Made by a program: the position numbers and the translations under genes. This document shows, in pieces, positions 1-64,000 of a stretch of DNA of 64,000 bases. The notes beneath the pieces are model-generated. The model made no database searches. It was not told where the DNA came from and saw only the letters and a program-made list of their open reading frames with translations. Each line of letters opens with the position of its first letter. Positions within the stretch are counted from its first letter, which is position 1. Origin of the DNA: Asterias rubens (taxonomy: Eukaryota). The DNA lies in NCBI RefSeq assembly GCF_902459465.1, contig NC_047062.1, forward strand, positions 4,154,001 through 4,218,000, read 5' to 3'.

Positions 1-77
1 ACCTGTGAATTTTTTTACTCAATTAATTGGTCATTAAAGTTGCAGCACAAATGTGTGTGCTTAAAGATGACTAAAAA

Positions 78-257
78 GATTTCAGGTCTGAAGTCCTTTA
101 TAATTTGAGATAGAAATTACTTTTTTCTCAAAAACTACGTTATGATCAGAGGGAGCCGTTTATCACAGTGTTTTATACTATCAACATCTCTCCATAGCCC
201 GTTACCAATACATGTACATTGTATTATTTTGAGTAATAACCAATAGTGTCCAGTGTT
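78..257 (-). mobile_element. Family A MITE fragment
   Basis: Reverse-complement match to the family A 5' half (aaaactacgtt..agagggagccgtt..ccaatagtgtccagtg). Confidence 0.65.
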
Positions 258-1291
258 AAATTGTGTTAAAACCTCCCTCTGTATGTTCTATCGGTCTTAC
301 TTTTGTGTAGGTCGTTTTTCATCGTATATTTTGCTCGCGTAACACCATGTGTTGGTACTTGCTGTGTACATCATGCTCTTTATAAGATCTTGTCTTGCTA
401 TCATTCTACGTTCATTTCATCGTTATTTCATGGAGCAATCGATTAAAAAGACCGATATGTATATGAAAAAAGACCGATCAATGTGTTGATGGTATTTTAT
501 GCATCTTTGGCGTTCCATATGTTGACTCGGTGCCTGTGTGATTGCATAACACGGCCGAATGCTAGCTAGGCGCTATGACAAATCATGCGATAATAATGGT
601 CATTCTTCACAATTATGCAAATATATGTTTCAGTACCCGCGTTTATTATCTTGTTTCACACGTACACATAGGCCTACAACGTTGTTCCTGACTTTACTTT
701 GGAGCATGATGGTCCGTGCACGGAGCAATAAACTATTGCTTCATCGTTGTTTATATTAAGAACGACACGACATAATTTTACAGACCTCACGCATCTGTCG
801 CAATCCTCACTCTACAGAGCTTCATCATACAATATGCTCTATGATCATACAGGAACCCATCAACCGGGCACGCTAATTCTACGCCCGTATTAGACAAAGA
901 AACCTTCTGCATGCGAACATATATGCGAAGTGGTGTCGAACCACTAATACTATGGTCGGACGTTTCGAGAGGGTGGTGCAGTGCAGCGGAGCAAACAGCG
1001 GGATCATCACAACCTGACTAAACCACCACCATAGCATCCCTGGGTGGATGGGGCCACACTAGGTCTATAGAGAGTGGCTATTTCACAGTATTCTGGAAAT
1101 CTAAAAAAAACAAACTATCGACACATTATTCGAGAAGAAGACTTCATAAAATACTCAAAGTGCCTGCTTCAGAATAATATGCCTATGGTCTGTAGTAAAA
1201 ACAAATCACAGACAAGGAGAAGCTAGATTGCATCCCAGCTGTCCCTTTTGTGTGTGTCAGTGCAGTGTTGAGAGATAGAGAGAGAGAGACC

Positions 1292-4200
1292 ATGGAGGTT
1301 CACAATAACCGGGGATGTTCATCCTGCACTCCTAGAAGTGATTGCTGTTCGTGGATAATCATACTTTCGTCGTTCTGCGTGAACTTTATAATTTTTGGAA
1401 CTTTGTACAACTTCAGCATTCTTTTTGTAAGTTTGGATGAGCAGTTTGATGCAGGTGCAACCTTGATTGGTAAGGCACGGTTTACTTTCAATGTGATGGT
1501 TGCAGTTCCGTAAAGGGAAGGTACACGTTTGGTAATTACTCAACACTAGCACACAAATTCGTCTAACAAGTGTGTTTTTTCTTTCATCATTTTCTCCCAA
1601 CTCTGATGACCAGTTGAGCTCAAATTTTCACAGGTTTGTTATTTTGTGCATATGTTGGGATACACCAAGTGAGAATACTGGTCTTTGACAATTAACAATA
1701 GTGTACCTTCCCTTCCTTTAAGTGCTCCATCACATTTGCCGGTCTTGATTATCTCACATGGCCCTCTAAATATCATTGATATTATTCTCCCATATTTGGC
1801 TGACCAACGTTGATATAAATGTTATCTCACATGGCCCTCTTCAATCATGGTTATTATTATCCCATATTTTGCTGACCAACTTTGATATAAATGTTATCTC
1901 ACATGGCCCTCTAAAAATCATGGATATTATTATCCCATACTTGGCTGACCAACTTTGATATAAATGTTATCTCACATGGCCCTCTAAAAATCATGGATAT
2001 ATTCTCCCATATTTGGCTGAGCAACTTTGATATAAATGTTATCTCACATGGCCCGCTACAAATTATGGATATTATTATCCCATATTTTGCTGACCAACTT
2101 GGATAATGTTATCTCACATGGCCCTCTACAAATCATGGATATTATTATCCCATATTTTGCTGACCAACTTTGATAATGTTAGCTCACATGGCTCTCTACA
2201 AATCATGGATATTATTATCCCATATTTCGCTCGTTGTTTCTATCAATCCAACATCATATAGTTCAAATTATATAGTGACTACATGTTGATTAGTTTATCC
2301 ACCTTTGACCGAGGGGCCCAACTTGGTGATGGATGAGCAATGTCCAGCAGTGGGAGCTAGTGTACAACATTACAATACAAGGATAAACTACCTCAAACCA
2401 TCTCAAACTTGATGAATAACTTTTACTGTTGACCAATTGAACGAGCGATAGTTGTTTCATTATGTTTCACTGGACAATCAACATTTTCCGAACACATAAA
2501 AAACAGGTCCACCAAAATAGACGAACAAATATCGTCAAAATGTGTCCGCAGTGGACTTTGTATATTTTAAAGGAATACATGTTTTCACAAAGCTTCCTTT
2601 TTTGTGTAGATTTATACACAAATTTGCTTAATTTGACAGGATGTGCTTCTTTTTAAAGGATTAACTTTTTTGAATCGATTTAGAAAAACAAAATTGTCCT
2701 ATTGAAAAGCACTACGACAGTGGCAATTTCGTAGAGTGCAGAATACATGATGGTTTAATATCTTTACTGCTGATGGTGACAGCTAAACTGAAATGAAAAA
2801 CAACTTTGCGTACTGGCTATGCGCCACAGGCGATAAGGTCATCCCATAGAGTTGGTGATCAATAGTCGGCAAAGCATAACGTTTAAAAGGAAGCACAGGG
2901 CTAGGGTCAGGCATGCAAAACTGCCAAGTCTGTCGTCAGTCAGTCGGCCGGAACATGGTCGGAAGTTCACTGACTGCGGTTGCTGGGGGATGTAGAACGC
3001 TAAAGGGCAAATAATCCGGTCAACACATCGATCTCTCTTTTGCATCGATCGATCAGTCTTTTGCATCGATCGATCGGTCTCATCCATTGATCGATCTAGC
3101 GCATCGATCGATTGGTAATTTTCATTGGAGGTGATCATTGTGTTCTTTATAGATCGATCATTGAAAAAGAGCGATTAATATAGAGCAAGATTGAAAAAAG
3201 CGATCAACTGAACTAAAAAAAAAAAAAAAATCGGTTGAAAAGGAGCGATCGGTTGTAGACCCCTGTGAAGAAATAGGATCAGAAAAGAAGTTTTTATTCA
3301 TCTTTATCGATCAAAAAAAGGTTTATATTGGAAAAGATATAGGCAAGAGACCGCATATCAAAATTGTTGTCTACCATCCAAATCACTTAATAGCCCTCTA
3401 CTTGAGAGTGGGCTGTTCAAAAAGCGACTCATTTTCGAAGAGCCTGCCCGTTGGCAGTTTTTTTGTCGTGCCCCTTTCGAACAAAATGATATGGTGCCAA
3501 TATTGGTGACTGTAGTTTGTTCGTATTGCATGTAGGTCCAATACAACCATTTCAGCTTGGTATGCTTGAAGCGAACCATTTGTGGGTTAAAGTGCCAACC
3601 AATGGCATGTCAGTCTTGACCATGTCGTTATACAGAGCACCGGACTCAAGCGCTGGTGTTTCTGATCAGCAGAGTGAGGTTCGAGTCCTTGTCATGACAC
3701 TTGTATCAATGAGCAAGTTAAAAAGTCGAAGAGAATGTTTTCCACATTAGATGTCAGACGGTGTGCTTTTTGTGATGGTATCTATCAACCAACATACTTT
3801 GTATTTAAACATGGGATTCCAACCCAATCGAAACAACTTACACCCCACAGAAGGTTTGTTCAAAAGTTCTCTTGCGACAATTTATTTTTCTGTATATATT
3901 TTTTTATTATAGGGTTGGTTGGTTCCATCGCAAATGGCCTGACATTTTTAGTGACTCCTCTGACGGCACTGCTTCTACAGAGGTTAAGTTGTCGAGTTGT
4001 CATTCTTGCTGGCATGTTGCTCTACTGCGCAGGACTGTTTACGACGTCATTTGTAACCGAGTTCGGGTACATGTACCTCACGTTCGGCGTCCTTATGGGG
4101 ATCGGAGCCAACTTTAGCATCTACTCATCAAACTACCTGATACTCGTGTGGTTTCGAAATGCGAACCACGCACGAGCATTTGCCATGGCTGTTACAGGAT

Positions 4201-7200
4201 CATCTTGCGGTACGATTTAGTCAACTTTCCTTCGGGAGAAAGTGGACAATATTTGGATAATGTCAGTAACAGTTATTCAGTGACAGATAGCGTGACCACG
4301 TTTGTTGTGAGGGGGGGGGGCTTAAGAACCCCGATGCCATTTCACACGGGAAAATTTACAGGCAACTATAGTAGAGTTCATGGCAACCCCAAAGTTAAAG
4401 AAAACACTCCACTTGTTAATATCCACACAATTTTTCAGGGGACAGTAAGCTTATTGGGAGGTTTTAGACGCGAGCAAAAATGTGAACGTCAGAAAGTTGT
4501 GTCGTTTCTAGGTGACGTCACCACTTTGGGCTTATTTCATGCTCCCGTACGACGTCTATCGTACATGACGTGAGAAACGGTAACTTCACGTGAGATTTCT
4601 ACACAACAATTTTCTGACGACCACGTTCCCGTTTTTGCTGGCGTAACGTGCAGCTAAACCTCCCCTATGTCAGTAAAATGTCTTATGTTTCTACCGAAGT
4701 GTTCGTACATCCAAAACAAAGTACAAAATTCATGATTAAGTATGCCTTTGTTTTTTCAAAAGGCGTCTCTTAACACACCCTTTTCTGCTTAAGTGTTTCT
4801 GACCATAAAGTTTTTTTTATTGAATACAGCTGTTGACAATTGAAATGATGGTCTACACAAGTGCCTTCAGAAAAAAAAATACATTGGCAAAACTATCTTA
4901 ACATTATGCAATGGAAAACAAAATTAACAGTTCAATTTTGTTTATACAGTGTATACTTTTTCCTCCTTCTATTATAGGTATGTTGGCGGTTAGCCCCTTG
5001 CTGACGAATTTAATTATTTCTTACGGATGGCGAATCGCACTTCGTATAATTGCCGGTGGGCTGTTGGTGTCCGGTCTTGCCTCTGTGGCTTTTTTGAAAA
5101 ACCCACCTCTCGGAGACAACTCGACCGATACAAAATGCCCACCTGAGAAAACAGCACGGGGTTCCGGGGACGAAAAATCCCCTGAGACAACAACGTGGTT
5201 GAAACTAAATTCACTCAGTGAGGAATGTATAAACAATGGCAATACGAAGGATATGCACAGTAACTCTTTAAGATTAGAGGAGGAGGAGAGGGAGGGGGAG
5301 GAGGAGGAGGAGGAGAAACTGGATGACTTGCGGCCTGGAGTCAAAAGTGGCCTTGAGATGGTGAAGCATCTTGACCCTTGGGCATACTTCATAGCAACGA
5401 TACTGGCTTTGCTTGGCTGGACTTTCTTTATCATCAATTTTGTTAGTAGTTTTTGTTTTCTCTGCTTTTTAAAAATTAAAGATTAAATTTGTAGTCACTT
5501 TTATTTGCCCGAATATATACAAAGAATTCAGAAAGCTCATTTTGTTTATTGATACTCATGCGCTTTTGAGATTTATCACTCTACCCTCAATATTACTCGT
5601 TCTTATTTCTGAATTGGCAAATAGTTGGATACAAAGAAAACTCCCAAAATATGCGTAAAATAATGTTAGTTTTTTTTCTCGAAAGTGTGACCATAAAATT
5701 TAAACAAGTTGCAACAGGTTGATTGTGAAATTTAAATAGTTTGGTGAACTTTCAACAGGCTTATTGTGAAAATTCAACAGGTGCTGGTTGATGATGCAAT
5801 TTAAACAAATGTCAACAGGTTGGTGGTTTAACTTCAACATGTTGATATTGCAATTTCAAGCGGTAGGTAGCGAATTTTAAATCTGTTGACAGTGAAATAT
5901 CAATAGCTTTACGGGTGAAACTTTTACAGGTTAATGATGACATTTCAATAGTTGGTGGTATGCGGAGTTTCCAAACAATACAAATGACTTTTTAATATTA
6001 TCTTTAAAAAGAACTAAGTCTATTGATTTGGGTGAACGCACATGATGCTTTCTCTAAACAGAGCTTCACATTTCGTTCTCTTGAAACCAATTCAGTCTGA
6101 AAGAATTCGCTCTTCCAACAACTGTGCATCAACGTATTTACTGTTTCAAAACAAATCATTGATTATTTTGTCCAACAGGCAAGTTTTATGGAGCAACTTG
6201 GTATCACAAAAGATCAAGTGTCATGCGTCATCATGTTCTTTGCTGTTGGAGAAATTTGTGGTAAAATTATCGTGTCCGCAGTCGGCCACCGATTCCCAGT
6301 TGGGCTCCTGTACGCCCCTGCCGCTTCGTCGATCTGTGGAGCTATGGCACTCGGGGTTATGGCCGCCTGCCGGAGCTTTCCACAGATGATGGTTCTCTCT
6401 CTATGTGAGTTTGGGAGCGGGCTTGACAGTCAAAGGTTACGACCCAAGTGTTCCGACACCCCTATGTTCCGACACCCCTATGTTCTGACACGCATCCGAC
6501 ACGCCTATGTTCCCACACCCCTATGTTCCCACACCCTGTTCCTTATACACCCCTCACATCAGCTGTGCCGACACCCCCAATATGTTCCGACACCCCTATG
6601 TTCCGACACCCCTATGTTCTGACACGCATCCGACACGCCTATGTTCCCACACCCCTATGTTCCGACACCCTGTTCCTTATACACCCCTCACATCAGCTGT
6701 GCCGACACCCCTATGTTCCGACATCCATGTACCGACATGCCTTTGTTAAACAAACCAATGTAACCTGTTGGCAATTTTTATTTTAAATTTGATAAGTGTT
6801 ATTTTAACACCCAGTGTAAATTTAGATGTTTTTTATATAATTGTGACAACACTGATGATGTCAATTTAACAACACCTTGTGGCCATGTATATCGTCAAAA
6901 AATAATTAGTTAAAATTTTGCATGCGGAGTCATAAAACTGACCATTATCAAGTGATTGCATTCATAAAAATTGCATAATTTAAGACGTCTGTTGTATTTA
7001 TTCATGCTATCCTAAGGAAGCTCTTATTTCTAAACGAGATTTCTTGGATTTCCCCCATTTGAATTCGATATCTAGTTTCAGGATTGTTCAGATCGGGACT
7101 CTTTGGGGCGACCGCCTCGGTTTCAGCCACGCTGTTCCGCGAGTACAGTACCGGAGCAACTTCCGCAATAGGTTTCTTTCCTTATGGCATTGGGATTGTA

Positions 7201-7763
7201 CTCAGTGCACCACTTTCAGGTAAAGAATCTGTCAAATATATAGTTTCTATATGCCGTTCAATTCTCATTTAGGTTTTTTCATACTTTTTTATTGTCATAA
7301 ACCAGATAGTTCTTCTGTCTGCCTTTCCGTTTTTTTTTTATTTGTATTGTCCTAAGTATGTACCTTTAGTTTTTGTATTTTTAAAAGTAAAGACAAGCCT
7401 TCTACAAGATTTTTAAAAGGCCTCCACGCGCTTTCCCGCTAGCCTTTTATTCATATCTTGTCTTTTATTATTATAATGCATTACAATGTAGTTCTGTAAT
7501 TAATCGTGGAAATGTGTTATAGTGGAAATAATGTGAATTGAGTAGCAACTTACTTTTCTCCATTCATTCTAGGTGGTTTGTACGACGTGACGGGCAGTTA
7601 CACGCTTTGTTTGGTCATCATAGCCGCCATCTTTCTTTGCTCCTCGGTATGTTTTGCATTCGTCCCTGTACGGAGACGCAAATGGCCGGCCTGTTCATTC
7701 TTTCCGAGGTGCTGTTGTTCTTCGGCAGTGGACGAAACAAAACCAAACAACAACGAAGTTTAG
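1292..7763 (+). CDS. Monocarboxylate transporter family (SLC16/MCT-like, MFS), 6 coding exons, ~499 aa
   Basis: Exons 1292-1469, 3913-4209, 4978-5441, 6179-6404, 7076-7219 and 7573-7763 have GT-AG boundaries, matching phases and sum to 1500 nt. The translation has MCT hallmarks: W-x-I-x-x-SSF-x-VNF-x-x-FG, GATLIGLVGSI, YLTFGVLMGIG, WF..ARAFAMAVTGSSCG, YGWRIALRI and GLYDVTGSY. Confidence 0.9.
1514..1717 (+). mobile_element. Internally deleted family A variant MITE
   Basis: AGGGAAGGTACAC..GTGTACCTTCCCT TIRs with the family A 3' body. Confidence 0.7.
1749..2229 (+). repeat. ~72-bp tandem repeat, ~7 copies (MCT intron 1)
   Basis: GTTATCTCACATGGCCCTCT recurs at about 1749, 1821, 1893, 1966, 2038, 2108 and 2178. 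Confidence 0.9.
3618..3715 (+). mobile_element. Degenerate tRNA-derived SINE head
   Basis: GAGCACCGGACTCAAGCGCTGGTG..GGTTCGAGTCC..ACACTTG. Confidence 0.6.
6449..6742 (+). repeat. 16-bp-unit minisatellite with a ~134-bp higher-order duplication
   Basis: GTTCCGACACCCCTAT units; the variant block TGTTCTGACACGCATCC occurs at 6481 and 6615. Confidence 0.85.
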
Positions 7764-8029
7764 GGTTTGTTTTAAACGGGGCAGATTTGAATTTCAATTG
7801 ACATTGTGATCGTTCTGCTATATTGCTTCACTCGCATGCGTATACGTGCAGCATAATGTCCAAAGTTTTCGCCTTTTTATTTATTTTTTTTAAACCTTCG
7901 TAAATTTTACCACAGCTGCCAAATGATACCTCAGGGATTAATGACAAGATCATCTGTTATTATATCCATACAGTGAACCCTTTCTGTATAGCTGTATTTT
8001 ATTCACGTATTTTGTAAACTTCAAATTAA

Positions 8030-8373
8030 AGGGTTTATGTACTTTTTCCTAACAAAAAACACAATGTCCACAGATTTACATTAAACTTACACAGTTTGAA
8101 GATTATGATAGTAGAAAGCGTACCTTGAAATTTTACTTACTGAGGTGCTGTAGTTTTTGAGAAATAAGTAAAAGTAATAATTTTCGTCTATGTTTTAGCA
8201 TGTAAAAACGTATTTACCAGTTATGCTATGGTTTTTGTATAATATCATAACTGGTTAAGGGGATTTTACATGCTAAAATAATTTTGGTCTCATTCCACTA
8301 TCATTATCTTCAAACCTTGTAAGTTTATTGTAAATCTGATTTAAATTAAATTTTGAAAAAGTAACCGAATTCT
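8030..8373. mobile_element. TTAA-flanked Kolobok-like MITE (second family)
   Basis: TTAA|AGGGTTTATGTACTTTTT..AAAAAGTAACCGAATTCT|TTAA; imperfect TIRs. Confidence 0.55.
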
Positions 8374-9859
8374 TTAAGGCGAGATGTTCTTTCGTCGGTG
8401 CTCATGAAATGTTTGGAACTTGCAAGGAATGCCCTTTGTTTTAAATGATCGAGTAGAGAAGTAGTATACATGTAAAAGCCTATACCTCTTCGAAATCTTC
8501 ATTCAAGTTAGTTCTCGTGCACATGTGATTTCGTTTTTGTCATTCAGATTCGTTTGTACGCAGAGTGTATACTGTTCGAAACGTCGAGAACACACCGGCT
8601 CTTTTCAGAGCCAACTATCCCTCAAAAGGGATATTATCCATGGTTGTACCAGCAAGTTTACTATTCAGTATTTATAGTTACTTTTGTTAATTTATACTTG
8701 ATGGCAGTGAATGGTTGACTAGCTCGGGCCTTAAGCATACGAATCTTGCGGCCCGATATAATTGAATGATCTCATTGAATTGAATTGAATTACCTCATTT
8801 TGACTGCAGGGGATGCTGAACTGGTGAAATCAATCACTCCATTTGACTGTATTCATTTTCAAACGAAACTGAATTAAATAAATATTCTGTATCCCCGATG
8901 CAAACTTAACATCTATTATGAAACTGAATTAGCCGAGTATGAGTGGATTTTTGGTGAAATTGACTGGGAAACCTGTAGTATACACGCAGTTTGTGTTGTA
9001 TGTTTTTTTTGTTTTTTTTGCCTGTTTCTATATTTTAATTGTTCTTTGTTGGCGATGATAATGTAAAACGGCATATGAGCTGACCTACTGTGTGAATAAT
9101 AATTATGTTTAAACAAATAAATAATAAACTATATAGACATTATGTGTTTGTGCACAAACACAAAGCTGTTCTCAGATTATATTTGGTCCGATTTCAAATC
9201 CGTTGTGTAACTCTTGAGTTATAGCTCCACTGCCGGCTGACCTGGAAGTAAATGTCAACATGGGGTCACGGTTACCTAAGGCTAATCTCCGATGCACAAA
9301 GATTATATCTGAAAAGAGGTTTTAACAAAGAAATACGTGAAAGAATAATGAGCCTGATGGTATTACCGGCATGTTAAGAAACATAATACATTTAATTTTT
9401 TATTTATTTTTATCGAGCTAAAATGTATACCTCAACTATTATGTTATTGACTTTTACATAGAATTTATTAAATTTTGTTTCAATTCATTTATTCATTATT
9501 GCTGTATTCTTAATTTATTTCTTGTTATATCATGGACAACTGCACTTTATTGTTGTGTACCTTTTTATATTACAAGCAGTTTAATTTAAATTTAATTTAT
9601 TTTATGTTTGCATTTTTATTGTATTAATCAATTTTAATTTTATCCTGATACGATGGCGACACTCCCCGTCGCATACGTTAAAAAAACTATACAGAATTGT
9701 TTTTGGTGTGTGCTAACGAAAAGTTGCTGGCAGTGACACACAGCAAACATAATATCTGTAATTAGCGCGATACTAGCGAGTACCGTATTTGGTGTTGTAT
9801 TGGCCCACTTCTGGTTGAGTGCTGGCTCATTTACATTTTGCACATTGGCAATTAAATCG

Positions 9860-10460
9860 CCCCATCCAGTACAGTTGCCATAACTCAGACAGGCACAATC
9901 ACGTTCATGCCGATGCTGGCACTTCTGTATTGGGCCATTATAGGGTGCGTTCGTTTAGCTCCCCTGGGTCGACCCGGTGCATGGCGGGTTTTTTTTACCA
10001 GGACGAACGTGGGTAATTATCTGCACACACTTGTCCTGTGAAAAAAAACCGCCACACACCGGGGTAGACCCAGGGAAGCTAAACGAACGCACCCATAGTA
10101 TGTCACCATTGGCCCCAAATTGGCCAGACATGGCCCACTGTGGCAGATGGTTGGCCAATACTCTTTTGCGCAAAGGTATAAGTCAGCACCCATTACAGAC
10201 CCATCAATACGCTCGTGCTGATGCTGGCACTTCTGTATTGGGTCATTATAGCATGCCACTATTTGGCCCAGGTTGGCCAGCTGCATGGGCAGATAATGCT
10301 CACAGCTAGCTGGCGGAAGGTTTGCCCAAATTACACAGTTATGCAGTTCCCATAACTCGCCCAGTACAGGGCCAATAAGTTACGTTCAAGTTGATGTTGA
10401 CACTTCTGTATCGGGCCGACACAGTGTACCACTATTGGCCCGTTACTGGCCAGATCATGT
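9860..10460 (+). repeat. Degenerate tandem repeat (~170-bp unit) hosting the 9943 MITE
   Basis: GATG(C/T)TG(G/A)CACTTCTGTAT(T/C)GGG recurs at about 9912, 10220 and 10392. Confidence 0.6.
9943..10094. mobile_element. 152-bp hairpin MITE, GGG..CCC termini, ATA duplication (PIF/Harbinger-like)
   Basis: ATA|GGGTGCGTTCGTTTAGC..GCTAAACGAACGCACCC|ATA with ~55-bp TIRs. Confidence 0.75.
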
Positions 10461-11270
10461 TCAGTGTGTAACTAATACGTTAACTAATAAAATCTACTAC
10501 TAATTTCACACGTGCTTCCATAACTAGAGATAAACACACAATACAAATAGCCAACTACCAGAAAGCTACTGAAAACAGTAAGGGACCTATTGGCCACGAA
10601 AAGATTTTCTGTACCATTTTACTGAAGTGGTGTGCAGCTAAAGAGTTGGTAACTGTTCCTCGCAAACTGCAAAGGACATTACATTTTTTTTTTGTAAGTC
10701 AGGCTCAGAAGTTTAGCCAAATAAATTAAACATTATACATTGACTCTTATTACTTTGCTTGGGCTTCGCCCTCTTTATCATCAAGCGGGCCCGAAACCAT
10801 GGGCATCAATCGGGTCGAGGGGTGGGGGGGGGGGGCGCCCACCCCAACTTTTGTTAGGGTGGGGACACAATATAAAATGTCCCCCATTTGTTTGACCAAC
10901 TCATATGCACCTGAACTGTGTCCCGCCATGGGCATCAATCCTGGGGGAAACTGATGACACCACTTTCTGAAGGGTGGATGACACTATATCAAATGCCCCC
11001 CCCCCCCCCTCCTTGGCATACGTTTGTACCACAGAGCATCTAAAAAAACAAAATTCCGGGCCCTATAGCGGTGCCGGACCCACGCCGCCAAGGCTTCTCA
11101 CTCGCATGCTCACCCTTTGACAGATTTGCACTCTTCCAAAATGTGAAGACGCTGTTAACCCAAAAGGTTCTACTGCGGCTCATATTTTAAAGGCTTTGCG
11201 TTCTTTTTCATTCACTATGCCTGTTGTTGGCCTAAGGTTGCGACACAGTATATAACATTTTCCCGGGCGC

Positions 11271-11880
11271 GAGTACTACACGGCCCGTTTTCATGGGGTC
11301 CTAAAGCAGGCCCGGACCCCACGCCGCAAAAGAACCCGTTAATTTCTTGTGTGGATCCATCCTTGACGATGATGGTGATGGTTGGATGAAACCCCGTCTG
11401 AGCAAGGGGCACATCACCCCTCGGACGTCCCTAGATTCCACCAGAGAGTACTACACGGCCCGTTTTCACGGGGCTCTAAAGCTGGCCCGGACCCCACGCC
11501 GCAAAAGAACCCGTTAATTTCTTGTCTGGATCCACCCTTGACGATGATGGTGATGGTTGGATGAAACCCTGTCTGAGCAAGGGGCCGGGCCACATCACCC
11601 CTCGGACGTCCCTAGATTCCACCAGAGAGTACTACACGGCCCGTTTTCACAGGGCCCTAAAGCAGACCCGGACCCCAAAGAACCCGTTAATTTCTTGCCT
11701 GGATCCATCTTTGACGATGATGGTGATGGTTGGATGAAACCCCGTCTGAGCAAGGGGCACATCACCCCTCAGACGGACGTCCCTAGATTGCACCAGCGTA
11801 GTTATACGGCCTAAAATTTTCACGGGGCACGAAAAGCGGACCCGACCCCACGCCGTACAAGACGGATTGACGACTATGCC
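11271..11880 (+). repeat. GC-rich ~175-bp tandem repeat, 3.5 copies
   Basis: GAGTACTACACGGCCCG at 11271, 11446 and 11627, degenerate at ~11798. Confidence 0.9.
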
Positions 11881-11894
11881 CGACATGACTCCAG

Positions 11895-12126
11895 GGCCCA
11901 ATGTCATTGAGCTGCTAAGCACAAAAGTTTGCTTAGCATGGTTTTTTCCTTGATAAAAACAAGATTACCAAACCATTTCCACGTGATTTTCAGGATAAGC
12001 AAACAAAAGCTGATTATCAGACAAGCACTATGCAGCAACAACTTGAAATTTGGTTGGTAATCCTATCAAGGAAGAAATTTCATGCTAAGCAATTTTTTGT
12101 GCTTAGCAGCTCAATGAAATTGGGCC
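11895..12126. mobile_element. Palindromic MITE with GGCCCAA termini (CWG-target family)
   Basis: Long TIR GGCCCAATGTCATTGAGCTGCTAAGCAC; further copies at 26044 and 52770. Confidence 0.8.
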
Positions 12127-12276
12127 ATTATGTCCTCCACATATCCTTGGTGTATCGCCACAAGGAAAATCCTTTCAAGAACAGAGCTTGCATCGCGCAA
12201 TTGGAAACCATCGAAAACGAAAGCAAAATCATTTGTTACCTGTTGTATGTCCTCAATGTTTCTTGGATGCAATTAA

Positions 12277-12659
12277 AGGCAGTGGACACTATTGGTAAAT
12301 TACTCAAAATTATTATTAGCATAAAACCTTACTTGGTAACGAGTAATGGGGGGGTTGTTGGAGTATAAAACATTGTGAGAAACGGCTCACTCTGAAGTGA
12401 CGTAGTTTTCGAGAAAGAGGTAATTTTCCGCGAATTTGATTTCGAGACCTCAGATTTATAATTTGAGGTCTCGAAATCAAGCATTTTAAACCACACAACT
12501 TCGTGTTACATACAAGGTGTTTGTTTCTTTCATTATTATCTCGCAACTTCGATGACCAAATTGAGCTCAAATTTTCACAGGTTTGTTATTTTGTGCATAT
12601 GTTGAGATACACCAAGTGAGAAGACTGATCTTTGACAATTACCAATAGTGTCCAGGTCT
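12277..12659 (+). mobile_element. Kolobok-like non-autonomous DNA transposon (family A MITE, ~380 bp)
   Basis: TTAA|AGGCAGTGGACACTATTGG..CCAATAGTGTCCAGGTCT|TTAA. TTAA target with AG..CT termini; many similar copies in the window. Confidence 0.8.
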
Positions 12660-13339
12660 TTAAAAGATTGCTACGACACGTTATGTTATCGTAAACTTTT
12701 AGGAGATAAATGCCTATTTTGCCTAGCAACAACGGCTATCGGGCTACCACAAAATGTTAAAAGGAATCCTGAACTTTGATTGTCCAATTATTTTATACGA
12801 TTGGTTTTCAAGAGGCTGAAAATTTCAACATTGTTAGTATTTCCCATTCTCAATAAACTTTATCATTTTGACGAAGCAGTTTTTGTTAAATTAATCGTCG
12901 CACAATGTTGCATTGGATCGAAAGCTAGCTAGAGACAAAGATCGTATAGCGCCGCGATCTTTGCTAGAGACCAATGAATGAGTATAGCGCCCTCCTTCGT
13001 CTGCTATACGCTCAAATGCACGATGGCCAAGTTGGAAAGTTGATCGAGTGATCGTGAGCAGAGGGGAGAACCTCAGTTTTTGGTTCAAAATTGATAATAG
13101 AGAATGTAAGTTTTGAACCCCGATCTTTACATAACATTGTCTTTCAAACAGCTAGCAAGGTAGGTTGCTCTTGGATCCCTCAACATAATGGAGTTTACTT
13201 TTATATGACTTGTCCAAATTCCGGACAGCCATTCAGTCGCTGGCTCATCAGTTCATCAACGGACTACCCCCCCCCCCCCCCCACACACACTTTTTGTTTG
13301 TTCAGAACCTCCATATTCAACGTCGTAAACTTTGGAGAA

Positions 13340-13792
13340 GTTTCCGCATGGCACCATCACTTTTTCAATCGATATGAAATAATATATTTTATTAGGATAA
13401 CTTTCCGTATGGCGCCACCACTTTTTCACTCATTTTTAGAAAAAGGGATATCTCATTGAGCTTTGAGGTAAATTAGATACTATATTATTTCATATCGAAT
13501 GAAAAAGTGGTGGCGCCATACTTGGAAAAGTTTCCGTATGGCGCCACCACTTTTTCATTCGAAATAAAATAATATAGTATCTAATTTACCTGATTGATAT
13601 ATCCCTTTTTGTAAAAATGAGTGAAAAAGTGGTGGCGCCATACGGAAAGTTATCCCCATACTTTTCCTTTTATTATAGTATCTAATTTCGGTAATTTACC
13701 TCAATGAGATATCCCTTTTTAGTTTTATTTTTAAGTTTTTGTGTGTAAAAATGAGTAAAAAAGTGGTGGCGCAATACGGGAAGTTATCCAAA
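13340..13792. repeat. Array of four palindromic ~125-bp MITE units
   Basis: Repeated TTTCCGTATGGCGCCACCACTTTTTCA and its reverse complement. Confidence 0.75.
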
Positions 13793-14008
13793 ATAAAAGG
13801 GTGAGAGAACAATTCCGACTCCTGTACCATAAAAAAGACAGAACACACGGAAGCAGTCCAGCTCCAGTGGCAGTGAGTTAGCTTTCTAAATCTAATTCTA
13901 TTAGAATCTAAACATTTGTGTTGCCATCATGATCATGACCATGCACATGCCAGTGCCACCACATCATCACTTTTCATGCATCAATCATCTTCATAGCTTA
14001 GTTGTGAT

Positions 14009-14382
14009 CAATAATAATAATAATAATAATAATAATAACCCATTTTTATATAGTGCTTTTCACACCCGGAGGGCGTCCCAAAGCGCTTCACATTATTACC
14101 CCTGGTCACTGGGCCTTAATTCACTCCTTAAACCATCTCAGCTCCCTGGTGGGGAGTATGCAGCCTGTGCAACATTAATATGCGCTACTCGGCTAAATCA
14201 ATCACGAGAACCATCTCTGCCCTCTCAGGTACCCATTTACCCCTGGGTGGAGAGAAGCAATTATAGTTCAGTGTCTTGCTCCGGGACACAAGTGTAACGA
14301 CCGGGATTCGAACCCACACTCTGCTGAACAGAAGCATCAGAGCTTGAGTTCGGTGCTCTTGTCCGTTTGGCCACGACACCCC
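14009..14382 (-). mobile_element. Full-length tRNA-derived SINE with (ATT)n tail
   Basis: On the - strand: A box GTGGCCAAACGG, B box GGTTCGAATCC, central CCAGGGGTAAATGGGTACC and tail AAGCGCTTTGGG..TTATTATTATT. Confidence 0.85.
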
Positions 14383-14719
14383 TACATCCCCCATCAATCG
14401 TAACCCTACATTACATTCTCCGTTCTGCAACTAGGAAGGATGAAGGTTTACTGCAGTGCCAGTTGCGATAGCGTAACCCTCCTGCCGACAGCGTAGCCTG
14501 AGGGTTTTGAAGCTTACGCAATGTGTGCAGGGCGAAATGGTTAAAATCATACAAATCATTCGACAGCTAGTCAGCAGATTTGCTCCATTTTTACTACTTC
14601 TGAAAATCATGACACAAATTCTAGGAACACAAACTTGATCCTCAATGTCTAATGAATCCTTCCATGTCACTCAAAACACCATTAAGATAATAGTTTGAAG
14701 AAAAATTACAAAAAACTTA

Positions 14720-15040
14720 CCAGATACCGAGCGAAAGAGTGAAAAATGTCCGAGGTTAAAAATTCGAACCTGAGGGGGGCGGAGCTTTGGCCGTGTGTGC
14801 ACGTCACCGGGGTCAACAGACTCAGCGCTGCGTGTGGTGAATTGTGTATCCCTGCAACTGTGCAGCCGTAGACTTGTTCCAAGACCATTGGTGTTGCGCA
14901 GTCACACAACCAACTTAACGTTCTGATCTATGCACGGCATAAACTGTACACCCGGTGAGATGCAGAAATCAGAGAAACAGAGCGCCCGCTAACGTTCGTT
15001 CATTACAATCTTGTACAGTTTTTGCCGTGCATAGATCGGA
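14720..15040. promoter_or_regulatory. CpG-rich promoter region of MRPS12 with divergent splice donors
   Basis: GC box GGGGGCGGAG at ~14773, a + strand donor cccg|gtgaga at 14954/14955 and a - strand donor ctg|gtaagt at 14721/14720. Confidence 0.5.
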
Positions 15041-15109
15041 TTGTTGACCACAGTATACCTCTCCACCTTACTGTTTTCTAAATCAATTTTCTGGTTATCT
15101 TTGCAGAAA

Positions 15110-15918
15110 ATGTTGAGCGTACTTCATCAGTGTCGGCAACAGGTGTCGCTTGCCTTCAACTATGCCAGTAGGTATGCTGCTTGCAAAGCAGGTATGTGTC
15201 ACAACTCAACAGTTTTTGTAAGTGGCTGACACGTTATTCAGAAACAAATTTTGTTAATTTTTTTTCCATTAATAAAGAGTGACGATAATCAAGGTAATGT
15301 GAAAACAATTATTCAACTCCCAATACTTGGTCTTCATCAAGGTTTGGACCTCTTCTGGTCAGGCCTCAGATTGTCTAAGAGGACTAGGCTTTTCTTACAC
15401 CTCCCCCCACCCCACCTATTTGAACCATTTATAAACTTGAAAACAAACCCTTCTGACCCTTATTTTTGTTATCATTATATACCTGTTCTTTGTTTGATGT
15501 TTATGATAAAGGGACATGTGATAACTCAAGCTTACTGATAAGACTGTGGCCGCAGAATACAACGTCCTTGTCCAGGAGCATCTCCTTGAATCAGCTTCAC
15601 AGACGAGGCCCGTTCCGCAAGAAACCCAACCCCAAGAAGACTCATCCCACCGACCACCGTCCTCAGCTGAAGGGCGTCGTTCTTAAGACTCTGATCAGAA
15701 AGCCAAAGAAGCCCAACTCGGCCAACAGAAAGTGTGTCAAAGTGCGACTCAGTAATGGGAAGGAGGTTATCGCCTTCATCCCAGGGGAAGGTCATAATCT
15801 CCAAGAGCACAACATCGTTCTCGTGGAGGGGGGAAGGACGCAAGATCTTCCTGGGGTTAAACACACCGTCATCAGAGGCAAATTTGATTGTGGACATGTA
15901 GTTAAGAAAAAGAAATAG
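15110..15918 (+). CDS. MRPS12: Mitochondrial ribosomal protein S12 (uS12m), 2 coding exons
   Basis: Exon 15110-15191 ([28 protein letters not shown], presequence-like; acceptor ttgcag at 15106) joins exon 15512-15918 in phase 1. Signature [48 protein letters not shown]. Confidence 0.93.
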
Positions 15919-17253
15919 GGTTTATGCAAAGGTTTGAGTCTTGTAAAGAAAACACAAGTTATATCTCTTTGGATTCTGCAGAGATTCTATCTTCCAAAAT
16001 CATGTGGATCTGCTTAGAATACTGCAAAGAGAGTTATAATTACTGGCATTGAAGTGTGTCAACTTGGAACATGTAATGCACAAATAACATACATGTACTG
16101 GTATTAATATAACTATACAATGGCATATGCTCAAGCACCATCTAGAAAATATACCGCAATACGTCTTGGAAAAGCGAGTACAGTTTACAAATAAATCAAG
16201 CTTCTAATGTGGACACCATGGTGTATCATGTAACTATGACCGGCTTAATAATTGTGTACCACTTTTAAGTCTGAGCACCATGATAGTTGCTGAAGTTGTT
16301 TGGACTCTGATTTCACCCAGACTCATATATAAGGGCTATCGACAAGTTTCATAATATCCGATGAAACTTTTCAAAACATGGTGTTTTGTTTTAAAGATGT
16401 CAGCAATAAACTACTCTGCTTTCTCCCCCATCCCCATGATGTTCTTAAAGATATTGGCAAGGATATGATGGCCTGATACTTCCTGGAGGCAATTGAGGCA
16501 ATCCTTGGCAATGCCTTGGTGCCCTTGAAATGCTCTCGTAGAAATTTACAATTTCCTCACAGGGTGGTTTACCTTTTATATTCAGTCTAATGCCTAGGTG
16601 CTCTTACCCTTTCAAAACCGAAGCATACAGGCCTGAGATATTATTTGTGATTTTAATAACGCAGTTGCAGGCCTATTACTTCAGTCTTGGGAGTGCAGAG
16701 AAATGTTTCCCTTGCAAAGGTCAAGCCTATGAGAAAAATACAAACTTATACTAGATCAGTTGATAGGGACATCAACAATACATTATGTAGGGTCATAATA
16801 TAATGACTACATGTACATATAATATCCGGCCTGCAGTTGGCCTGTCCATTTGCTGCGATGTGTCTCGTTAATAAATGTGTTGTTGATTGAAACAGGTCCA
16901 AGATGATGCTTCTTGTATCTATCCCAGCATTATTTAAGACTCGGGATGATCTTGCAATAGTACTTTGGTCCCAGAGTGTATAGGCAGAACAGCGAATCTT
17001 GAATTTGTAAACAAAACTGACTTCTATCTGATGCCCGGTAGCATAATTCTTACTTATCTACCAGTCTAGTTGACCCTGATGGAGTCAAAGCCTTGATTCG
17101 AATCAAGGCTCTTTGACAATGGCCCGGCTGTGTAAAAGAGTTGTTAATGTTTAGTTCGGGCTGCCGGGGATAGTTTCGGTAAATTATTGAGAACGCTGTT
17201 GGTGTTATTCATAAAAGTTTTCAACCTCGTGGACTTGCAGAACAATCCATTAA

Positions 17254-17618
17254 GGGCAGTGGACACTATTGGTAATGACTCAAAATAATTGTTAGCATAA
17301 AAACTAACTTGATAGCTGTTGATAGTATAAAACATTGTGAGAAACGGCTCCCTCTGAAGTAACGTAGTTTTTGAGAAAGAAGTAATTTTCAACGAATTTG
17401 ATTTCGAGACCTCAGAATTAGATTTTGAGGTCCCGAAATCAAGCATCTGAACGCACACAACTTTGTGTTTACAAGGGTGTTTTTTCTTCCATTATTGTCT
17501 AGCAACTTCGACGACCAATTGAGTTCAAATGTTCACAGGTTTGTTATTTTGTGCATACGTTGATATACACCAATTGAGAGGACTGGTCTTCGACAATTAC
17601 CAATAGTGTCCAGTGTCT
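17254..17618 (+). mobile_element. Family A Kolobok-like MITE
   Basis: Same TIRs and internal sequence as 12277-12659. Confidence 0.8.
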
Positions 17619-18063
17619 CTAAAAAACGAAAAACTGAAAATTGACCGTAACATACAAGTTGTATGGTAATGTCTTTATAAAAAAAAGTGTTACCCGGCCA
17701 ATAAAAAGAATCACTGATTAGGCCTATGTAAAACATTACACTGGATATAATTTATTGGGTAAAGTCATGTTGACCAACGTTTGGACGATAGTAGTGACCC
17801 CATTGTTGGTATAAGTAATAAAATTAAAATAATAAGTTAATCCAACTCATTTGGGTTGAGTTGGTCAGTATTTTAAAATACCCGTTACTGGTTAATCTTA
17901 ACCTAACATTGGGTGACTGCAATACGCAACATTGAGACTTGTTTTTGACCTTTGTTTTGGTACTCTCAATCAAATATTGTGTGCCTGCAATAAGCCCAAA
18001 CCTGATGGTTAGAACTTTTGGTAATTTGAATGACCTTTTAACCACATCACGTGGTAAAACATA

Positions 18064-18583
18064 CAGTGGACACTATTGGTAACTACTCAAAAGAATTATT
18101 AGCATAAAACCTTACTTTGTAACGAGTAATGGGGAGAGGTTGATTGTATAAATCATTGTGAGAAAACGGCTCCCTCTAAACGTGACGTAGTTTTCGGGAA
18201 AGAAGTAATTTTCCACGAATTTGATTTCGAGACCTCAGATTTAGATTTTGAGGTCTTTAAATCAAGCATCTGAAAGCATACAACTTCGTGTGACAAGGGT
18301 GTATTTTTCTTTCATTATTATCTCTCAACTTTGACGACCAATTGAGCTAAATTTTTTACAGGTTTGTTATTTTAAGCATGTTGAGATACACCAAGTGAAA
18401 AGAGTGGTCTTTGACAATAGGAGACTTTCCAACGCTAGGCGGCAGCAGACATACCGGGTAAATTCCCATTGTTTACGTAGTTCTGAACATGCGCATAATT
18501 CTGAGAACAATGGATTTACCCGGTAAGTCTGCTGCCCTCTATCGTCCCAGAAAGTCTCCCATTGCCAATAGTGTCCAGTGTCT
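18064..18583 (+). mobile_element. Family A Kolobok-like MITE interrupted by a 142-bp MITE
   Basis: Family A body with a nested palindromic insertion at 18419-18560. Confidence 0.8.
18419..18560. mobile_element. 142-bp MITE with AT target duplication (ISL2EU-like)
   Basis: AT|(A/G)GGAGACTTT..AAAGTCTCCC|AT; a second copy of the same length at 19312. Confidence 0.8.
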
Positions 18584-19311
18584 TTAAGACCAACAGACGG
18601 TATATTTTTTTTTAAAGTCCTTAATAAATATTCAGACTTGTTTTTAACCAACAAATGAGCAGAAATACTTTGACCAACAAAATATTATGACCAATACTAC
18701 TGGCTAATTATGAGTAACAAATACATGGGAGTCACTATATTTTGCCCGATGTTGTGGTAAATGGCACTACCCAACTTCGCTGGGTAAAAAAAAACAATTC
18801 CGAAAGCAGTTGGATTGTTTCCCAGCGTCGGTCGAAATTGTTGTTCTTTCGATCGTTACCCATTAATTTTGTTTTAACAAAACGGTCATTTGCATTTTAA
18901 TAGATTTTGCGTAAATTAATTTATCTTGCATAATGCAAAACGATTAAGCTCCACCATCTGTGTTCAGTAAAAATAATTTTGCAGTGATTTAAAAAAAATA
19001 ATTTTAATTAATTTCTTCCATGGATTAGTGTTTTACAAAGATTTGAAAATTAAAAGTCTAAGACGGCTTTCTGTTATGTTTACATAAGATAGGTAACAAG
19101 ATTCCAAAATGGTGTGATGCAAAAATTAATGTTGTAGGCATTTCACACAATATTCATGGTGGGCGGTTGATGTTGTTGGATCGGTCTCAATTGTTCTGAT
19201 GAATTTTCAAGAGTCAGAAGTGAAGAGAGCTTCGAAAGACCTTGAAATAATTTTACCAATGTGTCTTCAAGAAAGGATGACTGATGACACTACACTCTAA
19301 ATGGGAGGAAT

Positions 19312-19453
19312 GGGAGACTTTTAGGACGCTTGGTGGCAGCAGACCTACCAGGTAAAATCCATTGCTCTCGATAATGTGCGCACGCTCAGAACCACGTAAA
19401 CAATGGACTTTTACTTGGTAAGTCTGCTTCCACCAAGCGCCTCAAAGTCTCCC
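19312..19453. mobile_element. 142-bp MITE with AT target duplication (ISL2EU-like)
   Basis: AT|GGGAGACTTT..AAAGTCTCCC|AT. Confidence 0.8.
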
Positions 19454-19799
19454 ATTCTAAAGTTAATTAGAATTAGAAAAATTATTGTGATTAGCGATCA
19501 ATACATTTTAAGTTTGAAATAAATCCTAAAGCATTTAGAATTCAACTCAAAAATTGTATTTTTAAATCTAAAGATGGATTGGTCCGTAACTACTGTCTCT
19601 CCCATTTAGATTGTTAACATCATTGGTGATTGGTGTATTTTTCGAGAAATAGGCAATGATTTGATAAATATTATGGACTATCCACAGACTCGATGACATT
19701 CGTTTGTCCTTTCCTTGACTGCCGAGGAAACTGTGAGGATGTCACTCAGAATGGGTGACCATGGCCGACCATCGCATCAAAATGATTCAAAGAGTTGTC

Positions 19800-19832
<33 letters not shown>

Positions 19833-21319
19833 AAAAAAAAAAAAATTAAAAAAATGAATGAATAACAACTGCCGAAATGATTTCACTTAATAATTTCAGT
19901 CACGTTATCTTGTAAAATGTAAATTGGAAGTAAAACTGTCATTTCTGCAAATGATTAAGTCTACGTTTAACTCCTTACCAAGTATAAGACACCGGTTGTT
20001 GTGTTGATCAAAGAAAAACAAAACTAAAAATAAAGTGTGATATTTGACCTGAATGCAAAACGTGTAAAAGCTTGGACTGCCGGTCTTGTTTAAAAGAAAG
20101 CATAATTTCACCATAGCTGACGGAGACAAACATTTGGCCATTTTAAGGATAAAACACCCTCTTTCAATCGACTTTTCCAATATGATGTACTTTCTCTTTT
20201 TCAAAGGTTATCGATCTATCAGTTTTCTGCGTACCTACCAACTTGTGGGGTTTAACCTTGTGAGTTGGTCGTACGTAACAGAATAAAAAAAGTAAAAAAA
20301 AATTCAAATTATTGGCTGTTATATCTTTAACAAATACTGAAACTTGGAATTGAGAAAAGGGTTTGACTTGAAGTTTGGAGCTGAGATGTTTCATAAACCG
20401 TTTATGAAGTATATTTCGCGTAATTTATTTCTGGTCAACTTGAAGTATTATGACATATGGCACAGGGTCAGTTTTTAAAGTTAACTTGCTACGTATCTAA
20501 AAACTACAATTGTGTGTTTAGAACCGTCGATCTTCTTTTGACATTGTTGACCACACCCAGGTCCACTCGCCCCCTTTTTTATTTTTAAGATTTGTATATC
20601 TTTTGTTTCTATATTTTTAAGATTTATATATCTTTTTTTCTATATACACCCTTTACAATGAAGAACAATTAGGTTTTAGAGGTTATAAACAATGGATTTT
20701 CTTTTCTTGAGCAAGCACTTTTCCTTGAGTGAAACAGAGGAGGAAAACTCACGTCCTCCCAATCGGGCGTGGTGGTCGGCTATCGAAAAAAAAGGTTGTC
20801 CGATAACAACACAGCCAACGATATTGGAGGGACGCAGGAAGGAGTGTTTTAAAATAATATTTAAAACAAAATGTGCACTTGTGATATTTTAATTGCCAAG
20901 TGAATTTTGAATGTTCTTGGGGAACCGCCTTTTTTTTTGGGGGGGGGGGGGCTCAAACAAATTTATTGGGTGGGGTCCAGGGGCCGGCCTAACGGCCCCT
21001 GGTGCCATGGGGTCCAGGGGGCGAAGCCCCGGTGGGGGTACAGGGGGAAAAGCCCCCTGGAGCTCTGAGCTTTCTGTCGTTTTGGGGGTGAAACATCAAG
21101 CCTCTTTATGCAGAAATTTAAAAAAACATACTTTTTAAGCACTTACTTTTGAAGCCCACCGAGCCCCCCCCCCCCCCCTGGGTGCTCCGTTGACTCGTAT
21201 GTTGTACCTTATAGCTCCATGGTTGCACAAACACGTTTCAAATCAAATATTCATCTAAATCGTTTTGTGATTCTCAAAATACTTGGCCTTATTGTTTTGT
21301 TCAATATCAAGTGAAATAG

Positions 21320-22060
21320 GTCGGTTACGCAATTTTAATATTCAGAATTGCGTAATAAAGTACTACGCGCTGAAATGCTATGACTTTCCAGAGATGGTTC
21401 ATTGTGAGTCAGAATTATTCTCGAACCTGGCAATGTTCAAACCATGCGACCGCGTCCATACTTCATGTGCATAATAAATATTGACGGGTCTTTGTGCATG
21501 ATATGTATGGGTCGGCCTTGTCCCCTCGGTCTCTGCGGTCGCTGTATTTCACATTGTTCTCAAAACCCGCGATATATATATATACACACTCAACGCTTTA
21601 CCATTACCTAATAGCTCAAGAATGGCCAATTAGATCACCCGATATTAACAACGAGGCTGTGTTTTTCATGTAACACCGATACCGATTGGCTAGGATCATT
21701 ATAAGACCCGCCTAACCGTGCTTATGGCTCTGGCCGTCAAGTTCAGGTTCAGGTCACATTTATAACGAAGGCTAGCTTGCTGCTGTGTGGATTGTGTGTA
21801 GACTGCTTTATATCATTATATGTACACACATACGTTATAAACGGCTGAATTGCACTTGTCGTTTGCTGGCACATGTTGGCGTAAATTCGAAATTAAAATG
21901 GTGGATAATTCATACAAGGGTTAGCATTTGGGATACCTGTATCGCACCGCCAACTTGCGGGGAGGAACACGGACTGGATACGGGCTAAAACACTCCTCCA
22001 AAAGGGTTCGTCGTTCGGTGTTTTTGTTTCGCCGTCGTTGTCGCACACAAGGACAAGGTT
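21320..22060 (+). promoter_or_regulatory. Probable promoter and first non-coding exon of the bZIP gene
   Basis: CCAAT boxes (~21625, ~21684), GC-box-like ACCCGCC (~21705), TATA-like TTTATAA (~21760) and CpG-rich sequence, followed by donor caag|gttagt at 22057/22058. HLF-type sites at 21324 and 21347. Confidence 0.55.
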
Positions 22061-25000
22061 AGTCTAGAGTCTTCATACATTAACCTAGATAGTTACGTAA
22101 GGGCGTGTCAACGTGAGATTTATTCTACCCCAAATGCCACCTTTTCGTCCCTTTTCGTTGGAAGATAGTAAGTTCAGTGTGTGCCCGTGTGTACAAGTTA
22201 ACCCCCTCTGCAAATCACAGCCGTGAAAAAAAGTTGAGAGATTACGTAATGTGTCGTAATCGTGGCAGTGTGAAGGTGCAGAAATGAAAAGTGTCTGGCC
22301 GGCCCCATACAATGTACGGAACTGATGACACTGCGTCAGTGAACCATTCGCAGATCAGCAGCAGAAATATCAATTCATGTTCGACTCTTTGACAACTTTG
22401 ATGACACTTGAATGACTGTCTCACTGTATATGTACCGACACGGTGTATTTTAGTACGGGGTTGTTTACAGTCATACATCCCCATGTATGTTTTTTTGTCA
22501 TCGTGGCGGTGCGTTCAAACTGAATATGGCTTTGTCTATCGTTGGTTTGCTTCGGCAGCATTACTTTCAGAGTGAAATGGCAAGGTAACGTGGTTGTTTT
22601 ATCTGAGCATAGGGAATGCTATTTATTTAGGATAGAAACATGGAGGACTAGCGGATGATGGTGGAAATACATTTATGGTAGGCCTACTCCTCCTAATCTA
22701 AGTAATCGGACTACAAAAACATTCACTTGACTTTTACATAGGACTTAGGAGGTATTTTTACTCGCCACTGAATATACTGGTCATGACCTGACGAAACAAA
22801 TCAATGAGTTGCTGTTTTTGTGTAGACATGGCATGGAGGTAGTCGGAAAGTTTCCGGGACAGAGCATTTTTTTATTAAACCACTGTTTACAGTTTAGTTT
22901 GGTGCTCATCGCGAAATTGTTTATGGAATGGGACATGAGTTCATTTTTATTATAGTAGGCCTACCTTGTGTAAAATCTTGAAAGGCATCGATGATCTTGG
23001 GATAAAGATGGAGCCATTCATCAGGTCTAGGACTAATCAGGTCCATTACCACTTGAAATAATACGATCATTACTTTAAATATTTGTATTAATAAATAAAT
23101 GAACAAAAACAAGCAAATTTGCCCCTATCAAATATGTTATAATTATTATTAAATGTTGTAATGTTATGTTTAAATATGACCATGGATATGAAAAATCAAT
23201 TTGTATGTGGATGCTATATATAAGGGGAACTATTTTGTTTCTCTTTGCTGTATAAAACCATGGATGACAGAAATGATGTGAACCATTCGGCCATTACAAT
23301 TTATTACACCCCACTCTAATTGCCCATTCTATTGCTAAACAGTGGTGTCAACCATAATAACAATCACACCATATCACACACCATGGTTGTATTATACCTC
23401 AATTTTCCAATCCATAAACTGAAATGTTTGTTAGTACCCGCCATTTGATTTGCTGATCGCCGAACAACCTCTGCGATTTTTGAAGAATAGAAGCGAACAA
23501 ATGTTTTTCCGTCTGAATGGTGCATTTTTTTCAGAACATAGTTTTATTTCTGTGTGTGGGCCTTCGATCATGCTCAGACCATAGTTTACCTCCATGTTGT
23601 GACCCTAAGATGGCCTTGCTTTACCCATGGAGGCTTCCTCCATGATGGAGGTTACCTATTATATGGTGTCAATTCATGCACTGTTGAGCAAAGTGTTCCA
23701 TCCTTGATGTGTGAGAAAAAAAGAGGGTTACATGTTACGTAACATTACATCGTATCAGACCATTATCGCACATGCGGCCGTCTTGCTCATAAACAAAATG
23801 TTACCTTTTTGAAGTGGCTTGTTTGTAATATGGGTGCTGGGTTTCATTTGTCATGTAAGACATCGTTACATCATCTCTTTTTGTGTGAATTGTATTTAGG
23901 TTTACTATAAGATCCTTGCTCTATACTTAGATGATGCTCTATGCATCTTTTCCTACCTCCATGCTCTATGGATGAATCAATCTAAATTCTGCCTGGGCCC
24001 AAGAAACTTGCATTCACCTTATTTATTATATAGCTAGTTGCAAGGTGTGTATTTGCATTATATATTTGCTTTGAGTCAAATCGTTTTTTTATATTCTCGG
24101 GCAGTAGTAAAACACTTTATTATTATAGGGAAAAACACAATCAAAATAACCAAATTATTCAAGAAAACCACAAAAAAATACAATCAAAGCAGAGAAGAAG
24201 AGGTAAGTGCACCAGCTGGAGCTCGATTGAGTACCGACGGGAAAAAAAGTCAGGTGCCATCCACCTCTCGCGTTGCTGCTTTTTTCAGGTTGGTCACACT
24301 GGAGAAATAAATAAATACTTAGGTGAAACTTTGGCATAACTATTTGGAATTGAAAGTGTAGGGCCGTGCAGATTTTTACATCAATTATGAAAGTAATGAT
24401 TTCATAATAAAAAAAACGATGACAACCCATCTCAAGGTGAATCTTATGTTTGTGAAATCGACAGTTATTTTTATATTGATGATTTTAAAAATCATGCCCA
24501 CACCGATACTTCTTACCTACAAGGTCTTATAGGCCTCCTAAAGACTAGTATTTGTCTGACCATGATGAAGGGTATTGTGCCACGTTCGATTGGCTGGAGG
24601 GCGTTTTTAACCCAACGAATGCGTTCTGCACGTTCCCACCACTGGGTGTTTTAATGGTACACAATGGAACAAGTTCATGAGCCAACTGTCGAAATTATGG
24701 AAAGAGAACTTCCAGACTGCACTGATAGTAATTTGAAGAGAAGATCGAACGGAAAAAAAAATTGAAAACATTTTTTGTGTACAGACTTTACTGCCTAATG
24801 AAACTGGAGAATTCCTATTACGCGTGCTATGCGCACAATAATGCATAGATATTGCACTGTTGACCCGAAGTGCTGACCGCTGTACCCTAATGCATATAAT
24901 GGTCACTGGTCAGATAACCTTTTGAACTTTAATTTTTACTGCCTATTTCCCAGCTGCTATTATATTCCCGACCCATAAACAAAAACCACTGTATGTTGAC

Positions 25001-26043
25001 CGTCAGCTTTGGCCACTCAGCCCTTCGGCCCTGACCGTTACGTTTGACCTGCCTGACCATTAAAGTGACGTCAGTTGGTGAAATGGGGGTCAAGTATCGG
25101 TGAAGTCATGCAATATTGTAGCATAGGGGTTTTGTGTAAATTTACACAAATTAATTTAAACAGTTTTGGGAATTGTGAACAGGCTCCTTAAATCAGTTGT
25201 CCTTGCCGTATAATTAATTTGGTTTAATGTTTTATGCAAGTGTATAGGGTGTTTTGTACGTTTACACCAACTATTTTTGCTTGTACAGTTTGAGAAGGCC
25301 TCTTATTAACTGTCCATGCTGGGAACATGTTTTGTAGTAGGTTTTATTCAAGTGTGAGTGTTTTTTTAACGTTTACTACACAACCACAGTTTTGGAATTA
25401 TGAAAAGGTCTCATTATGAAAAGGTCTCTTGTAAATATAGTTTGTTTTTCATGTTTTATGCGTAAGGGTTTTGACAAATTAATTTTATGCAGTTTTTGAA
25501 TTATGAAAAAGGCATCTTATCATTTTTTCCTAGACATGGAATATTATACTTCTTTATGTTTGCTGATGCTCAGTCAACAGCAAAATAAAACGACAACATG
25601 TTTGGGTTTTTTTTAAAGATGAAACCGCGTGTTTTACACGGAACGTAAGCACGAGGGGAAAAGTTCAAAGCATGCAGATCTCTAATTCAATTTCACTAGG
25701 TCTATAAATCACAGATCTTGAATGTACAGTACGTGCACAACGAACCGAATAGGTGTTATCAGCAGTGATGTCAATTATAATATCACTGTTAAAACAAAAG
25801 TTAATGGCCTGACGTTTCAACCCTTGCAGAGTCGATCTTTTTAGCCTTCGAGAAAGACTCTGACGTCAAGCCATTATCTATTTTTCAATGATACATCATA
25901 TTTTCTCGATTTGTTTAACAGACAATTTGAAAATCTATATATTCAAGTTGTTTGAAATACATGAAATAATGTACACGGGTATTTCCCAAAATACATAAAG
26001 CGTTTCGTGACTGAGCGCTGGAGGTCACCGGACCTAAGCTCTG

Positions 26044-26280
26044 GGCCCAATGTCATAGAGCTGCTAAGCACAAACATTTGCTCAGCATGAAATTTCATCC
26101 TTGATAAAAACAGGATTACCCACAAAATTTCCATTTGTTTCGTGTTGCTTGTTACTATTCAGCTGTTGTTTGCTTATCCTGAAAATAACGTGGAAATATA
26201 GTTGGTAATCCTTTGTTTATCAAGGGAGAAATTACATGGTAAGCAAATTGTTTTGCTTAGCAGCGCTATGAAATTGGGCC
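26044..26280. mobile_element. Palindromic MITE with CTG target-site duplication
   Basis: CTG|GGCCCAA..TTGGGCC|CTG. Confidence 0.85.
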
Positions 26281-26583
26281 CTGGTGTTGTCAGAAGCAGA
26301 GTGTGGGTTCGAAGCCCGGACACTTGAAGTAGAACCCATGAGCAAGGCATTTAACCACAATAGTAAAACGGACTGTGAAGGGGGTAACCCCATTAAAGCA
26401 GGAGTTGGTGGCAACGTGCCTCTGGTTGCAGTTGATTTGGGTCAATATCAAATAAATGATAGCCCTCTCATTAAAGTGGCCGTCCGGCCTCGTAGTTTTA
26501 TGGCGAAACAAAAAAGTTTCCTATAAGTTTTAAAAATAAATGTGTTCTGTGTTATTAATTTTCTCAGGTGGCACCTAGTCGCC

Positions 26584-27609
26584 ATGTCGTCCCCTGACAA
26601 TGGAAATACGGACGGGAAGACACCCGGCAGGTTTAAGTCTGAACCCGATCCAGATATGCCGATAGAGGGCGACGACGAAGCTTCCGAACTTTTGATTAAC
26701 ATCAAAGAGGAGCCGATGGACGAGGATTATTATCAGACCTATTCAAATACCAACGGAGACACGTGTCCAAGCGACTCGGCCGAAAGTGCCGAGTTGGATG
26801 ATGACGTAGAGTCAAATAACTTCGATAAAATTCGTGAGACCAACGAAAACGTAATGCAACAAACCGTAGTTACCAAGATGGCGATTGCTCCAGTTACCAC
26901 AGTGCCAAACGGTGGAGGGTTGAGGTCTAATATCAAGACGACCAAAATACTACCGAAACCCATGAAGTTTGCCGGGATGACCACAAAACAGGTTGTTGCT
27001 TCGACACGCTTGCTGCCTGTCGGCCTTAAAACATCGTGCCCCATCCCGATCGCTCTGACGGTCAACACGCCCGAGGTGGACCCGAAAGCGAAAGCTGCTC
27101 TGACCACCAGCCAAACCTCGGCCCACCATCTCATGACTCTTGCCACAGAGGCAGATAAAATATTGAAAAGGCAAAAGAAGACGAGTGAGAAGGGTTCTAA
27201 TTCCGATCACACCGACGATGACAAGTTGAGTTACAGTGAGGAGGAGGACGGGATGTGCACCTCAGACTCCAGTAACGGACTCGACCCTTTTGCGAACGGC
27301 TCCGATCAGACTTTGACCCTGATTCAAAGGCGAGCTGCCGAAGCATCTTTGTCAGCATCCAAGTCCAAGAAAACCAAGAGAAAACGGAACCAGTTACCAG
27401 ACGACTTGAAAGATCAGACGTACTGGGAGAGACGGCGGAAGAACAACGAGGCCGCAAAGAGGTCCCGTGATGCCCGCCGTGCCAAAGAGGATCAGATCGC
27501 GATTCGGGCTGCATTGCTGGAGCAAGAAAATATGAGACTCAAGATTGAGGTAGCAGCCCTCAAGGAAGAAACAATAAAACTGAGGGGAATGCTTTACGAT
27601 AAGCGATGA
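26584..27609 (+). CDS. PAR/giant-like bZIP transcription factor (HLF/TEF/giant/CES-2 family); main coding exon
   Basis: Acceptor ttctcag at 26567. Basic region and zipper [59 protein letters not shown]; the EDQIAIRAA motif resembles giant and HLF. An upstream ATGGCAAG|gtaacg (22577-22584) would splice in frame to give [13 protein letters not shown]. Confidence 0.9.
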
Positions 27610-28795
27610 TAGACACGATAAAACAATAATGAACTTATCCCTTGCCGATTTTTTTATTTTATTGTTTATTTATTGTTTATTTATCGTTGTTAGCGTCCAC
27701 TTGGCTTTCCGAAATGTTCATTTGGCAGCCATGTTTTATCAAGTTATTGCCTTCATGCATTGAGAGAGAAGATCGCATCGTTTTGTACATCGATATCAGA
27801 GAAAGCTACAGGTGCCTTGTGAGCATTTTTGGCGAAAGAATAGTTAAGCTGCCTTTGTATTTGAAAATGAGCGCGAAATGGCACGTGTGAATTTCATTGC
27901 AACATTTTGGGCCAAAAGTTTTCGGAAGCTTTTCTTACATTATTTACCGGGTAACGACTTCTTTGCGGATTGAAGCGATATTTAGTTGTTGGAAATGAAT
28001 CTTTTTAAGGTGGTATGGCACACTTTTACACTGCACGTTGTGCAGTGTGTTGGAGTATGGGTGACTTTGGTCTAGAGAAAGGACCACTAGGCTTTGATCA
28101 TTTCACTTCAGCCGGTGTCCCATGGAATTCCGTCCAGGAGATTCTGTGACCCGTAATATGGGAAAGTAACATGGGCTGGAGAAGGATGCGTTATCAGAGG
28201 AGGTTTGTACATAGTTCGCCATATGGCCTGGGGACACAACCTCCTGCCAACCCGCAACGTATAACGGATAGTAACGAAATACTTATCACAATCGCTAATG
28301 ACATCGCTTGCAAAATCTTCGCTGGTTTCTAGTCGGTATCTGCGTTACTTTTTCTGTCGTATTTGTTTTATCCCACCAAACTATCAATGACTGTACGCAG
28401 GTTCTTGCTGTTATTTTCATTTACAGAGAGACAACTCTCACATGATCACGGTCTTCTTTTTGTGCTTTGTTTGTATGCGGATATATTTTTGAGTGACATG
28501 GAAGGCCCATTTTAGGCAGAAGTGTGTACCAAAGTCACTAGGTTTACTCTGTTGACTTATTATTTTATACCTTTTTATCAACCAAACCAAATTTCAAATC
28601 TCGATTACCTCAGGTTTTTTTTTTCTTCATCTGTCTACTACGCATAAATCAAAAAAAGAGGAGCGAAGTTACCGTCATGAATTTTACTAAAAACTATTGC
28701 ATTATAATGTATAGGCCTACGTTGTTCAACGAAATTTGTTTCAACAGAATTATAATTATTATGTTCCTCAAAAGAAACCGTACATGAACTTTAAA

Positions 28796-28905
28796 GACAT
28801 TGGACACTATTGGTAATTGTCAAAGACAAGTCTTCTCACGTGGTGTATCTCAACATATGATTGAAATAACAAACCTGTGAATTGGTCGTCGAAGTTGCGA
28901 GATGA
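28796..28905 (-). mobile_element. Family A MITE fragment
   Basis: TTAA|AGACATTGGACACTATTGGTAATTGTCAAAGAC, the reverse complement of the family A 3' end. Confidence 0.65.
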
Positions 28906-30815
28906 ATTGATTGATTTAAATAAAAAGTTAAAATGTTTCTTTTTACTTTTTCTTTAAGTTAGGACACCCTCGGTGAGCACTAAAAGTAGCTAAGAACCGA
29001 CAGAAAAATCTTACTTAGCAAAAAACAGGAAACCAGTCAAAGACCCATAAGTAGAAATCGATACAACTGGTGCCCCTCTCATTGTTTTGCTTAAATAGCA
29101 AAGGAAAATTGGTTAGCCACCACCGTGTTATTTTTAAGATGGCGTTGTGATGACGTCAGTGTAACAGTGCATTGATCTCCATTAGATGTACTAAATCAAT
29201 GTTAAGGGTGTATGACCGTCAAGTTGGGTATGTATGAACTTACGCGGGTAGGTGTAACCGCGGGATTTAGGATAATTTTACAACCAACAAAATATACATG
29301 TCTTTGTTAATAATACAGCGGTATGGTTTACTGCAAGTCTGACCTCGATCTCTACAGCTGTTTACCTTGCATAATGCATTTTGTGAAGATGACTACCACT
29401 AACATTACCTCATTGTACAAACAACTTCATATACAGGCCTATTGTTTGATTTACAATAATTATAAGAAATACAAATCTTGATGTACGTGGCAATTTAACT
29501 TCTCAGTGAATCGATGCTATAGTTGTTACATACTTATACAAAGCAATGGTATAAATCAAGCCATGGGTAGTTGAGTGTCATTGACGATTGCTGTGTATCA
29601 ACATCCATAATATCAAAACTTGGTGTACAGTTGGCTTTTCCGTTTGTCATCAGAGCAGCGGCCATTCAACACACGAGGCCAACATGTCGCAAATTTTCTG
29701 CGAGAGTTGGAAGACATTTATTTCGTTTGCAAAATATGAACTGGCTTTCATCTTTTAAGTTTACTTTTCAAGGCGAAATTTCAGATGCAAACAGTCTTGC
29801 ATTCGTACAAAGTTCAAAATCACTTCTAATCGAGGAGTCGAAATCGGGGAGCCATCAGTTCGCGCGAGAGCAGTGATCTCGCGAGAGCACTATCTCAGCG
29901 CGTGGGCCGATTTAACGACTTGTCCACAAGTCTAGCGTGTGCATGGTAAATATTATAAGTAGACAAGGAATTTGAATTTTTGTTTTATAAAAAGCTTGGT
30001 TCGATGTTTTCAAACTATGTTTTTACCCAATCGTTTATTCGAAACTTACATCAGTTAATTTAATCTTGCCTTTTGTCAAGGTACATGAAGGTTGGTGTAA
30101 TAAAAACTTGAGATGTGGTGACTAACTTTGCTTTGGCCATTAAGGGAGGGATGCTTCTATACTATTAGTTTTGTTATTACCACAGACAACTTTTAACCAA
30201 ACCAAGTGGTTAAACAATGATGAGGTCGTTCTCGATTAAATTTCCTGTAATAAATTTAATGAATTGTTTTTAACTCGCAATGGATTTCGAAACATCACAG
30301 TTTCATGAAATTATATTTATCGGTTTTTTTCAGCGGTGGAAGACGGTTATGTCCATATACAATATGAACTTGGTCGTGTAACTAAAAAAAAAATATAGCT
30401 GCATGTAAATAACAGCAAGTATAAAATAAAATGCTTTAAAAATACCGGTTTCTGGTTTTCTCTGTTTCTGTTGTACCATGATTATCCGATTCCGATTACA
30501 TAACACAGCCATGCATTGGGTCATTTGGAAATGATAGGAATATGTGAGGGAGTACACATGGTGAAGGATCTGTAATAAACACCTCAGGCCAGTACAAGTC
30601 CAATTTTTTCGAGTTTATTTTATTTCAAAGGGTGACCAAAAAAATCTTAAAAAGTGGGAAGGATACCATGCCGCATCATGCCTGCCTGCTAACATAAGGA
30701 ATATCCCGAATCATGTTGGTTTGGTTTAAGTGATTTAGATTGCTTTCGGAAATAATTCCTTTCAAAGTTTTCCCCGAACCAAAATGTTGACAACATAGGG
30801 ACACCGCCAACATAT

Positions 30816-30890
30816 AGGGCTACAGATAGCTCAGTTGGTAATCCGGAGGTCGTTGGTTCGAATCCCACTCTAGTCGATTCTTTGTTCAAC
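30816..30890 (+). mobile_element. Third tRNA-derived short repeat (also at 35027-35105)
   Basis: GGGCT..GATAGCTCAGTTGGTA..GGTTCGAATCCC; a related degenerate copy lies at 35027. Confidence 0.55.
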
Positions 30891-31767
30891 CCCCCCCCCC
30901 CCGCCCCCTCAAAAAACAAATTCTTAAAAGTTTCAAAAGAGAAACTTTTTTTGTGCGAAACCTCCGCGTCACTCGTATCCATCGAGATTTATTTCACGGT
31001 GGTCAATTGCCAACTTACATGTAGGGTGATGTGGGGCCCATTGCCACCGAAACTCAAGCAAACCACGTCCAGATATTAATGCATTTGTGTCGCAGTTGTT
31101 TTAAAGATTCGATTTTAAGAGGTAAAGAACATTTTTGTAGGGAAGGAAATGTACACAAGAATCCAAATGGACGGCAAGACAAGTCGGGAAAATGGGCCCA
31201 TTATTCCACCATGAAATAACCCATGCGTAAAAATACAATACTCCTGATCAATGGCAGTTCTGAAAGATACCATCCCCGCCCCCCCCCCCCCCATACTTGA
31301 TTATTTATCTTTGGTGGGTAATTTAATCAAAATTAAGGTAAGTCCTTATGCCTACTTTGATTGTGCAGGATACATGGGTCCCCAAATATAGAAACATTTA
31401 TAAGGGACAACTAGGCAAAGAAATACGGACGGGGTACCACAACACCTGCAATTTGATTCCAGGTTCGAAGGTTTCGATAAGCATACAGTTCAATGCTAAT
31501 TAATAAATAATCCCGGTCCTTAAAACAAATTTTAGAAGTTATCGTCAGATAATTGTTTATTGATACAGATTGGTTTAGAACATATACATATTTGGTGTGG
31601 AATTATTATTGACGGATGATATCATACCATCTGTTTTCATGAAGTATGGAAATAAATATCAGTTTGAATGAATGACATTTTTTTTGCAAAATTGGGTGTT
31701 AACAAAGAGAGTAATTATAATCCCACCGATTCCATTTACTGTACTTAACATTTTCGAAGATCTTTAA

Positions 31768-32148
31768 AGCCATTGGACCCTTTCGGTACAGAAAAAAAAA
31801 AATCACAGATTTACAAATAACTTACGGGATTTACAAATAACTTACGGGGTTTACAGAAGGTAGTGGTGAAAGACTTCTCTTGAAATATTATTCCATGAAA
31901 TGCTTTACTTTTTGAGAAAACAGTAAAACAATATCAATTCTCGATATCGAGAATTACGGATTTATTTTAAACACATGTCATAACACGGCGAAACGTGCGG
32001 ATACAAGGGTGGGTTTTCCCGTTATTTTCTCCCGACTCCGATGACTGATTGAGCCTAAATTTTCACAGGTTTGTTTTTTTATATATAAGTTGTGATACAC
32101 GAAGTGTGGGCCTTGGACAATACTGTTTACCGAAAGGGTCCAATGGCT
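31768..32148. mobile_element. TTAA-flanked Kolobok-like MITE (third family)
   Basis: TIR AGCCATTGGACCCTTTCGGTA / TACCGAAAGGGTCCAATGGCT; shares the internal AAATTTTCACAGGTTTG motif with family A. Confidence 0.75.
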
Positions 32149-33029
32149 TTTATGTCATGAAAATCACATCTCTGTGAATGATACCATGTCCTAAAGTGAT
32201 TCGTCAATACTGCAGTACACCATAGTAGTTTGATAAATAAATAGTATGGTTTCAAAAGCAACGTATTTCATCAATATAAAATCTTCAAAGCGACAGGAAA
32301 ACCAACGACACTTATCTCCTTAATTCTGACAGTGTTCCACTAACCTAATAATAAGTACATTGGTAAACACAAAGCTTTACCAACCAAAAAGCCCAAACAA
32401 AGATGACTGGTTTTTATTATTATTATTTTTGTTCACCCTTGCGCTGACGTTTGATAAGCACTTATATACCTGTTGCTCTCCGAATGCGAAAGAAAACCTC
32501 AAGCGAATCTGTTAGTATTTGTATCTGGCCCTTATCAACCTCAATACACTGCAGCAAATGAATGGTTTACTTTGAACGGTTGGAGTCCATGGCAAAGGTT
32601 TGCAACAAACTTGTGGTTTACGAGACACAATCAATCCCATGTTGTTGGAGTCCTTCAACATAACAATAGTGGGAGTTCGCCAAAAACCCTCATTGGCCAA
32701 GTTCCTAAATAACACCATCTTAACTTCACAGAGAGATGTATGCAGGTTCATATCAATGGAGGAAATAAACCAAAAGCATGTTTAATAGTTTGCTAAGCAG
32801 TTTTCCTTCATAGTGTGCCCCGTTTGTCATCTTGACATCAAACGACTGGGCTAAATACTACAAAATGAACATATGGGCGTGGGTCTGGTATCAGCAGATT
32901 TCAAGGCAGCAAATTCGAATTTAGCAGGTAAGTAAAGTAGGCAAGCAAGCAAGCATAACACTACAGCCCAGTGCTGTACCTGGCACTAACTGGTGGACTT
33001 TCAGTTGCATTTCCTTTTTCCAAAAACTT

Positions 33030-36000
33030 TTAATAAGGACAGCCTCTCGCCCAGTGACCTCGTCTACCTGTGTAAACAAACAAACAAACACACAAAAATC
33101 ACAAACAATTAAATGACAAGAGGCACAATCGGAGAGAAATACCCTCAAATAGGGCAAACCCATGCAATCCCTACCTTGATTGCGTGGGTTGGCCCGATAA
33201 GAGGGTTTTTCTCCCACATCAAACTGCACATTTTGTTCTTGTTTCCAATTCACTATCCTATTATTTATGTGTGATGAAATATTCAAAATACTATCATTTG
33301 ATGATATAGAATCAAATACACTCTATGTTGATGTCCTTTAAGGGGAGCAAAGGACCACATTATCAATTAGGAAATAAAAGAAAATATCCTTTTAGCTCAG
33401 AGATTAAATTCTTTGTTTTATGTTTCTTTAATTCCTAAGCAAAAAACCTTGGAATCTGAATAACAGACAAAAACAAAACGGACAAATCAAAACTTCATCG
33501 GCTCAGGACCGAATTGTCATAATTGCAGTTTGTCTGGGTTTCATGAAATTGCTTTTGCATAATTTGGAGCTGGTAAATGGGTTTTATTGATCAATAGTGT
33601 TCAGCGAAAAGAAACTTTCATTCTCTGAGTAATTTTTTTATTTTTATTTTTATTTTTAATTTTTTTGGGTGCATTTTTCATTAATGACCTTTAGATCATT
33701 AAGATGATTGCCATTAATGAAGTTATAGAACGGAGCCAACGACTTACCACAAATATGGCAAGTACCACCCCCATAGTACTCGCCATCTATTCCTGGATCG
33801 TAGTCCGTGTTGATTGAATCATCTTCGTCATCTTCATCTACACTATTGTCACTGTCGTCATAGTCCGAGGATATTTCTATTGGACCATAATCATGAGATC
33901 GGGTACCAGATGCAGGCCCTACTGTTAAACCTGGTGATGGAAGGATAATACAAAACAGAACATGCAGATAATAATATTTTGCCAAAAACCAAATTATATG
34001 ATGCCAACTCAGACTGTTAAAATTAAAACAACCCTGCAAAAGCTTACCATTTATAAACATTCATAAGGTAAGTCTAGGCTACATTGAAGTCCTTTGACAA
34101 GAAATGCCTTCATGCCATGGCTAAGTTTCAGAGCTACTGAAGCAAAAAAAGTAGCTAAGCATAAAACAAATTATGCTACCCAGAATAAGGTTACCAGCCA
34201 AAATGGCTTTCCACAACTAACACTTGTGACCAAATTCCTGCTAAATCTTGTTTAGCAGAAAAAAAGTTCAGCACAATTGTATCCTTAAGCAGCTCCATGA
34301 AATTTAGCTCTGGCCAACAAAGGCTTCCTAATTTCATCTAGAAATTGCAAATTGCAAATGCCATACGAAATGGTCACATACCTTTTTTGGCAGTGAATGT
34401 TTCGCAGGATTTAAGCACAAGTCAACTGATGCAAATTATTCATTGCAAATTTCTGATGTCAAAATTTGTATCACATTCGCAGAATTATGGTCCTTTAATC
34501 ACTTACTTTTCCTTTCGGTGACGACCTCTTTCCGTTTCTGCTTCATGTCTTCGCTGAGACTCTCCACCATCTTATCAATGTAGTTATCTAAGACGATAGA
34601 GCGACTGTGAGAGGTGATGGAAGCACGGCAGACGGGGCACTCTTTCTTACGTTTCATCCAAGAGAGGATGCAGTATTGACAGAAGGAATGGGAACAGTTC
34701 AGAGTGGTAGCCTGAAAGTATCAACATTAGAGACACAGCTTACAAGTTTGTTTCTTTGTGTTGTCCACGGGGGACCATACATGCAGATTCACATTGATAT
34801 TGAATACTAGAGAGACGGCCATTTCCCTGGTTGTATCGTAAACTTGGATCCCTAACAACAAGGCAGCTAACGGTTATATGGCTTCTAACTGGCAACCCCG
34901 CACAAAGATATTTACTTTTCTTTCTGTTTAATCTGTGGACCAAGGTGAACATTGAATATAATTAACTTGGTAATCTAGTGACTTCAAGCCACTTGATATT
35001 GACTAATACTATGGAGACTGCCAACATAGGGCTGGATAGCTCAGCTGGTAGAGCGCCAGTACGTTCATCCAGATGTTGTTGGTTCAAGCCCTCTCCAGTC
35101 AATCTTTCTCTGTTTAAAACCAATTTATTTGAAGATTTACCCAGTGATTTATTAATGCTTGATTTATTTACACACACGGATGCAGAAATTTGTATCATTA
35201 TGGGAGATAGAAACAAATAACTTGGTAACACAGAGAAGAGTACATTCAAACAAGTGTTGCATAATATAAATAAAAAATCAATGTGTGGTGAAGAGGTTTT
35301 CAACTAGTGGTTTAATCCCAACGAGGCCTGGTTCTTGATAATTTTACCGAGACAAAGTCGAGGTAAATTATCAAGAACCAGGCCTCGGCGGGTTTAACCA
35401 CTAGTTGAAAACCGATTCAACACACTTTGATTCCCTTTTCGGTCAAAAAACATCAACACTTATGGTCAAAAAGTAAAATAAATGCAAACATTATAATTTT
35501 TCAATGATTTCTTTCAACACAACCTTTCAACACACCCCTCCAGCTATGAAATGGTAAGGCCCAGTCAAGGCCCTCGGGTAAACAACTCCTGACAAGGGAA
35601 TACTGTGCGCGTATCGCGTATCGCGTGATGTGGCACAACTGTCTCAGCCGTTGCTCTCGACCAACAGAAATGAATAAGCACAGGTGCAAACTCACGTGTC
35701 ACGCCCATGTTTCAACACTTTTTACTGGTGTTATATCGTCCGCTCAAACAACCCCTTGTGATGCCCTCTCGACCAATCAGAATGGATAAACTGTCTTAGG
35801 TATTTATGAATGCATAATATAAACCGCCATTATTGTTATAACACTGTATAAGAAATTGGTAGGTTCTGTAAAGACATGAGAAGTGTGAGGTGTCTTGGCT
35901 GAGCAGTTAAGATAAACGAACTCAAGCTCTGGTGTATAATCAGCAGAGTTGTGGGTTCGAGTCCAGGTCGTGACACTGTGTCCTTAAGTCACTGCTTCGT

Positions 36001-39000
36001 CTTTGGATGAGATGTAAAGCTGTAGGTCTTGTGTGTTGTTATAAAAAACTATCGACCCACAAAAAACAAACCCAGTACACACAAATTGCACAGAGAAGGG
36101 GCTCGCCCCAACGTGTCTGAAAGTGCGTTTATCTTCCAACTTCAATCATGAGGGCTGCACTATAAGGAAGAAGAGGTAGAAGACATGTGTTCATTCCCTA
36201 CCTGGATAAAGAGTTCAGCACAGACACTGCACTGCAGTTCATTCTCCATGACGTCAGTGATATTCTGTAGTGCCTCTTCCTTAGCCTTCTGAATACAGAT
36301 CTCATGCTCCTCTTTCTCAAGTCGACTTGCCATCAGCTGATGAGGAAATACAAAATGCATCAATTAGGTTACTTTCATAATTGCTATAATATAATAATAA
36401 TAACAAATTCTAAAAGCGCATTTCACAACAAACCGTATCAATGCGCTTTACATTAGTCCCCTGGTCATTGGGCCAATAACATCCCTTTAGTCTTTCTCAG
36501 CCGAGCTGCAGTGGCGCTCCGAAGGCTTTATCATTCACAATATCAACCTCTACCCTCGCAGGTACCCATTTATACCCCTGGGTGAAGACAAGCAATTATA
36601 GTAAAGTATCTTGCTCAAGGACACAAGTGTCACGACCGGGGTTCAAACCCACACTCTGGTGACTTGGCATCAGAACTTGAATTTGATGCTCTTAACCACT
36701 CGGCCGTGACACTCATACTTATTATCATAATAAAGCCCACAGTTCTTGCAAGCTACGTTCTTATTCTACTTCCCATTTATGTTTTTCCCCTGCACCTACT
36801 CGCGTTTTATGGCCAACGAGCATTCACAGTCAGTTGTAGAACAATCTCTACCTCTTCACATCCGTCAGGCATCATCTTTTGTTAAAAACTCATTTAATTT
36901 AATGCCTAGTTACTATAATTTTTGTTTATTCGTTTAAAAATGCTTTTATACAGCACTTTGAAACTTTTTTTAAAGGCAGTTAATAAATAGATATCATTAT
37001 AATTTAAGTAGGGTGAAATGGCCGAGCGGTCTACGTCTAGAGCATCAAACTCACATTCTAGTGGATGAGTCAATAGAGTATTGGTTCGAGTGTGGGTCTT
37101 GACACTTGATACTTAGCAAAGATACTCAACTAGTTTCTTCTCATCTCATCACCCAAGAGTAAAGGGGGCAGGGTTCTGCCCATGGTGGTCGGAAAAACCC
37201 GCCCGGCACCCATGATTCCCAGACCACCACTAATTTTCAAATTTTGTGAATTAAATTATTTACCCCAAAACTGAAATGTCTTCCTTTGACCTCAGTGAGG
37301 GCACAGTTTGAGCTGGTGACATCTTACACAAGAATCAAAACAAATAAGTCTGTTTGAGGAATGTTAACATAATTGATTTTTATTTAGCGCTTTACACAGC
37401 CGAATAGAGTCTCAAAGCACTTCTAACATTACTACCCCTGGACACTGGGCAATTTAATTCAATCCTTAAAACTATCTCAGCTCTCTGGGGAGTATACAGC
37501 TTGTGCAACAAATTTGCGCTGCTAAGCTATATCAATCACAAGAACCATTTCTGCCCTCACAGGTACCCATTTACCCCTGGCTGGAGAGAAGCAATTATTG
37601 TTAAGTTTCTCGCTCAGGGACACAAGTGTCATGACAGAGATTCGAACCCACACTCTGCTGAAGAGAAACACCAGTGCTGGAGTTCTGGGCTCTTATCCGC
37701 TCGGCTACGACCACCTATGAGTCCGTTTGAGAAATGTTATGTGAACTCCAAGTTACCTCAGTATGCAGTTGAGCATATTCCCTCTCCTTGAGGGCAATGA
37801 CCTCTTCCAACTTGGTCTTTTCATTCTCCAATCCAGCCTGGAGGTCTTTGTCCTTCTCTTCCAGCTTTCTTTCCATCTCTTTCTGAAGACTTTCCTCTAC
37901 TTTGGCTTTATCAGCCTGGAGAAAAATAAAATCAAAGTTTTAGGACAATTCTGTACAATGAAGCCATGTTTCTTAAAATGGTCAATTGAACTAAAGGTGT
38001 AGCGATATAATAATAATAGGCCTAGTACTATAATAATCATAATAACCAGCCAGTACAATGAAATCATCAAAATGCATTTAAAAAGTAAATGAAAATAGGC
38101 CTTCATTAATAATAATAATCAACAATCAGTTATTAAATCAATTAACCAACCAACGGATTAATTATCAATCAATGCATCAACCAATTGAGCAAAAACAATC
38201 AATAATCAATCAATCAACCAATTAATTATTAAAACGCCATCCAGTAGAATAAAGTCAACCAAAAAGCATTTTTTAAAAGGAAGTGATGACGGGCCTTCAT
38301 CAAAATGTCCTGCATGAATAAAATTAATATGTGCTAGATTTTAATGAAAATTTTCTATGAAGGTCAACATGAACAGAATCAACATTAGTGTTCTTTTGTT
38401 ATAGAAGAAAGAAACAAGTGTGTCATGATTACATGCAATTGAGTAACACTCAATAAAAAATGTTTTTCAAATGTAAAAATGAACTCATGGGCAAAAACGC
38501 AGAGTTTCAGGAAACGCCCTGCCAAGGAATCAAAACAACACTGTGATGTTACACTTCGGACTCGATCCAATCAAGACAATGGACAATGCAAAGCGACAAA
38601 GAGAAACAATCTTTTTCCAGTCCGTGTTGTGATACATTTTTTCATCACAACACGGACCAGTTTCACACTGGACTTCTGAGACACTGGTACTTCAGTGTTG
38701 TTTTCACTTTTCACTCTTATTGGTCATTGCTGGAAACCATGCAGAAGGCCACCATTAATGGGGAAAAAAGACTAGTTCAAAAATTATAGAAGGGTAAATA
38801 AGCTTTTCCAACCAAATTTCAACAAATATACAGAAAGGAAAACTTCACACTTGACCAAATAACAACTTAACACAAAAATAAACAAGGATTAGTAGACACA
38901 TCTGTTTGAGTGATTTCGTTTAAGGTGATCTTTCAAATAAATAATGTAAATACCTGAAGCGATTCTCGCTGCGTCTGTAATTGCTGCAACATCATCTCTT

Positions 39001-50900: not shown

Positions 50901-51774
50901 AGCCAGACACAAGCCGCGTTGCATTGTGGCAAGATGGGGGAACGACGGCGCATGCGCTGTGAAGCATTTCTGACAAAATATCAATTTTAAATTGCCTTAT
51001 AATCAAAATGCTCCACATCGCTCCACCAAACTGAATATACGAACGGACAAAGGAAACCATCACGTACATGATCCCCTAATTGAGCTTCTGGGAAAGGTCG
51101 GGAAAAGCCCCTAAAATCACACAAATATGAACCCATATTTCTCACAATATTTCCTTTGTCAAGAGAGACAAATATCCCCATTTCTTGCCACAGAAAAATC
51201 GGATTGCGACGATCAAACCATCAAAAGATTCAGCTCTTTTTGTAGAATTACATGGAAAACATGGCGCACGTAAACACCCTAAACACCCTAAACACAGCTA
51301 CGTTGGTGTGTTCGAATTTAGTAACTCCAGTGTAATATAGTAATATCAGAGCTCGATTCTCGCTGTGTGAAGCGCGGCAAGAGACATGTGATTAAAGATT
51401 GGTTTGTAACAATGGTTTGTGAATACCCTGGCGGGCCGTTCGAACTCCTTCTCTTCCTTCCTCCATGGTATATTACCGCAAACTGATTATGTATTGATAT
51501 TTCATCATGCTCACCTTCGAATTTCAACATAATTTCAATTCAGGCAGCTAATTCTCCAATATTATTCATTCACAATTTGTCTACAGGGTTTAACGTCTAC
51601 AGCGCATTGAAGCACGAAACATTGGTCTTAACAGTAGATGCCTTGGAGTTCCTTGAAGACAGATTGCTATACTTCACTCGATGTTACAGAAAGAAAGACA
51701 TCACAGACAACCGGAAGATTATGTTGACACAGCTGAAGAAATCGCAACCCTCAACAAAAATCATTCAAAATTAA
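41924..51774 (+). CDS. MRPL4: Mitochondrial ribosomal protein L4 (uL4m), 9 coding exons, ~337 aa
   Basis: Exons 41924-42010, 43815-43902, 44839-45022, 46793-46844, 47648-47765, 48362-48519, 49514-49572, 50405-50484 and 51587-51774 (1014 nt, phases match). Motifs [58 protein letters not shown] and [15 protein letters not shown]. The two N-terminal exons are less certain. Confidence 0.92.
42711..43596. mobile_element. Modular foldback element with tandem-repeat TIRs
   Basis: ACTA|TGTTGG..CCAACA|ACTA. The arms are built of 19-bp and ~32-bp CGATCG-rich units in opposite orientations around a unique core at ~43085-43245. Confidence 0.8.
44342..44703 (+). mobile_element. Family A variant MITE (AGGGAAGGTACAC terminus)
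   Basis: TTAA|AGGGAAGGTACACGTTTGG with a family A-like body; the same terminus occurs at 1514. Confidence 0.7.
45298..45665 (+). mobile_element. tRNA-derived SINE carrying an internal 13-bp array
   Basis: TGGCCGAGCGATCAAG..GGTTTGAG, then the array, then the 3' body seen at 35889. Confidence 0.75.
45374..45516 (+). repeat. Perfect minisatellite (GAGTACCAGTCTT)x11
   Basis: 143 bp = 11 identical 13-mers, counted directly. Confidence 0.95.
45735..46100. mobile_element. TTAA-flanked Kolobok-like MITE (fourth family)
   Basis: TTAA|AGGAACACGTTGCCTTGGATCGGTCGAG..CTCGACCGATCCAAGGCAACGTGTTCCC|TTAA. Confidence 0.8.
46287..46568. mobile_element. hAT-like MITE
   Basis: CAGGGGTCGAAA..TTTCGACCCCTG TIRs; 8-bp flanks GTCAGTGA/GTCACTAA (6/8 identical). 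Confidence 0.7.
47923..48300 (+). mobile_element. Family A Kolobok-like MITE (MRPL4 intron 5)
   Basis: TTAA on both sides; family A TIRs. Confidence 0.8.
48870..49218 (+). mobile_element. 5'-truncated L2/CR1-clade LINE (ORF2 C-terminus, 3' UTR and tail)
   Basis: Translates as [42 protein letters not shown], the typical L2/CR1 RT C-terminus; ends in AAAGCGCATAGGG..TTATTATTA. Confidence 0.85.
49743..49950 (+). mobile_element. Second tRNA-headed SINE-like repeat (left copy of an inverted pair)
   Basis: A box TAGTCTAGTTGG, B box GGTTTGAATCC, followed by a ~130-bp non-tRNA body. Confidence 0.7.
50014..50187 (-). mobile_element. Second tRNA-headed SINE-like repeat (right, inverted, 5'-truncated copy)
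   Basis: Reverse complement of 49771-49950. Confidence 0.75.
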
Positions 51775-52028
51775 TAGCCTGCTTGTCTATCATTCTTTTA
51801 CATGGAACAGCTTTATTTTTTTCTTTTGTTAAAAAACCTATGCAACCGAACAGAGGTAGTTTGCTAGTATTTTTAAGACGGAAACATTTCTGGAGAGTTT
51901 GGAAAAAAGTGAGCGGTCAGGTTGAATCTGATCCGTTTTTTTATATTCAACTAATCATTGTGATTTTAACATCAGGCCAGTGAATGCACAACCAGACAAG
52001 ACCAATAGTCTTGTGTGTGTTTTCAATT

Positions 52029-52494
52029 AAGGGAATCAATGTGTGGTGAAGAGGTTTTCAACTAGTGGTTTAATCCCAACAAAACCACTAGTTGAAAACC
52101 GATTCAACACTTTGATTCCAATTCATAAATACTGTTCGGTCAAAAAAAACAACACTTTTTGGTCAAAAAGTAAAATAAATGCAAAAATTGTAATTCTTCA
52201 ATGATTTCTTTCAACACAACACCCCTCCAGCTATGAAATGGTAAAGCCCTCCGCCGCCCTCGGGTAAACAACTCCTTAAAAGGGAATGCTGTGCGCGTCG
52301 CGCGATGTGGCACAACTGTTTCAGCCAATGCTCTCGACCAATAGGAATGAAGAAACTGTCTTATAAGAACAGGTGCAAGCTCGCGTGTCACGCCCATGCT
52401 TCAGCACTTTTTACTGGTCATAAACAAAGGGTTATACACACCCACGCGCTCTCCACCAATAGGAATAGTGAAACTGTCTGAGGTATTTATGAAT
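52029..52494 (+). mobile_element. Composite interspersed repeat (copy 2, hairpin centre deleted)
   Basis: Same sequence as 35277-35811 but lacking the GAGGCCTGG..CCAGGCCTC core. Confidence 0.7.
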
Positions 52495-52769
52495 GAAGTT
52501 TTAATGACTCTGTCCTTGCTGTGTCGTAGAGTTAAACATGATAAAACAATATTTTCAAAAAGTGACTTTGACTCTGGTAAATATCTTTCAATCATGACAA
52601 ATCTTCTTTTATAGTGCTTGTTCCAATAAAAGAATCAAACAGAACTGTTCCTATAATTCTTGCAAGTTGGCGAATTCCACATGCGCAGCATTTATGGTGT
52701 AAGTTGTGCCATAAACTTTGCGAAAGTAGACTTACGCAGTTGTGTAAAGTTTCTTGCAATTAGCTGCCG

Positions 52770-53008
52770 GGCTCAATTTCATAGAGCTGCTAAGCACAAA
52801 AATTTGCTTAGCATGAAATTTCTTCCTTGATAAAAACAGGATTACCAACCAAATTTTCAATTTTGCATATTGTTTGTTACTGGTATTCAGCTGTTGTTTG
52901 CTTATCCTGCAAATCATGTGAAAATTTGGTTGGTAATCCTGTTTTTATCAAGGAAGAAATTTCATGCTAAGCAAATTTTTGTGCTTAGCATCTCTATGAA
53001 ATTGGGCC
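52770..53008. mobile_element. Palindromic MITE (CWG-target family)
   Basis: CCG|GGCTCAA..TTGGGCC|CTG; near-perfect foldback. Confidence 0.8.
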
Positions 53009-53588
53009 CTGGTCTGGTAATAACATTTTAAGCTACAAGGCCTGCAGTCTTGTGGAATTAACCCCTATAGTTTACCCCAGCATGCAAACGTGTATCGTAT
53101 CAAGCTAAACCTACACCTCGATGACTTGAACCATCAGAGCTCCAGTCTGGTGCACTAAAACCCCGTTAGCTATTGGATTGAATTGTGCTAGAAAATGTGG
53201 GGAGAACTCGGACAGAAGGAAATACTAAAGTTGAGACACAGTACACTTTATAAAAATATTGGCTGCAGATTATTTTAATGGCAATCATTCCAAAAATAAA
53301 TTTATATTAGAAAAAAAATTACACAAACTGAAAACCAAGCAAGCTGATATACAAGTATTACTTTTATTAAATCCATTTTACCGATTTTATTATAAAAACA
53401 AAAGTCATTGTGAATAATTGTTTGTAAGAGCGCTTTATACATGTAAATGCCTTTGTAGTATAGTATAGGACCATTACAATGTTCTGCCATGTGATATGAC
53501 TTCTATCGTATTTTGTTTTCCTCAAAATGTTGTTCCCCAAAATTAGGCTTAGGTTCTCACAGGGGCGGTTACCAGAAAAATTGCTTAA

Positions 53589-53760
53589 AGGCAGTGCACA
53601 ATTTCATTAATTGCCAAAGACAAGTATCCTCACTTGTTGTATCCCAACATATGCATACAAATACAAACCTTCCAAAATTGAGGCACAATTATTCATCAAA
53701 GTTGCAAGAAAATAACGAAAGACAATATACCCTTGTTGCATAGAATTGTGTGCTTTCAAT
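53589..53760 (-). mobile_element. Degenerate family A MITE fragment
   Basis: TTAA|AGGCAGTG followed by the reverse complement of the family A 3' body. Confidence 0.55.
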
Positions 53761-55286
53761 GCCTTAGAAAGCCTTCACTACTGATTCAAAAGTTTCTTGT
53801 TTCTCACAATGTTACAGAACATTAACAGCTCTCAAGTGCTCTTTACCATATCATTTGTCGATTGTCATTTTCTTAAATGTGAGATTTACCAAATGGAAAC
53901 ATTTCTTATTATTAATTTATATTGCAAAATCTACATAACTAGAGAGCTAAGCATTTTTAAATGAAATTGTCACCAATGATGTAAAGATTGCGCACTGATT
54001 TTGATTTGGATAATGAAGAAGGCGGGGCTCTCATAGACTGGATGATTCCACGGTTGCACTATCTGTTTTTATCTGAAGACGTCCAAACCAAGCTATGGTC
54101 ACAGTGAAAGAGAATAAAAAGTAAATGAAAATGATTGTTAATTGTATGTGTTTTGTTGAGTATTATATCTGTATCTGTGTATCTGTTGGATACTTCAATC
54201 AAACTCCACCAAGGGATATATAGTTGCAGGCGCATGGTGGCTAGCTGTACAATAATTACATTTATATAGAGTTGAAGACATTTGCACCCTTTGGAATCTA
54301 CTGAAGTAGCATCCCTGACATCTGTGAGTTTCACTCGGTTGTTCTTAAAGCCACATACTCTATCGTGCATTCTGTTGCTACCTTGGCAAAACTTGTTCTG
54401 TTTGGTAATGGCACGCCAAATTTGTGCAATACACAGGATCACTAACTTGACAACATTTTACAAGGACAGTGGATAATAAGTGCTATGCTGTCTGATGCAG
54501 TAGTTTTTGCTAGTACGGTCGTACCTTCATAACACTTCTATTTTTGATTTGTGTGATAAATACAAAGAAAGAGGCGGAATTATGAGGAGAAAGAAACAGT
54601 TAAGAGGGCAGAGAGATGGAGACTAGTAAATAAGGTTCTGAGTGTAAAAAAAACACTAGGTGCAGCTGGACCAATGATTTGGAACAATTTGGGAATCTGT
54701 TAGTATATCTCTATTTCGTTACGCTCTAAAGTCTCACATCTATGTTAATTTTTGTTTTAGTGTTTAGATATTTATTTCAATATTGGCAACAACAAACAAA
54801 AGCATCAAATGCTATTCAAGCGATATACAGTCTACAGAATTGAAACATAATTATAACATGGCTAAAGATACTCCGTTAAGTTATTACCAACATGCAGGGA
54901 AAATTTGAAGCATAGTGCTTTTTTAAAATTTACCCTGGGAAAGGGTGCGCTATGATCTAAATGGAATAGTGCCAAGTAAATTTTAATTGTGATGTTGATG
55001 TTAGTAAGGAAGACTCTTTATGTGAGGTCTCAAAAGGATGCGCCTTGTAAAAAATTGAAAGCTTACGCCACTGAAAATTCATCCACTGGACCTATAAGAC
55101 CTGCAGCTGATTTCATGAAACCTTACGCAACTGCGTTGGTTTTAAAGTAACATAGCACAGATTGAATAGCGGAAAAGACGTAAATTATGTAAAGAGACAG
55201 AGAACAGATCTTTCAGCACATTGTTCTAGAGAGGTTGTGTTTTGAGCAAACCTTTAAAGCAAGAGCTGTGATGAGTGGGTGAGACG

Positions 55287-58200
55287 TTATGTATCACCAT
55301 GAACTGAGGCTTCTTTACCTTCCCCTGATGCTCCGGATGGACTGTATCTTGCGCTTCCCTTCTGAAGATCTCGAACCCACCTTTAAAGTGAAGGTATCAG
55401 ATTGGTAATCACTCTTAACATTAATGGCAGTTAATAACTATTGGTTAAAAGCCTACAGCAGCTTTTGACAAAGTTGACATTGAGTTAACCATAGTGCGCA
55501 CTCGAACATGCTCAATGTTATATCTTGATTTGAAAATTTGTTTGGGGTGTTGAGAGTAACTTACAACATCAACAGCATTGGTATGATCAATAAAACGGCC
55601 ATGACGATGAAGACGAAACCGCCACCGACGATATCCTTGGTGTTGCTGTACAGTGCATTGAACAGCGCTGATGAGAGGAACGTTGTCATGGTTTCCATGG
55701 CTCCAGTTAGGGAAAACATTCCACCTAGAATTGGGACGACAACATTCAAAAGTGATTCAATAGTATCTTAGAGAGCAAGAATTTCGCCAGGGAATTTCTT
55801 GGCTCTGGTCTGATTCTGCAACTAATAAGAAGTGCCAAAGCAGGCCTGGAATTTTATTTTTCAAAAGGGTGAGGCCATTTTCATTTTGCAAAAGGCACTT
55901 CCATTGGAAAATCTTTAAGGCAATAAAGGGGCATCAAGGCCAAGACCATGGGCGACAGAGGCCATGGACTCTGTGGCCTGCATGTAATTCTAGGCCTGCC
56001 CAAAGGAACAATAGATGCATCACGACTGAGGCATCAAGATTTATGTAATTCAAATTGGACGGCACTGTGTGCACATTTGTACAGCTCACTGCATTTTGTA
56101 TCTGTATTTTTGTTGTTGAATATACAGTGTTTTTCAAGTTTACTTTTCTGATTATTAATTTGATTGAAGCTTTCCCTGCGATGCCTTTTTTCAGTTCTGA
56201 TTCACTGGGCCTTTTAAAGGCAGTGGACACTATTGGTATGTTACTCAAAATAATTATTAGCATAAAACCTTACTTGGTAACGAGTAACAGGGAGAGGTAT
56301 ACAACACTGTGAGAACTGGCTCCCTCTGAAGTGGTGTAGTTTTCGAGAAAGAAATAATTTTCCGCAAATTTGATTTCGAGACCTCAGATTTAGAATTTGA
56401 GGTCTCGAAATCAAGCATCCGAAAGCACACAACTTTTTGTGACAAGGGTGTTTTTTCTTTCATTATTATATCACAACTTCGACGACCGATTGAGCTCAAA
56501 TTTTCACAGGTTTGTTATTTTATGTATATGTTGAGATACACTAAGTGAGAAGATAAGTCTTTGACAATTACCAAAAGTGTCCAGTGTCTTTAAGTGTAAA
56601 TTTTGTCTTTATTCCAACTGAAAAGAGAACACAGTGAAATAAAAAACACCCTTATCACACAAAGTTGTGTGCTTTCAGATGCTTGATTTCGAGAAATCTA
56701 AACCTCAAAATCTACTTCTGAGGTCTCAAAATCAAATACCTGGAAAATTACTTCTGTCTCCAAAACTACATTACTTCAGAGGGAGCCATTCTCGCAATGT
56801 TTTATTCTATCAACAGCTCCCTATTACTCCTTACCAAGTAAGGTTGTATGCTAATAATTATTTTGAGTAATTACCAGTGTCCACTGCCTTTAACTTACCT
56901 TGTTCATTGGTGCCAACATTCTTGGAGAGAAGGGATCTTGTAATGGCTGCTGGGATACCAGCCGGTGCGTACAGAATGGTCACTAAAGATGAACAAAAAA
57001 CAAATGTTATAAAAGATAAGATGTTATATAGATAAACCGTTAATAAGAATTCAATGCCCGATTGGGCTTTAAAAGTTTCATAGGTTTTGTTATTTCCTGT
57101 TTGACATCTACCAATGTAACAGCTGTGCTTTAACCCCCACCCCCCAAATAAGAATTTTGTTTACAAATAAAATAACAACACAACAACAACACTCCCCCCC
57201 CCAAGAACAACACCCCCCCAAAAAAAATAAAACCCACAACACCACCAAAATCCAATGCTGTCATGTGACTATACCTCAGACTGTAATGAATAAGTACATG
57301 ATGGTGGTTACTTACATCTTACCCCAAAAGAACACAACCTAAAAAACAGAAAAAATTCTTGTAAACATTTCCAATGCTCTCCGAGAAATCTAAAAGAACT
57401 TACTCAAGAAAACCGTTGTAGTGTCTCTAGCGAAGGCGATCATGATCATAGAACCACTGCGGAACAGGAAAGCAACGATGGCTATGACTGTGTCATGCAG
57501 CGGGGTCAATCTCAGTAGAGGCATCCCAATCATTAGCGTCAAAGCAGCTACACCACTCTTAAGTCCCTGATAAAAACCTAAAGGATTTCATAACGACATC
57601 GAGAGGAGAGTCAATACTAAAATAACTTGATTCAAGATCTTAGAAAATAAGTTGAAATGATGGAATTGCAACAGTGGTGGATTAAGAGTTAGGATGAGTA
57701 ACTTAGGACTTAAGTTTCTAATATCTCCAAGGACAAGTCATAAGTTTAGCGCTTTGTGAAATCGACCCCTGGAGTTTTAAGCTTCAAGGAGCTTACATAG
57801 GAGAACAGTTTCAATAGTGGATACAAAAAAAAAATTTTTTTTTATCTGTGAACAAACCACCGGTACTGCATCTTTTCTGTCACCAGGAATACATGAAAAA
57901 TATAGTTTTGGGACTGAACTCCACACTCTGCTGATTTAGAAACACTAGAGCTTGAGTCCAGTGCGCTTGACCACTCGGCCATGACACACCCTGTCAATCA
58001 AAAGTGGTCAATTCCATGTATGACATACTTACCAACTGTTGAAGCATCAAAACCCAAGGGTGCTTTCTTGATGAACAATATGATGGTATCTCCGAATCCT
58101 TTGATGTAGAGATAAATAATGGAAACAATGTCAGTGTCACTATAGACTTTTCTTATAAACAAAACACAGATTTTTGAAAGGGCAAATCAGAAAACAGACC

Positions 58201-60060
58201 TAAAGGCAGTGGACACTATTTGTAACTACTCAAAATAATTATTATCATAAAACCTTTCTTGATTACAAGTAATGGGGAGAGGTTGATAGTATAAAACATT
58301 GTGAGAAATAGATCCCTCTGAAGTGAGGTAAGTTTCGAGAAAGAAGTAACTTTCCACGAATTTGATTTCGACACCTCAGATTTAGAATTTGAGGTCTCGA
58401 AATCAAGCATGTGAAAGCACACATCTTCGTGTGACCATGGTGCGACAAGGGTGTTTTTTTCTTTCATTAATATCTCACAACTTCGACGACCGATTGAGCA
58501 CAAGTTTTCAAAGTTTTGTTATTTTATGCATGTTGAGATACACCGAGTGAGAAGACTGGTCTTTGACAATTACCAATAGTGTCCATTGTCTTTAAAGTAA
58601 GAAGAATTGAATACATGTATGTCTGTTATACTTTGCGCACATTTACAATATTTCACTTACTCTCTCTGAAGTGAAAATGTACTCAAACTAACCACTTGAA
58701 AACATTTTAAATGCATTTGATTTACATTTTATATTAGACTGTGATTTCACTTCACAATGAGTTTAAAAGAATTTTATGCATAGTACAGTTGGGACATTTT
58801 GACGGTGTAATAACCATTGAAAGATTAACTTTTGACGCATATTGAAACTATAGATATTTCCAAATTGCCTTTACTGATTGAACAATGCCGACAGTAAAAT
58901 CAACTTAAATTACATAAAATAACAAATAAAATGATAAAAGCTGACAGTCCAAAACATTTTTTTTTTAAATCCAAAATTTGAACCTTCCTTTTCATGAAAA
59001 TGTGAGCCCGATGCTAAACCTCAAGTAGTTACTAATAATAATAATTATAATAATAATAATAAGACTTGTAATGCGCACATATCCACCCTGCTGGGTGTTC
59101 AAGGCGCAGTAATCAGTTACCTTCTCCAACAAGCTGCAGAATGAATAGACAGAATATCAACAGAACAATCTGTAGCCTCCCATAGTGTTCTCTTTTCTTG
59201 GTGAGAACTCTCAGTGCACTCTTCACATTCTCAAAGCGTACCAGCTCCTGGCAGATACCCTTTTGCGTATTATCTGGTCTTCCTAGCTCAGTCTCTACCT
59301 GACTGTCAATGTCATCAACGAGCACCCGACTATCGAGAGCACTGACTGCAGCCGTGCTGGACTCCCGTAGCCACAACACCGTGTAGAGAACTACAGCCAG
59401 GTTACAAGCGATGTAATAACCAAAGACTGCAATGTAGCCGACATGGTCTATGACGACACCACCGGTTATATGCCCGATGAAGCTACCAACAAACGTCATG
59501 GCTTCAAGGATTCCAAATCTCATAGTTCTGTTGTCTGCATTTGTCACGTCGCCTAGGTAGCTGAAAACAGCCGTGGTGAGGGTAGGGTAACTACCCGACA
59601 ATCCCATGAGAACGGTTGCCAATACAATATACCACGGCGATGATAATGTATACGTGGCAGAGAATATCATGACGATACCATTCATGATGGATCCAATAGT
59701 GGGAAGAATGATAGTGACTCGTCTCCCAACTCGATCGGACCACGCACCGAAAAACAGGGTACTTACAATTGACGACACAGTCAAGAACGCATTTATAATG
59801 ATCAGCCAGTTCGACACCGCCGTTTGTGTGTACTTTTCCATGTCTTTATGATGGGTGAGATTTTGACAGGCTGCGGTATTGTTGTACTCAATCTGGCAGA
59901 GTTTGAGATACATCAGCTGTATGAGGGCGCTGTACTGAAGGAAACTGCCCAACATGTAAAACAGCATGACTGGCTCGACTGTTAGATTCTGGCGGGTTTG
60001 GCGGCAGAACCACAAGATGGCATTGCCCACTTTTCGTGGGCAGGATGTAACATCTACCAT
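55287..60060 (-). CDS. SLC46 / proton-coupled folate transporter-like MFS protein, 6 coding exons, ~505 aa
   Basis: Exons 60060-59121, 58098-58033, 57577-57404, 56982-56899, 55724-55565 and 55380-55287 (1518 nt, phases match). Motifs TVEPVMLFYM, FFGAWSDRVGRRVTIILP, VFSYLGDVT..RTMRFGILEAM and RSLLSKNVGTNEQGGMFS. Acceptor of the first coding exon at 60082; probable non-coding upstream exon ending at about 60898. Confidence 0.88.
56218..56589 (+). mobile_element. Family A Kolobok-like MITE (SLC46 intron 4)
   Basis: TTAA on both sides; family A TIRs. Confidence 0.8.
56642..56889 (-). mobile_element. Truncated family A MITE, inverted relative to its neighbour
   Basis: Reverse complement of the family A 5' ~250 bp; ends GTGTCCACTGCCT|TTAA. 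Confidence 0.8.
57912..57992 (-). mobile_element. tRNA-derived SINE head
   Basis: Reverse complement of GTGTCATGGCCGAGTGGTCAAGCGCACTGGACTCAAGC. Confidence 0.65.
58204..58591 (+). mobile_element. Family A Kolobok-like MITE (SLC46 intron 1)
   Basis: Family A TIRs; TTAA at the 3' end. Confidence 0.8.
59040..59110 (-). mobile_element. LINE/SINE 3' tail remnant
   Basis: - strand GCGCCTTGAACACCC..GTGCGCATTACAAGTC followed by (TTA)n. Confidence 0.55.
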
Positions 60061-60537
60061 GATGAAGGTGCTCAGTTGTACCTGGGTTAGACAGAGAGAA
60101 AAAAAATGTACATTCGTAAGAACAAAATTATCCACCATGACTGTGCAATTTATGCTAGTTAGACGTCTATGGAGACCCAGTAACTGGGGCGCTGTAGTGT
60201 ACTCCTTTTTTTAATTTGTCACTATCGGTTGTACTACGTGTAGCTAGAACTAGTAGTTGTACGACCGATAATGATCACATTTCGAAAAAAGGAGTACATC
60301 ACCCTAGTGGTGTAGTTTAAACACTAGGGTCTATACCTCTACTCTACTAAAATAAGAAGACAAAAACCACTGGACATGCTGGAGTTCAATTCAAGTCAGA
60401 ATTCAAGTCCTTTTTAACAAAAAAGCAATTGCCACCTTATTATATGTAATAAAACAATCCAAACAAATGGGCAAACAACCTAAATACTTGAAAGAGACAC
60501 CAACAATCATGACCATAGCCACCGAATCTGCCCATAG

Positions 60538-60690
60538 CCCGGTTCATACTTCCTGCGAATGCGATACAAATTTTGACGACACAATTCGCAATAAATAATT
60601 CGCAGCAGTTCAACTTTGTTCAACTCACTTGCGAATATCGCTGCGAAATTTATGTCTAATTCGCTTCGTATTCGCATTCGCAGGAAGGCT
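60538..60690. mobile_element. Short MITE
   Basis: CTTCCTGCGAATGCG..CGCATTCGCAGGAAG inverted termini; one end is degraded. Confidence 0.55.
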
Positions 60691-63600
60691 TTACACTGAG
60701 GACTGTCCCCCCCCCCCACCCCCTGCTCTTGTTCTTGATATTTTGTACTTGATATTTTTTACTGCACAACACGAAATCGCCTCAGTTGTGGCTGTTGACA
60801 AAAACATCCTAAATTCACAAAAAGAAAGTTTGTGCAGTATGTATTCTGAGCAGACATGTTAAGGATCCCATGTTAAAATGCTTTAGCGACAATTACCTTG
60901 AACAAGAACCTAGAAAGCTACAAACGCCGTCAGAATCATCATGCAGATCACCCCAAACACCGGACCAAATTCCGACACCATCAAAAACTGTAGGTTGAAG
61001 TGCGCCCTCTCTGTCCATGATTCGTACACACACGGAATTGTACCCAATCAACCTTTTAGACATTTGAACGAACCATTGAAATGGTATCAGGCTAAATCGT
61101 GAGGATTGGGCAACGTCACGCGCGCGGTTGATACATAAGTTGAAAATAAACTTCATGCACAAAAACTTCACAAACTATTCTAGACAGTCTAGTACTAGGT
61201 ACAGATCTTTCGCTTCAACTAATTTTCTTTATTCGCTTAGTTAGATTATTATTAGTACTAGCAGTACAGAAGCGACTTAACCTGGACACGGTTTCAGAAC
61301 CAACCAGTTCTAGTGGAGCAATCGTGGGTAACTTTTTAAAGTTTTCCAGACAAATTTTCAATTAAAACCACTACCTTTTTACTTTTTAGTTAATTTTATT
61401 TTACTAACTAGTTAGAACTACCTAGGTAGACGAAGATTCAACCAAACAAACTGAACCGATTACACACATTCAAGTTTATTGATAGGTTTTGAAAAGTATC
61501 GTACCTAAAATTGTTGTTCAAAACATTGTTGAATTAGGTTAGTGAGTGTTTTATAGTGATTTGCCCACCACCACACAAGACCCCTCCCCTGAAAAACGGA
61601 CAAAATGCACGAGTTGGAAAATGTTACAGCGCCCTCTATAACTGCGGTGCCCTAAAAATCTACATCTTGCATGCGGTCCAGTCAGATGTTTTTGTTGTTA
61701 CACTGGGGCGATTTCCTTGTTAGGGTACTCGGGGTAGAGAAAAATACTGATAGGTAAAAACTAAATTTATTGAATGATGTAATTAATAAACAAGTTGTAT
61801 GCAAGGAGGGTGAGTCAAAACATACAGCTAGCTGTGACCATTTAGAGCATCAATACGACCACTCTTCCACAAATTTGTTCCATGTAATTTGTAATGACAA
61901 AGTTAGGACACTGGGAATGGGGGGAACACTTGGGGCGGAACCATAGAGTAAGGACAGGGCGGACCTTTCTGATCAGGATACAAAAAATAATGACGGGAAG
62001 AGTGTGCCTGAAGAGTTGCTTTTGGGAAAATGCTTACAAAATGGCATTTATATCAACGAAAAATTTCATATCAAGGTGGACTTTTTATTTTTGTTTTACT
62101 ACTAAAGATAGAAAAGTTATTTTCTACTACTTATTTCCTTCACAACAATATCCAAACAATAAATCAAATTGCTAAAGCCAGGACATTCCAAAGTGCGTGT
62201 GTGCGGGGGGGGGGGGGGGGGGGGTAAGTAATTCTGCTGGCGAGGTCTTTACATTTTACAGTATTAATATTCACGGCTTGCAAAGTCCCGGATGTCAACT
62301 CAATACACAATTACATTACAATTACGTTCCCACTCCTCATCCAATCAAAATACTCAGTCTGCGGTTTTACCCCAAAAGAATATAAAAAAACACAACACAG
62401 AGGGTGTCATCATCGTTGGCCACCAGGCCCAGCTGCATTGTAGTTTATTGCTCCATGATTGTACGTGTGTACAAATACATGGCAATTCACTATTGTAGTT
62501 CACCTGTTGTGATTGTGCGCATGTTTTGAAAAGCGGGTCACGCACACACAACGTTAGGTATGCAAGGCGTCTAGCCGATCCAACAAGCTAGCTCTGGATG
62601 GCCAGCTAGCTGCCACCACCAATATACACACGTTAGCTCGCTAATTCAGCCACCATGGTTGATGCCTCGTTGAATTGCAGTTCACACTAAACTAAAAAAA
62701 AACCTTCTCCAAGTTCACAATACGGACGGGACGTTCGCTGAGGGTACTCATCAGGCGTTCGCTTAGTGCACTCTGCTTCGGGAGACGTTTGACGGTAGAC
62801 CGCTATATTGTGGCAAGGCTGGATTTTTTTTATCGACTGCGCCAAACGAGGAACGTTGGATGTTGAAGTTTTGTTGCGTGACAGTTTTCACGGGAATTCC
62901 ATTCGGCAAGTATTTACCATGTTTATCGTACATTTCAACACAAGGGTTCCCCACACGTGGTTGTTAAGTTATTACTGTTTTGGTCCTAGTTGTGTATTTT
63001 TGCCACAAGTTACACAGTGAGTGATATGATGGGACAGAAGGTATTTCTTTGAATGAAAAAAAGTGGCCTTTGCCGAAACTAGGCCCTTCCATTTTTACAC
63101 AATAGTATTGACAACACCATGCATCATATTTTTCCTACTTTAATCTGATTTTCGACCCCCCCCCCCCCCGAAAGGCAGGGAAAAACTGGTCAATAAGTGA
63201 AAATGTTATTAAATAGCCTGGCAAGCCTACCACAATACTATATACCATGTGTTGTACATGTATACTATGGATAGTATTACTATAGTATTAGAGTATAGGT
63301 CAGCTCTTTTTCTCTACTAACTATTTATGCAATTTCCTGCTTTTTTCCAAGAAGGGTCAAATATCATGCTAGTTTTATTAATAAAACTTGGTAAACCGAA
63401 ACATCCTTTTTGACAAAATTTATTGTAGATTTGGAAGTAGACCTATTCAGAATGCTTGGCGCCCCCTCATCATAAAAGTTAATTTTGTGCTTTACATTTC
63501 TTCTTGTTATTGTTAACTGTTGAAAGTTGCCACCCCCCCCCCCCCCCCCGTCCCCCATTTTGAAATTGAAGGCCATAAGGCCATTTAAACTGAAATGTAT

Positions 63601-64000
63601 TGTGCATAATAACCATTGGCGCTTGTTAATGTGCCTAGTTGCTACACTCTTCAGATTGAGATACAGAACTGCTTGATTAGTTGGTGGTACAGCAGCGTCA
63701 TAATCAGAATATTGATTTTGGGGGGCACATAGGAGATTTAAAAAAAGAATTCTGGGGGCACTTCTGGCCAAATTTCTGTTTGCTTTTTCTTTTAAAAAAT
63801 TGCAGTGCCTTTTTAATGTAATGGGAAATAGTGTAACGCCATAAGTGTAAAACAAATTTAAATTACAAAAAGTATTGCGCGTGACATTTTGAGGTTGCTC
63901 TGCCGGTCATATTTTAAAAAGATTTTAGCATTTATACTGTGCATAAAATATTTCTGAAAAACTTGGATGATTACGATGTAATATTTAAACGTATTTATAT

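Follow-up and report, generated by a model that had tools for sequence, protein, structure and literature searches.

A conserved D-box module at a giant-type bZIP gene in a sea star, Asterias rubens, and its possible role in feedback

Introduction

When a gene for a D-box-reading bZIP protein carries D-box sites in its own control region, the question is whether it is read by its own product, by related proteins, or by something else. A first-pass annotation of the window, i.e., the whole 64-kb stretch of A. rubens DNA that was analyzed, had proposed that a cluster of such sites around the promoter forms a candidate autoregulatory loop. D-box feedback is central in vertebrate circadian output and in fish light responses, and this locus, with three to five short sites, is a compact test of whether such feedback among PAR-superfamily bZIPs predates vertebrates. 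We found no earlier literature on TTACGTAA in combination with giant/bZIP or with urchin.

Results

D-box sites and gene structure

The window contains TTACGTAA exactly three times, all within 1.65 kb, in agreement with the first-pass annotation, which had also placed every one of its sites correctly (22092, 22241, 23732, 21324, 21347, 18907, 18926, and 20271). The D-box and D-box-like sites are:

18907..18933, no strand assigned: far-upstream pair, TTGCGTAA (18907) and TTGCATAA (18926)
20271..20279, no strand assigned: near-match GTACGTAAC, discounted (see below)
21324..21356, no strand assigned: upstream pair, GTTACGCAAT (21324-21333) and ATTGCGTAAT (21347-21356), about 450 bp 5' of the start site
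22087..22112, no strand assigned: site A, with D-box GTTACGTAAG (22092-22101; listed also as GTTACGTAA at 22092)
22240..22260, no strand assigned: site B, with perfect D-box ATTACGTAAT (22241-22250)
23731..23750, no strand assigned: site C, GTTACGTAAC (23734-23743) within the 14-bp palindrome ATGTTACGTAACAT (23732)

Sites B and C match RTTAYGTAAY at 10 of 10 positions and site A at 9 of 10, its 3' flank being suboptimal with a G instead of Y. Site A carries a conserved 3' extension, GGGCGTGTCAAC. Site B is followed by a second half-site, GTAAT, exactly 10 bp further on (22256-22260), and site C by an additional ATTAC half-site, also 10 bp on. The upstream sites GTTACGCAAT and ATTGCGTAAT are PAR/C-EBP hybrid D-box-like sites of the TTACGCAA type.

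The gene model was derived from RNA contigs of four runs from two species, which begin at 21800, 21820, 21820, and 21886 and in all four runs join 22057 to 26568 across a GT..AG intron. A start site near 21.8 kb followed by a first intron, as had been guessed from the letters, is thus correct; the true start site probably lies slightly 5' of 21800. Since exon 1 and its splice to 26568 are mapped by RNA, the D-box sites flank the start site and sit in intron 1, with site A 35 nt into the intron and site C deep within it.

~21800..22057, plus strand: exon 1 (5'UTR), from RNA contigs of four runs
22526..22584, plus strand: alternative first coding exon 1b, beginning MALSIVGLLRQHYFQSEMA, joining the same acceptor at 26568
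26568..27609, plus strand: exon 2 to the stop codon, acceptor from RNA contigs; the exon runs on into the 3'UTR
26584-27609, plus strand: CDS, 341 aa
27409-27570, plus strand: bZIP domain (Pfam bZIP_2, E=1.8e-14)

The ATG at 26584 corrects the earlier annotation. Exon 1b matches the N-terminus of A. amurensis model P0001, and its ATGGCTTTGT is common to Patiria and Acanthaster, where it lies at the CDS starts; the exon was not seen among the RNA contigs examined from the four runs. Relative to the ATG of exon 1b, sites A and B are 280-430 bp further 5'.

The closeness of site A to the exon-1 donor, together with the GGG run that follows it, could indicate a role at the RNA level, e.g., as an intronic splicing enhancer or as part of an alternative 5' exon, and in one run a low-depth contig covers 22072-22431. 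However, similar low-depth contigs occur along the intron, as expected of pre-mRNA, no splice site is near sites B and C, and the conserved cores are DNA palindromes. There was also no Rfam match and no excess of RNA structure (z=+0.75). We consider an RNA-level or splicing role very improbable.

Clustering against background

By itself, the raw count of TTACGTAA in the window is weak evidence: three copies were found versus about one expected in 64 kb, and at least three were obtained in 7 of 100 shuffles. Read alone, this marginal count would be compatible with AT-rich CpG palindromes having clustered by chance at a promoter. The arrangement of the sites contradicts this explanation. All three copies lie within 1643 bp (P ~0.002), and five of the eight CpG-type D-box octamers lie within 2.4 kb (P ~4e-4), which bears out the local enrichment over background that the first-pass annotation had named as a check. 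The CpG control points the same way: the window has 71 WWWCGWWW octamers, only 5 of which are inside the region, 3 of these being TTACGTAA, and this rules out a CpG-island artifact (CpG o/e 0.87 vs 0.72). An origin from repeats or transposons was rejected as well, as the D-box sites are not repeat copies. Compared with dinucleotide shuffles, TTACGTAA was also enriched in six of seven other echinoderm loci (4-8 observed, 0.3-0.5 expected). D-box sites are therefore both more numerous and more clustered than background, the window count alone being marginal.

Conservation of the sites

Sites A, B, and C appear as islands of identity in DNA that is otherwise unalignable between Asterias and Patiria or Acanthaster. 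An unbiased scan for k-mers shared by 10.5 kb of non-coding DNA with Patiria and Acanthaster returned six collinear blocks of at least 11 nt, i.e., sites A, B, and C, a D-box-like composite, a nuclear-receptor repeat, and the exon-1 donor (AGGACAAGGTTAGTC, an exact match in both valvatids). The block at site A comprises 26 nt that are identical in the window, Patiria, and Acanthaster, and GTTACGTAAGGGYGTGTCRA of this site is also found in L. pictus and Antedon. At site B, 21 nt are identical in the window and both valvatids, and the tandem layout is kept in the urchin (GTTACGTAAC + ATTGTGTAAT) and the crinoid (TTTGCGTAAT + ATTATGTAAC). Site C is a collinear 11-mer common to Asterias, Patiria, and Acanthaster; its CATGTTACGTAAyrTTACAT is the sole conserved island in ~340 aligned bases between Asterias and the valvatids.

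At orthologous loci, sites A and B were found in four sea stars, one sea urchin, and one crinoid, thus in three echinoderm classes, with flanks and spacing (142-179 bp from A to B) preserved in the urchin and the crinoid. Site C was found in the four sea stars. The comparison covered promoters within the 10-kb flank, beyond which those of Diadema and L. variegatus lie. Conservation in related sea stars, which had been proposed as a further check, holds for A, B, and C across asteroid orders. Exact conservation over 21-26 nt across these orders and three classes refutes chance clustering, to which we assign practically no probability.

The upstream pair is identical in A. amurensis, is represented by ATTGCGCAAT and ATTGCGTAAC at the same place in the alignment in Patiria, and survives in Acanthaster as a decayed TATTGCATAAC only. 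The far-upstream sites at 18907 and 18926, counted into the cluster by the first-pass annotation, have a counterpart only in the 91%-identical A. amurensis locus; motif listing, blastn, and the shared k-mer scan found none in the valvatid loci, and these sites are probably outside the module. The near-match at 20271, which was likewise absent from the valvatid loci, had to be discounted as well, as it lies within 19855-21148, which has no alignment of at least 300 bp even to A. amurensis.

On the 3' side of the gene, urchins and two hemichordates have conserved D-box modules of their own, in which the 10-bp tandem layout recurs. No conserved 3' D-box module was found in sea stars, which share a Pumilio-like block alone in that region. 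The orthologue locus of the mollusc Mya arenaria showed neither D-box enrichment nor the promoter grammar described below, and on this locus bilaterian-wide conservation was rejected.

The pattern of conserved letters also bears on which proteins read the sites. C/EBP-family proteins might do so in place of PAR-class proteins: C/EBP-beta binds TTACGTAA in vitro with a Kd of ~0.018 uM, tighter than NFIL3 (PMC10941009), the upstream sites are PAR/C-EBP hybrids (TTACGCAA, TTGCGTAA), and a perfect TTGCGCAA adjoins D-boxes in Patiria and in the urchin 3' module. Yet across the sampled span the three best-conserved sites keep TTACGTAA, not TTGCGCAA, with flanks that fit RTTAYGTAAY, and selection has kept A/T where PAR and C/EBP sites differ. 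This argues for PAR-class readers and leaves C/EBP proteins as improbable ones.

Promoter grammar

Around the start site, a promoter grammar composed of a D-box-like 10-mer, a CCAAT box, an inverted CCAAT box, and a nuclear-receptor direct repeat reaches as far as two hemichordates. In the window its elements are:

21603..21630, plus strand: composite of the D-box-like 10-mer ATTACCTAAT, 13 nt, and CCAAT
21682..21691, plus strand: inverted CCAAT box CCGATTGGCT
21740..21756, plus strand: nuclear-receptor direct repeat with DR5 geometry, AGTTCA-N5-AGGTCA, ~40 bp 5' of where the transcript contigs end

The 10-mer of the composite reads RTTACGCAAT in the urchin, the crinoid, and Glandiceps. Sea stars have lost the central CG; their version is invariant in the window, A. 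amurensis, and Patiria, and is ATTACCTAAC in Acanthaster. We counted this loss of the core CG from the ancestral promoter D-box against the feedback module proposed below. In the inverted CCAAT box, ATTGG is invariant in all seven aligned taxa, as GATTGG in six and CATTGG in Ptychodera.

RGKTCA-N5-RGKTCA occurs a single time in 64 kb. The repeat has the same position in four sea stars, L. pictus, and Antedon (three echinoderm classes) and belongs to a stretch of 24 nt that is exactly the same in Patiria and Acanthaster; hemichordates have GGTTCA-N4/5-AGGTC[A/G] at this position. With two conserved RGKTCA half-sites and a 5-nt spacer, it is a candidate DR5 element. No conserved CACGTG E-box was found adjoining the D-boxes, and a CACGTT beside site A is restricted to Asterias.

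The encoded protein

All six residues with which NFIL3 contacts TTACGTAA in the crystal (R80, N83, A86, A87, S90, and R91) are identical in the sea-star protein (PMC10941009). With three attractive g-e' pairs (E-K, E-K, and E-R) and an Asn at a1, the zipper is predicted to homodimerize. By sequence rules only, the product would be able both to read the site and to dimerize.

The extended basic region KDxxYWxRRxKNNxAAKRSR of PAR proteins is present. The protein is of the right DNA-binding class, but the label "PAR-bZIP" used in the first-pass annotation is too specific, as the 70 residues before the basic region contain two prolines, by a composition check and not by a PAR-domain profile alignment, and thus no proline- and acid-rich domain. 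Because such a domain is missing, the protein is provisionally assigned to the giant type, with its C-terminal bZIP and hinge KED[EQ]IAIRAA. Compared with the sequences in Table S1 of PMC4736632, which include Gt, Capitella 178189, and Lottia 100015, bZIP identity was ~57% to Gt and ~82% to Capitella 178189, as counted by hand, which makes Gt a putative orthologue. The A. planci and L. pictus orthologues are named 'protein giant-like' by NCBI. Membership in the PAR-L subfamily was ruled out, since PMC4736632 shows PAR-L proteins to have quite different basic regions. The sea-star protein also differs from the S. purpuratus bZIPs nearest to it in that Table S1. The N-terminus is very acidic (net charge -18 over 115 aa).

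Discussion

Conserved D-box control of this giant-type bZIP gene is well supported, and from the sequence comparison we regard it as highly probable. Sea stars, sea urchins, and feather stars have kept the sites without a change of letter, so that these are almost certainly functional in control of the gene. The cis-element half of the earlier reading is thereby strongly supported, with A, B, and C as phylogenetic footprints. Its other half is less firm: sites of the product's own class do lie in the gene's own control region, and self-regulation is plausible, with occupancy by the product itself somewhat favored. It is unproven because other D-box binders exist in echinoderms.

We propose that the cluster is a cis-regulatory module of great age belonging to a giant-type (PAR-superfamily) bZIP gene. 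Dimers of PAR/NFIL3/giant-class bZIPs would dock at sites A, B, and C in proximal intron 1, at the decayed D-box-CCAAT composite at ~-190, and at the D-box-like pair at ~-450. The 10-bp offset of one helical turn in the 'one-and-a-half' sites B and C suggests two dimers on the same DNA face. Against this reading stand the suboptimal 3' flank of site A and its long conserved extension, which suggests a second binding partner, as well as the mollusc locus without enrichment. Given the matching DNA-contact residues and the predicted homodimer zipper, the simplest reading is that the gene's transcription is subject to feedback from its own product, bound at these sites. It would act in competition or cooperation with paralogues, one an activator of HLF/PDP1 type and one a repressor of NFIL3/VRI type. 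The data show the sites with their clustering and conservation, the gene model, and the class and contact residues of the protein; occupancy by the product itself, the sign of its feedback, and any connection with light or the clock are inferred from these. The acidic N-terminus hints at activation. Drosophila Giant is a repressor. By analogy, Giant and the autorepression of NFIL3 (PMC4629104) hint at repression.

The same paralogues might also be the only readers of the sites, making the gene a clock or light output on which HLF/PDP1-type activators act against an NFIL3/VRI-type repressor. Besides NFIL3, at least three further bZIPs of the PAR family exist in S. purpuratus, and candidates of PDP1 and VRI type exist in A. 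rubens; with such binders present, paralogue input alone fits equally well. Sp-Hlf cycles under light-dark conditions and Sp-Nfil3 is expressed in larvae (PMC10486798), and in vertebrates the majority of genes with D-boxes are such targets (PMC6687812; PMC3516543). On the other hand, the product has the contact residues of a protein proven to bind TTACGTAA, and homodimerization is predicted for its zipper. Since it is present wherever the gene is on, some special mechanism would be required to keep it off its own sites. We therefore see control by paralogues without self-binding as a possible but rather unlikely arrangement, and feedback by the product, with paralogues taking part, as the preferred reading.

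A wider interpretation is more tentative. The promoter grammar, perhaps one of the oldest fixed ones seen in Ambulacraria, and the helically phased tandem D-boxes might together represent an ancestral self-sustaining giant/PAR bZIP switch with nuclear-receptor and light/clock input, a suggestion that we consider doubtful. Echinoderms carry the tandem D-boxes in question in intron 1, and urchins and hemichordates carry them in the 3' flank; the signal at the nuclear-receptor repeat is possibly a retinoid, and light or clock input would enter through D-box paralogues. By published divergence estimates, the Ambulacraria promoter grammar would be roughly half a billion years old. If true, the vertebrate D-box loop would have had a deuterostome forerunner in this switch.

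Regulatory DNA is not known to be commonly conserved at the nucleotide level among sea stars, sea urchins, and crinoids. A D-box module is a known kind of element; the depth of its conservation is unusual. Because the conserved letters are recognizable binding sites in fixed order, the regulatory logic is directly readable and testable. Through this locus one can approach the entry of light or clock signals, and possibly of nuclear-receptor signals, into the gene networks of echinoderms, and the tandem D-box with 10-bp offset is a syntax that can be searched genome-wide to define a regulon.

Comparison with known systems

We know of no D-box autoregulatory module for Drosophila gt. The sea-star protein resembles Drosophila giant in its C-terminal bZIP without a PAR domain, the hinge of Gt being KEDEIAIRAA (PMC4736632). 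A PAR-superfamily activator and repressor acting through D-box-like V/P boxes in an interlocked loop is exemplified by Drosophila vrille and Pdp1 (Cyran et al. 2003, cited in PMC7222589); in the account cited, the target is Clock and not the bZIP gene itself. The direct repeat near the sea-star start site is like DR5 retinoic-acid-type nuclear receptor response elements in its two RGKTCA half-sites with a 5-nt spacer, but here the middle of the spacer (GTT) is conserved too, and hemichordate spacing is DR4- or DR5-like.

Mammalian NFIL3/E4BP4 provides a precedent for negative autoregulation by a bZIP that reads TTACGTAA and whose gene has such sites in its regulatory region, as NFIL3 binds and represses its own promoter (PMC4629104). 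Unlike in NFIL3, the bZIP of the sea-star protein is placed at the extreme C-terminus, with a PAR-like hinge and zipper, and the sea-star sites are mainly in intron 1, with binding and sign putative. In having RTTAYGTAAY clusters close to start sites, the gene also resembles the vertebrate DBP/TEF/HLF-versus-E4BP4 circuits and zebrafish light-responsive D-box enhancers. In vertebrates, activator and repressor paralogues compete for the element (PMC6687812, PMC3516543, PMC6123470). The sea-star gene differs from these circuits in that it has no conserved E-box partner, the target itself belongs to the family of binders, and different echinoderm classes have the sites in fixed form.

Gene model and position of the D-boxes

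The basic region quoted in the first-pass annotation maps to the + strand at 27.4 kb, in a single-exon coding sequence with a Pfam bZIP_2 match (E=1.8e-14) close to the C-terminus of the 341-residue protein. RNA contigs from four runs (two species, four studies) have their 5' ends at 21800-21886, and all four runs contain the splice from 22057 to 26568, which removes a GT..AG intron of 4510 nt. Exon 1 is therefore 5'UTR and the start site lies near 21.8 kb, as had been guessed from sequence. This gene model places D-boxes A, B and C in intron 1 and the upstream pair about 450 bp before the start site.

Features of the bZIP gene in the window
21324 and 21347: upstream D-box-like pair (GTTACGCAAT and ATTGCGTAAT)
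21740-21756: AGTTCA-N5-AGGTCA with DR5 geometry, about 40 bp before the RNA contigs begin
22093, 22242 and 23735: TTACGTAA cores of D-boxes A, B and C
22526-22584: alternative first coding exon, predicted in A. amurensis, Patiria and Acanthaster
26584-27609, + strand: coding sequence, 341 aa, one exon

The alternative exon is absent from the RNA contigs of the four runs. It contributes 20 residues (MALSIVGLLRQHYFQSEMAR, the last codon being finished by the first base of exon 2), uses the same acceptor as exon 1, and has an ATG context that Patiria and Acanthaster share. Provided that it has a start site of its own, its promoter would include D-boxes A and B.

Two further stretches were seen around the coding exon. 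At intronic positions 25700-26400 the RNA contigs of each of the four runs reach word depths of 1e4-1e5 and show many rearranged joints; this stretch is a multi-copy transcribed repeat outside the bZIP transcript. In the 3' flank, the sole block of at least 12 nt that Asterias has in common with both Patiria and Acanthaster is TAGCTGCATGTAAATA (30396-30411), whose Pumilio-type UGUAAAUA suggests a long 3'UTR and post-transcriptional control.

Clustering of the sites

A motif search found TTACGTAA three times in the window, only at A, B and C; the RTTAYGYAAY pattern added the upstream pair, and every string of the original site list was at its given position. The count of TTACGTAA alone is marginal (about 1 expected, at least 3 in 7 of 100 shuffles). 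Its clustering is not: all three sites fall inside 1643 bp (P ~0.002), and five of the eight CpG-type D-box octamers fall inside 2.4 kb (P ~4e-4). The cluster noticed in the first-pass annotation is thus confirmed in position and exceeds background. A CpG-island artefact was excluded because 21.3-23.8 kb holds just 5 of the window's 71 WWWCGWWW octamers, three of them TTACGTAA. An origin of the sites as repeat copies was also ruled out.

Conservation across echinoderms and hemichordates

The closest protein is an Asterias amurensis model (97% identity), and orthologues were found in Patiria, Acanthaster, sea urchins, crinoids and hemichordates under differing automatic names ('giant-like', 'TEF-like', 'DBP-like').

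Orthologous loci, with DR5-type repeats and urchin 3' modules (2-3 kb 3' of the stop codon)
L001: A. amurensis
L002: Lytechinus pictus; DR5-type repeat, 1080; 3' module, 13339-13478
L003: Patiria miniata; DR5-type repeat, 9244
L004: Acanthaster planci; DR5-type repeat, 9228
L005: L. variegatus; 3' module, 13347-13488
L006: Diadema setosum; 3' module, 14240-14384
L007: Antedon mediterranea (crinoid); DR5-type repeat, 8385
L008: Ptychodera flava (hemichordate)
L010: Glandiceps talaboti (hemichordate)

All three TTACGTAA sites, flanks included, recur in all four sea stars. An unbiased scan for exact words shared between 10.5 kb of non-coding DNA (16000-26560) and both valvatid sea stars, Patiria and Acanthaster, returned just four blocks of at least 12 nt common to the three species: one of 24 nt at the nuclear-receptor repeat, one of 15 nt at the exon-1 donor, and blocks of 26 and 21 nt at sites A and B respectively. 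Lowering the threshold to 11 nt added site C and the block CCATTACCTAA. The sequence flanking each conserved site is hardly alignable between Asterias and the valvatids, and such islands of identity in barely alignable DNA are the classic pattern of a phylogenetic footprint. RNA-level explanations of the conserved sites were tried and found no support.

Site A (GTTACGTAAGGGYGTGTCRA) is also present in L. pictus and the crinoid, with A-to-B distances of 142-179 bp. Site B is always a tandem of a D-box with another site or half-site at an offset of exactly 10 bp, and site C has a half-site at the identical offset. Enrichment of TTACGTAA over shuffles was found in six of seven other echinoderm loci; at the Antedon locus it was not enriched, and the few sites still cluster at the promoter. 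The urchin 3' module consists of TTACATAA, TTGCGCAA/TTAYGYAA (10-bp offset) and TTACGTAA, in an order kept from Lytechinus to Diadema, and the Lytechinus loci have more TTACGTAA clusters at 18-20 kb. Both hemichordates have tandem D-box sites with the 10-bp offset about 0.5 kb past the stop codon.

The promoter itself has a conserved grammar. The sea-star CCATTACCTAAT-N13-CCAAT aligns to ATTACGCAAT-N13-CCAAT in the urchin and GTTACGCAAT-N13-CCAAT in the crinoid, and its Glandiceps counterpart is GTTACGCAAT-N12-CCAAT. Next come an inverted CCAAT (GATTGGC) and, immediately before the transcript, the nuclear-receptor direct repeat. This repeat is the sole DR5-type match in the window, is found at the matching position in three echinoderm classes, and has a DR4- or DR5-like version in the two hemichordates, which suggests a direct, possibly retinoid, nuclear-receptor input to the gene. 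In the one mollusc orthologue locus examined, nothing comparable to the D-box modules or the promoter grammar was found.

As to the neighbourhood, synteny is preserved: three sea stars and the crinoid (L001, L003, L004, L007) have a gene of the ribosomal S12/S23 family upstream, and in A. amurensis the bZIP gene is followed, on the other strand, by an FHA-RING (RNF8-like) gene (window equivalent about 33 kb). No neighbour was called within 10 kb at the urchin and hemichordate loci, where the D-box modules remain with the bZIP gene. Opposite window 19855-21148 (1.3 kb), A. amurensis has about 4.2 kb (L001:4473-8637) of tandem units of roughly 1 kb, each with several TGACGTCA (CRE) palindromes, 13 in total; the upstream region past about -650 is therefore unstable even between congeners.

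The encoded protein and candidate readers of the sites

The nearest solved structures are those of the NFIL3 bZIP, free and DNA-bound (8k86, 8k8a, 8k89; E ~1e-12). Over the basic region, YWE[KR] and the 12 residues after it, NFIL3 and the sea-star protein differ only at the K/R position. In the NFIL3-TTACGTAA complex, base contacts are made by R80, N83, A86, A87, S90 and R91 (PMC10941009). Sequence comparison showed all six to be identical in the sea-star protein. The zipper is similar to that of VBP/TEF; Asn occupies its first 'a' position, and it forms three g-e' pairs that are attractive (E-K, E-K and E-R). By the rules of bZIP dimerisation such features favour homodimers, and the sea-star zipper is predicted to do so.

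The assignment to the PAR class stood for the basic region. With only 2 prolines among the 70 residues that precede the basic region, the protein does not belong to the PAR proteins proper. Its 16-residue hinge fits the giant-type signature of Drosophila Gt, Capitella 178189 and Lottia 100015 (Table S1 of PMC4736632), a likeness that comes from comparing hinge signatures. Outside the bZIP, an 11-residue motif (residues 180-190, window 27121-27153) is invariant across all aligned echinoderm orthologues from sea stars, urchins and crinoids.

Other proteins might read the same sites. S. purpuratus encodes one NFIL3, one PAR-L and three other bZIPs of the PAR family; in A. rubens there are candidates of the PDP1 and VRI types, of which the VRI-type protein carries two bZIP domains (PMC9939569); and C/EBP-beta binds TTACGTAA tightly in vitro (PMC10941009). 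Autoregulation is therefore the simplest reading of own-family sites, not the sole one. The D-box module is very probably a functional and very old control region. Judged from site and protein sequence, it is probably read by PAR-superfamily bZIPs, and the gene's own product is plausibly among them.

We found no earlier description of this module in the searchable literature. Sp-Hlf, which is not necessarily the counterpart of the sea-star gene, reportedly cycles in light-dark and not in constant dark (PMC10486798). A transcription factor gene bearing sites of its own family is an already known arrangement, and the added interest here lies in the depth of conservation and the readable site syntax. 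The nearest precedent is NFIL3 autorepression (PMC4629104), in which NFIL3 represses its own gene.
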